Below are positions 1 through 64,000 of a stretch of DNA of 64,000 nt, piece by piece. The notes under the pieces are model-generated. The model ran no database searches and was not told where the DNA came from. It was given only the letters and a program-made list of their open reading frames with translations. The position numbers were made by a program, and so were the translations under genes. The stretch lies in NCBI GenBank assembly GCA_964624885.1, contig CAZUZY010000005.1:1305-65304 (forward strand). The letters are read 5' to 3'. Numbering within the stretch: the stretch's first letter is position 1; every line of letters starts with the position of its first letter. Origin of the DNA: an uncultured Polyangiales bacterium. Its GTDB lineage: Bacteria; Myxococcota_A; Polyangia; Polyangiales; JADJMO01.

Positions 1-2
1 CG

Positions 3-722
3 CAGCCGCCGCCCGGCCCGGGCGCGCCCAAGCCCATGCCGATGCCGCCCAGCAAGCCGATGCCGTCGTGGGGCGGCGGGTGGGGTGGGGGCTTCAACAT
101 GGTGCTCACGCGCCTGCACGCGCGGTACGACTCCACCTCGCTCACCGACGACCTCGTGTTCAAGACAGCCGATGCGATCGTCGGCGGCCGCGAGCACGTG
201 GTCGACGACAAGGGCGCCATCGAGAAGGGCGCGCAGCCGGCGCCGCAGAACAACTTCCAGGCGCGCTACATCATCCGCCACGCCTGGACGGGCGCGATCA
301 AGTGCAAGAACCCGCAGCGTGGGGTGTGGGGCGGGCCGCCCGGCACGTGGGGCGCGCCGCCACCGCCCGCGCCCGCCAACGGGCTGGCCTCGGTGCCGCG
401 CGGCGCGATCAAGCTCGCGTCGTTCCTCAAGGCGGGCATGCCCGCGTTCGACGTGAAGATGCCGGGACCGCTCGCCATCCCGCCGCCCGCGGTGCCGTCG
501 AGCAGCGCCACGGAGGACGCGGGGGCGCCGGCGCCCAGCGCGGAGGTCGACGCCTCGGTGCCCCCCGTCACCTCGGCCAGCGCGGCGCCTTCCGTCGCCC
601 CCGTGGAGCCGAACGCGCGGGGGTGTGGGTGCTCGCTCCCCGGTGGCGCCGGCTCCGCGGTCGGGTTCGGCGCGACGGGCGTTGCCCTCGCGATCGGCCT
701 CGCTCGCCGCCGCCGTCGCTGA
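3..722 (+). CDS. C-terminal part of a DUF2330-like secreted protein with MYXO-CTERM-like tail (5' end outside window)
   Basis: Frame is open from the window edge. LTRLHARY..LTDDLVF...NNFQARYIIRH resembles myxobacterial DUF2330 proteins. Ends GCGCSLPGG-hydrophobic stretch-RRRRR. Confidence 0.65.
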   Translation, partial: QPPPGPGAPKPMPMPPSKPMPSWGGGWGGGFNMVLTRLHARYDSTSLTDDLVFKTADAIVGGREHVVDDKGAIEKGAQPAPQNNFQARYIIRHAWTGAIKCKNPQRGVWGGPPGTWGAPPPPAPANGLASVPRGAIKLASFLKAGMPAFDVKMPGPLAIPPPAVPSSSATEDAGAPAPSAEVDASVPPVTSASAAPSVAPVEPNARGCGCSLPGGAGSAVGFGATGVALAIGLARRRRR

Positions 723-819
723 GGTCTCTAGCCGGACGCCTTTCCCGAGCGGGTTGTCATCTAGAACTGCGTACTAGAGTCCAAAGAGCCTCGCACCCGC
801 TCGCCCTCGAGTCTCGCGC

Positions 820-1620
820 TCACTTCGCGGCGAAGTCGCAGATGCGGCCGAGCAGCTTGGGGTCCACGTCGAAGAGATCGTTGTGTCCGCCGCCGGGCAC
901 GGTGATCAGCGTTCCGTCGAGCGCCTTGGCCACCGTGACCCCCATGTCGTAGGGGACCACCTCGTCGGCGGTGCCGTGGACCACCAGCGTGGGCAGGTGG
1001 ATCGAGGGCGCCTTCGCGAGCGTGTCGAACTTGTCGCGGACGATGAGCGAGATCGGCAGGAACGGCGCAAACCGCGCGCCGACGGCGGGCAGCGAGGTGA
1101 ACGGGGTCACGAGCACGAGGGCGCTGCCCTTGCCCCGCTTCGCCATCTCGCTCGCCACGCCGGTGCCGATCGAGGTGCCGTAGAGCACCATGGTCGAAGG
1201 CCCGACCCCGCGCGTCGCGAGGGCATCCAGCACGGCGGCGGCGTCCGTGTAGAGCCCGTCCTCGCTGGGCGAGGGGCCTCCCGAGATTCCATAACCTCGG
1301 TATTCGATCAGCACCACGCCGAGGCCGCGGGACCGGAGGGCGCTGGCGCGCTCGTCCCCTTCGTGGATCACGGCTCCGTTCCCGTGGAAGTGGGCGACGG
1401 TGCGCTTGCCCGGGGCCGCGGGCCAGTAGTAGGCGTGGGCGACGAAGCCGTCGGGCGTCTTCACCTCGAGGAGCTCACCGGACGCGGGCTTGCCGGTCTG
1501 GAACGTCTTCGGCGCCGGGAACACCGCGAGCCGCGCGAGGCTGCAGGCCGCCACCCAGAGCGTGAGCAGGGTGACCACCGTGATGGCGGCGGCGCGGAGC
1601 CAGCGGAGTCGGCGCGACAC
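820..1620 (-). CDS. Alpha/beta hydrolase (ABHD13/17-like) with N-terminal membrane anchor
   Basis: HFHGNG, EYRGYG, nucleophile elbow GTSIG, HGTADEVVP, GGHND. Confidence 0.88.
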   Translation of the reverse strand: MSRRLRWLRAAAITVVTLLTLWVAACSLARLAVFPAPKTFQTGKPASGELLEVKTPDGFVAHAYYWPAAPGKRTVAHFHGNGAVIHEGDERASALRSRGLGVVLIEYRGYGISGGPSPSEDGLYTDAAAVLDALATRGVGPSTMVLYGTSIGTGVASEMAKRGKGSALVLVTPFTSLPAVGARFAPFLPISLIVRDKFDTLAKAPSIHLPTLVVHGTADEVVPYDMGVTVAKALDGTLITVPGGGHNDLFDVDPKLLGRICDFAAK

Positions 1621-1651
1621 CCCTCGGGTGTAGCCGAGAGTCGGTGCCGAG

Positions 1652-2458
1652 TCAGGGCTCTGGGACCAGGATCTTGTCCGGGTCGGCGAGGAACTCGAAG
1701 TGCATCGTGTCCTGCAGGGTGTCGTGGCCGAGCCAGTAGAAGCCGTATTTCTCGAACACCTCGACCCAGCACTGCGGCATCACCATGCGCTCGTAGATGC
1801 TCTTGACCTTCTTCTTGCAGAGCGGGTGCTTCTTCCACTTGGTGACGCACCCGCAGCAGGAATTGAGCGTGGGATCGATGTCGATGGCGATCCCGTAGAG
1901 GTGGTTGGTCACCTCGCCGCCCTGGTAGGTGTTGTGGTCGCGGATCCCGGCGAGCGCCCCGGGCTTGTACTTGTCCTTGGCGCACGCCACCTTGAGCTCC
2001 GCTTCGACGCAGGCGAGCGCGGGCACCACCCGCTTGTGCATGCGCACCGACAGACCCATGAAGGTCGTGTCGACGGCCTGCTCGTGTGGCGTCTTGCTGT
2101 TCCAGTCCGGGTCGCCGTGCGGCTTCACGTAGCCGTATTGCTTGCTGCGCCACTCCAGCGTCTTCTGGTGGGCGGCCTTGTGGCTGCCGATCGGGATGTA
2201 GCTCCCGCGGATCAGCCAGGGGAACGCCGCCTGCGCGTTGCACACGAGCTTGGGCGGCGCGCTCGACGCGCTGGGCGCGGCCGAGCTCGAGGCGGAGGCG
2301 ACCGCGCTCTCGCTGACCGAGGCGCTGGGTGAAGGGCTCGCGGAGGGCGCGGCGCTGCTCGTGGCCGGCGGTGCGGTGGCCTTCGGCGGGGCAGGGGCCG
2401 TCGCCGCGCAGGCGACCCCGCACGCGACGGCCAGCAGCGGCCCGACGACACCCCGCAT
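1652..2458 (-). CDS. M15 family Zn metallopeptidase (D,D-/L,D-carboxypeptidase-like) lipoprotein
   Basis: Lipobox-like GVAC, Ser/Ala linker, NHLYGIAIDID and DTMHFEF motifs, next to murA. Confidence 0.8.
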   Translation of the reverse strand: MRGVVGPLLAVACGVACAATAPAPPKATAPPATSSAAPSASPSPSASVSESAVASASSSAAPSASSAPPKLVCNAQAAFPWLIRGSYIPIGSHKAAHQKTLEWRSKQYGYVKPHGDPDWNSKTPHEQAVDTTFMGLSVRMHKRVVPALACVEAELKVACAKDKYKPGALAGIRDHNTYQGGEVTNHLYGIAIDIDPTLNSCCGCVTKWKKHPLCKKKVKSIYERMVMPQCWVEVFEKYGFYWLGHDTLQDTMHFEFLADPDKILVPEP

Positions 2459-2462
2459 GGCT

Positions 2463-3746
2463 TCAGCCCTCGGCGTTCTTCACGCGCTCGCAGTCGGCGC
2501 CCACGGCGCGCAGCCGCTGCTCCATGCTCTCGTAGCCGCGGTCGAGGTGGTAGACCCGGCGGACCTCGGTCTCGCCCTCGGCCATCAGGCCCGCGATCAC
2601 GAGCGAGGCCGAGGCGCGCAGGTCGGTCGCCATGACGCTGGCGCCCTCCAGCGGCGTCGGGCCATGCACGATCGCGGCGCGCCCCCGCACCTCGATCTGC
2701 GCGCCCATGCGGGAGAGCTCGGGCACGTGCATGAAGCGATTCTCGAAGATGGTCTCGCTCATGACCGACTCGCCTTCGGCCTGGGTCATCAGCACGAGGA
2801 ACTGCGCCTGCATGTCGGTGGGGAAGCCGGGGTGCGGTGCGGTCGTGACGTGGACCGGCTTGAGCGGGCCCTCACGGCGGACGCGGATGCCCTCGCCCTC
2901 GCGCTCCACCTGCACGCCGGCCTGGCGCAGCTTGAGCACGAGCGCCTCCATGTCCTCGAGCACGGCGCCGAGGATGCGCACGTCGCTGCCAGGGACGACC
3001 GCGCCCGCGATGAGGTAGGTGCCCGCCTCGATGCGGTCGGGGATGACCGCGTGGTCGAACGGCGCGAGCTCGGGCACGCCGTCGATGTGCATCACGTCGG
3101 TACCGGCGCCGTCGACCCGCGCGCCCATCTTGTTGAGCACCCGGCCGAGCTCCTCGACCTCGGGCTCGCGCGCGCAGTTCCAGAGCGTGGTGCGGCCCTT
3201 GGCGAGCGCGGCGGCCATCATGATGTTCTCGGTGCCGGTCACCGTCGGCAGATCGAAGGCGATGTCGGCGCCGTGCAGCCGGCCGCCGTTGCCCGGCCCC
3301 TCGGCGAGGACGTAGCCGCGCTCGAGGCGGATCTTGGCGCCCATGGCCTCGAGTCCCTTGAGGTGCTGGTCGATCGGTCGCGCGCCGATGGCGCACCCAC
3401 CGGGCAGCGACACCTTGGCCTTGCCGTGGCGGGCCAGCAGGGGCCCGAGCACCAGCACCGAAGCGCGCATCTGCTTGACGAGCTCGTAGGGGGCCTCGAC
3501 GCGGGACAGCTTGGCCGAGGGCACGCGCACCTCGTGGGCCTCCTTGTCGACGACGACGTCGCAGCCGAGGAAGCGGAGCAGGGCCGCGGTGGTGTCGATG
3601 TCGCGCAGCCCGGGCACGTTGCGCAGCAGCGAAGGCCCCTCCGACAGCAGCACCGCGCACAGGATCGGCAAGGCCGCGTTCTTGGCCCCGCTGATCTGGA
3701 TGTCGCCCGCGAGCTTGCGTCCGCCGCGGACCCGAATGGCGTCCAT
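2463..3746 (-). CDS. murA: UDP-N-acetylglucosamine 1-carboxyvinyltransferase
   Basis: [26 protein letters not shown] (catalytic Cys), [21 protein letters not shown]. Confidence 0.98.
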
Positions 3747-3840
3747 GCCGAACGCTTAGACCGGGGGGCCCGGCCGGGCCAAGAGGTCCGGCGTCCGGGT
3801 GGACTGGGCGAAAGCGGTCAGAACCTGTAACACTGGGAAA

Positions 3841-3936
3841 TTGGCGTTGTCGCTCCCGGACCGTCCCCGTCCGGTCCTCCGCTCCGAATTGGCTTTGTCG
3901 CTCCCGGACCGTCCCCGTCCGGTCCTCCGCTCCGGA
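3841..3936 (+). repeat. Two tandem copies of a 48-bp hairpin-containing intergenic repeat (REP-like)
   Basis: TTGGC(G/T)TTGTCGCTCCCGGACCGTCCCCGTCCGGTCCTCCGCTCCG(A/G)A at 3841-3888 and 3889-3936. Internal stem CCGGAC/GTCCGG. Same unit recurs inverted at 28755-28829. Confidence 0.92.
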
Positions 3937-3945
3937 TGCAACCCC

Positions 3946-4974
3946 ATGCGCGTCCTCTCGCTGTTCCCGTTGGTCGCCGGTGTCGGTCTCTCGTCCGTCG
4001 CCTCGTGTCGCGCCGTCCTGGATCTCGAGCCGGGTCACCTGGTCGACGCGGCGGTCACCGACAGCGGACCCGACAGCGGACCCGACGCTGCGGTCCCGGG
4101 CAAGCGTCGGATCGCGCTCGTGCAGGCGTCACCCGATGCGCCCGGACTGTTCGGCTGCGCGGCCACGTTCCCCGACGCCAAGACGTTCGAGGGGGGCGGG
4201 CTCCCCGAGCTCGTCGTGGGTCCGTTCGGGCCGCCGAGCGGGTTGGCCTTCGGGGGCACCGAGGTGTTCGACGCACCCACGGAGCTGGCCGACGCCCTCG
4301 CGACCAAGCCGGTCCTCTTCTACTTCATCAGCGGTGCCCTCGGCTGCAAGGCACAGCTCGTGGACATCCGCGGGCAGACCAAGCGCCGCACCCTCGTCTC
4401 CGCGGGCCGCGTGCAGGCCGGCAGCACCTTGGCGATCATCGGCATGGGCTGCTCAGGGGCCGCGCGGCCCAACGGCGAGTGCGGCGCGGGCAGCAACTAC
4501 GAGGTGCGCCCCTTCGACGTCTCGGCGGCCGATCCCGGGGCGGGGCGCTTCTCCCTCCAGGTGCTGAACGCGTCGCTCTACACCGGGAGCGGGAGCGGAC
4601 CGCCCAGCTTCAACAACATCGACCTCTACCTCCACGCCTTCAAGGACGCGACACCGACGGGCGGTGCCCTCGAGGTCAGCAAGGACGGCGTGCTGTACGG
4701 CGGGGTCAAGCCCGACGTCCCTCGCAGCCTCTCTCCGGCGGCGGCAGGGGAGCAGCTGTTCCTGGTCGTGGCCCCCCATGGTGGGACCCCTTGCCCCGCC
4801 GGTCCCGGCGTCACGCCCGCGTGTCCGAGCGTGACGCTCCCGCTCCAGCCGCCGACCAACGACCCCAGCGCAGCCGTCGTCCCGGGCCACGCCCTGTTCG
4901 TCGTCCTCACGGGTTCGCCGGTGGGCATGGGCGGCCCGCCGACGGTGCGCGCGATCCTGGTGGGGGGGCGCTGA
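3946..4974 (+). CDS. Hypothetical lipoprotein
   Basis: ATG at 3946 gives MRVLSLFPLVAGVGLSSVASC (lipobox). The upstream extension in the ORF track only translates the 48-bp repeats. Confidence 0.75.
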   Translation: MRVLSLFPLVAGVGLSSVASCRAVLDLEPGHLVDAAVTDSGPDSGPDAAVPGKRRIALVQASPDAPGLFGCAATFPDAKTFEGGGLPELVVGPFGPPSGLAFGGTEVFDAPTELADALATKPVLFYFISGALGCKAQLVDIRGQTKRRTLVSAGRVQAGSTLAIIGMGCSGAARPNGECGAGSNYEVRPFDVSAADPGAGRFSLQVLNASLYTGSGSGPPSFNNIDLYLHAFKDATPTGGALEVSKDGVLYGGVKPDVPRSLSPAAAGEQLFLVVAPHGGTPCPAGPGVTPACPSVTLPLQPPTNDPSAAVVPGHALFVVLTGSPVGMGGPPTVRAILVGGR

Positions 4975-4980
4975 GCGTCG

Positions 4981-6564
4981 ATGGAGCGGCAGGCCCCCAT
5001 GGTCCGGCCCGGCGAGATCGTCGGGGGGAAGTACCGCGTCGAACGGGTGCTCGGCGAGGGTGGCATGGGTGCGGTCGTCGTGGCGCGACACGTCCACTTC
5101 GACGACCGCGTGGCCCTCAAGCTGCTGCACCCCCACGTCGCGCAGAACCCGGAGCTCGTCGCTCGTTTCGTCCGCGAAGGCCGCGCGGCGCGCCAGATCC
5201 GCAGCGAGCACGTGGTGCACATCACCGACGTCGATCTCCTCGACAACGGGCTGCCCTATCTGGTCATGGAGTATCTCGAGGGCGTCGACCTCGCGCAGCT
5301 CCTCCACCAACGGGGTCCACTCCCGGTGCCCCAGGCGATCGACTACCTCCTCCAGGTCTGCGAGGCGCTGGCCGAGGCGCACGCCCAGGGCATCGTCCAT
5401 CGCGACCTGAAGCCCGGCAACCTGTTCGTGTCGCGCCGACCGGACGGCTCGGCGTGCCTGAAGATCCTCGATTTCGGAATCTCCAAGGTCACCGATCCCA
5501 AGCAGCACGCGCTGACGACCACTTCGGCGATCATCGGGACGCCGCTGTACATGTCACCGGAGCAGCTACAGGCCGCGCGCGACGTGGACGCGCGCTCCGA
5601 CCTGTGGGCGCTCGGTGTCATCCTCTACGAGCTCGTGGCGGGGGTGGCGCCGTTCCGTGGGGAGACGCTCCCCCAGATCTCGGTCAAGATCATCCTCGAA
5701 GACCCGATCCCGCTCCACGTGAGCCAGCCCGGCGCCGATCCGCGCCTCGAGGCGATCCTCACGCGGTGCCTGCGCAAGGCGCGGGAGGAGCGCTTCCAGC
5801 ACGTCGGAGAGCTCGCGGCCGCGCTCGCACCGCTGGCCCCCGCCCACGCCATGCTCTCGGTGGAGCGCATCCACCGCCTCACCGGCCTCGCGCCGAGCGC
5901 CCTGTCGCTGCCTCCTCCGGCGCCGAGCCCCCACGCCGTGTCGATGGCCGTCTCCCAGGAGAAGGCCGTGATCTCGGTGGAGACGATGGCCGCCCCGCAC
6001 AGCGTGGAGCGGCAGCAGCTCGAGGCCTCCGCCACCGTCGGCGTTCCGATCGTGCAGGGTGCTCGCGAGCCAGTGCTGGAGCCGGCCTTCGCGTCGGCGC
6101 AGGTGGCGTCGCCGTCGACGATCGGCGGTACCTCGTCGCGGCTCTCGGCACAGACCACCACGCCCACGAGGGCGGGGCACTGGGCGCGCCTCGTCTCGCT
6201 CGTGGTGCTCGGCCTGTGCGCGCTCGGCGCGGTGCTCGCCTACGCGCTGCGCCCGGCGCCGCCGCGCCCCGTCGTGCAGGCCAAGCCGGTCGAGGAGCGC
6301 GTCGACGAGCCCGCGCCGCCTCCGAGCGCTTCGGCGAGCGAGTCGGCCCCGGGCCCCGCCGCGAGCGTCAGCGCGCCCAAGGTCTCGCCGACGATCGTCC
6401 CGAAGCCGAAGAGCTCCGCCACGGTGCCCGCGGTCCCGCCGTCGTCGACGGCTCCCGCCTCGGCACCGGTCGTCAAGGGATGGGGTGCGGACACGCCTCC
6501 ACAGCCCTCCACCAAGCCCACGGCACCGCCGACCGCACCGACCAAGAGCAATGAAGATCTCTGA
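4981..6564 (+). CDS. Membrane-anchored Hanks-type Ser/Thr protein kinase with Pro/Ala-rich C-terminal region
   Basis: LGEGGMG, VALK, HRDLKPGN, DFG, GTPLYMSPE, TM segment LVSLVVLGLCALGAVLAYAL. Confidence 0.95.
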   Translation: MERQAPMVRPGEIVGGKYRVERVLGEGGMGAVVVARHVHFDDRVALKLLHPHVAQNPELVARFVREGRAARQIRSEHVVHITDVDLLDNGLPYLVMEYLEGVDLAQLLHQRGPLPVPQAIDYLLQVCEALAEAHAQGIVHRDLKPGNLFVSRRPDGSACLKILDFGISKVTDPKQHALTTTSAIIGTPLYMSPEQLQAARDVDARSDLWALGVILYELVAGVAPFRGETLPQISVKIILEDPIPLHVSQPGADPRLEAILTRCLRKAREERFQHVGELAAALAPLAPAHAMLSVERIHRLTGLAPSALSLPPPAPSPHAVSMAVSQEKAVISVETMAAPHSVERQQLEASATVGVPIVQGAREPVLEPAFASAQVASPSTIGGTSSRLSAQTTTPTRAGHWARLVSLVVLGLCALGAVLAYALRPAPPRPVVQAKPVEERVDEPAPPPSASASESAPGPAASVSAPKVSPTIVPKPKSSATVPAVPPSSTAPASAPVVKGWGADTPPQPSTKPTAPPTAPTKSNEDL

Positions 6565-7585
6565 CCCCCCTGCGCTGGTCCTCGCCCTCTGCCTGGCCCT
6601 CGGCGCTCCGAGCGTCGCGGGGATCGCGCGCGCGCAGCCGAGCGAGCTCGACAAGGCCAACGCCCGCAAGCTGTTCAACGAAGGTCTCGATCTTCGCAAG
6701 GCGGGCGATGCGAGCGGCGCGCTCGCCAAGTTCGAGGCCGCCGACGCCCTCCTGCCCACCCCGCGGGGGCGGCTCGAGCTCGGGCGCCAGCGAGTGCTCG
6801 TGGGCCACCTGGTCGAGGGCTACACGACCCTCCGATCGGTCGCGCAGCTGAAGGTCGATCCCAAGGACGAGGCCAAGTACGCGCCCCACCGCGCCGAGGC
6901 CGAGAAGCTCGCGCTCGAGGTCGAGGCGAGGATCCCGACGCTGCGAATCGAGCTGGTCGGCGCGGCGACCGTCCAGATCGACGGCGTCACCGTCCCGAAC
7001 GCCGCGTTGACCCAGCCGCGCATGCTCGATCCCGGCAAGCACGTCGTCGTCGCGCGCGCCGAAGGGGGCCCCGAGAAGCGCGAGGAGATCACCCTCCTCG
7101 AGGGGGAGAGCAAGACGGTCAAGCTCGACGTGCAGAAGCCGAGCGGCTCCGTCGAAGCTGTGCCGACGCCGAACAAGCCCCTCGACCCGGCGCCCCCGGT
7201 CGCGCCACCGAAGAAGCCGCCGCTGCCTCGTGAAGGGGAGGGGCTCGGAACGCAGCAGACCTGGGCGCTCGTCACGGGGGGCGTGGCCGCGGTCGGCGTG
7301 ATCGTGGGCACCTGGGCGGGGCTCTCCGCGCGATCGCTCCGGGACGAGGCGGCGCCGTTCTGCACGGCGCCCGGTGGCGGGTGCACCGACATCCGTGGCG
7401 TCGACCTCAAGCAGAAGGCCCTCGGGCGCGCCGACGTGTCCACCGTGGCGTTCGTCTCCGCAGGCGTGTTGCTCGCAGGGGCCACCGTCCTCTGGTTCTC
7501 CGCGCCGTCGCGGGACCGCGGGCCGGTGATGCGCACGGGGCTCGTGGTCGGCGTGGGATCGATCGGACTCACGGGGCAGTTCTGA
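6551..7585 (+). CDS. Secreted TPR + PEGA-like domain protein with hydrophobic C-terminus
   Basis: Signal peptide MKISDPPALVLALCLALG, TPR-like ARKLFNEG..ALAKFEAA, PEGA-like VQIDG..LDPGKHVVVA, ends GLTGQF. Overlaps the kinase stop. Confidence 0.75.
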   Translation: MKISDPPALVLALCLALGAPSVAGIARAQPSELDKANARKLFNEGLDLRKAGDASGALAKFEAADALLPTPRGRLELGRQRVLVGHLVEGYTTLRSVAQLKVDPKDEAKYAPHRAEAEKLALEVEARIPTLRIELVGAATVQIDGVTVPNAALTQPRMLDPGKHVVVARAEGGPEKREEITLLEGESKTVKLDVQKPSGSVEAVPTPNKPLDPAPPVAPPKKPPLPREGEGLGTQQTWALVTGGVAAVGVIVGTWAGLSARSLRDEAAPFCTAPGGGCTDIRGVDLKQKALGRADVSTVAFVSAGVLLAGATVLWFSAPSRDRGPVMRTGLVVGVGSIGLTGQF

Positions 7586-7763
7586 CGGCCTTCCGTCCGG
7601 GTCCGCGCGCGCAGGCTTCCCCCGCTCGGAGTCTTCGATTAGCCTCGCGTCTCCTCCCCACCTTGTCCGACACCGGTGTTCCGTGGTCGTCCAGCTTCTC
7701 CGCGTGTCCGACACGGCAGAGAGGTGCCGTCGGAGGAGCCGTACGACCGTCTTTTCTTTCTAT

Positions 7764-7837
7764 GGGCCCATAGCTCAACAGGTCAGAGCCCCCGGCTCAT
7801 AACCGGGCCGTTCCTGGTTCGAGTCCAGGTGGGCCTA
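7764..7837 (+). tRNA. tRNA-Ile(CAU), lysidine type (tRNA-Ile2); CCA not encoded
   Basis: Acceptor GGGCCCA/TGGGCCT, anticodon arm CCCGG-CTCATAA-CCGGG, T-loop GGTTCGAGTCC. C4:G69 and C5:G68 (TilS determinants) favour Ile2 over Met. Confidence 0.88.
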
Positions 7838-7859
7838 TCAACCTCCCGAGGATCCTCCT

Positions 7860-8636
7860 TTGAACCAAAGTGTCCGTGCCCAGTTCGACGTCCTGAAAGA
7901 GCTCGTCGTCGTCGACGAGGAGATACGGAAGCTCGACGCGGACTTGGTGAAGGAGCGTGAGGCCCTCGAGGGGACCAAGCAAGAGCTCGAGCGCGTGCGC
8001 GAGCAGATCGAGGTCGAGCGTCACCGCTACGACGACATCGAGGCCGACCGTGGGGCCCGCATGCAGGAGGCCCGCGTGCTCAACTCCCAGCTCGAGCGCT
8101 CGCGGGACAAGCTCAACCGCGCCCGCAACGAGAAGGAGCTGCAGGCCGTCCAGCGCGAGCTCGAGGAGACCCGCAAGCTCCTGCGCGACGTCGAGGACGC
8201 GGTCGGCAAGCGGGCGCTCGAGCTCGAGGAGCTCAAGAAGTCGATCATCGACCACGAGGAGCAAGAGGCCACCATGGTCGCGCGCATCGGCGAGACCGAG
8301 GGCGCCGTCTCCGCCCGCCTCTCCGAGATCCAGGGCCTGCGCGACGAGCGCGCCGGCACCCGCGCGGGCATCGCCAAGAAGCTGCCCACGGCCACGCTGC
8401 GCAAGTACGACCAGATCCGCACCCGCCGCAACCCGGCCGCCGCCCCGCTCGTTCTCGAGGGCGGTCGCTGCAAGTCGTGCAACATGGCGATCCCCCCGCA
8501 GATGGCCCAGCGCATCGCCCGCATCGACGTGCTCGAGCAGTGCCCCTCGTGCAACCGCTTCCTCTTCGTGGACGGTCCGGGCTCGTCGCCGCCCGCTTCG
8601 CCGAGCGCCCCTCCCAACAGTCCGGGAGCTTCCTAG
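7860..8636 (+). CDS. Coiled-coil + C4 zinc-ribbon protein (DUF164 / CT398 / HP0958 family)
   Basis: TTG start with GAGGA 7 nt upstream, long coiled coil, CKSCNMAIPPQ...CPSCNRFL. Confidence 0.9.
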   Translation: MNQSVRAQFDVLKELVVVDEEIRKLDADLVKEREALEGTKQELERVREQIEVERHRYDDIEADRGARMQEARVLNSQLERSRDKLNRARNEKELQAVQRELEETRKLLRDVEDAVGKRALELEELKKSIIDHEEQEATMVARIGETEGAVSARLSEIQGLRDERAGTRAGIAKKLPTATLRKYDQIRTRRNPAAAPLVLEGGRCKSCNMAIPPQMAQRIARIDVLEQCPSCNRFLFVDGPGSSPPASPSAPPNSPGAS

Positions 8637-8645
8637 GACCAAGCG

Positions 8646-10016
<1,371 letters not shown>

Positions 10017-10104
10017 GCCCGTCCCCGGCGACCGGGCGGGGTCGGGGTGCGGGAGGCCGCTGAACAGATTGACTCCGTCGGTGCAGGTCCGATAGCGTCG
10101 CATC

Positions 10105-10422
10105 GTGCTCCGCTTCCAGAAGCTCCTTTGCACGCCCTTGCTCGCTGGTTGGCTGGCCCTCGGCTCCGCCGGTTGTGGTGGCGTCTGGTACACCGCGCGC
10201 ATCAACACGGTCGAAGGCAAGGTCGAACAGGCCAAAGAGGTCGGCGCCGAGCAGTACGCGCCGTACGAGTACTACTCCGCCAAGGAGCGCGTGCTCAAGG
10301 CGCGCGAAGAGGCTTCGCGCGCCGACTACGGCGACGCCATCGACCTGCTCGAGGAGGCCGAGTCCTTCGCCGAGAAGGCCATCGCGCAGGCCCGCGCCGT
10401 GCGCAAGGGAGCCGGCCGATGA
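10105..10422 (+). CDS. DUF4398-like helical lipoprotein
   Basis: Lipobox GSAGC, AEQYAPYEYYSAKE..LKAREE..DY..A pattern, ATGA overlap with the OmpA gene. Confidence 0.75.
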   Translation: MLRFQKLLCTPLLAGWLALGSAGCGGVWYTARINTVEGKVEQAKEVGAEQYAPYEYYSAKERVLKAREEASRADYGDAIDLLEEAESFAEKAIAQARAVRKGAGR

Positions 10423-11510
10423 TCCGCCGCGCGCTGATGCTGAGCGCCGTGGTGATCGGCGCCGCGAGCTGCACCGGTCCCGCCGCACAGATGGGCCGCC
10501 TCACCGGCCTCGACCAGACCATCGAGCAGGCCAAGGCCAACGGTGCCCTCCGCTGCGCGCCGCGCGAGCTCGCCCTCGCCGAGTCGCACGCCAAGTTCGC
10601 CCGCATCGAGCTCGATCAGGGCTCGGTCTCGCGCGCCGACGAGCACCTCGCCATCGCCATCCCCAACGCGCACGCCGCGCTCGAGAACTCGCCGGCCGAG
10701 AAGTGCAGCGACCGCAAGATCGAGGTGGCCAAGCCCAAGCCGAAGCCGGGCGACCGCGACGGCGACGGCATCAACGACAAAGAAGACAAGTGCCCGGACG
10801 TCCCCGAGAACTTCAACGGGTTCCAGGACGAGGACGGCTGCCCCGACGATCCCGATACCGACGGCGACGGCATCCCGGACAGCAAGGACGCCTGCCCGAA
10901 CCTGCCCGAGGACAAGGACGGCTACCTCGACGACGACGGCTGCCCCGACCCGGACAACGACGGCGACGGCATCCCCGACAAGCTCGACAAGTGCCCCGAT
11001 CAGCCCGAGGACCCGGACGGCTTCGAGGACAACGACGGCTGCCCCGAGCCCGACAACGACAAGGACGGCGTGCTCGACCTCGACGACGCCTGCCCGATCG
11101 ACCCGGGCCCGGCCGACAACAAGGGCTGCCCGAAGAAGCCCGCCCTCGTGGTCGTGACCTCCTCGCAGATCAAGATCACCCAGCAGATCCACTTCGAGTT
11201 CAACAAGTCGGTCATCAAGGCCGACAGCTTCCCGATCCTCAACGCCGTGGCCCAGGTCCTCAAGGACAACCCGGACATCACGCTCGAGATCGGCGGCCAC
11301 ACCGACAACGTCGGCAAGCCCGAGTACAACAAGAAGCTGTCCCAGGACCGCTCTGACTCGGTGCGCAAGTACCTCATCGACAAGGGCATCTCGGGCTCGC
11401 GCCTCACGGCCAAGGGCTACGGCATGGATGTCCCGATCGACACCAACTCGAACGAGGCCGGCCGCGCCAAGAACCGCCGCGTCGAGTTCGTCCGCACGGA
11501 TGCCAAGTAG
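10419..11510 (+). CDS. OmpA-family lipoprotein with DUF4398-like N-terminus and thrombospondin type 3 Ca-binding repeats
   Basis: Lipobox GAASC, repeated DxDGDGIPDxxDxCP, IHFEFNKS, GHTDN, LSQDR, NRRVEF. Confidence 0.93.
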   Translation: MIRRALMLSAVVIGAASCTGPAAQMGRLTGLDQTIEQAKANGALRCAPRELALAESHAKFARIELDQGSVSRADEHLAIAIPNAHAALENSPAEKCSDRKIEVAKPKPKPGDRDGDGINDKEDKCPDVPENFNGFQDEDGCPDDPDTDGDGIPDSKDACPNLPEDKDGYLDDDGCPDPDNDGDGIPDKLDKCPDQPEDPDGFEDNDGCPEPDNDKDGVLDLDDACPIDPGPADNKGCPKKPALVVVTSSQIKITQQIHFEFNKSVIKADSFPILNAVAQVLKDNPDITLEIGGHTDNVGKPEYNKKLSQDRSDSVRKYLIDKGISGSRLTAKGYGMDVPIDTNSNEAGRAKNRRVEFVRTDAK

Positions 11511-11527
11511 CAGCGCGGCCCCTGAGT

Positions 11528-11691
11528 AGCGCAGGGGTCGGAGCGCAGGGGTCGGAGCGCAGGGGTCGGAGCTGGGCGTCGGAGCAGGGCGACAGATCAC
11601 CGGCGAGGGGTGGGGTGTATCCACCCCATGCCGCGCCCCAGCATCCAGGCCCCAGCATCCAGGCCCCAGCATCCAGGCCCCAGCATCCAGG
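11528..11691. repeat. Composite intergenic repeat: (AGCGCAGGGGTCGG)x3 + hairpin core + (CCCCAGCATCCAGG)x4
   Basis: Exact 14-mers at 11528/11542/11556 and 11636/11650/11664/11678. Stem GGGGTGG-ggtgtat-CCACCCC at 11607-11627. Confidence 0.92.
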
Positions 11692-11847
11692 CCTTGGGTG
11701 ACCGACTCGGCCAAGCCCGGCCCACCGAGAAGGTTCCCAGTCCTTCGTGTGTGTAGTACATACGGGCGCCCCGGGCGTCCGTCGCGGACTTCCGTAAGCA
11801 CTTCCGCCCTGAACTTCTTTGTTCGCCTCTCCTGAGGAGCCACTCCG

Positions 11848-13650
11848 ATGCGTCGTCGCCACTTCCGCACCGTCGTCCTGCTCGTCAGCGCCCTCGGCAT
11901 CGGCACCTTCGCCAGCATGGCCTCGGGCGCGAACCCGGCCGTGGAGAAGGAGGCCAAGAAGCTCCAGGGCGACGCGATGGACGTCGACTTCCTGTCGCTC
12001 GACTACAAGGCGGCCAAGAAGAAGCTCGACGACGCCATCAAGAAGTGCGGCGCCGACAACTGCGGCAGCGCCGTCGTGGCCGGTCTGCACCGCGACCTCG
12101 GCGTCGTCCTGATCAACGACAAGAAGGTCAAGGACGGGCAGAAGGAGTTCGACGCGGCGTTCGCGGCCGATGCGACCATCAGCATCAGCAACGACTACCT
12201 CGCCAACAAGGACGTCAAGTCGGCCTGGGAAGCCTCGAAGAAGAACGCCGGCTCCGCGCCGCCGCCCGTCACCACCACCGCCCCGAGCGGCACGGGCACC
12301 GGCAAGCCGCCGACCACCGCGCCCGACGCCGAGGGCAACCTCACCGTGAAGGTGAAGCTCGCGCCCACGGGCTACCCGCTCCCCGTGCTCGTCGATCTGC
12401 CCGAGGGCCTCGACGTCGACAACGTCAAGCTGTCCTACAAGACGGCCGCGATGGAGAAGTACAAGACCGTCGAGGTCAAGAAGGACTCCGGCAAGTACGT
12501 CGCCACGATCCCCTGCGAGGACACCCAGTTCGTCGGCGACATCAAGTTCTACGTGCGCGCGTACGACAGCGACAAGAACGAGATCGAGCACTTCGGCACC
12601 CTCAAGAAGCCGGGCATCCTCAAGCTCGTCGAGAAGCTCCCCGACGACGTCGAGGCCCCCGCGTACCCGGGCGGCAAGGAGCCCCAGAAGTGCGTCGACA
12701 AGGGCAACTGCCAGCCGGGCTTCCCGTGCGACGCGGACGCCAACAAGAAGCCGCAGGGCTCGGGCTGCGACACCGACGACGAGTGCCAGTCGGGCCTCGC
12801 GTGCGTCGACAACGAGAACGGCAAGAAGTGGTGCTACGAGAAGGCGGGCGAGGGCGGCAAGAAGGCGGGCGCCACGGGCACCAAGCTCTGGATCAGCGCC
12901 GACTTCCAGCTCGACACGCTCGTGCTCCTCGGCGACAAGAACGTCTGTCGCTCCAACGCCTGGGCCTGCACCACCGGCAGCACCGACGTCGGCGTCGCCT
13001 CCGACAAGGGCATCCAGACCTGGCCCGGCGCGGCCGACGGCTCGGTCGCGCCGCGCGGCGGCAACACCGGCACCGGCTTCGGCCTCGGCACCATGCGCGT
13101 GCTGCTCGGCCTCGACTACTTCGTCACCCCGAGCATCACGCTCGGTGGTCGCCTCGGGTACGGCTTCAACGGCAACCCGACCTCGACCGCCAAGTTCATG
13201 CCGTTCCACGCCGAGGTCCGCGCGCAGTACTTCTTGAGCCCCGACAAGGGCTCGGGCGCGCGCCCCTACCTCATGGTCGGCGCCGGTCTCGGTCAGTTCG
13301 ACGCGGCCGTCAGCAACGTGGTGGTCGAGGCCGACGAGACGAGCTTCGATCGGCTGGGGGACGACGTCCTCCCCGACGGCACGCCGCGGTCCGCAGCGGA
13401 TCACGTCGCCGCCTGCCAGGCCGAGCGTAAGCAGGTCCTCATCGACGGCAGCGGCCCGGCGCCCTCCTGCCAGATCAAGGGCGTGAAGGCCTACCGCCTC
13501 GCGGGACAGGGCTTCCTGGCTCCCGGTGGCGGCGTCTGGATCCACCTGTCGCCCAAGTTCATCCTCAACATCGGCGGCAAGTTCCTCCTGCCGCTGCCGA
13601 CCTTCTCGCCCGGCTTCTCCCTCGAGGTCGGCTTCAAGTTCGGCGTCTGA
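11848..13650 (+). CDS. Secreted multidomain protein: helical N-terminus, Ig-like domain, Cys-rich module, predicted C-terminal outer-membrane beta-barrel (paralogue 1)
   Basis: Signal peptide, GSGCDTDDECQSGLAC, alternating strands (LGGRLGYGF, FHAEVRAQYF), ends LEVGFKFGV. Confidence 0.7.
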   Translation: MRRRHFRTVVLLVSALGIGTFASMASGANPAVEKEAKKLQGDAMDVDFLSLDYKAAKKKLDDAIKKCGADNCGSAVVAGLHRDLGVVLINDKKVKDGQKEFDAAFAADATISISNDYLANKDVKSAWEASKKNAGSAPPPVTTTAPSGTGTGKPPTTAPDAEGNLTVKVKLAPTGYPLPVLVDLPEGLDVDNVKLSYKTAAMEKYKTVEVKKDSGKYVATIPCEDTQFVGDIKFYVRAYDSDKNEIEHFGTLKKPGILKLVEKLPDDVEAPAYPGGKEPQKCVDKGNCQPGFPCDADANKKPQGSGCDTDDECQSGLACVDNENGKKWCYEKAGEGGKKAGATGTKLWISADFQLDTLVLLGDKNVCRSNAWACTTGSTDVGVASDKGIQTWPGAADGSVAPRGGNTGTGFGLGTMRVLLGLDYFVTPSITLGGRLGYGFNGNPTSTAKFMPFHAEVRAQYFLSPDKGSGARPYLMVGAGLGQFDAAVSNVVVEADETSFDRLGDDVLPDGTPRSAADHVAACQAERKQVLIDGSGPAPSCQIKGVKAYRLAGQGFLAPGGGVWIHLSPKFILNIGGKFLLPLPTFSPGFSLEVGFKFGV

Positions 13651-13671
13651 GCGCGCGTTCCTGCGCGGACG

Positions 13672-13710
13672 ACGGCCGCTTCCACCTCGGTGGGGCGGCC
13701 GTTTCTCTTT
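13672..13710 (+). terminator. Intrinsic terminator between the two barrel paralogues
   Basis: ACGGCCGCTTCCAC-CTCG-GTGGGGCGGCCGT stem (one bulge) followed by TTCTCTTT. Confidence 0.75.
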
Positions 13711-13800
13711 GCTGCGTCGCGTCGGTGTGACACCCGCGCGCACCCGCTCGCCGCGAAAAAGAAGCTTCTTGCAGGCAGAGGTGAGTACAATCGACGCCCC

Positions 13801-15480
13801 GTGCGCTCCTCCTCTGTTTTCGCTCTCGGCTTGCTCTTCGCTTCGTTCGCGCTCGCGCCTGCGCTCCACGCCAACGACACCAAGGTCGAGGGTGAAGCCA
13901 AGAAGCTGCAGAGCGAGGCGATGGACGTCGACTTCCTCGGCCTCGAGCTGAAGAAGGCCAAGACCAAGCTGCAGTCCGCGATCAAGAAGTGCGGCAAGGA
14001 CAAGTGCAGCAAGCCCCTGCTCGCTTCGCTCCACCGTGACCTCGGCATCGTCGCGATCAACAACGGGGACAGCACCGAGGGCGAGGGCGAGTTCGCCGAG
14101 GCCTTTGCCGCCGACCCGGCGGTGGAGATCGCCAAGGACTACCTCGCGAACGGCGACGTGAAGAAGGCCTGGGAGGCCGCCAAGAAGAAGAAGGGCGGCA
14201 CGGGTGGCACCACCACCACCACCAACGGCGGCGGCACCGAGGACCCGACCCCGGCCGGCGACGCCGACGGCGCGCTCACCGTCAAGACCAAGGTCGCCCC
14301 CGCCGGTTCCGAGCTCCCGCTGTGGATCGAGATCCCGAAGGGGCTCGACGGCGTCGTCTCGGTCAAGGTGCAGTTCAAGGGCGAGGGGATGGAGAAGTAC
14401 AAGCCCATCGACGCCAAGAAGACCGGCGGCAAGTGGCTCGCGATCATCCCGTGCGACGGCACCCTCAAGGCGGGCTCGCTGAAGTTCTTCGTGAAGGCCT
14501 ACGACGAGGCGAGCGCCGAGGTCGAGCACTACGGCACCATCAAGAAGCCGGCGACCATCAAGCTCGTCACCACCATGCCCGACGACCAGGAGCAGCCCGT
14601 GCTGCCCGGCGACAAGGAGCCCGCGCTGTGCGGGGCCGACGGCAGCGCCGGCAAGCCCGAGGGCTCGGGGTGCCACGACGACGACGAGTGCGAGAAGGGC
14701 CTCGTCTGCATGGAGAACGCCGAGACCGGCAAGAAGTGGTGCAAGCCCGGCGACCGACCGGACAAGGCCACGCCGACCGGCACGAGCCCCAAGGTGTGGC
14801 TCGGGGTGGAGGGCCAGCTCGATCTCGTGTTCCTCGGCGCCGAGCGGAACATCTGCAAGCAGACCACCTGGACCTGCTCGTGGGACGGCCCCGACGGCCG
14901 CAAGGACATCGGCAACGCGCCGGGCATCACCCTCGCCTCGAGCGACAAGGCCGGCGGCCGCACCGACGGCGGGTCGGCGCTCGCCACCAAGCGCGTGTTC
15001 GTCTCGCTGGACTACTTCGTGGTGCCGCGCTTCTCGCTCGGTCTGCGCCTCGGCTATGCGTTCGGCGGCAACCCCACCGACCAGGCCAAGTTCCTCCCGT
15101 TCCACGGCGAGGTGCGCATGCAGTACTTCATCACCGAGTCCACGCTGCGCCCCTACTTCATCCTCGGCGGCGGCATCGCGCAGTTCGACGCGCCGGTGCC
15201 GAACGCGGTGGTCACGCCCTCCGACAAGACGGTCCCCGGCGTCACCTGCCTCGACAACAGCACGCCATCGGCCGACAAGTGCGCGGACGGGACCGATCCG
15301 GTGCTCAAGAACGTCACGGCCTACAAGCTCGCGGGCATCGGCTTCCTCGACGCGGGCATCGGCACCTGGATCATGGTCGGCAACAAGTTCGCCGTGAACC
15401 TCGCCATGAAGATGGTGTTCCCGCTGCCCACGTTCAACTTCACCCTCGCCCCCGAGCTCGGTCTGCGCTTCGGGCTGTAG
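13801..15480 (+). CDS. Secreted multidomain outer-membrane barrel protein (paralogue 2)
   Basis: GTG start MRSSSVFALGLLFASF. Shares EAKKLQ.[DE]AMDVDFL, LHRDLG, GSGC.DD.EC..GL.C, GKKWC and F.PFH.EVR.QYF with 11848..13650. Ends LGLRFGL. Confidence 0.72.
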   Translation: MRSSSVFALGLLFASFALAPALHANDTKVEGEAKKLQSEAMDVDFLGLELKKAKTKLQSAIKKCGKDKCSKPLLASLHRDLGIVAINNGDSTEGEGEFAEAFAADPAVEIAKDYLANGDVKKAWEAAKKKKGGTGGTTTTTNGGGTEDPTPAGDADGALTVKTKVAPAGSELPLWIEIPKGLDGVVSVKVQFKGEGMEKYKPIDAKKTGGKWLAIIPCDGTLKAGSLKFFVKAYDEASAEVEHYGTIKKPATIKLVTTMPDDQEQPVLPGDKEPALCGADGSAGKPEGSGCHDDDECEKGLVCMENAETGKKWCKPGDRPDKATPTGTSPKVWLGVEGQLDLVFLGAERNICKQTTWTCSWDGPDGRKDIGNAPGITLASSDKAGGRTDGGSALATKRVFVSLDYFVVPRFSLGLRLGYAFGGNPTDQAKFLPFHGEVRMQYFITESTLRPYFILGGGIAQFDAPVPNAVVTPSDKTVPGVTCLDNSTPSADKCADGTDPVLKNVTAYKLAGIGFLDAGIGTWIMVGNKFAVNLAMKMVFPLPTFNFTLAPELGLRFGL

Positions 15481-15527
15481 CCTTGGCAGGCATACGAGTG
15501 GTGGCTCGAGCGTTCTTCGCGCAGCCC

Positions 15528-16106
15528 ATGCTCCGTCGTGCCCTCTTTGCCCTCGTGCTGGTGCCGCTCTCTGCGTCGATCCCGCGCGCGTCCGCGGGCG
15601 TGCCTGGACCGGCGCCGACCAGCACCGCAGCCAGCCCGAACGCCAAGGAGCAGGCCCGGGAGCTCTTCGTGGCGGGCGTCCAGCTCTACGAGGCGGGCGA
15701 CTACGCGGCGGCCCTCACCAAGTTCAGCGAGGCGTGGGTGCTGGTCCCGGTGTCGCCGGTCCGCCTCAACATCGCGCGTTGTCAGGAGAAGCTCGGGCGC
15801 ACCGCGACCGCCTGGGCCGAGTACAAGGCCACCGCGGCCGACGCGCAGACCGAGGGCAAGGCCAAGGTCGAGACCCAGGCCACCGAGGCCGCGACCAAGC
15901 TCGAGCCCAAGGTGCCCTACCTGACCGTCACGGTCACGCCTTCGGACGCCGTGGTGGAGATCGACGGCGCGGCCGTGGCGAGCAACGTCGCGGTGCCGGT
16001 CGACCCGGGCACGCGGGTGGTCACGGTGCGCAAGGGCCCGAAGTCGAAGAAGGTCTCCGTCGTGATCGCCGACAGCGACAAGAAGAAGCTGGCCGTCGCC
16101 CTCTAG
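15528..16106 (+). CDS. Short secreted TPR + PEGA-like protein
   Basis: Signal peptide, ARELFVAG..AALTKFSEA..RLNIARCQEKLG, similar to 6551..7585 but lacks its C-terminal hydrophobic part. Confidence 0.7.
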   Translation: MLRRALFALVLVPLSASIPRASAGVPGPAPTSTAASPNAKEQARELFVAGVQLYEAGDYAAALTKFSEAWVLVPVSPVRLNIARCQEKLGRTATAWAEYKATAADAQTEGKAKVETQATEAATKLEPKVPYLTVTVTPSDAVVEIDGAAVASNVAVPVDPGTRVVTVRKGPKSKKVSVVIADSDKKKLAVAL

Positions 16107-16151
16107 CGCGCCCCTTGCGGAGGCCTCTCCCGGCTCCTAACGTGCCGCGCC

Positions 16152-17174
16152 ATGAATCGCCGCATCGTCCTCGCTGCCCTCGCTCCGCTCGCTGCTCTGG
16201 TCTTCCCCGCCGCGTGCGGCGGCGACAAGCAGCCCGAGCCCAAGACGGCCGCCGCTGCCTCCACGCCGGCGTCCACCTCCGCCGAGCCCCCCGCGTCGGC
16301 CACCCCGTCCGTGTCCGCCACGCCGTCGGTCTCGGCCGAGCCGGCCAAGCCGCCGCCGCCCACGCCCGCCGTGAAGTACGCCGGCTTCTCCACCCCGGAG
16401 AGCGTGCTCTACGACGCCGCGCGCGACCGCTACCTCGTCAGCAACGTCAACGGCAAGCCCGTCGACGCCGACAACAACGGCTTCATCAGCGACCTCTCGC
16501 CCGACGGCAAGGTCACCAACCTCAAGTTCATCGAGGCCGGCAAGAACAAGGTCACGCTGAACGCGCCCAAGGGCATGGCCCTGGTCAAGGACGTGCTCTA
16601 CGTCGCCGATCTCGACACGGTGCGCATGTTCGACGTGAAGACCGGCGCGCCCAAGGGAGAGATCAAGCTCCCCGGTGCCACGTTCGCCAACGACGTCGCG
16701 GCCTCGGAGGACGGCAAGGTCTACGTGTCCGACAGCGGCCTCAAGATGGTCGACGGCAAGTTCGAGGGCACCGGCACCGACGCGGTGTGGGTCATCGAGA
16801 AGGGCAAGGCCAAGGTGTTCGCCAAGTCGACCGAGCTGAGCCGCCCCAACGGCTTGCTCGTCGACGGCAAGACCGTGCTCGTCGCGCCGTTCGGCGCCGC
16901 CGAGATCTACCGCGTCGACGACAAGGGCAAGAAGTCCGACGCCACCAAGCTCCCCAAGGGTGGGCTCGACGGCATCGTGAAGATCGGCGGCGACGTGCTC
17001 CTGGTCACGAGCTGGGAGTCGGCCACGGTGTACAAGGGCAAGGTCGGCGGCACCTTCGAGCCGATCCTCGAGCAGCTCGCCGCGCCGGCCGACATCGGCT
17101 GGGACAGCAAGCGCTCGCGCGTGCTCGTGCCTCGCTTCATGGGCGACGTGGTCGAGGTCTACGACGTCAAGTGA
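16152..17174 (+). CDS. SMP-30/gluconolactonase-like beta-propeller lipoprotein
   Basis: Lipobox PAAC, GFSTPESV, LNAPKGM, FANDV, RPNGL, GLDGI, PADIG. Confidence 0.8.
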   Translation: MNRRIVLAALAPLAALVFPAACGGDKQPEPKTAAAASTPASTSAEPPASATPSVSATPSVSAEPAKPPPPTPAVKYAGFSTPESVLYDAARDRYLVSNVNGKPVDADNNGFISDLSPDGKVTNLKFIEAGKNKVTLNAPKGMALVKDVLYVADLDTVRMFDVKTGAPKGEIKLPGATFANDVAASEDGKVYVSDSGLKMVDGKFEGTGTDAVWVIEKGKAKVFAKSTELSRPNGLLVDGKTVLVAPFGAAEIYRVDDKGKKSDATKLPKGGLDGIVKIGGDVLLVTSWESATVYKGKVGGTFEPILEQLAAPADIGWDSKRSRVLVPRFMGDVVEVYDVK

Positions 17175-17270
17175 GCGCGCCGCCACGTCGCGGTGCCTCT
17201 AGAAACGGCGGGACGGGTCCCGGACTTCGGTCTAGGATCCGTCTTGCTGTCTTCTTCCCGTGGAGTGCCC

Positions 17271-18662
17271 ATGCGTCGTCACCTTGCCTTGGTCGTCTCG
17301 CTCGCCACCCTGTATGGCTGCAGCAGCCCCGAACGGGTCCCGGAGGCCCCGGACACCACAGGCGATGCGCCGACCGAGACCCTGCCCGACACCAGCACGG
17401 CCGACGTCGACGCGACCCCCGACACGCCCGCCGACACCAAGCCCTGCGAGGGTGGTCTCGAGTGCCTGCGGCCCACGTGCAGCGCGGGCGCGACCACCTC
17501 GCTCAGCGGCACCGTGTACATGCCGAACGGCAAGGTGCCGCTCTACAACGCGATGGTGTTCATCCCGAACGCGCCGCTCCCGGCCATGCCCGTCGGCGCC
17601 ACGTGCGACCGCTGCGGCGCCCCGCCGGGGGGCAGCCCGCTGGCCATCGACCTCACCAAGACCGACGGCAAGTTCACCCTGAACAACGTGCCGGCCGGCG
17701 CCAAGATCCCGCTCGTCGTGCAGATCGGCAAGTGGCGTCGCCAGACGGAGGTGGAGATCAAGCCCTGCGTGGCCAACGTGCTCACCGACCCGGAGCTCAC
17801 CCGCCTGCCGCGCAACCGCAAGGAGGGCAACCTGCCCAAGATCGCGGTGACCACCGGTGGCTGCGACAAGCTCGCCTGCATCCTCCCCAAGATCGGCATC
17901 GACGCCACCGAGTACGGCGTCGACGGCGCCGACGCGGCCGTGCACTTCTACGCCGGCAGCGGCGGCACCGGCGGCCCCGCCGGCATGAAGCCGGCCAAGA
18001 CCCTCTGGGACAGCACGCCGAAGCTCATGGACTACGACCTCGCGCTGTTCAGCTGCGAGTGCAGCGAGGCGCCGGACTCCAAGAGCGCCACGTCGTATGC
18101 CGCCGTCACCGCCTACCTCGGCGCGGGGGGCCGCATCTTCACGACCGACTTCCAGTACAATTGGTACAAACAAAGCCCGGACTCCAAGATGCAGGCCATG
18201 GCCACCATCCCTGGTGGCGCGCCCACGGCCGAGAACCCGGTCACGCTGGAGCTCGGCTTCGCCAAGGGCAAGGCGCTCGCGGCGTGGATGATCGCGGTGG
18301 ACAAGAGCTACCCCTATGGCAAGGTCTCTTGCGACTACGTGTTCGGCAACTTCAGCGACGTGCCCGACAAGTCGGTCGCCCAGGTCTATGCGACGTCGGG
18401 CTCCACCCCACCCTCCGGGCTCTCGTATCCCCGCTTCATCAGCGTGAACGCCCCGGCCGGTCGGCCGGTCGGCTCGCAGTGCGGCAAGGCGGTCCACCTC
18501 GACGCGCACATCAACCAGAAAGACGTCCTGGACACGACCTTCCCCAAGGGGTGCACCTCGCCGCTCACGGCGGGCGAGCAGGCGTTCGCGTTCTTCTTGT
18601 TCGACGTCGGCGCCTGCCTCCAGGACGACACCAAGGAGCCCGTCGTCCCTCCGCTCAAGTGA
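17271..18662 (+). CDS. Lipoprotein with carboxypeptidase-regulatory-like (beta-sandwich) domain, myxobacterial type
   Basis: Lipobox LYGC, LSGTVYMPNG..LYNAMVFIP, GKFTLNNVPAG..IPLVVQIGKWRRQ. Confidence 0.7.
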   Translation: MRRHLALVVSLATLYGCSSPERVPEAPDTTGDAPTETLPDTSTADVDATPDTPADTKPCEGGLECLRPTCSAGATTSLSGTVYMPNGKVPLYNAMVFIPNAPLPAMPVGATCDRCGAPPGGSPLAIDLTKTDGKFTLNNVPAGAKIPLVVQIGKWRRQTEVEIKPCVANVLTDPELTRLPRNRKEGNLPKIAVTTGGCDKLACILPKIGIDATEYGVDGADAAVHFYAGSGGTGGPAGMKPAKTLWDSTPKLMDYDLALFSCECSEAPDSKSATSYAAVTAYLGAGGRIFTTDFQYNWYKQSPDSKMQAMATIPGGAPTAENPVTLELGFAKGKALAAWMIAVDKSYPYGKVSCDYVFGNFSDVPDKSVAQVYATSGSTPPSGLSYPRFISVNAPAGRPVGSQCGKAVHLDAHINQKDVLDTTFPKGCTSPLTAGEQAFAFFLFDVGACLQDDTKEPVVPPLK

Positions 18663-19267
18663 CGCGGGTCCACCTCGTCCGTCACGGGGAGGTCGAGAAC
18701 CCGAGGGGGGTGGTCTACGGCTGCCTCCCTGGGTTCCCGCTCTCGGCGCGCGGTCGCGCCCAGGCCCTCTCGGCGGCGGCCCACCTCGCTCGAGGCGTGC
18801 CGGCCGCGGTGCATCTCGTCGCCAGCCCGCTCGCGCGCGCCCAGGAGACCGCGGCGCTCATCGCCGGCGTCCTGCCCGGGCATCCAGCCATCGTGACCGA
18901 TCCGCGGCTCGTCGAGGCGGGGTCACCGTTCGAGGGGCTGCCCCGCGGGTTCGTCGCCTCCGCGTATCTGCGCCGCTTGCTCTCACGCTCGAGCTGGCGG
19001 GCCGCCGAGTCACCGCAGCGGGTCCGCGATCGCATGACCGCTGCCATCACCGACGCCCTCCGGGACAGCGGTGGCGCCGAGGTCATCGTCGTGTCCCACC
19101 AGTTCCCGCTGATGATGGCGATCGTGGGGATCGAGGCGCACTTCGGGCGATCCCGCTGGTCGCGGCACTTGCCCTGGGCTCGAGCCCGCCGTCCGTGTGC
19201 GCTCGCCTCCGTCACCACCGCAGAGCTCTCGCACCACCCGGTGTTCGCGTACTGGGCGCCGCCCTGA
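18659..19267 (+). CDS. Histidine phosphatase family protein
   Basis: GTGA overlap with the upstream stop, LVRHGE, SPLARAQETA, VVSHQ. Confidence 0.85.
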   Translation: MTRVHLVRHGEVENPRGVVYGCLPGFPLSARGRAQALSAAAHLARGVPAAVHLVASPLARAQETAALIAGVLPGHPAIVTDPRLVEAGSPFEGLPRGFVASAYLRRLLSRSSWRAAESPQRVRDRMTAAITDALRDSGGAEVIVVSHQFPLMMAIVGIEAHFGRSRWSRHLPWARARRPCALASVTTAELSHHPVFAYWAPP

Positions 19268-19299
19268 AAGTTTTGCCGGATCCGGCCGTTCTGTTCGGC

Positions 19300-19749
19300 A
19301 TGGCCTACCAATCGCTCCGCGTGGGGCGACTCCACGTGGTCCGCTGGCAGACGCCCGAGCTCCCCGACGTGGACCGGGTCGCCTACGAGGTCGGCCTGGC
19401 GTTCCACGAGGTCAAGCAGCCGCTGATCTGCGTCGCCGTCGTCTCCGCCGACGCCGATCCGCCGAGCGAAGAGGTGCGCGCGGCCATGTCCAAGGGCATG
19501 CCACGCATCCTCGCGGCCACCGAGCACCTCCACTTCGTGGTCGAGGGCCAGGGCTTCCGGCACAGCGTGATGCGCAGCGTGCTCGCCGGGTTCATCCTCT
19601 TCGGGAAGGAGCGAGGTCGCTTCTCGGTGCACGAAGACCTGCAGGGCCTCCTCGGGCGTCTCGCGTGGTCGCTCGATCGCCGACCGGCGGAGCTCGCCGC
19701 CGAGTTGCGCGCGGCCGGGATCCTGCTGGACCTCGCGAAGACCGGTTGA
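19300..19749 (+). CDS. Hypothetical protein (possibly STAS/SpoIIAA-like)
   Basis: ATG after hydrolase stop, host-like codon usage. The fold guess from an alpha/beta pattern is weak. Confidence 0.55.
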   Translation: MAYQSLRVGRLHVVRWQTPELPDVDRVAYEVGLAFHEVKQPLICVAVVSADADPPSEEVRAAMSKGMPRILAATEHLHFVVEGQGFRHSVMRSVLAGFILFGKERGRFSVHEDLQGLLGRLAWSLDRRPAELAAELRAAGILLDLAKTG

Positions 19750-19797
19750 GCGCGCGCGAGCTTGCCCCGCGAGGGTGGTCTATGGTGGCCGCCGCCG

Positions 19798-20856
19798 ATG
19801 AGGAACCAGAGAGGCTCGGCTCGGTACGCCTTCGTCGACGGCCTGCGCGGTCTTGCCGCTGTGTCGGTGATGCTGTTCCACCTCGGCACGGGTGACCTCC
19901 GGAGGCCGCTCGCGGACGGGCTGACCCCGCGCCTCCCCGCGGCCCTGGGCTACGGCTGGCTCGGGGTCCACGTGTTCTTCGTGCTGAGCGGGTTCGTCAT
20001 CGCGCACAGCATCGGGCGGAGCCGCATGACTGCGCGGAGCGCGTTCCGCTTCGTCCTGCGTCGACAGGTGCGCCTCGATCCACCCTACTGGTGCGCGATC
20101 GCCGTCGGCGTTGCCTTCGCGCTCGGGGCGCGGGCGCTCCGTCCCTCCGTGCCCCGCTTCGTCCCAGGGCCCACCGACGTCCTCGCGCACGTGTTCTACG
20201 TCTACGACCTGCTCGGTCGACCGGGAATCTCGGCGGTGTTCTGGTCGCTGGCCATCGAGGTGCAGTTCTACCTCCTGTTCGTGCTGATCCTCTGGCTCCT
20301 GCAGTCGTGGCCGCGCCTCGTGCCGTGGTTCGTGCTCGCGAGCGCGATCGCCTCGCTGTACTGGGCCCTGACCTGGCGCTACCCGCACGCGTGGTTCACC
20401 CAGCACTGGTACCTGTTCGCGCTCGGCGCGCTCGTGAGCTGGACGCTCGACCGGCGCACGCACGCGACGTTGCCGCTCGCGCTCGGGCTCGCGTTCGTGG
20501 TGGCCGGGGTTCGCCACGATCGGCTCGAGCCGGTGGCGGGAGGTGTCGTCGCCGCGCTCTTGCTGTTCGCGGGCGCTCGCGGCACGCTCGGACGATGGTT
20601 CGCGGCGCGGCCGCTGCAGTTCCTCGGCGTGGTCTCGTACGGGATCTATCTGTTCCACACGCCGTTCGCGGGCTCGCTGCACATGGGGCTCGCGCGGCTC
20701 GTCTCGCCGGCCACGCTGCGGGGGGCGCTCGTCATCCTCACCGCGCAGATCGGCGTGACGCTGCTCGTCGCGTGGGGGCTCCATCGGACGGTGGAAGGCT
20801 GGGCGATCCGGCTCGCGGGGCGCATCCGCTGGCAAGAGCCGTCGCCGCGCGAGTGA
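19798..20856 (+). CDS. Acyltransferase 3 family (O-acyltransferase) membrane protein
   Basis: VDGLRGLAA..VMLFH, GVHVFFVLSGFVI, WSLAIEVQFY, SYGIYLFH, multiple TM segments. Confidence 0.93.
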   Translation: MRNQRGSARYAFVDGLRGLAAVSVMLFHLGTGDLRRPLADGLTPRLPAALGYGWLGVHVFFVLSGFVIAHSIGRSRMTARSAFRFVLRRQVRLDPPYWCAIAVGVAFALGARALRPSVPRFVPGPTDVLAHVFYVYDLLGRPGISAVFWSLAIEVQFYLLFVLILWLLQSWPRLVPWFVLASAIASLYWALTWRYPHAWFTQHWYLFALGALVSWTLDRRTHATLPLALGLAFVVAGVRHDRLEPVAGGVVAALLLFAGARGTLGRWFAARPLQFLGVVSYGIYLFHTPFAGSLHMGLARLVSPATLRGALVILTAQIGVTLLVAWGLHRTVEGWAIRLAGRIRWQEPSPRE

Positions 20857-20901
20857 CGGCGCGCCGGTGGCTCGAGGCACGAGGGCGTGTAGGCTGTGCC
20901 C

Positions 20902-21618
20902 ATGGGCGACCCCGGCCTGTCACCGTGTCTCCGTTGCCGGCGTCACGTCCGCACCGACGAGCCCTGCTGCCCGTTCTGCGAGGCGACGCTGCCGTCGCGC
21001 TCGGCGGCCCCGTACGCCCTGCCGCGCCTCTCCCGGGCGGCGCAGACCGCGATGCAGCTGGCATTCGGTGCGGCGCTGCCGTTCGCCTGCGCGACCGCGA
21101 GCACCGAGGTCGTCACCCGGGACCCGGCCGCGGTCGGCTCGGCGAGCGCCTCGACCGCGCCTTCCGCCTCGCCGAGCGCCTCGGCCAGTGCCAGCGGCTC
21201 CGCCAGCGCGTCGGTCTCGCCGATGGCGAGCGCGGTGCCCATCTACGGCTCGAACCAGATCGTCGTCCTGGTCATCGTCCAGCACCCGGTCGGCAGCGCG
21301 AAGATCGAGAAGGCAAGCGAGCCGATCGTCGACGCCGTGGCGGTCACGCTGCGCGACCACCCGGAGCTCTATCTGCGCGTCGTGGGCCACGCCGAGGTCG
21401 TCGAGGGCAAGGACGCCGCCGCGCGCCTGGCCCTCGCGAAGAAGCGCGCCGAGGCGGTCGTGGCGGCGGTGGTCGCCCAGGGCATCGACCCGAAGCGCCT
21501 TACCGTTGAGGCGGCGTCGACCCCGCCGACCAGCGGTGCGAGTGAGAACCGCGTACGCAACCGCGCCACCTCCTTCGTGGTCACCGACGCCGCGGGCAAG
21601 CCGCTCGGCGGGAGCTGA
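20902..21618 (+). CDS. Cys-motif (CxxC...CPFC) protein fused to a degenerate OmpA-like C-terminal domain
   Basis: CLRCRRHV..EPCCPFC, lipobox-like PFAC, Ser/Ala linker, VVGHAE..LAKKRAEAV...GIDPKRL...NRA. Confidence 0.7.
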   Translation: MGDPGLSPCLRCRRHVRTDEPCCPFCEATLPSRSAAPYALPRLSRAAQTAMQLAFGAALPFACATASTEVVTRDPAAVGSASASTAPSASPSASASASGSASASVSPMASAVPIYGSNQIVVLVIVQHPVGSAKIEKASEPIVDAVAVTLRDHPELYLRVVGHAEVVEGKDAAARLALAKKRAEAVVAAVVAQGIDPKRLTVEAASTPPTSGASENRVRNRATSFVVTDAAGKPLGGS

Positions 21619-21627
21619 GGTAGCGCG

Positions 21628-22116
21628 CTACTCCTCGGCGACGACGCCGCGCGCGGCGAGGAGCTCGCGGGCCTCTGCCACGAGATCCGGGTGTGCGCGG
21701 AACAGGATGGCGGCGGTCTCGAGCGGCGCGCAGAGCAGGAACTGCACGCCCAGGGAGTGACCACGACCACTCGGAGAGCGCGTGGCCTCGGCGATCAGCT
21801 GCTCCGCGGTGCGCGGGGTGGCGACCGGCGCGACGCGCGCGACGGGCGGGGGCAGCGTGCGTCGCCGCGCGCGGGCCCGCGCGAAGTAGCGGATCATCAT
21901 CGCCCGCTCCTCGACGCGGTCGAGGCAGTCGCAGGCGTGCTCGACGACGCGAGGGTGGACGCCGAGGGTGATGGCCACGGACTCCACGGGGGCGCGGCGC
22001 ACGAAAGCGAGCCCGTGCTCGAGGGCGCTGCTGCGCTCGACGAGATCGAGCACCTCGCGCAGGCGCTCGTCAGGGGTGTTCTTGGGCACTGCCTCGAGCG
22101 AGTCGTGTGCGGTCAT
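21628..22116 (-). CDS. Hypothetical protein with internal two-fold repeat
   Basis: FVRRAPVESVAITLGVHPRVVEHA vs FLLCAPLETAAILFRAHPDLVAEA. Upstream GAGG-type RBS. Confidence 0.65.
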   Translation of the reverse strand: MTAHDSLEAVPKNTPDERLREVLDLVERSSALEHGLAFVRRAPVESVAITLGVHPRVVEHACDCLDRVEERAMMIRYFARARARRRTLPPPVARVAPVATPRTAEQLIAEATRSPSGRGHSLGVQFLLCAPLETAAILFRAHPDLVAEARELLAARGVVAEE

Positions 22117-22314
22117 CGCCGTGCCTCCGGGTCGAGGAGGTACAGCGGTGGAGCCGCGCTCGCAAGCGCGCGACCCTTGTTTTCTCGGTGCGTACGCGAG
22201 GTTGCACCCCGCGATCGTGACGCGTCGCGGTCGACGCGACGCGCGAAGAACGTTCCGTCAATCATCGTTGCCGTCGTGCGGCATCCATCACGACGTGGGG
22301 GGCCGAATCAATGC

Positions 22315-23223
22315 TCAGAACTCGGCGCGGACGAACAGCGAGGCGCGGGGGATCACGAAGTCGCCGAGCCAGTGCTCGTTGCTCGTGACGAACCCGATCG
22401 TCTTGCCGTCGGGCGTCACCGGCTGGCCGTAGACCTTGTTGCCCGACGCATCCAACGTGTAGTCGTCCGGCCCGTTGACCGGGGTCTGCCGCAGGGCCTT
22501 GGTCGGGGTGACGTCGGCGAAGCCGATCAAGGCACCGAGCCCGAGGCCCACCTGGAACATCGAGCCGAGCGGCACCGCGAGCCGGACCTCGGGGACGATC
22601 ACGAACGTGAACCCGAGCGATGCGGTGTCGTCGGCGGGCCCCATCGGGCGCTCGGTGGGCGCGTTCTTCACCGTCGCCGACGAGCAGTCCGTCTGGCCGG
22701 TCGGGACGAGCGGCCCGTCCGGCCGAGTGTCCTGCCGCAGGCACGGGGTCGTCCCGGCCCTCCGCATGGCCAGCTCGCCACCCATCAGCCCACCGAGCCC
22801 GAGCCCGACCCGCAGCACGACCGGCTGCGTGATCACGTCGAAGTGGGCCCCGGCCGTGAGCAGGTACGCGTGGAACTCCGTCTCGTCGGTCGCGTTCACC
22901 GCCACCGAGGCGTTCTCTCCGATGAGGTTCACGCGGCGCGCCACGCTCGCCTTCCAGCCGACGGAGCCGAAGCCCACCGCGAGCCGCACCCGCGGGTACA
23001 CCTCGTAGTCCACGCCGACGCCGTAGAGCAGCCCGCTCGGCTTCTTGCGCGACGAGCAGGTCGCCGGGCCACCACAGGAGGCGTCCTGGTCGCTGCCTTG
23101 CCCGAAGAGCCCGTAGACACCGCCGACGTGGAGGTCGACGCCCAGCTTGCGGTGAGCTTCTTGGGCGACGGCGGGCGTCGCCGCGAGGAGAGCGACCAGA
23201 CCGACGGCGAGTCCAGGCTTCAT
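22315..23223 (-). CDS. Outer-membrane beta-barrel protein (OmpW/OmpA-TM-like) with Cys-bridged loops
   Basis: Signal peptide, alternating strands (YGVGVDYEV, VRLAV), C-terminal Phe (FVRAEF). Confidence 0.7.
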   Translation of the reverse strand: MKPGLAVGLVALLAATPAVAQEAHRKLGVDLHVGGVYGLFGQGSDQDASCGGPATCSSRKKPSGLLYGVGVDYEVYPRVRLAVGFGSVGWKASVARRVNLIGENASVAVNATDETEFHAYLLTAGAHFDVITQPVVLRVGLGLGGLMGGELAMRRAGTTPCLRQDTRPDGPLVPTGQTDCSSATVKNAPTERPMGPADDTASLGFTFVIVPEVRLAVPLGSMFQVGLGLGALIGFADVTPTKALRQTPVNGPDDYTLDASGNKVYGQPVTPDGKTIGFVTSNEHWLGDFVIPRASLFVRAEF

Positions 23224-23265
23224 CGAGCCTGAGTCGCCGCGGCCGTGCTTTCGTTTCGGACCCGA

Positions 23266-24243
23266 CTACGACGCCGCCTTGCCCGGCTCCTTGTCGGGAG
23301 ACGACGGCGTGTGGATCACCGGGCCGCTGCGCACCACGTTCGAGCGCAGCCGCTGGTCGAGGACCTCCTCGGCCCGACGCCCGGCGGCGATCATGGCGGC
23401 GAGATCGACGCCCGTCTTGGTCCCCATCTCGTCGAGCAGCGCGACCAGGTCCTCGGTGCAGGTGTTGCCGGTGAAGCCGGCCGAGTACTTCGACGCGCCG
23501 GTGGCGGGCTGACCACCGATGGCGCCGAGCGAGGTGTCGACGTAGCGCACCCCCATCTCGAGCATGGCGACCGAGTTCACGACGCCGGTGCCGCGCGTGT
23601 CGTGGAAGTGGGCGATGAACTCGACCTTCGGGAACAGCGCCTTGAGGTGGCCGATGCGCTGCCGCACCAGCACCGGGTTCGCGACGCCGGTGGTGTCGCC
23701 GAGCATGATCGTCTGGGCGCCCTCCTCGAGGTAGAAGCGCGTGATCTTCTCGACGTCCTCGACGGGCACGTCGCCGCCCACGGGGCAGCCGAACACCGTG
23801 CCGGCGCAGCCGACGACGCGGATGCCGAGGGCGTGGGCGCGCTTCATGATGCGCGCGTGCTCGGCCATGGCCTGTTCGTGGCTCATGCGGAAGTTGAGCA
23901 GGTTGTGCCGCTCGCTGGAGGAGATCATCAGGATGATCTCGTCGCAGCCGTAGCCCTCCTTCTGGCACACCTCGAGGCGATCGAAGCCCTTCTCGTTCGG
24001 CATCAGCACGAGGTGCGAGACACCCGGTCGACGCTGGATGCCCTTGAGCACCTCGACGCAGTCGGCGAACTGCGGCAGCAGCTTCGGATGCGAGAACGAG
24101 GTGACCTCGACCTTCTTGAAGCCCGCGCCGGTGATGCGATCGATCATCTCGATCTTGCGCTCGGTGGGGACGAGGATCGGCATCGACTGCAGGCCGTCAC
24201 GGGCCCAGCACTCACAGACGGTCACGGATTCGGGAATCGCCAC
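23266..24243 (-). CDS. HMG-CoA lyase-like DRE-TIM metallolyase
   Basis: RDGLQS, VEVTSF, FGCP, LGDTTG..NP, HFHDTRG, GNTCTEDLV, strong GAGGAGG RBS. Confidence 0.88.
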   Translation of the reverse strand: MAIPESVTVCECWARDGLQSMPILVPTERKIEMIDRITGAGFKKVEVTSFSHPKLLPQFADCVEVLKGIQRRPGVSHLVLMPNEKGFDRLEVCQKEGYGCDEIILMISSSERHNLLNFRMSHEQAMAEHARIMKRAHALGIRVVGCAGTVFGCPVGGDVPVEDVEKITRFYLEEGAQTIMLGDTTGVANPVLVRQRIGHLKALFPKVEFIAHFHDTRGTGVVNSVAMLEMGVRYVDTSLGAIGGQPATGASKYSAGFTGNTCTEDLVALLDEMGTKTGVDLAAMIAAGRRAEEVLDQRLRSNVVRSGPVIHTPSSPDKEPGKAAS

Positions 24244-24503
24244 GGGAGCCTCCTCGACTTCGGTCCTGGAAACGGCGAGACGGTGGAAGCTCCGCGGGGG
24301 GACTTCAAGGCGCGACGCCCCGAAGCCCGCCTGCGCGCGACGAATGGGCGCGTCATGGGCTGTCTTTGGTCAAGATTCGTCGCGATGGGTCCCGGGGGAG
24401 ATCGCGGTTTTCGGTCTGATTTGGCCAATTTCGCGGTCCCCCCACGGTGGAGGGTGGGGGCGCGCTGGTAGCGTCGTCGAGCGCCTCGCGCAGGGAGGGT
24501 CCA

Positions 24504-25412
24504 TTGAACAAGTCGTCCGCCATCGGTCTCCGGGTCGTCGGTTTCCTCGTCGCCTCGCTCTCGCTCGTGCCGAGCATCGCCTGCAGCAAGAGCGACGCCG
24601 ACACGAAGAAGAAGTCGAGCGACGACGAGGACGACAAGCCGAAGAAGAAGAAGCGCAAGGCACCGAAGCTCCCTGACGACCAGTTCGACCAGAAGTCGAT
24701 CGATGGTGGCATGGAGCTGCTCGACAGCGAGAAGCCCGTCGCTTTCGCCGGCGTGGCCGAGCTGCAGGTGCCCGGCGGGGCCACGCGCAAGATCGACGCC
24801 CTCGGCGACGCTGGTCTCGTCACCTACCAGTACAAGACCTCACGCGACAAGGCGTTGGTGGGCTTCCTCGCACTGCTTGCGGAGAACGACTGGAAGGTCG
24901 ACGAGTGGAAGCGCCTCGAGACGGGGAGCGCCATGTTCCAGATCGCCAAGGAGGGCGAGAAGCACCAGTGCATCGGCGGCGCGCCGAAGGGCGAGGAGCG
25001 CACGGCCGGCAATCTCACGTGCTTCGTGCCCATCAAGGTGCTCAAGAAGAAGTACCCCATCGGCCTGCGCTTCGTGAGCACGCCCGAGAAGGTCAAGGCG
25101 CCGTGGAGCAACGACAAGGCCCCGTGGCCGGGCAAGGTGACCCGCATCTACGGCAAGCTCGGCTTCGTGGAGTACAACGACGGCAGCAAGGCCTGGCAGA
25201 AGCTCGACCAGATGGAGCCGCCGCAGGAAGCGGATCTCGACCCGAAGGACGACTGCGGGTTCGAGGTGAAGGACAAGGTCAAGGCGCCGTACGCGACCAA
25301 CCAGACCCTGTTCGGCGCCAAGGTCAAGGAGATCTACGGACACTTCGCCTTCCTCGAGTACGACGACAAGAACGTGATGTGGGCCGATTGCACGGCGATG
25401 AAGAAGCCCTGA
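24504..25412 (+). CDS. Lipoprotein with two C-terminal Tudor/Agenet-like (SH3-fold) repeats
   Basis: TTG start after GGAGG, lipobox SIAC, repeats EKVKAPW..WPGKV..IYG..GFVEYNDG..W and DKVKAPY..FGAKV..IYG..AFLEYDD..W. Confidence 0.65.
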   Translation: MNKSSAIGLRVVGFLVASLSLVPSIACSKSDADTKKKSSDDEDDKPKKKKRKAPKLPDDQFDQKSIDGGMELLDSEKPVAFAGVAELQVPGGATRKIDALGDAGLVTYQYKTSRDKALVGFLALLAENDWKVDEWKRLETGSAMFQIAKEGEKHQCIGGAPKGEERTAGNLTCFVPIKVLKKKYPIGLRFVSTPEKVKAPWSNDKAPWPGKVTRIYGKLGFVEYNDGSKAWQKLDQMEPPQEADLDPKDDCGFEVKDKVKAPYATNQTLFGAKVKEIYGHFAFLEYDDKNVMWADCTAMKKP

Positions 25413-25479
25413 AGGTCTGCCCACGTGGCAGCAGCCTCGGTCGTTGACCGGGGCGCCGAGGAGGCAGAGCATCGGCCCC

Positions 25480-28400
25480 ATGGGTGGGGTCGCAAGGCTG
25501 CGGAGGGGTTGCCTCGTCGGGTGCGTGCTGGTCGGCTGCTCGGTCGACCCTTCGCCGAGTGGCACGCTGCGACGCAGCGTCGACGAGGTGCAGTGGACGG
25601 TGGCGAGCCCACCCGGGGTGGTCCGCTCGGGCCACACCGCGACGCTCCTCGCTGGCGGGAAGGTGCTGGTGACGGGGGGCACCGACGGCACGACCGGTCG
25701 CGACAGCGCGACGGTCTTCGACCCGGCGACCAACGAGTGGGCGCCGACCAAGCCGATGGCCGAGCGGCGGGGGCTCCACTGCGCCGCGCGCCGCCCGGAC
25801 GGCTCGGTCGTCGTGGTGGGCGGAATCACGAGCAGTGCCACCACGGTGACTGCGAGCGCCGATCTCTTCGATCCCGCCACAGCCACGTTCTCGAAGCTGC
25901 CCTCGCTCGCCGTCGGTCGCCGTCGCCACGCCTGCGTGGCGCTCGCGAGCGGGGCCGTCCTCGTCGTCGGGGGCGAGGACGCCACCACCACGGCCCTCGC
26001 GTCGGCCGAGCTCCTCGAGGTCGGGGCCAGCGCGTGGAAGACCCTGGCCCCGATGAACGCCGTGCGACAGGCGCCGCAGCTCGCGCTCGCCGGCGACGGA
26101 CGCGTCGTCGCGGCCGGCGCCAAGACTGCCGACGTGTACGACCCCAAGACCAGCGTGTGGACCGCGGCGCCGAGCGCGATTCCGGAGGGCTCCGCGGCCG
26201 TGGCGCTGAGCGACGGGCGGGTGCTGGTCGCCGGCTACGGCGCGGGGACCTCGGTGGTCTTCGACCCCTCCACGAGCGCCTGGAAGTCGACCAAGCCGAT
26301 GGCCAAGGCGCGGGCCGGCCTGACCGGTACGCGGCTCTCGAACGGACAGGTGCTCGCGCTCGGAGGCCTGCAGCCCCCGAGCAAGCTCCTCCCCGACGCC
26401 GAGCTTTTCGATCCGGTCACTGGCGCGTGGACGACGATCGAGCCCATGCGCGCCGAGCGCCTCGGTCACACTGCGACCCTGCTGGACGACGGGCGCGTGC
26501 TCGTCGTCGGTGGGGCGAGCGGCGTCACCATCCCGCCTCCCGAGCTGTTCAACGCGCCGAACGGCGTGTCCTGCGCCACCAACGACGTGTGCGCCTCGGG
26601 GCTGTGTCGGGACGGCCGTTGCTGCGACACGGCTTGCAACGGCGCGTGCGAGGCCTGTGACGTGAAGGGCAAGGAGGGGACCTGCTCGCCGATCGACGGC
26701 GCCCCCCGCGCGGCCCACGCGAGCTGCACGCCCTACACCCAGTGCGTGGCGGGCGCTTGCGGCGCGAGCTGCGCGAGTGACGCCGACTGCACCAAGGGCA
26801 ATCTCTGCTTCACCCCCACCAAGCGATGCGCGCCGGAGAAGGGCCTCTGCGACGGGGATCGAAAGGTGCTCCACGCCGACGGGACCGTCGCCGCCGACTG
26901 CGGCGCCTACGCCTGCACGCCGGCCGGCGAGTGCAACAAGACGTGCGGGACCACGCTCGACTGCGCCCGCGGGTTCGCGTGCGAGGGCACGACCTGCGTC
27001 GCGGTCGCGGCGCCGGAGCCGGTCGACCCAGGCTGCAGCACCTCCCGTCGCCCGGGCGGCGCGCAGCCGCTCTTCCTCCTCGTGCTCGGCGCCCTGCTCG
27101 GACGGAGGGCGCTACGACGCCTGGGCTTCCTCTTCGGGGGCGTGGTCGGGTGCCACGTCGAGAGCGCCCCGCCCGTCGAGCAACGCAGCGAGGCGGCCAC
27201 CTACGTGCCCGGCGGCCTCATGCAGAACAACGCCCGCATCTACCACTCGATGACCGCGCTCGACGACGGGCGCGTTCTCGTCGTCGGCGGGCTCACCAAG
27301 GCGGGCACCGTCGCGGAGCTCTACGACCCGAAGCCCGGCACCTGGTCGCTCGCGAGCGCCACCGCGACGGCCCACGCCAACCACACCGCGACCAAGCTCG
27401 CCGACGGGCGCGTCGTGGTGATCGGCGGGCAGTCGGCCACCGCGGCGACCGAGATCTACGACCCGGTGGCGAACGGCTGGAGCAAGCTCGCGTCGCCGGC
27501 GACCCGCCGCGAGGAGCACGAGAGCGTCCTGCTCGCCGACGGGCGGGTGCTCGTGATCGGCGGGCGTCCGGCGGGCGGATCCCCCACCGCCAAGGTCGAG
27601 ATCTTCGATCCCGCCACGGGTGCTTTCACGGCGGCGGCGAGCATGGCGACCGCGCGCTCCACGTTCCTCGCCGTGCGCCTGAAGGACGGTCGGGTCTACG
27701 TGAACGGTGGCCTCGGCGTCTCCGCGGCGGAGCTCTACGATCCGACGACCGACACCTGGACCAAGACCAAGCCGCTGCCGAAGGCGCGCGACACCCACGC
27801 GGGGGCGCTCCTCGCCGACGGTGGGGTCCTCGTCGTCGGCGGGCAGGATCCCGACGTGCTGCGCTGGGACCCGACGTCCGACACGTTCGGCAAGCTCGGC
27901 GCGCTCGCCGACGTGCGCCTCGGGCTGACCATCACGCCCCTCCTCGACGGCCGCGTGTTCGTCGCGGGCGGCACCGACGCCACCGAGTCCTTCCCGACCG
28001 CGGCGACCGCGCTGGTCGATCCCACGGCCGGCACCGTCACGCCGTTCACCCGCCTGCTCTCGCCTCGCAGTAGCCATCGCGCGGCGCTCTTGCCCGAGGG
28101 GCGCGTGCTGCTGGTCGGTGGGGTCACCATCTTCGACCTCTCCGACCCGGTGCTCGCCGTGCCCGAGGTGCTCGAGCTCATGAAGGGCCACCCGTGCACC
28201 GAGGCCAGTCAGTGCGCCAGCGGGTTCTGCACCGACGGGCGGTGCTGCGATCGCGGATGCACCGAGGCGTGCAGTGCCTGCAACGTCGCTGGCAAGGAGG
28301 GGACCTGCTCGCCGATAGAGGGGCGGCCCCTCGCGGGGCACGAGACGTGCGCGCCCTACGGGACCTGCAGCGGCGGCGGCTGCGTGGGCGTCTGTGCCTC

Positions 28401-28749
28401 GGACGCGGACTGCTCGACGGACCACGTCTGCGATGTCGCGACCCACGCCTGCGTCGAGCCCAAGGCCACCTGCGACGGGCTCTCGACCGTGACCGACAAG
28501 GCGAGCAGCCTGACCCGGGACTGCGCGCCGTATCGCTGTCGGAGCAACGGCACCTGCGTCCAGCGCTGCACGACCTCGGACGACTGCGTCGGTGGCTCCG
28601 CGTGCGCGGGGAACCGCTGCGAGGCAGCCGCCCCCGCGGGCCCGGACTGCTCTCTACAGCCGACGGGGCCGGGTCGGGGCCCCGGGCTCCTCGGCGCGGC
28701 TTTCGTGTTCGTCGCCACGCTGGGACTCGCGCGACGGCGCCCGCGGTGA
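25480..28749 (+). CDS. Double Kelch-propeller / Cys-rich surface protein with two MYXO-CTERM-like signals (in-frame tandem fusion)
   Basis: Two sets of RxGHTATLLxDGRVLVVGG repeats, two homologous C..C.SG.C.DG.CCD..C...C.AC...GKEGTC modules, internal GCSTS..LFLLVLGALLGRR and terminal DCS..hydrophobic..RRRPR. Confidence 0.85.
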   Translation: MGGVARLRRGCLVGCVLVGCSVDPSPSGTLRRSVDEVQWTVASPPGVVRSGHTATLLAGGKVLVTGGTDGTTGRDSATVFDPATNEWAPTKPMAERRGLHCAARRPDGSVVVVGGITSSATTVTASADLFDPATATFSKLPSLAVGRRRHACVALASGAVLVVGGEDATTTALASAELLEVGASAWKTLAPMNAVRQAPQLALAGDGRVVAAGAKTADVYDPKTSVWTAAPSAIPEGSAAVALSDGRVLVAGYGAGTSVVFDPSTSAWKSTKPMAKARAGLTGTRLSNGQVLALGGLQPPSKLLPDAELFDPVTGAWTTIEPMRAERLGHTATLLDDGRVLVVGGASGVTIPPPELFNAPNGVSCATNDVCASGLCRDGRCCDTACNGACEACDVKGKEGTCSPIDGAPRAAHASCTPYTQCVAGACGASCASDADCTKGNLCFTPTKRCAPEKGLCDGDRKVLHADGTVAADCGAYACTPAGECNKTCGTTLDCARGFACEGTTCVAVAAPEPVDPGCSTSRRPGGAQPLFLLVLGALLGRRALRRLGFLFGGVVGCHVESAPPVEQRSEAATYVPGGLMQNNARIYHSMTALDDGRVLVVGGLTKAGTVAELYDPKPGTWSLASATATAHANHTATKLADGRVVVIGGQSATAATEIYDPVANGWSKLASPATRREEHESVLLADGRVLVIGGRPAGGSPTAKVEIFDPATGAFTAAASMATARSTFLAVRLKDGRVYVNGGLGVSAAELYDPTTDTWTKTKPLPKARDTHAGALLADGGVLVVGGQDPDVLRWDPTSDTFGKLGALADVRLGLTITPLLDGRVFVAGGTDATESFPTAATALVDPTAGTVTPFTRLLSPRSSHRAALLPEGRVLLVGGVTIFDLSDPVLAVPEVLELMKGHPCTEASQCASGFCTDGRCCDRGCTEACSACNVAGKEGTCSPIEGRPLAGHETCAPYGTCSGGGCVGVCASDADCSTDHVCDVATHACVEPKATCDGLSTVTDKASSLTRDCAPYRCRSNGTCVQRCTTSDDCVGGSACAGNRCEAAAPAGPDCSLQPTGPGRGPGLLGAAFVFVATLGLARRRPR

Positions 28750-28754
28750 CGACT

Positions 28755-28829
28755 GGGACGGTCCGGGAGCGACCTAGCCAACTCGGAGCGGAGGACCGGA
28801 CGGGGACGGTCCGGGAGCGACAGAGCCAA
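28755..28829 (-). repeat. One full plus one partial copy of the 48-bp repeat, inverted relative to 3841-3936
   Basis: Full unit 28782-28829, 27-bp partial 28755-28781, few mismatches to the murA-proximal copies. Confidence 0.9.
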
Positions 28830-29481
28830 CTCGGGCTCGTTGCGCCGCGATCGACGGCGCGAGGCGCGCGCGCACGGCGGCGAGCACCTCGGGCTCGGCG
28901 ACGTCGGGGTGCCCGCTGTGGAACGGCGGCGCCGGGTCGTACTCGAGGCCGAGCTGCAGCGCCTTGGCGAGCCCCTCGCCACCGATCTCCGCCGCGACGC
29001 GCAGCCCGAAGTCGATGCCCGAGGTGACGCCGCCCGCGGTGATGCGGTTGCGGTCGACGACCACCCGCTGCTTCTCGAACCGCGCGCCGAACCGTTCGAG
29101 GAACTCCACGTACGCCCAGTGCGAGGTGGCCGCGTAGCCCTCGAGCAGCCCCGCCGCGCCGAGGAGCAGCGAGCCGGTGCAGACCGAAGTGACCCAGCGC
29201 GCGGCCGCGCCCTGCCGGCGCAGGAACTCGAGCACCACCGCGTCGTCCTGCAGCGCCTGCTGGCCGAAGCCGCCCGGCACGAACACGAGATCGAGCGGAG
29301 GGCACTCGGCGAGGGTGGTGGTGGGGACGATCGACATCCCGCCCTGCGCGCGCACGGGGGAGAGGTCCTTCCACAAGAGGTGGACCCGCGCGTCGGGGAT
29401 CCGGTGGAACACCTCGTAGGGGCCGGTGAGGTCGAGCTGGGTGAGATCCGGGAACAGCAGCATGCCGAGTTCGAGCGCCAT
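28774..29481 (-). CDS. DJ-1/PfpI family protein (isonitrile hydratase / InhA-like)
   Basis: LLFPDLTQLDLTGPYEV, VPGG.G, SVCTGS, TSHW, TAGGVTSGIDFGL, LEYDPAPPF.SG.P. Confidence 0.92.
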   Translation of the reverse strand: MALELGMLLFPDLTQLDLTGPYEVFHRIPDARVHLLWKDLSPVRAQGGMSIVPTTTLAECPPLDLVFVPGGFGQQALQDDAVVLEFLRRQGAAARWVTSVCTGSLLLGAAGLLEGYAATSHWAYVEFLERFGARFEKQRVVVDRNRITAGGVTSGIDFGLRVAAEIGGEGLAKALQLGLEYDPAPPFHSGHPDVAEPEVLAAVRARLAPSIAAQRARVGSVAPGPSPSGPPLRVG

Positions 29482-29515
29482 CGACAGAGGATGCCGTGTC
29501 GGCGGCGTGGCAGCC

Positions 29516-30517
29516 ATGACAACGAACCGCTATTCTCTGCCAGTGGCGCCCCGGCCTCTGCGCGTGGTCATGGTCGCCTTCGACGGCGTCCAGACCCTCG
29601 ACCTGACCGGACCGGCCGAGGTCTTCGCCGCCGTCGGCCGCCGCCTCGGTCGCCCGCGCTACGAGGTCGTCTTCGCCACCGTCGGGGGCCTCGCGATCAC
29701 GACCTCCTCGGGGCTGCGGGTCGAGACCGCCGATCTCACGCGGATCCGCGCCCGCACGGTCGACACCGTGGTCGTCGCCGGCGGTGAGGACGGGCCGCTC
29801 CGGGCGGCCGCCGCCGATGCCGGTCTCCTCCGCTGGCTCTCGCGGGCCAAGGTACGCCGCATGACCTCGGTGTGCTCCGGGGCGTTCCTCCTCGCGGCGG
29901 CCGGCCTCCTCGACGGTCGGCGGGCGACGACGCACTGGTCGGCGCTCGACGCACTCGCCCGCGCGCGGGAGGGTGCGATCGACGTCGATCGCACGGCGAT
30001 CTGGGTGCGGGACGGGGCGGTGTGGACCTCGGCCGGCGTCACCACCGGGATCGACATGGCGCTCGCCATGGTGGAGGACGACGTGGGGCGCAAGGTGGCC
30101 GACCTCGTCGCGGCGCACCTCGTGCTCTATGCGCGGAGACCGGGGTATCAATCCCAGTTCTCCGCGGCGCTCGTCGCGCAGTCCGACGCCTCCGACCCCC
30201 TCGCGGCGGGGATCGCGTGGGCCCGCGCCCACCTCCGCAGCGCGACGCTCGAGGCGCTGGCGCGACGCTCCGGTCTCTCGCTCCGCACGTTCCACCGTCG
30301 ATGCCTCGAGGACCTCGGGACCACGCCGGCCAAGCTGCTCGAGAAGCTGCGGGTCGAGGAGGCACGCACGCTCCTGTCCACCACCGAGGCCTCCCTCAAG
30401 GAGGTGGCCGCCACCACCGGGTTCGGCGACCCGGCGCGCATGAAGCGGGCGTTCGACCGTGCGATCGGGCTCGGCCCGCGCGACGTCCGGCTCCTGTTCG
30501 GGCGGCAGGGCCGCTAG
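29516..30517 (+). CDS. GlxA-family AraC transcriptional regulator (DJ-1-like sensor + HTH), divergent from the DJ-1 gene
   Basis: LDLTGP.EVF, SVCSGAF, ATTHW, TSAGVTTGIDMAL, RRPGYQSQFS, C-terminal AraC HTH. Confidence 0.93.
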   Translation: MTTNRYSLPVAPRPLRVVMVAFDGVQTLDLTGPAEVFAAVGRRLGRPRYEVVFATVGGLAITTSSGLRVETADLTRIRARTVDTVVVAGGEDGPLRAAAADAGLLRWLSRAKVRRMTSVCSGAFLLAAAGLLDGRRATTHWSALDALARAREGAIDVDRTAIWVRDGAVWTSAGVTTGIDMALAMVEDDVGRKVADLVAAHLVLYARRPGYQSQFSAALVAQSDASDPLAAGIAWARAHLRSATLEALARRSGLSLRTFHRRCLEDLGTTPAKLLEKLRVEEARTLLSTTEASLKEVAATTGFGDPARMKRAFDRAIGLGPRDVRLLFGRQGR

Positions 30518-32172
30518 GGCACCACCACGCCGCCGTCCTTGGTGGCGCTCTTCACGAACGACGCGAGCGCGTCGTACCAGGCCTTGCCCTCGCCCGCGTC
30601 CCTCGCCATCAGCGGGTCGATGTGGGTGAACTTCGGCCGCACGATCAGCTGAAAGGCGCGGGGATCGCTGCGAGGCACGCCCGCGAGCGCGCGCCCTTCG
30701 CCGACCGGCTTGTCGCCCAGCATCGCGCGCAGCTTGTCGTAGGACTTCGCGGTGCCGCTGCCGTCCGCGTCGGCGGTGAGCGCCGCGGCCATCGCCAGCA
30801 CCGGCAGGTCGATCGCCGCGCCGTGCCGGGTGCGCAGGCCGTACTTCTCGCGAAAATCGCCGGCCTCCATCACGAGCGAGCCCGCGAGCGAGGCGTCGAG
30901 CGAGAGCCGCGCCGGGAAGTACCACTCGCCGAAGTTGAGCCCGGGGCCCGAGAACCAGGCGTCGGCGAGGTCGGAGAGGGCGGTGAGCTCACCGTCCTCC
31001 CAGTCGTAGGTGGCGGTCGGGTCGCTCGGCTGCAGCAGCGTGCCGCCGAGCAGCGACTTGTACGAGGCGAGGGGGCCACCGACGGCCTTGCCGCAGCTCA
31101 CCGCGCCGATGGTGATCGTGCTCGAGGCGTCGTCGAACGCGAGGCCGAAGGCACCCCGGCTCGTGGTCTTCGGCACCGTCGACGACTTGAGGCCCAGGAT
31201 CAGCGCGAGCGAGGCGGTCACGTCGTCGTCGGGGATGCGGGGCGCGGTCGGCGAGAACCGCGTGGCCATCGCGAGGCGCTCGGCGTGCTCGAGGCCCTTC
31301 ACGCCGAAGAACGGCAGCGCCACGTACGGCTGCACCTTGCGGATCACGTTCAGCCCCGGTGCCGAGAACGGGCTGCCCGTGCCGGTGGCCGAGCCCTCCA
31401 GGTAGTCCTTCTCGGAGAACGTGCTCGTCGCGGCGAGCTCGTTGCCCGCGACCCCGTCCACGAGGACGAGCCCGGCGAGGTCGTCGAGGCCGCGCTGACC
31501 GTCGAAGTCCCAGGCCGCGTAGGCCTCGACGATCGTGCCGCCGAGCGAGTGGCCGAGCAGCACCACGCGCTGCTTGCGCTCGGTCGCCGGCACGCGGGCG
31601 ATCACGTTGCGGAGGTCTCCGAGGGTGACCGGCAGGCCCCACTCGCTCACGTAGCCGAGGTCGCTCTGGTCGTAGAAGCCGGCGAAGGTCTTCCCCTCGA
31701 CCGCCTCGCCGTCGTAGTAGTACCGGCGCGCGAGGCTCGGGTCCTTCTTCACCTCGGCCACGTCGCTGCCGTGGGTGTCCTCGAGCAGGTTGGCGCGCCG
31801 GTCGACGGCCCACACCTCGACGACGGCGGCGGGGTCTTCGCGACCACGCCGCACGAGCGCACGCGCGACGCCGTCGAACGAGCCCGCGCCACCGAGGAAG
31901 CCGGGCATCATCACCACGATCGCGCGCGCGGGCGTGCTCTTCTCGAGGCGGTACCGGACCACGCGGACGAAGTCCCGCTCCTTCGGGGTCTCGACGCCGA
32001 GCGTGGGGTTCGGGCCGGGGTGCACCCCCGGGACGAGGAACAGGTCGCGCACGATGCCGCTCTCGACGACGGCGACCGCGGGCGGCGGCGCGTAGGTCGA
32101 CGTGGGCGGGGCGACCGGGTCGTCCTTGCCGCAGCCGAGCAGCAAGAGCGCAGGGAGGAAGCGCGCGCGCAT
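30514..32172 (-). CDS. Alpha/beta-hydrolase fold lipoprotein (lipase/esterase-like)
   Basis: Lipobox LLGC, PGFLGG, GHSLGG, THID near the C-terminus. Confidence 0.8.
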   Translation of the reverse strand: MRARFLPALLLLGCGKDDPVAPPTSTYAPPPAVAVVESGIVRDLFLVPGVHPGPNPTLGVETPKERDFVRVVRYRLEKSTPARAIVVMMPGFLGGAGSFDGVARALVRRGREDPAAVVEVWAVDRRANLLEDTHGSDVAEVKKDPSLARRYYYDGEAVEGKTFAGFYDQSDLGYVSEWGLPVTLGDLRNVIARVPATERKQRVVLLGHSLGGTIVEAYAAWDFDGQRGLDDLAGLVLVDGVAGNELAATSTFSEKDYLEGSATGTGSPFSAPGLNVIRKVQPYVALPFFGVKGLEHAERLAMATRFSPTAPRIPDDDVTASLALILGLKSSTVPKTTSRGAFGLAFDDASSTITIGAVSCGKAVGGPLASYKSLLGGTLLQPSDPTATYDWEDGELTALSDLADAWFSGPGLNFGEWYFPARLSLDASLAGSLVMEAGDFREKYGLRTRHGAAIDLPVLAMAAALTADADGSGTAKSYDKLRAMLGDKPVGEGRALAGVPRSDPRAFQLIVRPKFTHIDPLMARDAGEGKAWYDALASFVKSATKDGGVVVP

Positions 32173-32181
32173 CCCCGCACT

Positions 32182-33336
32182 CTAGCCGAACGTGTTTCGC
32201 CGCATGCTGACGTTCATGAGCAGGCCGATGCCCACGAGCACCGTGGTGACGCTCGAGCCGCCGTAGCTGAACAGTGGCAGGGTCACGCCGACGACGGGGA
32301 GCACGCCGGTCACCATGCCGATGTTGAAGAACGCGTGCCAGAAGATCATCGCCGTGACGCCGACGGCGAGCGCCGCTCCGAACCGGTCCCGCGCGCGCGC
32401 GGCGATGCCGATGCCCCACAGCACCACGAACGTGTACGCCGCGATCAGCACGAGCCCCCCGGTGAAGCCCCAGTCCTCGGCGTAGACCGGGAACGGGAAG
32501 TCGGTGTGTTGCTCGGGGATGAACAGGTAGTGGTTCTGCGTGCCGTGCATGTACCCCTGGCCGAACACGCCGCCGTTGCCGATGGCGACGCGGGCGTGGT
32601 GCGAGTGCCAGTTGGCGCCACGGATGTCGAGCTCGGGGTTGATGAACGAGGTGATGCGCCGCTTCTGGTAGTCGTGCAGCAGGTAGTTCCACGCGACGAG
32701 GCTCGTGGCCGTCACGCCCGCGACCAGGAGGGCGAGCGACTGCCAGCGGATGCGCGTGAGTGCCATCACGGCCACGAAGATGCCCATCAGGATCAGCGCC
32801 GTGCCCAGGTCGGGCTGCTTGGCGACCAGGGCGAACGGGATCCCCGCCAGCACTGCCGGCACGACGTAGTCGCCGAGCCGCCGCCCGCCGCCGCCCGGAC
32901 CGACCGGGATCTTGGGGTCGTCGTGCAGGTACTTGGCGAGCGAGATCGCCAGGATGAGCTTCATGAACTCGGAGGGCTGGAAGCGGAAGCCGCGCTCCTT
33001 GCCACCGATGTCGATCCACCGGGAGGCGCCGTGGATGTCGCGTCCGAGGATGAACACGAGCAGCAGCAGGACGATGCCGCCGGCGTAGATGACGTACGCG
33101 AGGCGCTCGAAGTGCCGGTAGTCGATGGCCGCCGCCAGCGTGGCCGCGATGCCGCCGGCCACCAGCCAGTAGATCTGCGTGACGTAGAGGTCGGCCCGCC
33201 CGGCCTTGGCCACGCTGGTCGCGCTGTACAGGTTGATGACGCCGATCACCGCGATGATCAGCACGCCGACCAGCAGCGCCCAGTCGATGCCCTCGCGGGC
33301 GCGGGCCACGCGTCCGAGCGCCGACGGCCGGTTCAC
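32182..33336 (-). CDS. rodA: Rod shape-determining SEDS glycosyltransferase RodA
   Basis: GASRWI, FQPSEFMK, KQPDLGTA, IPEQHTDF, GVTLPLFSYGGSS. Confidence 0.97.
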   Translation of the reverse strand: MNRPSALGRVARAREGIDWALLVGVLIIAVIGVINLYSATSVAKAGRADLYVTQIYWLVAGGIAATLAAAIDYRHFERLAYVIYAGGIVLLLLVFILGRDIHGASRWIDIGGKERGFRFQPSEFMKLILAISLAKYLHDDPKIPVGPGGGGRRLGDYVVPAVLAGIPFALVAKQPDLGTALILMGIFVAVMALTRIRWQSLALLVAGVTATSLVAWNYLLHDYQKRRITSFINPELDIRGANWHSHHARVAIGNGGVFGQGYMHGTQNHYLFIPEQHTDFPFPVYAEDWGFTGGLVLIAAYTFVVLWGIGIAARARDRFGAALAVGVTAMIFWHAFFNIGMVTGVLPVVGVTLPLFSYGGSSVTTVLVGIGLLMNVSMRRNTFG

Positions 33337-35309
33337 TTGGCGGGCCCTTTGCTGGCGGAGGGCAGGGGCTTGCCGTCCGGCGCCGTGGCCGCGCCCTCGT
33401 GGGCCGGCTTGATGCGAGTGAACCACTCGTCGAACATGCGCATGGCGATCGGGGCCGCGTTGTGACCACCGCCGCCGCCGTGCTCGACCAGGACCGCGAT
33501 GGCGATCTCCGGGTCGTCGTAGGGCGCGAAGCCGGCGAACCAGGCGTGGTCGCGGTTGAAGTACCAGATGAGGTGGGGGTCGATGCCGGGCTTCTGCCCG
33601 ACGCGGGAGACCTGCGCGGTGCCGGTCTTGCCCGCCACCATCACCTTGGTCGTGCGCTCGCGGTAGGCGGTGCCACCCTCCTCGTTGACGACGCCGGCCA
33701 TGGCCTCCTTCACGAACTTGAGCTGCCCGGGATCGACGCCGATCTTGCGGCGGATCCGGGGCGGAAAATCCTGCTCGATGCCACCGCCGCCGGCGTCGGT
33801 CAGCGGGGTCTCGATGGCCTGCACCACCTGCGGTGCGTAGAGCGTGCCGCCGTTGGCGAGCGCGGCGTAGGCCATGGCGAGCTGCAGCACGGTCACCTTG
33901 GTGTTGCCCTGACCGATGGCCGCGTTGAGGGCGAAGCCGGTGCGGAACCCGCCGTAGTGCTGCATGTACCAGGCGGTGGTGGGGATGAGCCCCGGCGACT
34001 CGTGGTTGAAGCCGACCCCCGAGCGCTGACCGAACCCGAACTCGGCGTCCATCGCCGACATCTTGTCGAGCGTGGTCTTCTTGCCGAGCTGGTAGAAGTA
34101 GACGTTGCAGCTGCGCACGATCGCGTCGTGCATCGAGATCTGGCCGTGGAAGCCCTCGCACTTGAACCGCGTGCGGCTCACCTGCAGCACGTGCTCGCAG
34201 AGCTCGTGGCTGTCGCGGGTGACGGCGCCGGCGCCGAGCGCGGCGAGGGCGTGGAACGGCTTCATCGTCGACCCGGGGAAGTACGCCTCGTAGAGGGTCT
34301 TGTCGGTGAGCGGTGAGAGCGGGTTGGTGAGGATCGCCTCGGCTTGCTTCTGCGAGAGGCCGGTGACGAAGTCGTTGGGGTCGATGCCGGGCTTGCTGTA
34401 GACGGCGAGCACGCGCCCCGTCTTGACCTCGATGGCCACCACCGCGCCGGCGAGCTGCCCCGCGAAGGCCTTGCGGGCGGTGGAGACGAGATCGGCGTCG
34501 ATGGAGAGCCGCAGGTCACGCCCCGGCACCGGCGGGTTCTCGGCGGGGTTGTCGATCAGCGCCAGGTCTTCCTTGGCGGTGCGGCGGTTGCCGCGCGCGT
34601 CCATGACCACCTTCTTCCAGCCGCGTTGCCCGCGGAGGAACGCCTCCCACGCCTTCTCGACGCCGCTCCGCCCCACACGGTCGCCGGGCTGCAGGTCCTT
34701 CTTCTGGCCCTCGGGGAGGGCGTCGAGGTCCTCCTTGTTGACCTCGTTGACGTACCCGAGCAGGTGGAACGTGAGCTCCTTCTGCGGGTAGTAGCGCAGC
34801 GGCACGCTGATCCAGCTCACCGCCGAGAGCTCGGCGCGGTGGGTCTCGAGCGCGCCCACCGTGTCGCGCGAGATGTCCTCGCGGACGATGATCTCGCGGA
34901 TGCGGTGCTTCGGGTCGAGCTTGAGCGCCGCGAGGTCCTTGGCGCGGGCCTCGCGCAGGCGCTGCTCGAGGGTGGCGCGCTCGACCGGGCCGAGGCCCAG
35001 CAGCTCGGCGAGGCGCGGGTAGGTCTTGTCGAGGTCGAGGCGCGCGGGGACCACGTACACGTTCCAGGACTCGCGGCTCGCGGCGAGCACCACGCCGTGG
35101 CGGTCGCGGATGACGCCGCGGCTCGTGGCCAGCGTGACCTTGTGCACGATGTTGTCGTGCGCGATGGCGGCGTTCTCCGAGGCCTTGATGAGCTGCAGGT
35201 GGGCGAGCTTGCCGACGAGCACCAGGTTGAGGGCCACCACGGCGAGGGCCAGCCACTTGTACCGCTTGCGGAACTCGCCGACGTCGGGGCGTTGACCGAG
35301 CAGGTTCAC
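33333..35309 (-). CDS. mrdA: Penicillin-binding protein 2
   Basis: RGVIRDRHG, SxxK (GSTMK), SCN, KTGTAQ, DHAWF. Confidence 0.96.
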   Translation of the reverse strand: MNLLGQRPDVGEFRKRYKWLALAVVALNLVLVGKLAHLQLIKASENAAIAHDNIVHKVTLATSRGVIRDRHGVVLAASRESWNVYVVPARLDLDKTYPRLAELLGLGPVERATLEQRLREARAKDLAALKLDPKHRIREIIVREDISRDTVGALETHRAELSAVSWISVPLRYYPQKELTFHLLGYVNEVNKEDLDALPEGQKKDLQPGDRVGRSGVEKAWEAFLRGQRGWKKVVMDARGNRRTAKEDLALIDNPAENPPVPGRDLRLSIDADLVSTARKAFAGQLAGAVVAIEVKTGRVLAVYSKPGIDPNDFVTGLSQKQAEAILTNPLSPLTDKTLYEAYFPGSTMKPFHALAALGAGAVTRDSHELCEHVLQVSRTRFKCEGFHGQISMHDAIVRSCNVYFYQLGKKTTLDKMSAMDAEFGFGQRSGVGFNHESPGLIPTTAWYMQHYGGFRTGFALNAAIGQGNTKVTVLQLAMAYAALANGGTLYAPQVVQAIETPLTDAGGGGIEQDFPPRIRRKIGVDPGQLKFVKEAMAGVVNEEGGTAYRERTTKVMVAGKTGTAQVSRVGQKPGIDPHLIWYFNRDHAWFAGFAPYDDPEIAIAVLVEHGGGGGHNAAPIAMRMFDEWFTRIKPAHEGAATAPDGKPLPSASKGPAK

Positions 35310-35896
35310 GAGACGCTCCTCCGCTCGTCGCGGCCCGTCGGCACACGCCGCGGCGGCAACGAGGCCGAGAGGCTGCCCTTGCCCTCCCGGGGCTCGACCA
35401 GCCCCGAGGCGATCGCCGAGACCCGCGCCGCCGCGCGGAACACGAGCGGCGCGAACACGATGGTCGCGGCGGCGTGGGGCAGGATCAGGCGGAACATGGC
35501 CCGGGGCACATAGGCCCCCTTGCCGAAGATGGCGAGCAGCACGATGACCATCAGGGTGCCGAGCCCGGCGAACGCCCCGGCGAGCACCGCGCGCGCCCAC
35601 CCCGACTGGGTGACGATGCGCAGACCCGCGAGCCGCGCGAGGGCCACGGTGGCGACCGACGTGAACGCGTAGAGCCCGATCGGCGCGCCGCCGATGACGT
35701 CGAGCACGTACCCGAGCAGGAACCCCACGCTCGCCGCGAGGGCCAGGTTGGACTCGCTGACGGCCACGTAGACGAGCAGCGGCACGAGCAGCGACGGCCG
35801 GAACCCGCGCGCCGCGAGGGGCCCGAGGACGATCCAGGTCTCGCCTTGCAGCACCACGAGCACGAGCCCGAGCAGGAGGAACAGCGTGTACCGCAT
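35306..35896 (-). CDS. mreD: Rod shape-determining protein MreD
   Basis: Hydrophobic protein with GYVLDVIGGAPIGLYA, between mreC and mrdA. Confidence 0.88.
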   Translation of the reverse strand: MRYTLFLLLGLVLVVLQGETWIVLGPLAARGFRPSLLVPLLVYVAVSESNLALAASVGFLLGYVLDVIGGAPIGLYAFTSVATVALARLAGLRIVTQSGWARAVLAGAFAGLGTLMVIVLLAIFGKGAYVPRAMFRLILPHAAATIVFAPLVFRAAARVSAIASGLVEPREGKGSLSASLPPRRVPTGRDERRSVS

Positions 35897-35899
35897 CGC

Positions 35900-36775
35900 C
35901 TACTTCTTCGGGGCAGGCTTGGGCTCGGGCTCCTTGGGGGCGCCGGCCGGCGGGACCACGAGCGCCTCCTCGAGCCGCGAGAACGAGACCACCGGCTCGG
36001 CCTCCACCTCTTGGAACTCGCCGAAGCCACGGTTGTGGATCTTGGTGATGCGGGCGACCGAGACGCCCTTGGGGAACCGCGCGCCGATGCCGCTCGTGAC
36101 CAGGAGGTCGCCGACGGCCACCTCGTCGGCGCGCTTCATGTACTCGACCTTGCAGGTGTACTTGGTGAGATCGCCGGTCCCGCGCACGAGGCCGCGCGCG
36201 CCGGTGCGCTCGTCCACCACGTCGATGGCGAGCTGCGGGTCGACGGCGAGCTGCACCTCGAGGGTGGCGCCCTCGGCGCGGAGCACCACGCCGACCACGC
36301 CCTCCTCGGAGAGCACCGCCCACCCGGGCTTCACCTCGGAGCTCACCTTGTCGAGCAGGAGGTTGGTCACGCGGAAGTCGCTCGCGTCCTTGGCCACCAC
36401 CTGGGCGGTGAGCGCCTCGGGCCCGAGCTGCTCCTTGAGGCCGAGCGCCTTCTTGAGGCGACGGTTCTCGGCCTCCATGGCCTCGAGCCGGCGCACCTTC
36501 TCCTTGAGGGCGATGTTCTCGTGGCCGAGCTTGTCGTTCTCCGCCTTCACGTCGACCAGGTACACATAGGACCCGAACAGCGCCGAGACCCCCTTGCCGA
36601 GCACCGCCCCCACGTACTGGAGCGGCTTGAGCGCGCGCAGCACGATGCGGTCGAGGGCGTTCAGATCGCGGGGCTGTCGCACGTGCGACCGCAGCACGAA
36701 GAACGGCAGGGCGAGCAGGAGCGCGACGACCACGGCGTCACGCAGCCGCCGCCAGCTACCGAGTTGAGCGGTCAT
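35900..36775 (-). CDS. mreC: Rod shape-determining protein MreC
   Basis: TM + coiled coil (ENRRLKKAL), EEGVVG, GDLLVTSG...FPKG, FSRLEEALV. Confidence 0.95.
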   Translation of the reverse strand: MTAQLGSWRRLRDAVVVALLLALPFFVLRSHVRQPRDLNALDRIVLRALKPLQYVGAVLGKGVSALFGSYVYLVDVKAENDKLGHENIALKEKVRRLEAMEAENRRLKKALGLKEQLGPEALTAQVVAKDASDFRVTNLLLDKVSSEVKPGWAVLSEEGVVGVVLRAEGATLEVQLAVDPQLAIDVVDERTGARGLVRGTGDLTKYTCKVEYMKRADEVAVGDLLVTSGIGARFPKGVSVARITKIHNRGFGEFQEVEAEPVVSFSRLEEALVVPPAGAPKEPEPKPAPKK

Positions 36776-36787
36776 GCCCGAGACCCG

Positions 36788-39248
<2,461 letters not shown>

Positions 39249-40047
39249 CCGGCACGATCGCGATCACCGGCTGCGTGCGGGCGTGCAGGTAGAGGGCGAG
39301 GCCCACGCCGAACAGCGCGAGCGAGAGCCACTGCCCGGGCGTGAGGCCGACGTAGCGCGCGTCGGCGCCGCTGATGTCGGTGGCGCGGAGGGCATCGAGG
39401 GGGTAGCGAACGGGCGCGTAGATCATGCAGAGCACGCCGGTGATCTGCCCGGCGCGGCGCGGCGCCCGCGCGTACCACCACATGAAGGCGGCGATTGGGA
39501 TGGTGATGAACATCTCGAGCAGGCCGAGGTCGAAGCGCGCGCCCCCGGGGAACGCGACCGCGAGCGGTGAGCTCGAGAGGCGCCCGATGTGGTCGTGGGC
39601 CGAGGCGCACCCGGCGCGGCCGAAGATCCAGCTCACGGCGAACACCGCGGTGATCTGGTCGGCGTAGGGGAGGAGCTTCTCCTTGAACTTCTGGCGCCAC
39701 ACGAGGGCGCCGACGAGGCCGCCGATGAAGCCGCCGTAGCTCGAGATGCCCTTCCACACGTAGAGGAGGGTGATCGGGTTCGCGAGCACCTCCTTGGGCC
39801 GGTACATCAGCTCGTCGAGCACGTGCGACAGCACGAACCCGAACACGAGACAGTAGGTGACCAGCGACTCGAACTTCTGGCGCGAGAGCCCGCGCGCGAC
39901 GGCGCGGCGCACGGCGAGCGCCGAGCCGACCATCACGCCGGTGGCCACCAGCGCGCCGAACGCGTGCAGCTTGAGCCCGATCACCGGCAGGGCGATTGGC
40001 TTGATGTCGAGGTAAGGGAGCGGCATGGAGGTCGGGATCCGCCGAGG

Positions 40048-41241
40048 TCAGTGCGGGTCTTCCTCTTCGTCTTCTTCGTCGTCGCTCGGCTTGGCCGGGG
40101 CCGGCTTCTGCTCGGGGAGCTTCTCGAGCTTCACGGTGAGGTCGAACGCCTTGCTGTCGCGGACCACGCGCAGGGTCACCTTGCGGCCCACGCCCGCGAT
40201 GGAGACGAGCCACCGCATCTGGCTCGAGTTCTTCACCGGGGTGCCGTCGACCGCGAGGATCACGTCGTCGACCTTGATGCCGGCCTTGGAGGCGGGGGTG
40301 CCCTTCTTGACCGACACCACCAGGGCGCCCTTGGTGCCGAGCTTCTCGTCGAACTCGGAGTCCTCGATGCCGACGCCCAGGTAGCTGCGCACCACCCGCC
40401 CGTCCTTCACGAGCGAGGGCAGCATCTGCTTGACCATGTTGATCGGGATGGCGAACGCGAGGCCCTGGGCCTTGGCGTTGATGGCCGTGTTGATCCCGAT
40501 GACCTCGCCCTTGAGGTTGAGGAGCGGGCCGCCGCTGTTGCCCTGGTTGATGGCGGCGTCGGTCTGGAGGAAGTCGAAGTAGTGCTGCCCGGGGAGCGGC
40601 ACCTCGTTGATGGTGCGGCCGCGCGCCGAGAGGATGCCGGTGGTGACCGTCTGCCGGAGGCCGTGCGGGCTGCCGATGGCCACCAGCCAGTCGCCGACCG
40701 CCACCGCGTCGCTGTCGCCGAGGGCGATGGGCTCGATGCCGGCCGGCGGGTCGATCTTGATGACGGCCACGTCGGTCATCGGGTCGGTGCCGAGCACCTT
40801 CGCGTCGACCCGCTTGTCGTTGTAGAGCTGGACCGCCAGGTCGCTCGCGTCCTGCACGACGTGGTTGTTGGTGAGGATCGTGCCGGACTTGTCGATCAAG
40901 AACCCGGAGCCGATGCCCTTGCCGACCATGTGCCCCTTCTTGATCTTGAGGAGCACCGTGACGACGGCCGGCGCCGTGGCCTTGGCGAGCGGCGCGAAGC
41001 TCGTGGGCGTGCCGATCGGCGGGATTCCCCCGGGGATCTGCACCGGCTTGCCGCCGGTGGGCAGCCCGACGGTCGGGGTGGAGACGCTCACCGCGTTGGT
41101 GGGCAGGCCCTTGCCGTCCTTGCCGTCCTTGCCGTCCTTCGCCTCGTCGTCGCGGTCTCGTCGGCAGCCCGGACCGAGGGTGCCGAGCACGCCCAGGGTG
41201 AGGGTGGTGGCGAGGACGGCGGCGAGGCGACGGAGGTTCAT
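40048..41241 (-). CDS. HtrA/DegP-like trypsin serine protease with one PDZ domain (lipoprotein)
   Basis: GSGFLI, TNNHV, DVAVIKI, QTDAAINQGNSGGPL, YLGV PDZ. Confidence 0.95.
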   Translation of the reverse strand: MNLRRLAAVLATTLTLGVLGTLGPGCRRDRDDEAKDGKDGKDGKGLPTNAVSVSTPTVGLPTGGKPVQIPGGIPPIGTPTSFAPLAKATAPAVVTVLLKIKKGHMVGKGIGSGFLIDKSGTILTNNHVVQDASDLAVQLYNDKRVDAKVLGTDPMTDVAVIKIDPPAGIEPIALGDSDAVAVGDWLVAIGSPHGLRQTVTTGILSARGRTINEVPLPGQHYFDFLQTDAAINQGNSGGPLLNLKGEVIGINTAINAKAQGLAFAIPINMVKQMLPSLVKDGRVVRSYLGVGIEDSEFDEKLGTKGALVVSVKKGTPASKAGIKVDDVILAVDGTPVKNSSQMRWLVSIAGVGRKVTLRVVRDSKAFDLTVKLEKLPEQKPAPAKPSDDEEDEEEDPH

Positions 41242-41507
41242 CCCTGGGGCTCCTTGGAGCGCTCCACGAACTGCATGCGCAGGTCGTAGAGCACCTGGTC
41301 GATGAGATGCTCCTCGGCGCCGGTGAGGTTGCCCTTGGTCTTCTCCTGCAGCATCCCGACCATGTCGATGGTCTGCCGGGCGAGCGCGAGATCGGGCGCG
41401 GACGGGGTGCCGTCCGGCGGCGGCGCGACGCCGAGGTGGACCAGCGCCGTCTGCGACAGCGACAGGATGAGGGTGCTGAAGTCGATCGACGGGAGGGGCT
41501 CGGCCAT
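41238..41507 (-). CDS. DUF1844 family protein
   Basis: DFSTLILSL...ALVHLG...ARQTIDM..ML.EKTKGNLT..E..L....LYDLRMQFVE. Confidence 0.88.
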   Translation of the reverse strand: MAEPLPSIDFSTLILSLSQTALVHLGVAPPPDGTPSAPDLALARQTIDMVGMLQEKTKGNLTGAEEHLIDQVLYDLRMQFVERSKEPQG

Positions 41508-41508
41508 C

Positions 41509-41736
41509 TCAGCCCTCGTCGTCGCTCTCGTCGTCGTCGGCGACCTGCTCGCCCGGACGCGGGGTGAAGTGCGTCTCGCCCTTCTCGGCGACGTCGGGGA
41601 GCGCCTTGAGGTGGGCCGCGAGGTCGGCCTCGCTGATGATGCCGGCGTCGAGGTTGCGGGCGACGACGCGGGTGTCGAACTTCCAGGGGAGGAACTTGAC
41701 CCCGGAGGTGGGCTTGTGCGGGAGCTTGGCGGTCAT
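41509..41736 (-). CDS. Small conserved-type hypothetical protein with acidic tail
   Basis: FDTRVVARNL..G.I....L..HL..LPDVAEK, 2-nt gap to the DUF1844 gene. ATG at 41736 chosen. Confidence 0.7.
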   Translation of the reverse strand: MTAKLPHKPTSGVKFLPWKFDTRVVARNLDAGIISEADLAAHLKALPDVAEKGETHFTPRPGEQVADDDESDDEG

Positions 41737-41861
41737 GCGGCCGGTCGGATAGCACAACCGGCCCTGGCGGGCGTTTGTTCCCCCCTCCCCAGGTGGCCAG
41801 GTCGGGGTTTTCGCCGCGACCCCCCGCCGGCGGGGGGCATCGGGTAGGCTTGGGGGCAGCG

Positions 41862-43109
41862 ATGGCCAGTGCATTCGACGCGACCGTGGCGGCCGATGGC
41901 TCCCTCGACGCGACCATTGCCAGCGTGGGGGCCGGCGACCTCCCTGCGAGCGCGACCGTGGTCGGGGTCCCGGGCGCCACGACCCTCGGCCGCAGCACCG
42001 TGCTGCCGCGCGTCGAGGGCGACGGCGAGAGCCTCCGCATCGTCCACGCCCAGCGCGACCGCTACGTGCGCCTGAAGGTGCTCGGGCAGGGCGGCATGGG
42101 CGAGGTGCTGCTGGCGCGCGACGAGGACATCGACCGCACCGTGGCCGTCAAGCAGCTGCTCCCCAACACGACCGACGCCGCCGGCCTCGCGCGCTTCGTC
42201 GAGGAGGTGCGCACCATCGGCCGCCTCGAGCACCCGAACATCGTGCCGATCCACGACGTCGGCGTCGACGACCAGGGCCGCTACTTCTTCGTCATGAAGT
42301 ACGTCGAGGGGGAGACCCTCGAGCACGTGATCGAGCGCCTCGCGGCGGGCGACCCGGACTACCACCGCCGCTACCCGTTCGAGGTGCGGATCGAGCTCTG
42401 CATCGGCCTCTTGCGCGCGCTGCAGTTCGCCCACGATCGCGGCATCATCCACCGCGACATCAAGCCGGCCAACGTCATGATCGGTCGCTACGGCGAGGTC
42501 GTGCTCATGGACTGGGGCGTGGCCAAGCCCACGGCCGCGCGCGACCTGCCGATGGTCGAGAGCGCCGAGCCCGCGAGCGAGAAGGCCCGCATGTTCCACA
42601 CCCGGCAGGGCGCCCTGGTCGGCACGCCCGCGTACATGTCGCCGGAGCAGGCCCAGGGCAAGCCCATCGACGAGCGGAGCGACGTCTACAGCGCGATCGT
42701 ACTCCTCGACGAGCTGATGTCGCTGCGGCACTACCTCGCCCACGCGACCACGCTGCCCGGGCTGCTGCAGGCCGTGGTCTACGAGAACCCCTCGTTCATC
42801 GCCATCGCGGGCGGGCGGAGCCCGGCACAGGGGCCGATGCCCGCCGAGCTCGCCCACCTCGTGTACAAGGGCCTCACCAAGGACCCGGCCCAGCGCTTCC
42901 AGAGCGCGAGCGAGGTGGTGGAGCGCCTCTACGAGATGCTCGAGGGCAAGGTCCGCGTGCAGTGCCAGATCACGTTCACCAAGCGCGTCTTCCGCGAGGC
43001 CGGGCGCCTCGTCGATCGCCGCCCGTTCGTCGGGTTCTTCTTCCTCGTCAGCCTGTTCGTGCTCGTGCTCGCCGCGGTGGGTGTGCTCGTGCGCGCCGCG
43101 CTGGTCTAG
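41862..43109 (+). CDS. Ser/Thr protein kinase with terminal TM helix
   Basis: LGQGGMGEV, VAVK, HRDIKPAN, MDWG, GTPAYMSPEQ. Confidence 0.95.
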   Translation: MASAFDATVAADGSLDATIASVGAGDLPASATVVGVPGATTLGRSTVLPRVEGDGESLRIVHAQRDRYVRLKVLGQGGMGEVLLARDEDIDRTVAVKQLLPNTTDAAGLARFVEEVRTIGRLEHPNIVPIHDVGVDDQGRYFFVMKYVEGETLEHVIERLAAGDPDYHRRYPFEVRIELCIGLLRALQFAHDRGIIHRDIKPANVMIGRYGEVVLMDWGVAKPTAARDLPMVESAEPASEKARMFHTRQGALVGTPAYMSPEQAQGKPIDERSDVYSAIVLLDELMSLRHYLAHATTLPGLLQAVVYENPSFIAIAGGRSPAQGPMPAELAHLVYKGLTKDPAQRFQSASEVVERLYEMLEGKVRVQCQITFTKRVFREAGRLVDRRPFVGFFFLVSLFVLVLAAVGVLVRAALV

Positions 43110-43573
43110 GGCGCGGTCTCCGGGGCTCGCAGCCAGGGCACGAGCTCGCGGAGGGCCGTCGCGAGGTTCTCGGTCGCGGCGGCGGAGAGCGGCTCGCCGA
43201 GCTCGAAGCGCTCGCCGCGGATGGCGACCACGTGGGCGGGCGGCGGGGCGCCGACGACGCGGGCGTGGGTCGCGAGCACGGCCGCCGGCGACAGGCTGTG
43301 GGTCGTCGGCTCAAGGGCTTCGCTCGGCGTCACGCGGCGGAGCTCGAACGGTGGCTGGGCGCGGACGCTCGCGTCGACGAACACCACTCGTGCCCGCCCG
43401 GTGAGATCGAGCGCGTGCTCGATCTGCAGCTGGAAATCGGTGAGCACCTCGATCACCCCGGCCCGGATCTCCGCGGCCAGCAGCGCCTCGACCCGCTCCA
43501 CGAAGGCTGGCCCGAGGGCGTCGTCCCCCCGGGAGGGGTTGCCGACGCCGATCACGAGCAGCGGGGCGGTCAT
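43106..43573 (-). CDS. hoxW: Hydrogenase maturation endopeptidase
   Basis: IGVGNPSRGDDALGP, QLQIEH, VVFVDA, THSLSP, last gene of the hox operon. Confidence 0.88.
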   Translation of the reverse strand: MTAPLLVIGVGNPSRGDDALGPAFVERVEALLAAEIRAGVIEVLTDFQLQIEHALDLTGRARVVFVDASVRAQPPFELRRVTPSEALEPTTHSLSPAAVLATHARVVGAPPPAHVVAIRGERFELGEPLSAAATENLATALRELVPWLRAPETAP

Positions 43574-45048
43574 CCGAGCCGCTCGCCCTCGCGGACCAGA
43601 CGCTCGACGAGCACCCCCTCGGCGTCGAGGATCTCGACCTCGAGCGGCATCTTGCCGAGCGCGTGGGTCGCGCACGAGAGGCACGGATCGAAGGCGCGGA
43701 TGGCCACCTCGATGTGGTTGAGCAGCCCCTCGGTCGGCGCGTGGCCGTCGAGGTACTGGCGCGCCACCTCGCGGATGGCCTCGTTCATCGCCTGGTTGTT
43801 GTGGGTCGTCGAGACGATGAGGTTGCACATGGTGACGAGGTCCTGGGCGTCGACCTCGTAGTGGTGGATCAGCGTGCCGCGCGGCGCCTCGATCACACCG
43901 ACGCCCATGGTGCCCCGCGGGCCGCTCGCGACCAGGTCCTGGCCGAGCAAGGCCGGATCGGCGAGCAGGCGCTCGATGACCTCGGCCGCGTGGAGCAGCT
44001 CGATCATGCGCGCCCAGTGGAAGGCGAGCGGCGCGTGCACGAGCTTGCCGGGCGAGGTCGCGAGCAGCGCGTCGCGGGCCGCGTCGGCGAGCGGGGTCCC
44101 GAGCGAGTCGCAGTTCTGGATCCGCGCGAGCGGCCCGACCTTGTACCAGCCTTCCTCGGCGCCGAGCGCGGCGAGGAACGGGAACTTCATGTAGCTCCAG
44201 GAGCGCACGTTCTCCTTGATGAGCGCGTCGTAGCCCTGCACGTCGACGCCGTCGAAGAGGACCTTGCCGTCGGCGTCGCGGGCGCGGAGCACGCCGTCGT
44301 AGAGATCGAGCTTCCCGTCGCGGCCGACGAGCGAGAGGATGTTGGAGCGGACGGTGCCGAAGCGCTCGTAGGTGGCGCGGTCCTTGGCGAACAGCTCGCC
44401 GACGAGCGCCACGCCCGTGCGGGCCCAGGCGAGCACGTCGGGGAGCGCGCGCTGGAGCTCTTCGCGCTCGGCCTCCGACACGGCCTTGTTCACGCCGCCG
44501 GGGATCGAGCCCGTGCCGTGCACGCGCTTGCCGGCGGTGACCCGGATCACCTCCTGCCCGAACTTGCGCAGCATCACCCCCTGCTTGGCGAGCTCCGGGT
44601 ACGCCGCGAGCACGCCGACCACGTTGCGCCGCGCGACCTCGCTGTCGAAGCCGAGCAAGAGGTCGGGCGAGGACAGGTGGTAGAAATGCAGCGCGTGCGA
44701 CTGCAGGATCTGCCCGTAGTGCATGAGGCGCCGCACGCGGTCGGCGGTGGGCGTGAGGGTGTGCGCGCCCACCACGCGGTCGAGCGCTTTGCTCGCGGCG
44801 AGGTGGTGGCTCACCGGGCAGATGCCGCACAGCCGCTGCACCATCACCGGCACCTCCCAGTAGGGGCGGCCCTGGATGAAGCGCTCGAAGCCGCGGAACT
44901 CGACGATGTGCAGCCGCACCTGGTGCACCTTGTGCTCGGCGTCGAGCAGGATGGTGACCTTGCCGTGACCCTCGACCCGGGACACGGGCTCGATGACCAC
45001 GCGGCGGAGGCCGGTCGGATCCTTGGCTTTCTCGAGGGGTGAGGTCAT
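43570..45048 (-). CDS. hoxH: NAD-reducing [NiFe] hydrogenase large subunit (group 3d)
   Basis: RVEGHGK, L1 QRLCGIC, L2 RAFDPCLSCATH plus cleavable C-terminal extension. Confidence 0.96.
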   Translation of the reverse strand: MTSPLEKAKDPTGLRRVVIEPVSRVEGHGKVTILLDAEHKVHQVRLHIVEFRGFERFIQGRPYWEVPVMVQRLCGICPVSHHLAASKALDRVVGAHTLTPTADRVRRLMHYGQILQSHALHFYHLSSPDLLLGFDSEVARRNVVGVLAAYPELAKQGVMLRKFGQEVIRVTAGKRVHGTGSIPGGVNKAVSEAEREELQRALPDVLAWARTGVALVGELFAKDRATYERFGTVRSNILSLVGRDGKLDLYDGVLRARDADGKVLFDGVDVQGYDALIKENVRSWSYMKFPFLAALGAEEGWYKVGPLARIQNCDSLGTPLADAARDALLATSPGKLVHAPLAFHWARMIELLHAAEVIERLLADPALLGQDLVASGPRGTMGVGVIEAPRGTLIHHYEVDAQDLVTMCNLIVSTTHNNQAMNEAIREVARQYLDGHAPTEGLLNHIEVAIRAFDPCLSCATHALGKMPLEVEILDAEGVLVERLVREGERLG

Positions 45049-45071
45049 GGGGTTCTCGCTACTTCGCCGGC

Positions 45072-45611
45072 TCAGTCGTAGTGGATGAGGCCGTGGCCCA
45101 GCTGCGGCGTGCGACCGGCGATGAGGTCGGTGAGGAACTGCCAGATGGCGTCGGCCGAGGGCGGGCAGCCGGGGAGGAAGTAGTCGACCTTCACGACGTC
45201 GTGGAGCGGGTGCACCTGGGCGAGGGGCAGGGGGAGCTCCGGGTCGTTGGGGATGAAGCCGCGCTCGACGCCGAGGCCGGTGAGGTACACGGTCTGCAGG
45301 CAGTCGCGGATGTCGAGGTGGTTGCGCTGCGCGGGCAGGCCGCCGTTGATCGCGCAGGCGCCCATCGCGACCAGGATCTTGCACTGCTTGCGGAACTCGC
45401 GGAGCACGTGCACGTTCTCGGCGTTGCACAGGCCGCCCTCGACGATGCCGAGGTCGCACGGCCCGGGGTGCTTGAGGTCGGTGAGCGGGCTCGCGTCGAG
45501 CTCGATGTGGTCGAGGAGCGCGACGAGGCGCTCGTCGATGTCGAGGAACGACATGTGGCAGCCGAAGCAGCCGGCGAGCGAGGTGGTGGCGACGCGGAGC
45601 TTCTTGGCCAT
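45072..45611 (-). CDS. hoxY: NAD-reducing hydrogenase small subunit
   Basis: SLAGCFGCHMS, EGG, GACA, PGCPP. Confidence 0.95.
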   Translation of the reverse strand: MAKKLRVATTSLAGCFGCHMSFLDIDERLVALLDHIELDASPLTDLKHPGPCDLGIVEGGLCNAENVHVLREFRKQCKILVAMGACAINGGLPAQRNHLDIRDCLQTVYLTGLGVERGFIPNDPELPLPLAQVHPLHDVVKVDYFLPGCPPSADAIWQFLTDLIAGRTPQLGHGLIHYD

Positions 45612-45612
45612 C

Positions 45613-46341
45613 TCAGGCCTCCTCCTCGCGATCGACGGCGACTTCGCGGATCGGGCGCTCGTCGTAGGTGCGCTTGCCGATCGGCACGAGGAACCCGCGG
45701 CGCTTGCGCTGGATGACGCCGACCGGGCACACGCTCATGGCCTTGTCGTCGACCGCGAGGTCCGTGTCGGCGAGCCGCCCCGACTCGGCGTCGACCACGA
45801 GGTGCTTGTCGATGCCGCGCCCGGAGAGGGCGAAGACGCTCTTCTTGTCGACCAGCGCGCTCGCGCGGACGCACAGCTCGCAGAGGATGCAGCGGTTGAA
45901 GTCGAGCAAGACCTCGGGGTGCGACGCGTCGACCGGGCGGTTCGGGAACAGCGGGACGTAGTGGCCGGTGGTGACGCCGAGGTCGTAGCCCACCGCCTGC
46001 AGCGTGCAGTTGCCGCTCTGCTCGCACGAGGGGCAGAAGTGGTTGCCCTCGGTGAACAGGAACTGCACGAGGTGACGGCGCAGGTCGCGGAGCTCCTCGG
46101 TCTCCGACTCGACGACGTCGCCCGGGTGGGCGGGCGTGGTGCAGCTCGCGCCGGTCCGGCCGTTGACCTTCACCGTGCACACCTTGCAGCTCCCGTGCGG
46201 GTGGAACTCGCGGTGGAAGCATAGATAAGGAATGTATTTCCCGGCGGCGAGGGCGGCCTGCAGGATGGTCTGGCCGGGCTCGAACGGGACGTCGTGCCCG
46301 TCGAGCTGGAACGTGCCACGGGACTCGGTTCTTTCGGTCAC
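45613..46341 (-). CDS. hoxU: Diaphorase Fe-S subunit (NuoG N-terminus-like)
   Basis: IPYLC..GSCKVC, HFCPSC..GNC.LQ, RCILC.LCVR, CPVG. Confidence 0.93.
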   Translation of the reverse strand: MTERTESRGTFQLDGHDVPFEPGQTILQAALAAGKYIPYLCFHREFHPHGSCKVCTVKVNGRTGASCTTPAHPGDVVESETEELRDLRRHLVQFLFTEGNHFCPSCEQSGNCTLQAVGYDLGVTTGHYVPLFPNRPVDASHPEVLLDFNRCILCELCVRASALVDKKSVFALSGRGIDKHLVVDAESGRLADTDLAVDDKAMSVCPVGVIQRKRRGFLVPIGKRTYDERPIREVAVDREEEA

Positions 46342-48116
46342 GGTCCCTCCTCCTCGAGGTGAGCGCCCGCGTCGTCGCGTGCGGTGGCCTCGCGGGCGGG
46401 GGCGAGGGCCGCGTCGAGGTCGAACGTGGGCACGTCGAGCGAAGACAGCCGGCGGTCGAACGCCGGTCGGAACTTGGCGAGGCCGTCGAGCACGGCGTTG
46501 CCGGCGGTGTGCCCGAGCCCGCAGTGACTGGTGGCCTTGAGCAGGCGCGACACCTGCACGAGCTCGTCGACGTCGCGGCGGGAGCCCTTGCCGCGCACGA
46601 CGCGGCCGAGGATCTGGTGCTGCACCGTGGTGCCGACGCGGCACGGGGTGCAGAACCCGCAGCTCTCGTGGGCGAAGAAGTGGGCGAAGTTGTCGAGCAC
46701 GGCGAGCACGTCGCGGGTGTCGTCGAACACCATGAACGCGCCCGCGCTCGGCACGTCCTCGAAGGCGACGCGGCGGTCGAGCTCGCTCGAGGAGACGAGC
46801 ACGCCCGACGGCCCACCGACCATGACGGCCTGGGTGCGCGTGGCGCCGGCCGCCGCGAGGATGGCGCGGATCGAGGTGCCGAACGGGAACTCGTAGATGC
46901 CCGGGCGCGCCACGTCGCCCGACACGGAGTGGATCTTGGTGCCCGCCGACTTGGGCGTGCCGACGGCGCGGAACCACTCGGCGCCACGCGCGGCGATCAG
47001 CGCCGCCGCGGCCAGGGTCTCCACGTTGTTCACGACGGTGGGCTCTTGCCGGTAGCCGTGGGTGACCGGGTAGGGCGGGCGGTTGCGCGGGATGCCGCGC
47101 TTGCCCTCGAGCGACTCGAGCAGGGCGGACTCCTCGCCGCACACGTAGGCGCCGGCCCCGAGGTGGATCTCGACGTCGAAGTCGAACCCGGGCACGCCGC
47201 GGATGGCCGTGCCGAGGAGGCCGGCACGCCGCCGCTCCTCGAGCAGCGCCTCGAGCGCGGGCAGGAGGAACAGGTACTCGCCGCGCAGGTAGATCAGGCC
47301 CTTCTGCGCGCCGATCGCGAACCCCGCGACGGTCATGCCCTCGACGACCAGCGGCGCCCACGCACGGAGGAGCTCGCGATCCTTGAACGTGCCCGGCTCG
47401 CCCTCGTCGGCGTTGCACACGACGTAGCGCTGCGCGCCGGGGGCGGCGGCGCACGCCTTCCACTTGGCGCCGGTGGAGAAGCCCGCACCCCCGCGGCCGC
47501 GCAGCAGCGAGGCCTCGATCTCCGCGACGGTGGCGGAGGGACCGCGGGCGATGGCGGCGTCGATGCCGGCGCCGGGCGCGAGCTCGGTGCCGAGGAGGAG
47601 ATCCTTGCGCTCGACGTGGTGGTCGATGGTGAACAGGTTGTCGGGCCACTGCTCGACGGGCGAGCCGGCGCGGATGAGCGAGGTGATGGCGCCGATGCGC
47701 GCCGGGGTGAGCCGCGCGATGGCGTGGCCGTTCACCAGCAGCGCCGGTCCCTGGTCGCAGAGGCCGGTGCACGAGGTGCGGGCGACGCTGACGAGCCCGT
47801 CGCGGCTCACCTCGCCGAGCTCGATGCGGAACGAGTCGAGCATGCGCTTCTGCAGCTCGTGGCTGCCCGCCATCACGTCGGTGACGTTGTCGCTGAACAG
47901 CACGCGAAAGCGGCCGCGCGGCGTGGTGGCGAAGAAGGCGTAGAAGCCGGCGACGCCCTCGACGTGGGCGCGCGGCAGGTGGAGCAAACGCGCGAGCTCG
48001 GTGATGGTGGGCGGCGAGATCCACCCCTCGACCGCCATCACCTCGCGGAGGATCTGCACCAATCTCGTGCCGTCTCCTCCGTGACGACCGACGAGCGCTG
48101 GGAGGTCGTGGTTCAC
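46338..48116 (-). CDS. hoxF: Diaphorase flavoprotein subunit (NuoE+NuoF-like)
   Basis: SCTGLCDQGP, GRGGAGF.TG.KW, CNADEGEPGTFKDR, YVCGEE, ESCGFCTPCR. Confidence 0.93.
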   Translation of the reverse strand: MNHDLPALVGRHGGDGTRLVQILREVMAVEGWISPPTITELARLLHLPRAHVEGVAGFYAFFATTPRGRFRVLFSDNVTDVMAGSHELQKRMLDSFRIELGEVSRDGLVSVARTSCTGLCDQGPALLVNGHAIARLTPARIGAITSLIRAGSPVEQWPDNLFTIDHHVERKDLLLGTELAPGAGIDAAIARGPSATVAEIEASLLRGRGGAGFSTGAKWKACAAAPGAQRYVVCNADEGEPGTFKDRELLRAWAPLVVEGMTVAGFAIGAQKGLIYLRGEYLFLLPALEALLEERRRAGLLGTAIRGVPGFDFDVEIHLGAGAYVCGEESALLESLEGKRGIPRNRPPYPVTHGYRQEPTVVNNVETLAAAALIAARGAEWFRAVGTPKSAGTKIHSVSGDVARPGIYEFPFGTSIRAILAAAGATRTQAVMVGGPSGVLVSSSELDRRVAFEDVPSAGAFMVFDDTRDVLAVLDNFAHFFAHESCGFCTPCRVGTTVQHQILGRVVRGKGSRRDVDELVQVSRLLKATSHCGLGHTAGNAVLDGLAKFRPAFDRRLSSLDVPTFDLDAALAPAREATARDDAGAHLEEEGP

Positions 48117-48144
48117 GTGGCAACAGTAGGCACCGCGCGCGAGG

Positions 48145-48159
48145 GCCACAACGGCGCCA
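48145..48159 (-). promoter_or_regulatory. Possible sigma-54 promoter for hoxF
   Basis: TGGCGCCGTTGTGGC on the minus strand has the GG and GC spacing of TGGCAC-N5-TTGC. Imperfect match in GC-rich DNA. Confidence 0.3.
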
Positions 48160-48242
48160 TCGCACGAAGTGCCACGATTCTCACCGACCTCCTCGGGCGA
48201 TCTGGCTCGAATGAGCACGCCGGACCAAGAGGTCGAGGCCGC

Positions 48243-48815
48243 CTATTGCTCGTCGTCGAGCTCGGGGTGCTTGACGACGGCGAGCCGGGCCTTCGGCGCG
48301 TCCTTGCGAGCGAGCGCGAGCTCCTGCGCGGTCGCCGCGCGCACGGCGCGCACGACGACGTCGAAGGTGAGGGGCTCGCCGGCGAGCGGGTGGTTCCCGT
48401 CGACGAGGACCGCGTCGTCGGTGACCTCGATCACGCGGAGGGTGAGGTCGCGCCCCTGGTCGTCGGTCGCTGCGAGCTCGTCCTCGGCAGCCACGTCGGG
48501 GGGGAACTCGTCGCGGTCGAACCACTGCTCGAGCCCCTCGTCGCGCGGGCCGTAGGCGTCCTCGGGAGCCACCTCGAACGCGCGCGTCTCGCCCGCGGCC
48601 ATGCCGACGAGGCCGCGCTCGAGGCCGGGCACGAGCGCGCCGTAGCCGAACACGAAGCCGAGGGGCCTGCCGCCGGTCGGGGTCTCGGCCGCGGCGCTCG
48701 CGTCCTCGTTGCCCTCGGGGTCCGGCGGCTCGGTGGTCTCGATGACCTCGCCCTCGTCGTCGTAGAGGACATAGTCGAGGACCACCCAGCAGTCCTTGGC
48801 GATGCGCATGCTCAT
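48243..48815 (-). CDS. slyD: FKBP-type peptidyl-prolyl isomerase, SlyD-like, with acidic insert and no His/Cys-rich tail
   Basis: VVLDYVL, LVPGLERGL.GM..GE, PEDAYG, V.VDGNHPLAG..L.FDV.V. Confidence 0.85.
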   Translation of the reverse strand: MSMRIAKDCWVVLDYVLYDDEGEVIETTEPPDPEGNEDASAAAETPTGGRPLGFVFGYGALVPGLERGLVGMAAGETRAFEVAPEDAYGPRDEGLEQWFDRDEFPPDVAAEDELAATDDQGRDLTLRVIEVTDDAVLVDGNHPLAGEPLTFDVVVRAVRAATAQELALARKDAPKARLAVVKHPELDDEQ

Positions 48816-50779
48816 GGCTTGGAGGAGGAAGGAGCCGGCGAGGCCTTGGACTTGGCCTCGAGCTCCTTGATCACGTTGGGCAAGAGGTTGCCGTCCTTCA
48901 GACACGGGAAACAATCCTGCTTCTTGCCGACGCCGCAGGCCGGCTTCTGCCACTCCAGCAGGATGGGCAGGGCCTCGGCGCCGAGCTCGGCGCGGTGCTT
49001 CTCGAGCAGCGCCTTGCGCTCCTTGCACCCCCAGGGCGCGGTCTTGAGCTCGACCGCGGCGTGGATGGAAGCCGGCAGGCCCTTGGCGGTCTTCGGGTCG
49101 CGGAGGGCGCGCATGGCCCGGAGGCGCGCCGCGTTGGTGCCGCGATCGCTCCAGGCGAGGTCGTAGAGGAACTTGGCGCCGTCGGCGCCCATCGGCCCGA
49201 CGAGCACCGCCACCGCCTCGTCGCTCGCGGGGTTCACCGCGAGGGCCTCCTCGAACAGCGGGCCGAGCAAGGGATCCTTGGTCTGCGTGGCGTCGAGCTC
49301 GAGGAGCTTGCGGATGGTCTTCATCGCGTCCTCGTGCCGCTTGGCCTTGCTCTGCCCCTGGGCGAGCGCACGCAGGAGCGCCGGGTCCTTGGGGTTCTTG
49401 TCGACGAGCTGCATCAGGTCGGCGAGGCCGCCCTCGATCTCGCCGGAGGCCACGCGACCGAGCGCCGTGAGGGCCGCGGCCTTGCTGTCGACGGGCGCGG
49501 CCGGCGCGGAGGACGAGGCGGCGCCGGCCGAAGAGCTCACGCTCCCGACCGGGTTCGCGCCCTCGGCGCCGCGGTGCTTGACCCAGGAGAAGGCGAGGAC
49601 GCCGGCCACCACCAGCGCCGCGGTCGCGAACAGCCACGGGCCGATGGTGCTGCGGCGGCGGCTCTCGGGGGCCGGGACGGTGGCCTCCTTGCTGGCGATG
49701 GTGGTCGCCTCCTGGTCGGTGCGCTCGCCGGTGTGGACGCGGATGCGCCGGTCGGAGGTGCGCTCGAGGCCCACCATCGGCGTGTCGAGCGGGACCTCGA
49801 TGATCTTGGCGCCGCCCGCGTGGACCGAGGGGCTGCGCGTCGCCGGGACGGGCGCGTCGAACCCGAGCTTGAGGAGCGCCTCGGCCGCGTCGTTCGCGGT
49901 CTGGTAGCGCTCGTTCTTGTCCTTGGCGAGCATCATCGTGACGACCTGCTCGAGCTCGTGGGTGACCCACTGGCCCTTGGGCGCCCGCTCGCGCACGCTC
50001 GGGATCGGGTCGCGCACGTGCGAGCCGAGGAGCGCCACCTTGTCCTTGTTGTCGTAGGGCCGCTTGCCGACGAGCATCTCGAACAGGAGGACGCCGACCG
50101 CGTAGATGTCGGCCCGGCCGTCGACCACCGCGCCGAGCGCCTGCTCGGGGGCCATGTACTCGGGGGTGCCGTAGACCGTGCCGGCCTGGGTGAGCGGGCG
50201 GGTGTCGTTGGTGCGCGACTCGGGCGAGCCGAGCTCGGACACCGGCACCCGCGCGATGCCGAAATCGAGCACCTTCACGAACTCGGTGTCGCCGTCCTTC
50301 TCGAAGACCAGGATGTTCTCGGGCTTGAGGTCGCGGTGGACGATCCCGAGCTCGTGGGCGCGCTGCAGCGCCCCGAGCATCTGCAGGGTGATGTGCACCG
50401 CGGTGGCGGGCGAGAGCGGCCCCTTGCCGAGCAGCGTGCGCAGGTCGGTGCCCTCGACGTACTCGAGCACCAGGTAGAACGAGCCGTCGGGCAGCTTGCC
50501 GAAGTCGTGCGCCTGCGCGACGTTGGGGTGGTCGATGTTGGCGGCGGCCATCGCCTCGCGCTCGAAGCGGGCGACGATCTCCTGGTGCGTGCACAGGTCG
50601 GAGTGCAGCACCTTGATCGCGAAGCGCTTGCGCATGTGCAAGTGCTCCGCGCGGTAGACCGAGCCCATGCCGCCCTCGCCGAGCCGCGCGTCCACGCGGT
50701 AACGATCGGCGATGAGCTCGCCGATCATCGGGTCGGGCTTGGGGCCCGCCCCCTGCGAGGGCTTCTCTGCCAAGTTCAC
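48812..50779 (-). CDS. Membrane Ser/Thr protein kinase with helical (TPR-like) extracytoplasmic domain
   Basis: LGEGGMG, HRDLKPEN, DFG, GTPEYMAPE, TM WLFATAALVVAGVLAF. Confidence 0.95.
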   Translation of the reverse strand: MNLAEKPSQGAGPKPDPMIGELIADRYRVDARLGEGGMGSVYRAEHLHMRKRFAIKVLHSDLCTHQEIVARFEREAMAAANIDHPNVAQAHDFGKLPDGSFYLVLEYVEGTDLRTLLGKGPLSPATAVHITLQMLGALQRAHELGIVHRDLKPENILVFEKDGDTEFVKVLDFGIARVPVSELGSPESRTNDTRPLTQAGTVYGTPEYMAPEQALGAVVDGRADIYAVGVLLFEMLVGKRPYDNKDKVALLGSHVRDPIPSVRERAPKGQWVTHELEQVVTMMLAKDKNERYQTANDAAEALLKLGFDAPVPATRSPSVHAGGAKIIEVPLDTPMVGLERTSDRRIRVHTGERTDQEATTIASKEATVPAPESRRRSTIGPWLFATAALVVAGVLAFSWVKHRGAEGANPVGSVSSSAGAASSSAPAAPVDSKAAALTALGRVASGEIEGGLADLMQLVDKNPKDPALLRALAQGQSKAKRHEDAMKTIRKLLELDATQTKDPLLGPLFEEALAVNPASDEAVAVLVGPMGADGAKFLYDLAWSDRGTNAARLRAMRALRDPKTAKGLPASIHAAVELKTAPWGCKERKALLEKHRAELGAEALPILLEWQKPACGVGKKQDCFPCLKDGNLLPNVIKELEAKSKASPAPSSSKP

Positions 50780-52746
50780 ACCTTGGGCGCGGCGAGGTGA
50801 CCCTCGAGCGCGGAGGCCGCCACGACGAGCGGGCTCGCGAGGTAGACCTGGCCCGGCCCGCTGCGGCCCGGGAAGTTGCGGTTGATGGCGCTGACGGTGA
50901 CCTGGTCGGGGCGGTCGGAGACGCCGGGGCCGGCCTTGATGCACGCGCCGCAGGAGGGATCGACCAGGTGGGCGCCGGCCTGCTCGAACACCTGCAGGTA
51001 GCCACGCTCCTCGGCGTACTTGCGGATGCGCTGCGACCCGAACTGGATGTAGAGCTGCACGCCCTCCTTCACCTTGCGGCCGTCCTTCACGGCGCGCGCG
51101 AGGACGGCGGCGTACATGTCCATGTCGGCCTTCTTGCCGCCCGTGCACGACCCGCCGTAGGCGATGGTGACCGCGGGGGCCTCGCCCTTCTGGAGGAGCT
51201 CGCGGAGCGCAATGCCGTTGCGGGGATCGCCCGGCGTCGCGACCATCGGCTCGATGGTCGAGAGGTCGATGTCGAACGTGGCGAAGTACTGCGCGTCGGG
51301 GTCGCCCTCGACGATGCGGGCCCGGACGGCGGCCTTGTCGAGGCCGCGCATCTCGTGGAGGTAGTCGACGACGACCTCGTCGGCCGCGACGACCCCGGTG
51401 AACCCGCCGGCCTCGACGGCCATGTTGGTGAGCGTGGCGCGCTCGTCGAGGGTCATGGCGGTGACGCCCTCGCCCTGGAACTCGAGCACCTTGCCGATGC
51501 CGTCGCCGCCGCGGAAGAACGGCTGCGCGAGGATGTGCAGCATCACGTCCTTGGCGCAGACGCCGGGCTGCATGCGCCCCGTGAGACGGAAGCGCACGGT
51601 CTCGGGGACCTTGACCCGCACGTCGCGGGTGAACCACGCGTTGGCCATGTCGGTCGACCCGACGCCGAACGCGAACGCGCCGAGCGCGCCGCCCATGCAG
51701 GTGTGGCTGTCGGTCCCGGCGATGACGTCGCCCGGCATGCCGAGCTCCTCGATGACCATGTTGTGGCAGATGGCCTCGCTGCCCACGAGCTTGCCGTCGC
51801 GGTGCACCTCGCCGTAGAGCTTGAGGCCCATCTCGGTGGCGAAGTCCTGCTGCACGACGGCGAGCTTCTTGGCCTGCTCGTCGAGCCCCATCTCGCGGTG
51901 GGCGCGCGGCATGATGAGGTCGAGGAACGTGAGGTGGTCGCGGAAGGCGAACACCGAGGCCGGATCCTGCACCCGGGTGCCCTTGTCGAAGCCGGCGGCG
52001 AACAGCGCCGCGGCCATCGGCGTGACGTACTCGTGGGAGAAGCGCACGTCGGCGCGCACGAAGGTGGCGTCGCCGGGGGCGACGGCGGTCACGCCGAGCT
52101 GGCCGGTCTTGGCGTCGACCACGGCGTGGCGCGCGAGGATCTTCTCGACCAGGGTCATCGGCCGCGCGGCGGTGGTGATGGCGGGGGGCGACACCTCGCC
52201 GGCCATCCGGCGCTTGTTGTAGGCGAACAGCCCGCCGCACTCGACGATGGCGGCGCTGATCGGGTCGAGCCCCTTGGTGAACTCGGAGAGCGGGATGGAC
52301 TCGCCGCGCTTGATGCGGTCGAGGATGCCGAAGTCGGTGGTGGTGAGGAGGCCGATGTTCTGGGCGTTCTGGCCGTAGATCTTCTCGATGCTCCGGGCGA
52401 CGACCAGCTTCACGCCGGCGGCGAGCTCGGCGAACGGCGCGGTCTCGCGGGAGCTGCCGCACCCCTTGGAGGCGCCGCTCACCACGACCTGGAACTTGCC
52501 GTCCTTGAGCCCGTCCCGCGGGAACACGTTGCCGCGCAGGCCGACGAACGCGTACCGGGCGAGGGTCTCGTCGTAGTAGTAACAGACCCACCCCGGCGTG
52601 ATCTCGTCGGTGGAGATGTTGGAGACGAGGGGCGCAGCGCCGTCCCACGCGAGATCCTGCCCGCCCAGCTGCTGCCGGAGGAGCTCGGGATCTTCGGTGA
52701 GGTAGAGGACGCGGCCGTCGATCCGGAGGGAAGATTCAGGGTGCAT
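50776..52746 (-). CDS. Aconitase-superfamily hydratase with the swivel (LeuD-like) domain N-terminal to the LeuC-like Fe-S domain
   Basis: NISTDEITP and GCGSSRETAP, then DHL, ICHN, DSHTC, GSCTGG, CGACI, NRNFPGRSG. Confidence 0.9.
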   Translation of the reverse strand: MHPESSLRIDGRVLYLTEDPELLRQQLGGQDLAWDGAAPLVSNISTDEITPGWVCYYYDETLARYAFVGLRGNVFPRDGLKDGKFQVVVSGASKGCGSSRETAPFAELAAGVKLVVARSIEKIYGQNAQNIGLLTTTDFGILDRIKRGESIPLSEFTKGLDPISAAIVECGGLFAYNKRRMAGEVSPPAITTAARPMTLVEKILARHAVVDAKTGQLGVTAVAPGDATFVRADVRFSHEYVTPMAAALFAAGFDKGTRVQDPASVFAFRDHLTFLDLIMPRAHREMGLDEQAKKLAVVQQDFATEMGLKLYGEVHRDGKLVGSEAICHNMVIEELGMPGDVIAGTDSHTCMGGALGAFAFGVGSTDMANAWFTRDVRVKVPETVRFRLTGRMQPGVCAKDVMLHILAQPFFRGGDGIGKVLEFQGEGVTAMTLDERATLTNMAVEAGGFTGVVAADEVVVDYLHEMRGLDKAAVRARIVEGDPDAQYFATFDIDLSTIEPMVATPGDPRNGIALRELLQKGEAPAVTIAYGGSCTGGKKADMDMYAAVLARAVKDGRKVKEGVQLYIQFGSQRIRKYAEERGYLQVFEQAGAHLVDPSCGACIKAGPGVSDRPDQVTVSAINRNFPGRSGPGQVYLASPLVVAASALEGHLAAPKV

Positions 52747-52895
52747 CGAGGGTTCCGAGAATGGTCGAGCACGATAGGCGGCGGACGGTCCGGGCCGCAA
52801 CGGCCCCGCGCTGTCATCGAGGGCACCTTGCGCGGAGGCGCGAAGTTCGCTAGCGTTCGCCCCCCTTTTCCGAAACCGCGAGGAGACTGTACGTA

Positions 52896-53054
52896 ATGGC
52901 CAACCGCGCCATCTGGAATGTTCGCCGCCGCCACGAGTGGCTGGCCACCCCGCAGAAGCCGAAGAAGATGAAGCGCTCCGGGCGCCTTCGTATCGGTCTT
53001 CAGGATGCCATGGATCGCAAGGCCGGCGCCGAGCCTGCCCAGCCCGCTTCCTGA
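52896..53054 (+). CDS. 52-aa basic small protein (below ORF-track cutoff)
   Basis: AGGAG at 52881-52885, ATG 52896, MANRAIWNVRRRHEWLATPQKPKKMKRSGRLRIGLQDAMDRKAGAEPAQPAS, then stem CAGGCCGC/GCGGCCTG. Confidence 0.6.
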   Translation: MANRAIWNVRRRHEWLATPQKPKKMKRSGRLRIGLQDAMDRKAGAEPAQPAS

Positions 53055-53138
53055 GCTCGCTCCTCCAACCCCCAGGCCGCGACGTCCTCGTGACGGGTGC
53101 GGCCTGTGGTGCTTAAGTGCGCTCGGTCTTCGTGGCTC

Positions 53139-53220
53139 GCGACGGTGGCGGAACTGGCATACGCACAGGGTTTAGGTTCCTGCGCCGCAAGGCTTGAGGG
53201 TTCGAGTCCCTCCCGTCGCA
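53139..53220 (+). tRNA. tRNA-Leu(UAG); CCA not encoded
   Basis: Acceptor GCGACGG/CCGTCGC, anticodon loop TT-TAG-GT, long variable arm, GGTTCGAGTCC. Confidence 0.95.
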
Positions 53221-53262
53221 CCGCTGGCTACGATTCGTGGATACGAGGTGTACCCTCGCGGC

Positions 53263-54651
53263 ATGTCGACCGCCGCCGCGTTCCTGGCCCTCGTGGCCGA
53301 CGTCCGGGCGCGCCTCGAGGCTCACCCCGAGACCTTCAGCCTCCAGCACCTCTCGGGCACGCGCGCGACCGCGGCCGATCTCGCCGCTGTCGAGGCGCGG
53401 CTCGGCGTGTCGCTCCCGCCGATGCTGCGGGCCCTCCACCTCGAGGTCGGTGCGCCGTTCGGCTTCTACTGGCAGGTCCGCGAGGGGGGGAAGCTCGACG
53501 CGGACGACTCACCCAGCGGCCAGCTCGAGATCGTCGCGACCGACCAGCTCGCTCTGCATCCGCCGCGCGTGTTGCGCTTCACCAACGACGGCTACGGCAA
53601 CGGCTTCGCGCTCGACTACCGCAAGAAGGGCGCGCCCAAGCTCGTCTTCTTCGACCACGACGAGGAGAAGCTCACGCCACGCAAGGAGAAGACCCTCGAG
53701 GCGCTCTTCGCGGCGTGGGCCGAGGTGCTGTTCGTCAACACCGAGACCGAGCCGCTCGACGTCGACCCGGTCCTCGAGCTCGTGTGGCCGGAGAAGGCGC
53801 AGCCGTGGCCCGAGAGGAAGCCAGCGCCTGCGGGGTTCGTCACCCTGCCGTTCCCGGCCGAGCGCTGCATCGGTGGCGTGGACTTCGACGGCGATCGCCT
53901 CTTCGTCTCCACCTACGAGGGCGAGGTGCTGGTCTTCGATCTCGCGAGCCACGCGCTCCTCTCGACGCAGGCCGGCCTGCCGGCCTTGCGCACGATGGCG
54001 CGGCTGCCGGATGGCCGGCTCCTCGTGTCGAGCGAGGCCTTCGGGGTGTTCGTCCTCCCGGTCGACGGCGCGTTCTCCGCGCGCCTGCCGTGGCTGGCGC
54101 AAGGGGCCGCCGCGCTGCGAGTGCTGGGCGACGAGGTGCTCGTGGTCGGCGACGCGCGCGGATGGCTCGTCGACTTCGCCGGCCGGGTGCGGTGCGAGTT
54201 CGCCGTCCCCAAGAACGTGATCGGGGTCGTCGCGTTCTCCGAGGGGCTCGTGCTCGCCGGCGACGACGAGATCGCGTGTGTCGACCGCTCCACGGGCGCG
54301 CGACGCTGGGCCGACGCCACTCCGACGACCGGAGGCCTGTTCGTGCGGGGCGACGAGGTCTCCCTGGTTCTGGTGGGCGGTGGCCTCGTGACCTGGAGCG
54401 GCGACGGGAAGCGGATTGGAAAGAGCCCCCACAAACCCAAGGCGCACTTCTCCGTCGTGCAGACCGCGGACCGCATCGTCGCGGCGCGTCTCGGGACCCT
54501 CGAGGTGCTGGATCACACGGGAAGATCCCTGTCGCAGCGCGCGTTCGCGACGGAGGCCGACGCGGTGCGCGTCCACCTCCACCCCGATGGCCACCGGCTG
54601 CTCGTGCGCACCGACGACGCGCTGCACGTCACCGACGTCGATCGCTTGTAA
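53263..54651 (+). CDS. SMI1/KNR4 (SUKH)-like domain fused to a beta-propeller (WD40/PQQ-like)
   Basis: AT.ADLAAVEARLGVSLP..LRALH, NDGYGNGFALD..K.G.P.LVFFDHD, C-terminal repeated beta blades. Confidence 0.72.
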   Translation: MSTAAAFLALVADVRARLEAHPETFSLQHLSGTRATAADLAAVEARLGVSLPPMLRALHLEVGAPFGFYWQVREGGKLDADDSPSGQLEIVATDQLALHPPRVLRFTNDGYGNGFALDYRKKGAPKLVFFDHDEEKLTPRKEKTLEALFAAWAEVLFVNTETEPLDVDPVLELVWPEKAQPWPERKPAPAGFVTLPFPAERCIGGVDFDGDRLFVSTYEGEVLVFDLASHALLSTQAGLPALRTMARLPDGRLLVSSEAFGVFVLPVDGAFSARLPWLAQGAAALRVLGDEVLVVGDARGWLVDFAGRVRCEFAVPKNVIGVVAFSEGLVLAGDDEIACVDRSTGARRWADATPTTGGLFVRGDEVSLVLVGGGLVTWSGDGKRIGKSPHKPKAHFSVVQTADRIVAARLGTLEVLDHTGRSLSQRAFATEADAVRVHLHPDGHRLLVRTDDALHVTDVDRL

Positions 54652-55275
54652 CTACCCGAGCACCTTCGCGGCGCGCTCGAGCCAGCGATGCAGGGAGGCC
54701 GCGTCCTTCGGGGCCTTCTCGAGCCCGTGCTCGTCGACGAGTCGCTCCATCGCAGGCCCGTCCTTGGGTGCGACGTCGTGCTCACGGAGCTCGCGGTCCA
54801 CTGCGGCGTCACCGAGCTCCTCGGTCTGGTGTCGGCCGGTCAGGGCCAGCACCCACGACTCGAGCCGTTCCACCGCGACCGCGCCGACGACTGGGGGAGC
54901 GTTCTCGATGACCTGGTTGATGACTGAGGTGTCGCGCAGGAGGGTCTCGATCTCTCTTTCGCGGTCGGTGTCGTTGTCGCGGTCCCGGACAAGAACGACC
55001 GCGTCGAAGCCGTGTTCCTTCGCTCGCAGCGTGAGCCGTAGGATCGTCTGCTGTTCCCGGGCGCGGTGCGCCGCGGCGCCGATCTTCTTGCCGACGTACT
55101 TGGCGACGTCCTTCCAACGGACGCCGTCCGCTACCTCCCACCCGTTCGGGAAACGCTTCCGCAGCAGGGCGACGACGACCCCCTGGGATCCTAAGGTCTC
55201 GCGATACGGCGGCGTGTGCGCCCAGCGCCCGATGTCGTTGCTTCCTTCGCCCGCGACCAGTACCCGCAGCATCAC
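54652..55275 (-). CDS. Small TOPRIM-like protein (DUF4276/RloB/AriB-like) partner of the ATPase
   Basis: RVLVAGEGSND, VLVRDRDND (DxD), ERLESWVLA, ATGA overlap with the ATPase stop. Confidence 0.65.
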   Translation of the reverse strand: MMLRVLVAGEGSNDIGRWAHTPPYRETLGSQGVVVALLRKRFPNGWEVADGVRWKDVAKYVGKKIGAAAHRAREQQTILRLTLRAKEHGFDAVVLVRDRDNDTDREREIETLLRDTSVINQVIENAPPVVGAVAVERLESWVLALTGRHQTEELGDAAVDRELREHDVAPKDGPAMERLVDEHGLEKAPKDAASLHRWLERAAKVLG

Positions 55276-56336
55276 GACACCTTGGTGGGTGCCTGCAGGA
55301 GATCGTGCTCGTCGCGTCCATCGGCGTGGCTGAGCCAGAGCTCGCCGTTCGCGTAGATCTTCGACCGCTCCGCGTAGTTGTACGTCTCGCTGAGCAGGCG
55401 GGCGTGCGTGCCACCTTCGTCACGGGTGATGACTGACACCTCATTCGCTTCGAGCTCGTTGATCACAAGCGGGCTGTGCGTGGCCAGCAGGACCTGTGTG
55501 GTCTTGGACACCTCGCGGAGGATGCGCACCACGTCCGCGACGCGTGCCGGATGCAGGCCGTTCTCGGGCTCCTCGACGAGGAGCAGCGAGGTCGGCGCCA
55601 GGTACGGCTGCGCGGCGTAGCCGAGGTAGTAGAGGAGCCCCTCACTCATCGCCTCAGCGGGCACCACAGTGCCGTCCTTGAGCTCTATCTGCAGCGTCTT
55701 CGCGACCGCGCCGCTAGGCACGGTCACGTTCACCCAGCCGAGCTTGGCGACCGACTCGAAGTGCCTGAGGAACTCGCTGCGGAGCGCGATGAAGCCATCG
55801 AGGTCGCGGCTCACCAGGGCATCGTAGACGGAGCCGAGACCGTAGCCGCGTTCGTCGAGATCGACACGCTCGCTGTTGGGAATGAGGCCCGTCGCGACGC
55901 GCATGGCGTCCGGGTCCAGGCGAACGAGACGGGCGGGACCGATGCGGCCAGCCATCGTGACGGTCGTTGGCTCGTCGGGGCTAGCAAGCAGCCCTCGGGT
56001 GGTCCAGCTGGCGCGCTTGGCCCGATTGACCAGGCGACCTCCATTGAGAACACGCTCTTCGATGGGCAGGATCGCCACCGCATATCCGAGGCCGTCCGAG
56101 TAGGTTCCCTCGATACGGGTCTCGGTATCCATGCGCGGGTGGAAAGGTCGCCACTGACCGTCCGAGCGCTCGAACGTGCCGCCGCCGAACTGCATCAGCG
56201 TGCGCAGGGCGCGGAGGATCGTGCTCTTCCCGCTGTCGTTCGGGCCGATCAGGGCGTGCAGCGGTGTGAGCGAGAGCTGCAGGTTCTTGATGCACCCGTA
56301 GTTCTCGATCTCCAGCTGCGTGAGAGGCGGCGTCAT
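55272..56336 (-). CDS. ABC/AAA (AAA_15/AAA_21-type) ATPase
   Basis: LTQLEIENYGCI, Walker A GPNDSGKS, signature MSEG, Walker B LLVEEPENGLHP, H-loop ATHSP. Confidence 0.9.
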   Translation of the reverse strand: MTPPLTQLEIENYGCIKNLQLSLTPLHALIGPNDSGKSTILRALRTLMQFGGGTFERSDGQWRPFHPRMDTETRIEGTYSDGLGYAVAILPIEERVLNGGRLVNRAKRASWTTRGLLASPDEPTTVTMAGRIGPARLVRLDPDAMRVATGLIPNSERVDLDERGYGLGSVYDALVSRDLDGFIALRSEFLRHFESVAKLGWVNVTVPSGAVAKTLQIELKDGTVVPAEAMSEGLLYYLGYAAQPYLAPTSLLLVEEPENGLHPARVADVVRILREVSKTTQVLLATHSPLVINELEANEVSVITRDEGGTHARLLSETYNYAERSKIYANGELWLSHADGRDEHDLLQAPTKVS

Positions 56337-56377
56337 CGCCCCCGACTCTACCCGCCGCCTCTGCACCTGGCCACCGG

Positions 56378-57457
56378 CTACGGCTGCGACAGCTCCACCA
56401 CGCAGTCGTCGCCGACCATCAGGCTGAGCGCCCCGTGCTTGGCCGGGCCCGGCCGCACGAGCACGCGCTTGCCGAGCAGCGAGTCCTCGAGGCGCGGGAT
56501 GTCCGTGATGCTGCTCTCGGCCATCAGCACCGAGTGCTCCACGGTGGACCGGATCACGCGCACGCCGTCGCCGATCGCCGTGAAGGGGCCGATCTTCGAG
56601 TCCACGATCTCGACGCCCTCGCCGACGATCGTGGGCCCGCGGATCACCGAGCGCACGATGCGCGCACCCTTCCCGATGCGCACGCGGCCTGAGATCTTGC
56701 TCTCGCCGTCCACGTGGCCCTCCATGCCCGACACCAGCCAGTCGTCGAGCACCGTGTCGTTGGCGAGGAGCATGTCGTCCTTCTTGCCGGTGTCGAGCCA
56801 CCACGAGGTGAGGCGGGTGAACTTCACCGTGCCGCCGAGCTCGATGACCTTGCTGATGGCGTCGGTGATCTCGAGCTCGCCGCGGGGCGAGGGCTTGATC
56901 TGGGCGATGGCGTCGAAGATCGACGGGCGGAACAGGTAGATCCCGACGAGGGCCAGGTTCGACTTGGGCTCGCGCGGCTTCTCGACGAGGCCGACCACGT
57001 TGCCGGCCGCGTCCACCTCGGCCACGCCGAACGACGAGGGGTTCGGCACCTCCTTGAGCATCACGGAGGCGGCGAGGGACGGGTCGGCCTTGAACGTCTC
57101 CACCGGCTCGCGGATCTTCATGCCGATGAGGTTGTCGCCGAGGTACATCACGAAGTCGCTGCCCTCGAGGAACGGCTTGGCGGTGGCCACCGCGTGGGCG
57201 AGTCCCGCCGGGCGGTCCTGCAGGATGTAGTGCAGCTGGGCGCCGAACGCGCTGCCGTCGCCGAGCGCGCGCTTGATCTCGCCGCCGGTCTCCGGGGAGA
57301 TGATGACCGCGATCTCGGTGACCCCGGCGTTCACCAGGTTGTCGATGACGTAGAAGAGCACGGGCCGGTTGGCCACCGGGACGAGCTGCTTGGCGCCGGT
57401 GTACGTGAGCGGGCGGAGGCGCGTGCCGGAGCCGCCGGCGAGGACCAGGCCCTTCAC
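56378..57457 (-). CDS. rfbA: Glucose-1-phosphate thymidylyltransferase (long form)
   Basis: LAGGSGTRLRPLT..AKQL.PV, YLGDN, VEKP, KPSPRGELEITD, WLDTG, C-terminal left-handed helix repeats. Confidence 0.93.
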   Translation of the reverse strand: MKGLVLAGGSGTRLRPLTYTGAKQLVPVANRPVLFYVIDNLVNAGVTEIAVIISPETGGEIKRALGDGSAFGAQLHYILQDRPAGLAHAVATAKPFLEGSDFVMYLGDNLIGMKIREPVETFKADPSLAASVMLKEVPNPSSFGVAEVDAAGNVVGLVEKPREPKSNLALVGIYLFRPSIFDAIAQIKPSPRGELEITDAISKVIELGGTVKFTRLTSWWLDTGKKDDMLLANDTVLDDWLVSGMEGHVDGESKISGRVRIGKGARIVRSVIRGPTIVGEGVEIVDSKIGPFTAIGDGVRVIRSTVEHSVLMAESSITDIPRLEDSLLGKRVLVRPGPAKHGALSLMVGDDCVVELSQP

Positions 57458-58512
57458 GGCTTCACCTCGAGGCCGAGGCGCTCGCGCCGGTACCCGCCGC
57501 TGGCGATGCGTTCGCACCACGGTCTGTTCTCGAGGTACCACTCGATGGTGCGGCGGATGCCGGCCGCGAAGTCCACCGCGGGCGAGAACCCGAGCTCCGC
57601 GGCGATCTTACTCGGGTCGATGGCGTAGCGCCGGTCGTGGCCGGGCCGGTCCTTCACGTAGGTGATCAGCCGCTCGCGGGGGCCCTTCGGGTCGGGGCGC
57701 AGCTCGTCGAGCACCTTGCAGACGTGGCGGACGATGTCGATGTTCGTCCACTCGTTGCGGCCGCCGATCACGTAGGTCTCGCCCGGCTGCCCGCGCTCGG
57801 CGACCAGCGCGAGCGCCGCGCAGTGATCCTCCACGTAGAGCCAGTCGCGGATGTTGAGGCCGTCGCCGTAGACGGGCAGGGGCTTGCCCTCGAGCGCGTT
57901 GAGGATCATCAGCGGGATGAGCTTCTCGGGGAACTGCCGCGGGCCGTAGTTGTTCGAGCAGTTGGTCACGAGCGTGGGGACGCCGAAGGTGTGCTGGTAG
58001 GCCCGCGCGAGGTGGTCGGCCGCGGCCTTGGTGGCCGAGTACGGCGACGAGGGCTGGTAGGCGGTGCGCTCGGTGAAGAACCCCGCCTCGCCGAGCGACC
58101 CGAACACCTCGTCGGTCGACACGTGCACGAACCGGAAGGTCTCCGGGCCACCGTCCTTGAGGAAGCAGCGCGCCCCCTCGAGCAGCTCGAACGTGCCCCG
58201 CACGTTGGTCTCGACGAACGCGCGCGGGCCGTCGATCGAGCGATCGACGTGCGACTCGGCGGCGAGGTTGAACACCACGTCGGGGCGCTCCTCGGCGTAC
58301 AGCTTGCGCACCAGGGCGGCGTCGCAGATGTCGCCCTGGACGAAGCGGAACCGCCCCTCGGGGAGCCCCTCGAGGTTGTCGAGGTTGCCGGCGTAGGTGA
58401 GGCTGTCGAGCACGACGACCCGGGCCTCGGCGCGGGCCAGCAGCGTGCGCACGAGGTTGCTGCCGATGAAGCCGGCGCCGCCCGTGACGAGATGGGTCAC
58501 CCTGGGTTGCAT
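57454..58512 (-). CDS. rfbB: dTDP-glucose 4,6-dehydratase
   Basis: VTGGAGFIGS, LTYAGN, AAESHVDRSI, VSTDEV, YSATK, NNYGP.QFPEKLIP, DRPGHDRRY. Confidence 0.98.
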   Translation of the reverse strand: MQPRVTHLVTGGAGFIGSNLVRTLLARAEARVVVLDSLTYAGNLDNLEGLPEGRFRFVQGDICDAALVRKLYAEERPDVVFNLAAESHVDRSIDGPRAFVETNVRGTFELLEGARCFLKDGGPETFRFVHVSTDEVFGSLGEAGFFTERTAYQPSSPYSATKAAADHLARAYQHTFGVPTLVTNCSNNYGPRQFPEKLIPLMILNALEGKPLPVYGDGLNIRDWLYVEDHCAALALVAERGQPGETYVIGGRNEWTNIDIVRHVCKVLDELRPDPKGPRERLITYVKDRPGHDRRYAIDPSKIAAELGFSPAVDFAAGIRRTIEWYLENRPWCERIASGGYRRERLGLEVKP

Positions 58513-58604
58513 CGGCCGCTTCTTAGCTCTGCCGGAGCCTCGGGGCGACCGGGAAAACCGCCGCAGCCGGCCCGTCATGCTATGGCGCGCTCGCCAGACC
58601 CCCC

Positions 58605-59876
58605 ATGAGCCCCGCGCCGTCGATCGAGGTCCAGGACCTCCGCAAGGTCTACCGCCTCTATCCAGGCCCCCGCGAGCGCCTGCTCGAGGCGGTGCACCCG
58701 TTCGGCAAGCTCTATCACCAGGATTTCGCGGCCCTCGACGGGGTGTCGTTCACCATCGCCCCGGGCGAGACCGTCGCCTTCATCGGGAAGAACGGCTCCG
58801 GCAAGTCCACGCTCCTGAAGGCCATCACCGGCATCATCACCCCGACCGCCGGCGCGGTGGCGGTCCGTGGCCGCATCTCGGCGCTGCTCGAGCTCGGGAC
58901 CGGCTTCAACCCGGAGCTCGACGGGGTGGAGAACATCTTCTTCACCGGCGCCATCATGGGCATCTCCCGCAAGGAGATGGCGGCCAAGGTGGACGACATC
59001 CTCGCCTTCGCGGACATCGGCGAGTACATCCACCAGCCGGTCAAGCGGTACTCGAGCGGCATGTTCGTGCGCCTCGCGTTCGCGGTCGCGGTGCACGTGG
59101 ACCCGGAGATCCTCATCATCGACGAGGCCCTCTCGGTGGGAGACATGCGCTTCCAGCAGAAGTGCTACCGCCGGATCCGCGACTTCAAGGACGCCGGAGT
59201 CACCATCCTGTTCGTCTCGCACGACATGGGCGCGGTCCTCAGCTTCTGCGATCGCGCGCTGTGGCTGAAGGACGGCAAGATCGAGGACGACGACGTCCCC
59301 GCCAAGGTGGTGCGCGCGTACACCGCCTACATGAACTACGACACCGCGACCGCGGACGAGGTCGTGGCACAGAAGGCGCTGCCGCCGGCGGGCTCCGAGT
59401 GGCAGGACGTGGCGGGATGCGCGTCGTTCGGGGACGGCGGCGCCGAGATCACCCGCGTCTCGCTCACCGGCGAGGACGAGCGGGTGCGGGCCGAGGTGCT
59501 CTCGGGGGGCGAGCGGGTCGTGTTCCGCATGGAGACCGTGTTCAAGCGGGACATGGAGGTGCCGCTCTACGGCCTCCTGCTCAAGGACAGCTACGGCAAC
59601 CAGATCCTGAGCATCAACACGGCGGTCTACGAGTTCCCCACCGTGCCGCGCAAGGCCGGCGAGCGGGTGGTCTTCCGGTTCGCCTTCGCGATGCCGATGC
59701 TGCGCAACGGCGAGTACACGATGTCGGCCGCGATCGCGGAGGGCACGCAGGACGCCCACGTCGAGCACCACTGGGTGCACGACGCGCTGCTGCTCCAGAT
59801 CGCCAACGGCAGCCTCAAGCACAAGCTCGGGTGCTGGTTCGTGGTCGAACAGGCCGACCTCTCCGAGCACACCTGA
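58605..59876 (+). CDS. wzt: O-antigen/polysaccharide ABC exporter ATPase with Wzt C-terminal domain
   Basis: GKNGSGKST, YSSGM..RLAF, IIDEALSVGD, VSHD, C-terminal beta-sandwich. Confidence 0.95.
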   Translation: MSPAPSIEVQDLRKVYRLYPGPRERLLEAVHPFGKLYHQDFAALDGVSFTIAPGETVAFIGKNGSGKSTLLKAITGIITPTAGAVAVRGRISALLELGTGFNPELDGVENIFFTGAIMGISRKEMAAKVDDILAFADIGEYIHQPVKRYSSGMFVRLAFAVAVHVDPEILIIDEALSVGDMRFQQKCYRRIRDFKDAGVTILFVSHDMGAVLSFCDRALWLKDGKIEDDDVPAKVVRAYTAYMNYDTATADEVVAQKALPPAGSEWQDVAGCASFGDGGAEITRVSLTGEDERVRAEVLSGGERVVFRMETVFKRDMEVPLYGLLLKDSYGNQILSINTAVYEFPTVPRKAGERVVFRFAFAMPMLRNGEYTMSAAIAEGTQDAHVEHHWVHDALLLQIANGSLKHKLGCWFVVEQADLSEHT

Positions 59877-59884
59877 ACGTCGCG

Positions 59885-60691
59885 TCAGAGCACGTCGGCG
59901 AGGTGCGGGCGCAGGCGGCGGAACAGGAGCGCGCGGAGAGCGTGCGCGCCCACGACGAAGCCCCAGAAGTAGGCCGTGAGGTAGGGGTGGGCCCAGGGCG
60001 GGCGGCCGAACAGCAGGGCGTCGCGCAGGCCGTCGACGACGTAGAACACCGGGTTGAGCTGCAGGAGGAAGCGGAACCGGTCGGGCGCATTGGCGATCGG
60101 CCACACCACCGGCGTGAGCCAGAAGCCGAACTGCAGGCCGACCGCGACGATCTGCCCGAGATCGCGGAAGAACGGGGTCAGCGCCGCGGCGATCCAGCCG
60201 AGGCCGGCGACCAGCGCGAACATCGCGAGGAAGTAGTAGGGCAGGAACAGCCAGGTCACGCGCGGCGAGAAGCCCGAGACCAGGAGCGCCACGAGCACCA
60301 CGCACCAGACCACCACGTGGATGAACGACGACGAGACGACCTTGATCCAGGGGACGATCGACACGTCGAACATCACCTTCTTGACCAGGAAGCTGTACTC
60401 GAGGAACGACGGCGTGGTCGTGGCGAGGGCCTCGACGAAGTAGAACCAGGGCGCGATGCCGACGATCAGCCACAGCACGAACGGCACCTTCTCGGGCGGC
60501 GCGCTGCGGAACCCCACCTGGTAGACGAACAGGTAGAGCAGGATGGTGAGCACGGGCTGGGCGAACGCCCACACGGCGCCGAGCAGCGAGCCCGTGTAGC
60601 GGACCCGGAAGTCGTTCCACGCGAGCTCGGTGACGAGGGCGCGGGGGCGCGCGCCCGGGCGCGCGAGGCCGGTGGGGATCAGGTCGGCCAT
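59885..60691 (-). CDS. wzm: O-antigen/polysaccharide ABC exporter permease
   Basis: DFRVRYTGSLLG..W...QP, FFRDLGQI, FWLTPVVW, LNP. Confidence 0.95.
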   Translation of the reverse strand: MADLIPTGLARPGARPRALVTELAWNDFRVRYTGSLLGAVWAFAQPVLTILLYLFVYQVGFRSAPPEKVPFVLWLIVGIAPWFYFVEALATTTPSFLEYSFLVKKVMFDVSIVPWIKVVSSSFIHVVVWCVVLVALLVSGFSPRVTWLFLPYYFLAMFALVAGLGWIAAALTPFFRDLGQIVAVGLQFGFWLTPVVWPIANAPDRFRFLLQLNPVFYVVDGLRDALLFGRPPWAHPYLTAYFWGFVVGAHALRALLFRRLRPHLADVL

Positions 60692-60704
60692 GGCGCCCCG
60701 GCGA

Positions 60705-61883
60705 TCAGCGGCCCGCAGCTCCGGTGGCCGCGGCGAGCGCGTCGAGATACTGCATCCCGAACCGCTCGTCGGGCTCGAGATAGGCGGACTCCGACCACTC
60801 GTTCCACGCGTTGATGAACACGAAGCGCTCGTTTTCCGGGCCCTTCTGCACCTTGTCGAGGAGGCGCTTCATGTAGCGGCCGAACTTCTCCGGCGAGGCG
60901 CCCTCGTAGATCGTGGCGCGGTTGCGGTAGCGCGCGGTGTTGTCCCAGTCGACGAACGCCCCCTGGAACGTGGGCAGGTGCCGGCTCGTGCGGAAGCGCA
61001 GGATCTCGGACCACACCGCGTCGTAGTCGAGCAGGGTGGGGCGGGCCAAGGCGCGGTGGGCGAGCTCGCGCCGCTGCTTGCCAGGGACGAGGCTGGCCGC
61101 ACGGTCGGCGAGCGGGTTCCACCACTCCGTCGGCGCCGGCCGCCCCGGGATCTGTCCGGCGCGGGTGGCGGCGAACGGCTGGAACAGCATCGTCGCGTCG
61201 AAGTGGCGCAGGGTCTCCCAGGGGGGGAAGTCGTACTGCACGACGTTGGCGAAGTAGAGGCCGGGCAGGCCGTACTCGCGGGTGGCGCGGGTCTGGAAGT
61301 AGTCGAACATCCACTCGATCTGCGGGATCTTGAGGGCCCGGTAGATCAGGAACACGGGCTTGCCGTCGACGCGGAGCGCGCGCTCGTCGAGCCAGTACTT
61401 GATCAGGCAGTCGAAGTGGCGACCCCAGCTCTCCACGGTGGGCGGGTGGGTCTGCGCGATGAGGATGTGGTGGTCCATGCCGTCCCACCGCCGGGACCAC
61501 GTCTCGTTCGCCCAGGTGAGGCAGAACTGGATGTCGATGTCCTTGTTGGCGAGGAGGATGTCGGTGGGCCGCTGCAGGAGCTGCTTGCCGTCGAACCAGT
61601 AGTGGTAGTGGCAGAACGCGTCGACGCCGTGGGCGCGCGCGAGCTCGGCCTGCCAGCGCACGACCTTCTCGGTCGCCTGATCGTAGTAGTTGCGACCCTG
61701 CGGCACCCGCGGCGCGTAGTGGCCCGGGTACTGCGGGGTGCCGCGCTTGACGTTGTCCCAGTCGGTGAAGCCCTGCCCCCACCACTCGTCGTTCTCGGCG
61801 ATGCGGTGGAGCTGCGGGAAGTACTGGGCGACGACGCGGACCTTCGACGAGGCGGCGCGTGTTTCGTTCGAGTCGTTCGACAT
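60705..61883 (-). CDS. WbsX-like / glycoside hydrolase family 99-like protein
   Basis: YFPQLH...ND.WWG.GFTDW.NV, FCHYHYWFDGK.LL..P, WANETW, WDNTAR, INAWNEW.E..YLEPD. Confidence 0.9.
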   Translation of the reverse strand: MSNDSNETRAASSKVRVVAQYFPQLHRIAENDEWWGQGFTDWDNVKRGTPQYPGHYAPRVPQGRNYYDQATEKVVRWQAELARAHGVDAFCHYHYWFDGKQLLQRPTDILLANKDIDIQFCLTWANETWSRRWDGMDHHILIAQTHPPTVESWGRHFDCLIKYWLDERALRVDGKPVFLIYRALKIPQIEWMFDYFQTRATREYGLPGLYFANVVQYDFPPWETLRHFDATMLFQPFAATRAGQIPGRPAPTEWWNPLADRAASLVPGKQRRELAHRALARPTLLDYDAVWSEILRFRTSRHLPTFQGAFVDWDNTARYRNRATIYEGASPEKFGRYMKRLLDKVQKGPENERFVFINAWNEWSESAYLEPDERFGMQYLDALAAATGAAGR

Positions 61884-61966
61884 GGGCGGTTTCGCGGCCC
61901 CTCGTAGCCGTTCTCGGCGACGGGCGCGAGTGGCACCCGCCCAGGTCCGCGGCTAAGGAAGAGGGG

Positions 61967-62836
61967 ATGGCGGCAGCATCTTCCCCGACCAACGACCCTC
62001 CCGCGGAGGAGCGGCACCTCTACGACTACCCGGTCGATCCCACGAGCGACACCGCACCCGCACGCGTGTGTCGCATGGTCGGCAGCGGCAAGCGCGTGCT
62101 CGAGATCGGCGCCGGCCCCGGGTCGATCACGCGCGTCCTCACCCAGCAAGGCAACGAGGTCACCGCCCTCGAGGTCGACGAGACGGCCATCCCGTTCCTG
62201 CGGCGTCACTGCAAGCGGGTGGTGTCGGCCGATCTCAACCAGCCGGAGTGGCCGGCCATCTTCGAGGGCGAGCGGTTCGACGCGGTGATCGCGGCCGACG
62301 TGCTCGAGCACCTGACCGACCCGTGGGCCACGCTCGCCCGCATGAAGACCCTGGTCGCCGACGGCGGTGCGCTGATCGTGTCGGTGCCCCACGCCTCGCA
62401 CGCGTGCATCCTCGCCTGCCTGCTGCACGAGGACGTCGAGTACCGCGACTGGGGGCTCCTCGATCGCACCCACATCCGGTTCTTCGGCCTCAAGAACCTG
62501 GCCGCGATGTTCGGCAAGGCGGGGCTCCGGCTCGTGCGCGGCGAGTTCGTGGTGCGCGCGCCCGAGGCCACCGAGTTCAAGGACAAGTGGGAGGCGCTGC
62601 CCGAGGAGGCGCGGCGCTTCCTCGGCAAGCAGCCCTTCGCGCAGGTCTACCAGGTGGTGGTGATGGCGGCGCTCGAGGGGGATCGTCGGCCGTCGATCGA
62701 TCTGCTCGCGCTCGACCCCCACGCCTTCGGACAGGTGCGCGGCGACGAGTCGCTCCGCGCCAAGCTCGCCGCCAAGGTCCCGGCCGTCGGGATCGACGCG
62801 GTCCGCGGGCTCAAGGACCGCCTGCGCCGCCGCTGA
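61967..62836 (+). CDS. Class I SAM-dependent methyltransferase (polysaccharide-associated)
   Basis: VLEIGAGPG, FDAVIAADVLEHL.DPW, GLLDRTHIRFF. Confidence 0.9.
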   Translation: MAAASSPTNDPPAEERHLYDYPVDPTSDTAPARVCRMVGSGKRVLEIGAGPGSITRVLTQQGNEVTALEVDETAIPFLRRHCKRVVSADLNQPEWPAIFEGERFDAVIAADVLEHLTDPWATLARMKTLVADGGALIVSVPHASHACILACLLHEDVEYRDWGLLDRTHIRFFGLKNLAAMFGKAGLRLVRGEFVVRAPEATEFKDKWEALPEEARRFLGKQPFAQVYQVVVMAALEGDRRPSIDLLALDPHAFGQVRGDESLRAKLAAKVPAVGIDAVRGLKDRLRRR

Positions 62837-63548
62837 GCACGCGCGCGGTGGTGAGGGGGTGGCGCAGCATCCACCGCCAGCCGTACCGCGGGTGCTCGAG
62901 GACGAGCCGCGCGTGCAGCTCCTCGCGTCGGCGATCGCTGAGCCGGTTGCGGCTGACGCCGTGGAACCGGTAGTGGAGGAGCGGCGCCGGCACGAACTTG
63001 CCCGAGAATCCCCGGACGAACAGGCGGGCCCAGAGCTCGTGGTCCTCGTGGGCCGGCCAGCTCGGGTCGAACCCGCCGACGGCCTCGAACGCGCGCCGCC
63101 GCAGCAGCGTGGTGACCGGCACGAAGTTGCCCTCGAACAGCGCGGGCCCGTCGAACGGGCGGGAGGCGAAGAGGTCGGTCTTCTCGCCGAACGCCTGCAT
63201 CTGGGTGTACGCGTAGCCGACCTCGGGGCCCTCGGTGCACAGGGCCTCCCAGCAGCGCTCGACGAAGGTCGGGGCGAGGCGATCGTCGGCGTCGAGGAAC
63301 ACGATCAGCGGCCCGGTGGCGGCGGCCGCGCCACGGTTGCGGGCCCGCGCGACGCCGGAGTTCGCCTGCTCGATCACGCGAACCGGATAGCGGCGCGCCA
63401 CCTCGACGCTGTCGTCGTGCGAGCCGTCGTCCACCACGATGACCTCGATCGCGGGGTGGGTCTGGTCGAGCGCCGACTGGATCGCCTCGCCGAGGAAGCG
63501 GCCGTAGTCGTGGCTGGCGACGACGATCGAGACGAGGGGTGCGCTCAT
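62811..63548 (-). CDS. Glycosyltransferase family 2
   Basis: VSIVV..HDY, VIVVDDGS.D, ARARNRG, FLDADD, EDHELW. Confidence 0.92.
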   Translation of the reverse strand: MSAPLVSIVVASHDYGRFLGEAIQSALDQTHPAIEVIVVDDGSHDDSVEVARRYPVRVIEQANSGVARARNRGAAAATGPLIVFLDADDRLAPTFVERCWEALCTEGPEVGYAYTQMQAFGEKTDLFASRPFDGPALFEGNFVPVTTLLRRRAFEAVGGFDPSWPAHEDHELWARLFVRGFSGKFVPAPLLHYRFHGVSRNRLSDRRREELHARLVLEHPRYGWRWMLRHPLTTARVLSGGAGGP

Positions 63549-64000
63549 CGGGCGAGGATCAGGTATTGCACGGTGCAGAGGTCGGCGACGACCGCGCGGG
63601 GGGTGCGGCGCGAGGTGGGGGATGCGCCCCGCGCCACCGCGGCGAACGCCCCGCGGAGCTTCCGTGGAGGCTCGATCACGCGCTCCATCCGCTCCACGCG
63701 AAAGCCGGCCTGCTCGACGAGCTCGCGCGCCGTGGCGGCGGTGAAGAAGCGCAGGTGGGTGCGGTCGAGGACCCCGGCGTCCTGGTAGTCGAAGCGGCCG
63801 CGGGCGAGGTCGGCGACCACCGAGTGGTGGAGCACGTTGGGGATGCTGACGACCAGCGCCCCTCCGGGCGCGAGGAGCGTGCGCACCCGCCGCAGCGTGG
63901 CCCACGGGTCCACGAGGTGCTCGAGCACGTCAGCGAACACCACGCAGTCCGGGCGCGGCCAGCCCTCGGGGAGGGGATCGTCCGCGCCGCCGACGTGCAC
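63545..64000 (-). CDS. Class I SAM-dependent methyltransferase, C-terminal part (5' end outside window)
   Basis: DCVVFADVLEHLVDPW, SIPN, GVLDRTHLRFFT. Confidence 0.85.
   Translation of the reverse strand: MHVGGADDPLPEGWPRPDCVVFADVLEHLVDPWATLRRVRTLLAPGGALVVSIPNVLHHSVVADLARGRFDYQDAGVLDRTHLRFFTAATARELVEQAGFRVERMERVIEPPRKLRGAFAAVARGASPTSRRTPRAVVADLCTVQYLILAR

Follow-up and report, generated by a model that had tools for sequence, protein, structure and literature searches.

In an uncultured sludge myxobacterium a single gene encodes two complete, related surface proteins arranged head to tail, both of which have an export signal and a membrane-sorting tail of their own. The gene lies in the 64-kb stretch of DNA analysed here (64,000 nucleotides; the window), and we infer from its motifs that it is an anciently fused and conserved two-module precursor, from which a membrane hairpin is probably cut out to leave two surface lipoproteins. 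Given the age and conservation of this arrangement, cleavage of the precursor into two anchored proteins is the most likely outcome in the cell. The gene is composed of the following features.

25480–28749, + strand: two-module precursor ORF, 1089 aa from ATG 25480, stop codon TGA at 28747–28749.
25480–25539, + strand: signal peptide 1 with lipobox MGGVARLRRGCLVGCVLVG followed by Cys, read from the sequence; Cys32 would be position +1 of the mature protein.
25591–26541, + strand: Kelch propeller 1, six blades, residues 50–366 (Pfam, PDB sequence matches, AF2 and Foldseek).
26551–27009, + strand: Cys-rich stalk 1, residues 370–522, 24 invariant Cys (alignment A3, Cys count, AF2 pLDDT 92).
27028–27120, + strand: internal MYXO-CTERM-like tail, PGC(531)STS.., hydrophobic PLFLLVLGALLG and Arg cluster RRALRR; Cys531 at 27034.
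27037–27150, + strand: predicted excised hairpin, 38 aa, residues 532–569, placed by motifs between the two processing cysteines.
27100–27117, + strand: rare-codon cluster GGA CGG AGG GCG CTA CGA, in the predicted cytoplasmic loop.
27103–27153, + strand: internal signal peptide with lipobox, n-region RRALRR, h-region LGFLFGGVVG, Cys570 at 27151–27153.
27193–28161, + strand: Kelch propeller 2, residues 584–906 (Pfam, AF2 and Foldseek).
28165–28629, + strand: Cys-rich stalk 2, residues 908–1062, 24 Cys (module alignment, alignment A3, Cys count).
28642–28746, + strand: terminal MYXO-CTERM-like tail, PDC(1069)SLQ.., hydrophobic LLGAAFVFVATLGL, then ARRRPR.

The frame runs without a stop codon to 28749 from either ATG 25480, which is the start of the database copy of the protein (P0001, 1089 aa), or the alternative in-frame TTG 25444, which gives 1101 aa and from which all residue numbers used here are counted. 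The stop-free reading across the junction given in a preliminary description of this DNA is therefore correct, and its account of lipoboxes, Kelch propellers, Cys-rich modules and MYXO-CTERM-like tails holds throughout. Modules 1 and 2 are homologous (37% identity, E = 1e-87) in an alignment that extends from end to end and includes the signals and tails. Both consist of a lipobox-bearing signal peptide, a Kelch propeller of six blades, a stalk with 24 Cys and a MYXO-CTERM-like tail. The propellers match Pfam Kelch_1/4/6 with E-values of 1e-51 to 1e-60 (Kelch_4 202, Kelch_6 182 and Kelch_1 170 bits, above the gathering score), their PDB sequence matches are six-bladed Kelch domains, and Foldseek places the AF2 model with Keap1, KLHL and SAKe6 (TM-score 0.70–0.76 relative to the target). 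Propellers and stalks of both modules are modelled by AF2 with confidence, and pLDDT falls below 50 exactly at residues 1–47, 523–583 and 1063–1101, which in the predicted model indicates that each module folds independently. The possibility that the Kelch domains are enzymes (GlxA or NanM) was rejected as the scores lie far under the cut-offs; the galactose oxidase model for GlxA (NF052501) reaches 132 bits against a cut-off of 800, over the Kelch repeats only, and an oxidase label is baseless. The Cys-rich stalk, predicted with a pLDDT of 92, has neither a fold nor a sequence match in the PDB. A search with the stalk profile A3 finds the stalk in small MYXO-CTERM proteins that stand alone as well; all matches of that search are at most 301 aa long, and the length of candidates seems tied to that of the query.

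MYXO-CTERM sorting tails have three parts, a motif with an invariant Cys, a hydrophobic helix and an Arg cluster, and all three are found in order in both the internal and the terminal tail. The terminal tail closes the protein, at the other end of which signal peptide 1 sits, while the internal tail has 545 residues downstream of it. All 20 tails of the family share the Cys without exception. When the tail peptides are scored on their own with the sorting-domain model TIGR03901, the two from this gene reach 16.3 bits (internal) and 6.9 bits (terminal), both below the 20-bit cut-off; across the family the model matches 18 of the 20 tails, and six of ten members have internal tails above the cut-off (21.1–25.7 bits). 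Since homologous internal tails pass in those six members, the tails of this gene are, on sequence comparison, divergent members of the class by homology and not by score. In each of 20 stalks the total is exactly 25 Cys when the tail Cys is counted with the 24 of the stalk. In both modules every Cys is paired except those of the lipobox and the tail, which would leave these residues free for lipidation.

The two export signals are built alike. Signal peptide 1 can be divided into RLRR, GCLVGCVLVG and Cys32 (encoded at 25537–25539, with LVGC as the lipobox), and the internal signal into RRALRR, LGFLFGGVVG and Cys570, so that both combine the positive n-region, h-region and lipobox Cys that characterise a lipoprotein signal. 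A lipoprotein signal is further expected at the N-terminus of the polypeptide, where only signal peptide 1 lies; the internal one, which reads LGFLFGGVVGC, starts at residue 554, and it fits the G+LPP pattern in everything except that pattern's N-terminal anchor. Stand-alone Kelch proteins have genuine signal peptides at their N-termini, and it is to these that the second half of the junction profile aligns. Of the ten family members, eight have an internal signal that closes with a small residue and Cys, and two have an AxA-like site there instead, the lipobox Cys being lost in these two relatives. A background rate for lipoboxes was sought with a regular expression and set aside, as the pattern matches too freely in Cys-rich and Kelch sequence to carry statistical weight. 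Across the family the junction appears to retain every feature that processing needs, and these comparisons indicate that its signals are under selection.

These features can be assembled into a processing route. Signal peptide 1 would start Sec export of module 1, the hydrophobic stretch of the internal tail would act as a stop-transfer sequence that leaves the Arg cluster in the cytoplasm, and the next hydrophobic stretch would serve as an internal signal peptide, restarting export for module 2 until the terminal tail again stops transfer. Both modules would then be periplasmic, with a short hairpin in the membrane linking them. Lgt and signal peptidase II would act at Cys32 and Cys570, and Cys531 and Cys1069 would be lipidated, with the myxosortase MrtX, a CPBP intramembrane protease, cutting after each. 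The 38-aa hairpin (residues 532–569) would be discarded, and the products would be two 500-aa lipid-anchored proteins, C32–C531 and C570–C1069. The window contains no mrtX or CPBP-type gene. MYXO-CTERM proteins are present in every examined genus of the host's phylum (PMC11980579) and the organism is assigned to that phylum, on which grounds we assume that mrtX is present elsewhere in the host genome; the nearest relatives come from Polyangiales, Polyangiaceae and Sorangium.

The same topology could also be read as that of a stable polytopic inner-membrane protein, in which the hairpin stays uncut, the two periplasmic Kelch-stalk modules are kept joined and at most the outer signals are processed. 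A hydrophobic stretch, an Arg loop and a second hydrophobic stretch are self-consistent without cleavage, a conserved fusion could mean that the modules need one-to-one linkage, and our literature search found no bacterial precedent for cleavage at an internal lipobox, that is, for signal peptidase II acting at a lipobox behind a large exported domain. However, both hydrophobic stretches are short. The first has 12–17 aa and the second 10–16 aa, so the second is too short for a stable transmembrane helix and fits the length of a signal peptide. A plain anchor also needs no invariant unpaired Cys before it and no lipobox Cys or AxA site after it, which is the arrangement at the 24 junctions examined. 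AF2 predicts no fixed contact between the modules (pTM 0.59, with the junction at low confidence), and the unfused, translationally coupled pairs of relatives show such modules working as separate proteins. We consider an uncut membrane protein unlikely, and excision of the hairpin to give two lipoproteins remains our preferred reading.

It has also to be considered that module 2 is made on its own, as a gene within a gene, by in-frame initiation within the first hydrophobic stretch, at GTG 27082 or CTG 27121. Starting at GTG 27082 would yield M-LGALLGRRALRRLGFLFGGVVGC, a plausible lipoprotein signal peptide, and a GGAGG lies in the loop at 27104–27108, upstream of CTG 27121. The GTG, though, has no Shine-Dalgarno sequence, as the preliminary description had stated, and is preceded by pyrimidine-rich sequence, while the sole codon at a usable distance from the GGAGG is the CTG, a start that drops the positive n-region. 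Val and Leu codons in a hydrophobic stretch yield start-like codons by chance, ribosomes on module 1 would read through in any case, and an internal start leaves the long-lasting fused reading frame unexplained. We regard it as very improbable. Among the codons of this loop AGG, CTA and CGA had been pointed out before as rare for this host, and no other six-codon window in the whole gene is rarer (the loop has rank 0 of 1084). The rare codons can be ruled out as the relic of an intergenic spacer or a mark of recency, because the bias is shared by the n-region of signal peptide 1, which is the second rarest window of the gene, and by the Arg clusters of two relatives (L002 and L003).

The fusion itself is real. 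The identical protein is found on nine contigs, and the junction was recovered in three independent metagenome studies without an indel or a stop: it is identical in runs X1 and X6, and run X5 carries one synonymous change, the natural variant AGG>AGA at 27108. The organism is present in bioreactor and activated-sludge samples (runs X1–X5), and a search for RNA runs found none. This excludes the assembly error for which the junction had earlier been flagged. To the question of whether orthologues are one gene or two, also raised at that stage, nine divergent full-length relatives from Polyangiales MAGs (37–48% identity) give a uniform answer, as each is a single fused ORF with the junction kept; the frame is open from stop to stop in L002, L003 and L004. 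In a tree of half-modules the N-halves and C-halves form two separate clades, with identities of 40% for N–N, 41% for C–C and 35% for N–C. That the fused frame is an assembly or sequencing artefact, or a recent strain-specific stop-loss heading towards a pseudogene, is therefore refuted, despite the cluster of rare codons at the junction and a CGA that is one transition away from TGA.

The preliminary description had offered two interpretations, a recent stop-loss of tandem paralogues or an internally cut polyprotein, and as judged from the sequences the latter appears to fit best. As nine relatives at 37–48% identity share the ORF and its junction, and their N- and C-halves separate in the tree, the stop-loss was not recent. 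Fusion of tandem paralogues stands as the likely origin of the gene, since unfused paralogous pairs occur in related genomes (L046, L039 and L016); in the L046 pair the stop codon of gene 1 overlaps the start codon of gene 2 (ATGA). An unfused orthologue of this gene was not found. The sole apparent single-module relative, and the only full-coverage match to a module 2 query, is P0210 (about 530 aa), which was rejected as a fused gene lacking its 5′ part: the contig begins 24 nt upstream, and up to its first base (RRKLLLASMLVSC...) the frame contains no stop, so that the gene was cut by the contig end. Neither a partner gene nor synteny is conserved, as the genes lying upstream in the window, in L002 and in L004 are unrelated.

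Junctions of the same kind occur in at least 12 unrelated Polyangiales proteins. In the carriers listed (P0008, P0053, P0061, P0078, P0087, P0093, P0107, P0406, L011, L019, L030, L037 and L049) the second hydrophobic stretch is always followed by a lipobox or an AxA site. The junction is not invariably intact, as L018 has a collapsed form that lacks the Arg loop. When the junction-spanning profile A5 was searched against 1.84 billion representatives it returned 16,477 matches at E = 1e-30 or better, which yielded one new junction (P0406); Kelch repeats dominate these matches, so the search gives no family count. We tentatively suggest that Polyangiales may possess a surface polyprotein route, in which one chain would pass through Sec twice and myxosortase and signal peptidase II would excise the hairpin, giving two proteins in a 1:1 ratio that are lipid-anchored at both ends, and in which the junction would be a recurrent and selectable element and not a rare accident.

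Internal MYXO-CTERM motifs as such have been known since 2025. They were described as rare, with MXAN_5598 of Myxococcus xanthus as the one named example, which its authors regard as a fusion of two genes whose N-terminal part they propose to be processed and anchored at the surface (Guo, Haft & Wall, mBio 2025, PMC11980579). Like the gene described here MXAN_5598 has its motif in the middle of the ORF, but what follows downstream there is a beta-barrel of the outer membrane, with an OmpA domain and no second MYXO-CTERM. Here, by contrast, both halves are complete paralogous units, a lipoprotein signal follows directly on the internal tail and the layout is family-wide. P0078 has an MXAN_5598-type layout with a signal peptide (AHA-Q) directly after the internal tail. 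The archaeal protein HVO_0405 of Haloferax volcanii likewise goes back to two independent genes that became fused, and its sorting signal lies in mid-protein; ArtA has been shown experimentally to cleave at this central tripartite signal, for which the lipidation machinery is required (Abdul Halim et al. 2017; PMC7157517). It differs in that signal and enzyme belong to another class (PGF-CTERM and ArtA), in that it is described as specific to one strain, and in that neither a second export signal nor a second sorting tail has been described for it.

The architecture of a single module resembles that of TraA of M. xanthus, the prototype substrate of MrtX, which cleaves MYXO-CTERM in a Cys-dependent manner and whose substrate TraA reaches the surface via the type II secretion system (PMC11980579). 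TraA shares the design of a head on a stalk on a lipid anchor: behind its signal peptide come a variable head for binding, a stalk rich in Cys and the MYXO-CTERM tail. It has one module, however, and a PA14-like head versus the Kelch propeller found here, and the stalk repeats are not detectably shared (TIGR04201, the model for TraA-type stalk repeats, scores only 9.8 bits on this protein). For internal signal peptides in polyproteins the literature found is on viral glycoprotein precursors only. In bunyavirus Gn/Gc and the pestivirus and flavivirus polyproteins the C-terminal membrane anchor of protein 1 is likewise followed by the internal signal of protein 2, and the hairpin is cut by peptidases that are embedded in the membrane or associated with it; these precursors are processed in the eukaryotic ER by host signal peptidase and signal peptide peptidase, without lipidation and without homology to the proteins described here, and the likeness is mechanistic only.

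Together, this family and a dozen unrelated proteins show that a MYXO-CTERM tail followed immediately by a signal peptide can sit in mid-protein and be long-lived. Annotation misses such C-terminal sorting tags when they lie in mid-protein, because lying at a protein's end is what defines these tags. If the precursor is cut as predicted, it would be the first bacterial case, in the literature found, of one chain giving two lipid-anchored surface proteins through two intramembrane proteases, in parallel to the viral glycoprotein precursors. Proteins of this type would then be natural myxosortase reporters, in which processing would turn one species of about 112 kDa into two of about 50 kDa, a large shift in size, and they could be used to address the order of lipidation and cleavage by myxosortase, the enzyme that lipidates its Cys, and the use of signals away from the N-terminus by Lgt and LspA.

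The two homologous modules, each a signal peptide, Kelch propeller, Cys-rich stalk and MYXO-CTERM-like tail, are encoded by one gene:

25444 (TTG) or 25480 (ATG) to TGA 28747-28749, + strand, the studied ORF, in a single frame

The database copy of the protein (P0001) begins at the ATG and has 1089 aa, while we number residues from the TTG, giving 1101 aa. Reading the sequence across the junction, ...VAVAAPEPVDPGC(531)STSRRPGGAQPLFLLVLGALLGRRALRRLGFLFGGVVGC(570)HVESAPP..., reveals no stop codon, as the preliminary description had claimed, and its coordinates are correct (Gly530 at 27031, Cys570 at 27151, GTG at 27082). Its view that the halves are homologous is borne out by a full-length alignment including signal peptides and tails (37% identity, E = 1e-87), and its Kelch repeats by numerous Pfam matches in both halves.

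A protein search returned nine full-length relatives (1055-1129 aa, 37-48% identity, 91-95% coverage), the single taxon-named one being from Polyangiales. Two-module layout and junction are common to all ten aligned proteins, and at L002, L003 and L004 the DNA shows a frame that runs through the junction uninterrupted between its flanking stops. The order of elements is the same in 10/10: small residue and Cys, a first hydrophobic stretch, then two to six Arg, then another hydrophobic stretch. This last stretch terminates in small residue-Cys in eight of the proteins; in P0009 and P0015 it terminates in an AxA-like site. On the question raised earlier of whether orthologues are one gene or two, the full-length relatives are all one gene. 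The seeming unfused case does not stand: P0210 (532 aa, 48% identity to module 2) lies at the very end of its contig with its frame open to the first base, reads RRKLLLASMLVSC..., and is a fused gene broken off at the contig end.

The MYXO-CTERM profile TIGR03901 matches 18 of the 20 family tails, and six of ten internal tails pass its curated cut-off as isolated peptides; both window tails score below that cut-off of 20 bits (internal 16.3, terminal 6.9). The tail Cys is the sole invariant column over all 20 tails. The stalk Cys count is exactly 25 in 20/20 (24 plus the tail Cys), and the window protein has 28 Cys in C32-C531 and 26 in C570-C1069, so that each module, once its cysteines are paired, has two to spare, the lipobox Cys and the tail Cys. 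The second hydrophobic stretch of the junction spans 10-16 residues, a normal length for a signal-peptide h-region plus c-region and insufficient for a transmembrane helix to be stable. From the Arg loop onward the junction aligns in a profile search to stand-alone Kelch proteins at their true N-terminal signal peptides. Judged by eye, each of 24 examined junctions shows either small residue-Cys or an AxA-like site after the second stretch; a strict lipobox regular expression (G+LPP) matches 13 of them, and because it is too permissive elsewhere for a background rate we attach no statistic to the 24-junction count. The first signal is of signal peptidase I type in most relatives and a lipobox in the window protein. 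Several of these observations say that the signals are under selection.

According to the 2025 paper (PMC11980579), Sec exports MYXO-CTERM proteins, and their tail helix keeps them in the inner membrane; lipidation of the invariant Cys is proposed, with Lgt as candidate enzyme, after which the myxosortase MrtX (a CPBP protease) cuts and the type II secretion system brings the proteins to the surface. Internal MYXO-CTERM motifs are described there as rare, and processing is proposed for MXAN_5598. A central sorting signal is demonstrably cleaved in HVO_0405, a fused protein of archaea (PMC7157517). In the window protein, the internal tail would act as a stop-transfer sequence, the Arg loop would remain cytoplasmic and the internal signal would restart export; signal peptidase II (LspA) would cut before Cys570 and MrtX after Cys531 and Cys1069, so that a 38-aa hairpin (nt 27037-27150) would be discarded and two products of 500 aa each would result. 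That the precursor is cut into two anchored 500-aa proteins is our prediction, which we hold to be rather probable; since both modules start with a lipobox, each product would carry lipid at its two ends. Its main rival, an uncut polytopic protein, has a self-consistent topology, but it leaves both the retained cleavage motifs and the short hydrophobic cores unexplained, and we consider it unlikely. A translation start inside the gene, whether at GTG 27082 or close to the GGAGG at 27104-27108, finds no support and is improbable.

Our data refute an artefact or a recent accident as the source of the fused frame. The window protein is encoded identically on nine contigs of different assemblies, including a 70-kb JGI contig and Logan assemblies. 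We also compared contigs of four metagenome runs from four separate studies (bioreactor, activated-sludge and unspecified samples) over 26800-27400, three of which cover the junction: run X1 is identical to the window there (depth ~27x), X6 is identical over 27057-27207, and X5 differs solely by G27108A, a synonymous AGG to AGA change. No compared run carries an indel within 26800-27400. These contigs exclude the assembly error that the preliminary description had wished to see checked, and the 'recent' stop-loss fusion that it had offered is contradicted by nine divergent fused relatives and by a neighbour-joining tree of the 20 half-proteins, in which N-halves form one clade and C-halves the other (mean identity 40% N-N, 41% C-C, 35% N vs C). 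Because the halves separate in this way, duplication and fusion are older than the divergence of the family.

The rare codons reported at the junction are indeed there: among all six-codon windows of the gene, GGA CGG AGG GCG CTA CGA (27100-27117) comes out as the rarest (rank 0 of 1084). The second rarest, GCA AGG CTG CGG AGG GGT (25492-25509), lies in the n-region of signal peptide 1, and L002 and L003 also have rare Arg codons at the junction and C-tail Arg clusters. In the window gene AGG, CGA and CGT make up ~5/11 in Arg clusters flanking signal/anchor segments vs 8/55 elsewhere, and it is in such clusters, at the N-terminal signal, the junction and the C-tail, that these codons concentrate. 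The bias therefore tracks Arg clusters that adjoin hydrophobic segments, the arrangement of signal-peptide n-regions, and its presence in signal peptide 1 and in L002 and L003 led us to reject a remnant of an intergenic spacer. That rare codons slow translation during membrane insertion is speculation.

Paralogues with Kelch, Cys-stalk and MYXO-CTERM parts are many in Sorangium, Polyangium and uncultured Polyangiaceae (scan of species-representative genomes), and include unfused tandem pairs at loci L039, L016 and L046. In L046:2060-2200, gene 1 closes after a MYXO-CTERM tail with TGA at 2120-2122, forming an ATGA overlap with the ATG of gene 2 (2119-2121), which is preceded by GGGGAGCGG and opens a lipoprotein signal peptide, MMRRSIAFVVCAALLGC. 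One indel at this overlap would yield exactly the window-type junction, and since a single indel suffices, fusion of translationally coupled tandem paralogues is the likely origin of the studied gene, with the L046 pair likely the state before fusion. The same junction type occurs in the non-orthologous proteins P0008, P0053, P0061, P0078, P0087, P0093, P0107 and P0406 and the non-orthologous loci L011, L019, L030, L037 and L049; by this comparison the MYXO-CTERM/signal-peptide junction type is one that arose repeatedly.

Two more long Kelch proteins met in the search of representatives, P0326 (~residue 1155) and P0414 (~residue 646), contain internal lipoprotein-signal-like strings, RLALLLAMSALAAC and RLSALLAAALLLVGC, which may be further fused junctions. 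A double-module ORF of Polyangiales bacterium ant_bin.485 (L018:462-6302) has a collapsed junction, DAGGCSTSRTPRGFPTFPLFAFASSLLVLAGCTSRE (ORF residues ~1075-1100), with the MYXO Cys, one hydrophobic stretch and the lipobox Cys, and neither Arg loop nor second hydrophobic stretch. With just one span of the membrane separating two exported domains, the topology is odd; this junction could be decayed, deleted, or a hint that the hairpin is dispensable. In P0078 (1755 aa), an internal MYXO-CTERM stands between a large N-terminal part and an OmpA-like C-terminus, the layout of MXAN_5598; within residues 1320-1365 a type I signal peptide (..LTSPLAHA-QAP) immediately follows the internal tail. None is mentioned for MXAN_5598 in the accessible sections of PMC11980579.

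PDB sequence matches to six-bladed Kelch domains, together with AF2 models whose Foldseek matches are Keap1, KLHL and SAKe6, predict that each Kelch domain is a closed six-bladed propeller; an enzymatic (GlxA) identity was rejected (132 bits vs a cut-off of 800). The Cys-rich module (26551-27009 and 28165-28629; alignment A3) is modelled as a strand-poor, disulfide-rich body (AF2 pLDDT 92) with neither a sequence match nor a fold match in the PDB. The 24-Cys stalk module is also found by itself in small proteins, 86 in number and 92-301 aa long, some few with the source name MYXO-CTERM domain-containing; it may represent a disulfide-rich stalk fold of Myxococcota surface proteins that has yet to be described. 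In the full-length AF2 model the four folded domains are confident and pLDDT falls below 50 exactly at 1-47, 523-583 and 1063-1101, the three signal/anchor regions; as modelled, the modules look autonomous and the junction does not look like a folded linker.

Genes near the ORF encode HMGL-like, uncharacterised Lys-rich lipoprotein, DJ-1/PfpI and AraC-type regulator products, and housekeeping envelope genes lie ~7-13 kb downstream:

24447-25412, + strand, lipoprotein gene just upstream (~300-320 aa, lipobox ..SIAC-SKSD, Lys/Asp-rich linker)
35309-36787, - strand, mreC and mreD, downstream
39211-40047, - strand, lgt, ~10 kb downstream
40051-41508, - strand, HtrA-type protease with PDZ domain, downstream

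The lipoprotein gene sits 68 nt away from the studied ORF, and the two may share a transcript; the lipoprotein has two similar C-terminal segments, VKAPWS..GKVTRIYGKLGFVEYNDGSKAWQKL and VKAPYA..AKVKEIYGHFAFLEYDDKNVMWADC, and no Pfam match. Its gene is not conserved beside the relatives' two-module genes, and the relatives show no conserved synteny. The lgt gene is noteworthy in passing, Lgt being the enzyme proposed to lipidate both kinds of Cys, but nothing ties it to the locus. No CPBP-type gene lies within the 64-kb window.

Work published in 2025 already reported internal MYXO-CTERM motifs and put forward the processing of such fusions. When we searched the literature for lipoboxes or signal peptides lying inside polyproteins, nearly all papers retrieved concerned viruses, and none gave a bacterial example. 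In the accessible parts of the literature found, four features are not described: that each half is a full unit, signal to MYXO-CTERM, that a lipoprotein signal peptide directly follows the internal tail, so that the hairpin would be excised, that the arrangement is conserved in a family over deep divergence, and that the junction type recurs in many independent fusions. The two-module fusion is real, clean and testable, and it extends the published idea, with cleavage as its predicted central step.

Follow-up and report, generated by a model that had tools for sequence, protein, structure and literature searches.

Two overlapping genes on the minus strand, at positions 54652–56336 of the window (the whole stretch of 64,000 nucleotides that was analysed), encode an ABC-type ATPase and a small Toprim-like protein. 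They form an obligate, co-evolving and intact pair, and this pair is a horizontally acquired, accessory and mobile cassette that occupies a replaceable slot in a myxobacterial chromosome. Sequence comparisons place it nearest to the described ATPase–DUF4276 pairs, HEC-01 and MAD3/MAD4, of which it appears to be a divergent relative. Combinations of an ATPase with a Toprim protein are a recurring design of bacterial immunity that is found in OLD, Gabija, PARIS, AbiL, MADS and HEC-01. By analogy, we lean towards the view that the pair is an ATPase-gated nuclease defence module and represents a divergent, mainly myxococcotal lineage of the HEC-01/MAD3-MAD4 kind.

An earlier note on this DNA had described both open reading frames with their coordinates, the complete set of ATPase motifs, and the GEGSND, RDRD and ESW motifs of the small protein; all of these were confirmed, with both genes on the minus strand. 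The ATPase gene (55272–56336) encodes 354 residues. A longer reading of 510 residues from a GTG at 56804 was rejected, because it would overlap rfbA, because gene callers on independent contigs give the 354-residue protein, and because homologues align from residues 1–5. The small gene (54652–55275) follows directly. Its overlap with the ATPase gene, given as ATGA in the earlier note, is a different one: read directly from the sequence, the junction is ...GTG TCG TGA with GTGATGCTG, that is, a 4-nt GTGA overlap (55272–55275, minus strand) for a small protein of 207 residues starting at GTG, or a 1-nt TGATG overlap for one of 206 residues starting at the adjacent ATG at 55272. Homologous loci keep an overlap of one or the other length, the ATPase gene lies directly upstream of the small gene in all 30 loci compared, and from locus to locus the identity of one protein to its window counterpart rises and falls with that of the other (r = 0.93). 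The proposal of an ABC-type ATPase whose translation is coupled to that of a small protein bearing catalytic motifs of the Toprim type is supported.

The ATPase, which we propose to be the sensor or regulator subunit, matches the Pfam families AAA_21 (E = 1.9e-29) and AAA_15 (E = 3.9e-21), with weak similarity to SMC_N/AAA_23. All of its motifs are encoded on the minus strand. Among 28 partner ATPases, the Walker A motif GPNDSGKS (residues 31–38; 56223–56246) is invariant at G31, N33, D34, G36 and K37, and the ABC signature-like MSEG (residues 230–233; 55638–55649) at S231 and G233. They are followed by a Walker B/D-loop, EEPENGLHP (residues 255–263; 55548–55574), with invariant E255, P257, E258, G260, H262 and P263, and by an H-loop, ATHSP (residues 285–289; 55470–55484), with invariant T286, H287 and P289. 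A hypervariable, indel-rich insert (residues ~46–135; 55932–56201, minus strand) lies between Walker A and a conserved RLDPDALR motif. Its mean pairwise identity among 20 family ATPases is 0.03–0.25, compared with 0.5–0.8 in the catalytic motifs, and it may be the region that recognises a trigger.

When compared with the PADLOC collection, the ATPase finds HEC-01A (PDLC04178, E = 1.6e-29) at the top of 153 families, and eight more HEC-01A models match at E <= 1e-18. The PADLOC models for Old, GajA and AbiLi also match, with E-values from 1e-17 to 1e-24. The best NCBIfam match is MAD3 (E = 1.7e-28), whose 99.9 bits lie far under the equivalog cut-off of 420. Among solved structures in the PDB, the family profile reaches the OLD nuclease of Thermus scotoductus first (6P74, E = 1.3e-23), followed by PtuA (E = 1e-17) and, more weakly, by GajA (E = 9e-9) and AriA (E = 1.7e-8). 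On these similarity scores, the ATPase appears nearest to HEC-01A and to the ATPases of OLD and PtuA. A single-sequence structure prediction gave a pLDDT of 32 and was unusable.

The small protein is the proposed nuclease effector, and we assign it to the DUF4276 superfamily (Toprim-like) based on family profiles, motifs and an AF2 model with a pLDDT of 92. This model has the order β1-α-β2-α-β3-α-β4-α, and the conserved motifs, all encoded on the minus strand, follow its strands. GEGSND spans residues 9–14, and its first half, GEG (residues 9–11; 55243–55251), lies at the position of the Toprim catalytic Glu after strand β1 (residues 3–9). RDRD (residues 97–100; 54976–54987) provides a DxD that ends strand β3 (residues 92–98). 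ERLESW (residues 136–141; 54853–54870), which includes ESW at 139–141, follows strand β4 and contributes a second acidic cluster and a Trp. Across 44 diverse homologues there is no variation at G9, E10, G11, R97, D98, D100, E139 or W141, so these motifs are not chance occurrences; E136 is invariant in the 13 closest sequences. The Toprim superfamily is recognised by a conserved Glu after strand β1 and a DxD after strand β3, and both DUF4276 and RloB have been placed in it based on these same residues (PMC12065111). In the model, E10 lies after β1 and D98-x-D100 at the end of β3. Toprim proteins are also characterised by a three-layer α/β fold with its sheet ordered β2-β1-β3-β4, and the linear β-α succession in the model fits Toprim.

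What can be said about the ancestry of this protein? The family comprises 815 clusters at 50% identity, mostly from Myxococcota. Not one of 120 listed members carries a Pfam label, and the window protein has no significant match among the Pfam, NCBIfam and PADLOC models, in line with the earlier suggestion of a possibly uncharacterised branch. The domain models proposed for checking the pair gave a divided picture: AAA_21 and AAA_15 match the ATPase strongly, but for the small protein DUF4435 gives no match, DUF4276 stays sub-threshold at 15.3 bits (cut-off 30.2) and RloB is weak (E = 0.014). Direct comparison with HEC-01B gives E = 0.0012, and with PDC-M25B an insignificant 0.034. These are the two PADLOC families that the wider family matches best: HEC-01B is found by 16 of the 44 members and PDC-M25B by 19, the most of any PADLOC model, with a best E-value of 2.5e-6 in each case.

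A link to DUF4276 required the comparison of alignments with alignments and a bridge branch. Using hhalign, the family connects to this bridge with 99.6% probability (E = 5e-24), and the bridge to DUF4276 with 80.8% (E = 1e-5). Members of the bridge pass or come near the DUF4276 cut-off and match HEC-01B down to E = 7.9e-11; one of them (L117) combines this value with a DUF4276 score of 34.2 bits. The direct comparison of the family with DUF4276 reaches only 33–48% (47.6% in one comparison), and the comparison with a single HEC-01B sequence yields a motif match of only 14 columns. In structure searches, BFVD yielded an RloB-like protein as its top fold match (probability 0.99, TM 0.43, E = 3e-3). 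A Foldseek search of the PDB gave nothing at E < 1e-3, its first 50 entries included no Toprim chain, and the family profile found no OLD, GajA or AriB chain among PDB sequences at E <= 10. Since there is no direct PDB match and the direct hhalign probability is this low, the Toprim assignment rests on the transitive chain together with the motifs. The chain supports, transitively, that the small protein is a remote homologue of DUF4276 and HEC-01B.

HEC-01, the first of the close systems, is the "Hma-embedded candidate 01" of PADLOC and consists of HEC-01A, an ABC ATPase, and HEC-01B, a DUF4276/Toprim protein. Its reference (L008) is encoded on plasmid pX14-3-NDM of E. coli, where pglX and pglZ of BREX-1 flank it. 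The common layout is an ATPase of ~355–375 residues encoded upstream of, and overlapping with, a small protein of ~190–210 residues. In addition to the HEC-01A match of the ATPase, three motifs of the effector are in register with HEC-01B: (V/G)EG after β1, DxD/DxE after β3, and AV-x-x-x-E-x-W after β4. In the alignments, GEG corresponds to VEG of DUF4276, RDRD to its TDLE, and ERLESW to VEAW of DUF4276/HEC-01B. There are also clear differences. The effector falls far under the calling threshold, and the HPNCPS-type C-terminal motif of DUF4276 is missing and replaced by a DAxSLxxWLxRA helix. While the named relatives of the HEC-01B reference are mostly proteobacterial, the present family belongs to Myxococcota and Planctomycetota. 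Moreover, the pair stands alone among housekeeping genes: no Hma, BREX or RM genes flank it in the window or in nine other neighbourhoods of the family, although such embedding is how HEC-01 was discovered and not a strict criterion of membership.

The experimental record of the DUF4276 branch is contradictory. HEC-01B has the metal-binding site of OLD in common, and the original test of HEC-01 found no protection (bioRxiv 10.1101/2024.01.29.577857), but a representative of HEC-01 did confer protection on E. coli B (PMC12881386). In the methylation-associated defence system (MADS) of Pseudomonas aeruginosa, MAD3 is an AAA-family ABC ATPase and MAD4 a DUF4276 homologue (PMC12065111). Deletion of mad3 or mad4 lowers phage resistance, and the system comprises eight genes, of which MAD6-8 are mandatory (bioRxiv 10.1101/2023.03.30.534895). 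The window ATPase resembles MAD3 not only in NCBIfam but also in PADLOC (mad3, E = 9.7e-23), whereas no mad4 model is among the PADLOC matches of the effector and nothing like MAD6, MAD7 or MAD8 flanks the pair.

Further systems share some of the features. PDC-M25 is a phage-defence candidate of PADLOC, consisting of an ATPase (A) and a small protein (B), that was predicted from its embedding in other defence systems; PDC-M25A matches the ATPase with E = 5.9e-20, while the PDC-M25B similarity lies in the relatives of the effector rather than in the window protein itself. OLD provides the closest solved relative of the ATPase, but OLD and GajA carry their Toprim domain as a C-terminal fusion to the ATPase, and here the Toprim-like protein has a separate, overlapping gene; a Toprim_OLD match (Pfam) is absent from the ATPase, which ends at residue 354. 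AbiL combines the ATPase AbiLi, whose model matches ours, with the RloB-like AbiLii, reminiscent of the RloB-like fold match of the effector, whose sequence similarity to RloB is sub-threshold.

The earlier note had called the pair a candidate PARIS-like variant. If it truly were one, a hexameric scaffold of the AriA type would keep a Toprim protein of the AriB type sequestered, to be released upon sensing of an anti-restriction protein and to cleave host tRNA. PARIS is the mechanistically best-understood model of such pairs, with a sensor ATPase that releases a nuclease, and AriA and AriB co-evolve (PMC11464382). The general layout is indeed the same, in that the gene of an AAA_15/21 ABC ATPase precedes that of a co-evolving Toprim-type protein, and the PADLOC model for AriA, PDLC02980, matches the ATPase with E = 5e-28. 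The AriA matches in PADLOC are probably generic, because these models, at 304 and 373 positions, are exactly as long as Pfam AAA_21 and AAA_15. Solved AriA (8UX9) is matched only over the Walker B/H-loop residues 233–297, barely better than ABC transporters are, and AriA carries the insertion sequences IS1 and IS2 that form its coiled-coil hexameric scaffold; in length and profile match our ATPase does not fit the AriA type, and it lies far closer to OLD and PtuA. Both proteins are also much smaller than their counterparts (354 residues compared with 53–55 kDa for AriA, and 207 residues compared with about 35 kDa for AriB). The effector of PARIS belongs to DUF4435, the one studied here is DUF4276-like: it has no match to DUF4435 (PF14491) or AriB at E <= 1 in Pfam and PADLOC, and its family profile retrieves no AriB chain from the PDB at E <= 10. 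The pair is thus not a member of PARIS; the negative DUF4435 tests refute membership in the family, and we regard a true PARIS variant as highly improbable. PARIS is often carried by phages or satellites, whereas phage and plasmid matches are absent for the present family in tblastn searches with the effector. Cleavage of tRNA by this effector would be pure analogy, and the nearby tRNA-Leu says nothing about its target.

How might an ATPase-gated module of the HEC-01/MAD3-MAD4 kind work? If PARIS, OLD/Gabija and MADS are taken as guides, the overlapping genes would yield the two proteins in a fixed proportion, and these would assemble into a complex. In this complex, the ATPase would hold a metal-dependent Toprim nuclease (with E10, D98/D100 and E136/E139) in an inactive state. 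The hypervariable insert of the ATPase might recognise a cue from a phage or mobile element, and ATP binding or hydrolysis could then release or activate the nuclease. The latter would cut nucleic acid, either DNA or tRNA/RNA, and thereby stop the infection or the infected cell. The complex, its gating, its trigger, its substrate and the role in defence are all inferred from these parallels.

The evidence on mobility is more direct. The pair and a 41-bp spacer (56337–56377) fill a slot of 1,726 bp (54652–56377) that reaches from the stop codon of rfbA to that of a SUKH gene. On one side lie the SUKH/PQQ gene and a tRNA-Leu(tag) at 53139–53222, on the other rfbA, as the earlier note had placed them; rfbB and O-antigen ABC transporter genes are further neighbours. 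A comparison across relatives, as suggested in that note, showed that the two closest genomes (L126 and L127) lack the pair and carry a protease gene in this slot. Their homology to the window stops at 56366/56378 and picks up again at 54651/54652, which puts the breakpoints at the flanking stop codons; the unrelated DNA in between (3.2 kb and 2.2 kb) codes for a metzincin/FG-GAP-like protein. The cassette is also absent at 79 other rfbA loci and 79 further Polyangiales aconitase loci. Conversely, a related copy elsewhere (L016) carries a fragment of rfbA. The flanks of the other family loci are unrelated to each other, with ordinary chromosomal housekeeping neighbours being typical.

Base composition adds to this. 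The third-position GC content (GC3) is 0.854 in the ATPase gene and 0.861 in the small gene, compared with 0.959–0.985 in six neighbouring genes. Relative to a crude set of open reading frames across the window (median 0.927, sd 0.047) the pair is in the lower tail but not extreme. Of 15 family loci, 14 have a GC3 lower than the median of their flanks (p = 1e-4). The lower GC content claimed before thus holds for third positions, while over whole genes the difference is small (66.1% in the ATPase gene and 68.4% in the small gene, compared with 69.5% in rfbA and 70.7% in the window as a whole). Low GC3 could reflect a foreign origin or, alternatively, low expression. Taken together with the replacement in the slot, the absence elsewhere, the rfbA remnant with L016 and the unrelated flanks, it identifies an accessory and mobile cassette, which behaves as a unit with clean insertion boundaries, and horizontal acquisition, as proposed earlier, is borne out.

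These observations also bear on another explanation, a housekeeping pair for nucleic-acid processing or repair, in which a RecF/Rad50-like ATPase would act with an RNase M5-like Toprim protein, or else a component of the rfb (dTDP-sugar/O-antigen) operon. The pair follows rfbA after 41 bp in the same orientation and may be co-transcribed with it, and a search of the slot edges for a promoter, a terminator or att-like repeats found nothing convincing. The chromosomal housekeeping surroundings of the family and the weak SMC_N/AAA_23 likeness of the ATPase would fit as well. Against this stand the two closest genomes, which retain rfbA and rfbB without the pair, its absence from the other rfbA and aconitase loci, and the family members that adjoin unrelated genes instead of rfb genes. 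A scan for one narrow pattern, derived from an alignment of 13 sequences, found the family in at least 25 of 185,579 species genomes, a lower bound. This patchy spread is a poor fit to a core function, and we consider a housekeeping role quite improbable.

A selfish cassette is harder to dismiss. Here, a toxic nuclease would be neutralised by the ATPase, as in toxin-antitoxin modules, and the unit would offer no advantage against phages but maintain itself through post-segregational killing or hitch-hiking. The cassette is mobile, its GC3 is consistently low, and as a solo two-gene unit it is scattered over unrelated housekeeping loci. Genes for RM, defence, integrases or transposases do not occur in the nine family neighbourhoods inspected, so that guilt by association lends no support to a defence role. 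The failure of HEC-01 to protect in one study (bioRxiv 10.1101/2024.01.29.577857) is consistent with addiction, as is the finding that mad5 of MADS could be removed only when mad2 or mad3 was removed with it (bioRxiv 10.1101/2023.03.30.534895), which implies that a MAD3-dependent activity is toxic when unchecked. Two points speak against it. The hypervariable insert is easier to reconcile with a sensor that experiences diversifying pressure than with a simple antidote. Addiction modules usually thrive on plasmids and phages, but tblastn searches of both with the effector gave zero matches. We think pure addiction unlikely. The boundary between abortive infection and toxin-antitoxin systems is blurred, so this explanation is in part the same mechanism under another name.

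The reading as an ATPase-gated defence module can be taken one step further. The pair might be a functional system against phages or mobile elements that current tools miss, belonging to a large clade (at least 815 clusters at 50% identity), mainly specific to Myxococcota and Planctomycetota, of ATPase-gated Toprim nucleases of the DUF4276 type, which would enter ordinary chromosomal slots as solo cassettes and sense myxophage triggers with the hypervariable ATPase insert; this we put forward tentatively, as a possibility that may well fail. If the pair is defensive, it would extend the defence catalogues for two poorly covered phyla and offer a small, well-modelled effector for mechanistic work, and it could become a tractable model in which to study how the HEC-01/MAD3-MAD4 class as a whole works and what substrate it acts on. 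If not, it is one more ATPase–nuclease cassette. In either case, the locus reveals a sizeable sister clade in soil bacteria with large genomes that Pfam, NCBIfam and PADLOC have overlooked and left unannotated. Its members come mainly from Myxococcota and also from Planctomycetota. Two proteins of 1059 residues without a Pfam match, one encoded in the insert of L017 and the other beside the pair in L122, were compared and showed no homology to each other.

Both reading frames of the gene pair are genuine and lie on the minus strand, with all of the motifs seen in the earlier note. The ATPase gene (55272-56336, minus strand, 354 aa) carries the Walker A motif GPNDSGKS at residues 31-38, the ABC signature MSEG at 230-233, the Walker B/D-loop segment EEPENGLHP at 255-263 and the H-loop ATHSP at 285-289. 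The product of the small-protein gene (54652-55275, minus strand) is 207 aa long with a GTG start and 206 aa long with the neighbouring ATG, and displays GEGSND (residues 9-14), RDRD (97-100) and ESW (139-141). The junction was previously read as an ATGA overlap; it is in fact GTG-TCG-TGA / GTGATGCTG, a 4-nt GTGA overlap, or 1 nt with the ATG start. Overlaps of 1 or 4 nt also occur in the gene calls of homologous loci.

The pairing of the two genes is obligate. An ATPase homologue stands directly upstream of the small gene in 30/30 loci (25 from genomes, 5 from metagenomes), and the identities of both proteins to the window pair correlate (r = 0.93; 0.89 once the closest pair is removed). Two metagenome contigs, L005 (7444-8004, 186 aa) and L006 (7693-8004, 103 aa), have a short gene call for the partner ATPase. 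In L005, ATPase residues 11-350 align by tblastn in a single frame, so the short call probably stems from the choice of start site or from gene calling. The alignment in L006 is confined to residues 229-352, which may reflect truncation or an assembly artefact; a further locus, L007, has the same effector and an intact ATPase.

The lower GC content attributed to the pair holds at third codon positions, where its compositional signal sits: GC3 is 0.854 in the ATPase gene and 0.861 in the small gene versus 0.959-0.985 in six neighbouring genes, although against a crude window-wide ORF set (median 0.927, sd 0.047) this is the lower tail and not extreme. The whole-gene deficit, however, is small (66.1% and 68.4% versus 69.5% in rfbA and 70.7% in the window). 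On the far side of the pair, a plus-strand gene with SMI1_KNR4/SUKH and PQQ-repeat regions (53263-54651, 462 aa) runs convergently with the small gene, their stop codons abutting at 54651|54652 with zero intergenic bases; beyond it lies tRNA-Leu(tag) (53139-53222). SUKH domains are commonly found as immunity proteins in polymorphic toxin systems. The gene's GC3 of 0.91 is higher than in the cassette and lower than in the core genes. Since it is conserved in both closest genomes (86-89% aa identity), it lies outside the cassette.

These closest species-level genomes are the Myxococcales MAGs JADJMO01 (loci L017 and L126) and JAEUKC01 (L127), at ~90% DNA identity. Both retain rfbB-rfbA and SUKH-tRNA-Leu-aconitase-kinase, and in L126 and L127 homology to the window ends at the rfbA stop codon (56366/56378) and restarts at the SUKH stop codon (54651/54652). 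The slot between is filled by unrelated DNA (L126:7093-10307, 3.2 kb; L127:7081-9237, 2.2 kb), 93% identical between the two and ~1.1 kb longer in L126. It encodes a metzincin-type protease, probably secreted, with a HEFGHxxGxxHE motif (HEFGHLLGFAHE), a weak Astacin match and FG-GAP-like repeats. The pair is absent from 79 other Polyangiales aconitase loci and from 79 other rfbA loci (tblastn, E <= 1e-5); one aconitase locus, L078, has only a distant ATPase (26% identity) that lacks a small-protein partner. At least six metagenome contigs show the window arrangement again and presumably belong to the same species.

The homologous copy closest to the window pair is L016 (GCA_022844085; 77% and 83% aa identity). 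It is collinear with window 56550-54656 and so includes a C-terminal remnant of rfbA, a 50-aa ORF just upstream of the cassette (L016:259-411). The genes on both sides differ from those of the window, and such a remnant amid unrelated context is direct evidence for past transfer of the cassette with flanking DNA. The low GC3 travels with the cassette, being below the flanking-gene median in 14/15 assessable loci (mean difference -0.08, Wilcoxon p = 1.2e-4). These results mark the cassette as accessory and mobile, and the horizontal acquisition proposed earlier is borne out by the replaced slot, the remnant and the low GC3.

Searches of the slot edges and neighbourhood gave no integrase or transposase and no convincing att-like repeat, promoter or terminator. 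Close to the slot boundaries, within ~45 nt of each, lie the two copies of a 21-nt imperfect direct repeat (81% identity; TGGCCACCGGCTGCTCGTGCG at 54588-54608, TGGCCACCGGCTACGGCTGCG at 56368-56388), which is probably due to chance in 70% GC DNA. In the closest genome, locus L017 (JADJMO010000016.1) has a separate insertion of 6.5 kb (2947-9514) that parts the SUKH gene from tRNA-Leu(tag); its large ORFs (1059 aa, 824 aa and others) found no match in a Pfam search. As this insertion is missing from the window and L127, the tRNA-Leu side is a second variable spot.

A word-indexed search with the small protein recovered 13 relatives only, whereas a full HMM search of 1.84 billion representatives returned 815 clusters at E <= 1e-3, 293 of them at E <= 1e-30; the best 150 of the 815 are nearly all 180-240 aa long with full-length matches. 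None of the 120 members listed is labelled by Pfam, and almost all bear the name 'hypothetical protein' (one is labelled a PadR regulator); those with a named organism belong to Polyangiaceae, Enhygromyxa and 'Deltaproteobacteria' MAGs. A 44-sequence alignment keeps G9, E10, G11, G32, W54, R97, D98, D100, R105, E139 and W141 invariant. Judged by these searches, the small protein is part of a large unannotated family. It matches known profiles only below threshold: RloB (E = 0.014), DUF4276 (E = 0.025, 15.3 bits against a cut-off of 30.2) and HEC-01B (E = 0.0012). Among the 44 family members, 19 match PDC-M25B and 16 match HEC-01B (PDLC04210), each with a best E of 2.5e-6, and five match DUF4276 (best E = 0.0019).

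The AlphaFold2 model of the small protein, built on a 13-sequence alignment, is confident (pLDDT 92, pTM 0.89). Its predicted order is beta1(3-9)-alpha-beta2(46-53)-alpha-beta3(92-98)-alpha-beta4(129-134)-alpha followed by three C-terminal helices, with E10 just after beta1 and the DxD at the close of beta3, an arrangement that serves as a Toprim criterion (PMC12065111). While the element order fits the proposed Toprim fold, a Foldseek search of the PDB had no match below E = 1e-3 and no Toprim chain among its 50 best, and in BFVD the top fold match was to an RloB-like protein of a phage (E = 3e-3, probability 0.99, TM 0.43). The family profile retrieved no OLD, GajA or AriB chain from PDB sequences.

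Because the fold searches gave no clear match, a homology chain was built. Compared alignment to alignment with DUF4276, the family scores E = 4.5e-4 (probability 33%), with motifs in register (GEG/VEG, RDRD/TDLE, AVExxExW/AVKAxEAW). The bridge is a sister branch (L110-L121) of 225-243-aa proteins, for example L117:9998-10618 and L111:10001-10678, from Planctomycetota (Gemmataceae, Pirellulaceae, Planctomyces), Nannocystaceae, other Myxococcota and other genomes. They are always preceded by an ATPase and retain the three motifs, adding a conserved C-terminal CPxGFxPF that is absent from the window's family. DUF4276 matches 8/10 of them (L117 with 34.2 bits, above the cut-off) and HEC-01B 7/10, down to E = 7.9e-11. 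Local hhalign runs with larger alignments connect family and bridge (99.6%, E = 5e-24, 196 columns), bridge and DUF4276 (80.8%, E = 1.3e-5), and family and DUF4276 (47.6%, E = 1.9e-4). From this chain we conclude that the small protein is a putative divergent member of the DUF4276 superfamily, with the sister branch bridging its family to Pfam DUF4276. DUF4276 has been placed in the Toprim superfamily (PMC12065111), and HEC-01B is reported to have the metal-binding site of the OLD nuclease (bioRxiv 10.1101/2024.01.29.577857).

The ATPase matches AAA_21 (E = 1.9e-29) and AAA_15 (E = 3.9e-21) in Pfam; its top PADLOC family is HEC-01A (E = 1.6e-29) and its top NCBIfam match MAD3 (99.9 bits against a cut-off of 420). 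The PADLOC 'AriA' models that it also matches have lengths of 304 and 373, equal to AAA_21 and AAA_15, and these matches are thus probably generic. A profile of 28 partner ATPases, searched against solved structures, finds Thermus OLD (6P74; E = 1.3e-23), PtuA (E = 1e-17) and GajA (E = 9e-9), and AriA at E = 1.7e-8 over the Walker B/H-loop region only; ordinary ABC transporters come next at ~1e-8. With no AriB chain among the PDB sequence matches of the effector family, the PARIS label of the earlier note is not supported, while its idea of a horizontally acquired ATPase/Toprim-like sensor-effector pair from an uncharacterised branch is. Among described systems the nearest are ATPase + DUF4276 pairs (HEC-01, MAD3/MAD4), and on sequence evidence the window pair is a divergent lineage of these, mainly in Myxococcota and missed by current models.

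What does the pair do? Genomic context gives defence no support: nine neighbourhoods inspected hold ordinary chromosomal genes (kinases, dehydrogenases, tRNA synthetase genes, two-component systems) and no known defence genes, and phage and plasmid searches gave no homologue of the effector. A selfish, toxin-antitoxin-like cassette is the main alternative here. Relatives give mixed functional evidence. In its defining study HEC-01 did not protect E. coli (bioRxiv 10.1101/2024.01.29.577857); one representative from cold-seep metagenomes made E. coli B resistant to one or more of T4, T5 and T7 (PMC12881386). In MADS, phage resistance drops on deletion of mad3 or mad4, and mad5 can be deleted only jointly with mad2 or mad3 (bioRxiv 10.1101/2023.03.30.534895). 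We lean slightly towards a defence role in which, by analogy with PARIS, OLD/Gabija and MADS, the ATPase would gate a Toprim nuclease and infection would act as the trigger. Catalytic motifs are invariant across the partner ATPases, whereas residues ~46-135 form a hypervariable, indel-rich insert (pairwise identity 0.03-0.25 versus 0.5-0.8 in the motifs), which may be a candidate region for trigger recognition.

The HEC-01 reference pair used here (L008:2986-4670; HEC-01A E = 1e-181, HEC-01B E = 5e-100), most listed relatives of whose small protein are labelled DUF4276, lies between pglX and pglZ of BREX-1 on the E. coli plasmid pX14-3-NDM (NZ_CP084057.1). This plasmid is conjugative and IncFIA, with NDM carriage suggested by its name, and RefSeq labels the pair just 'AAA family ATPase' and 'hypothetical protein'.
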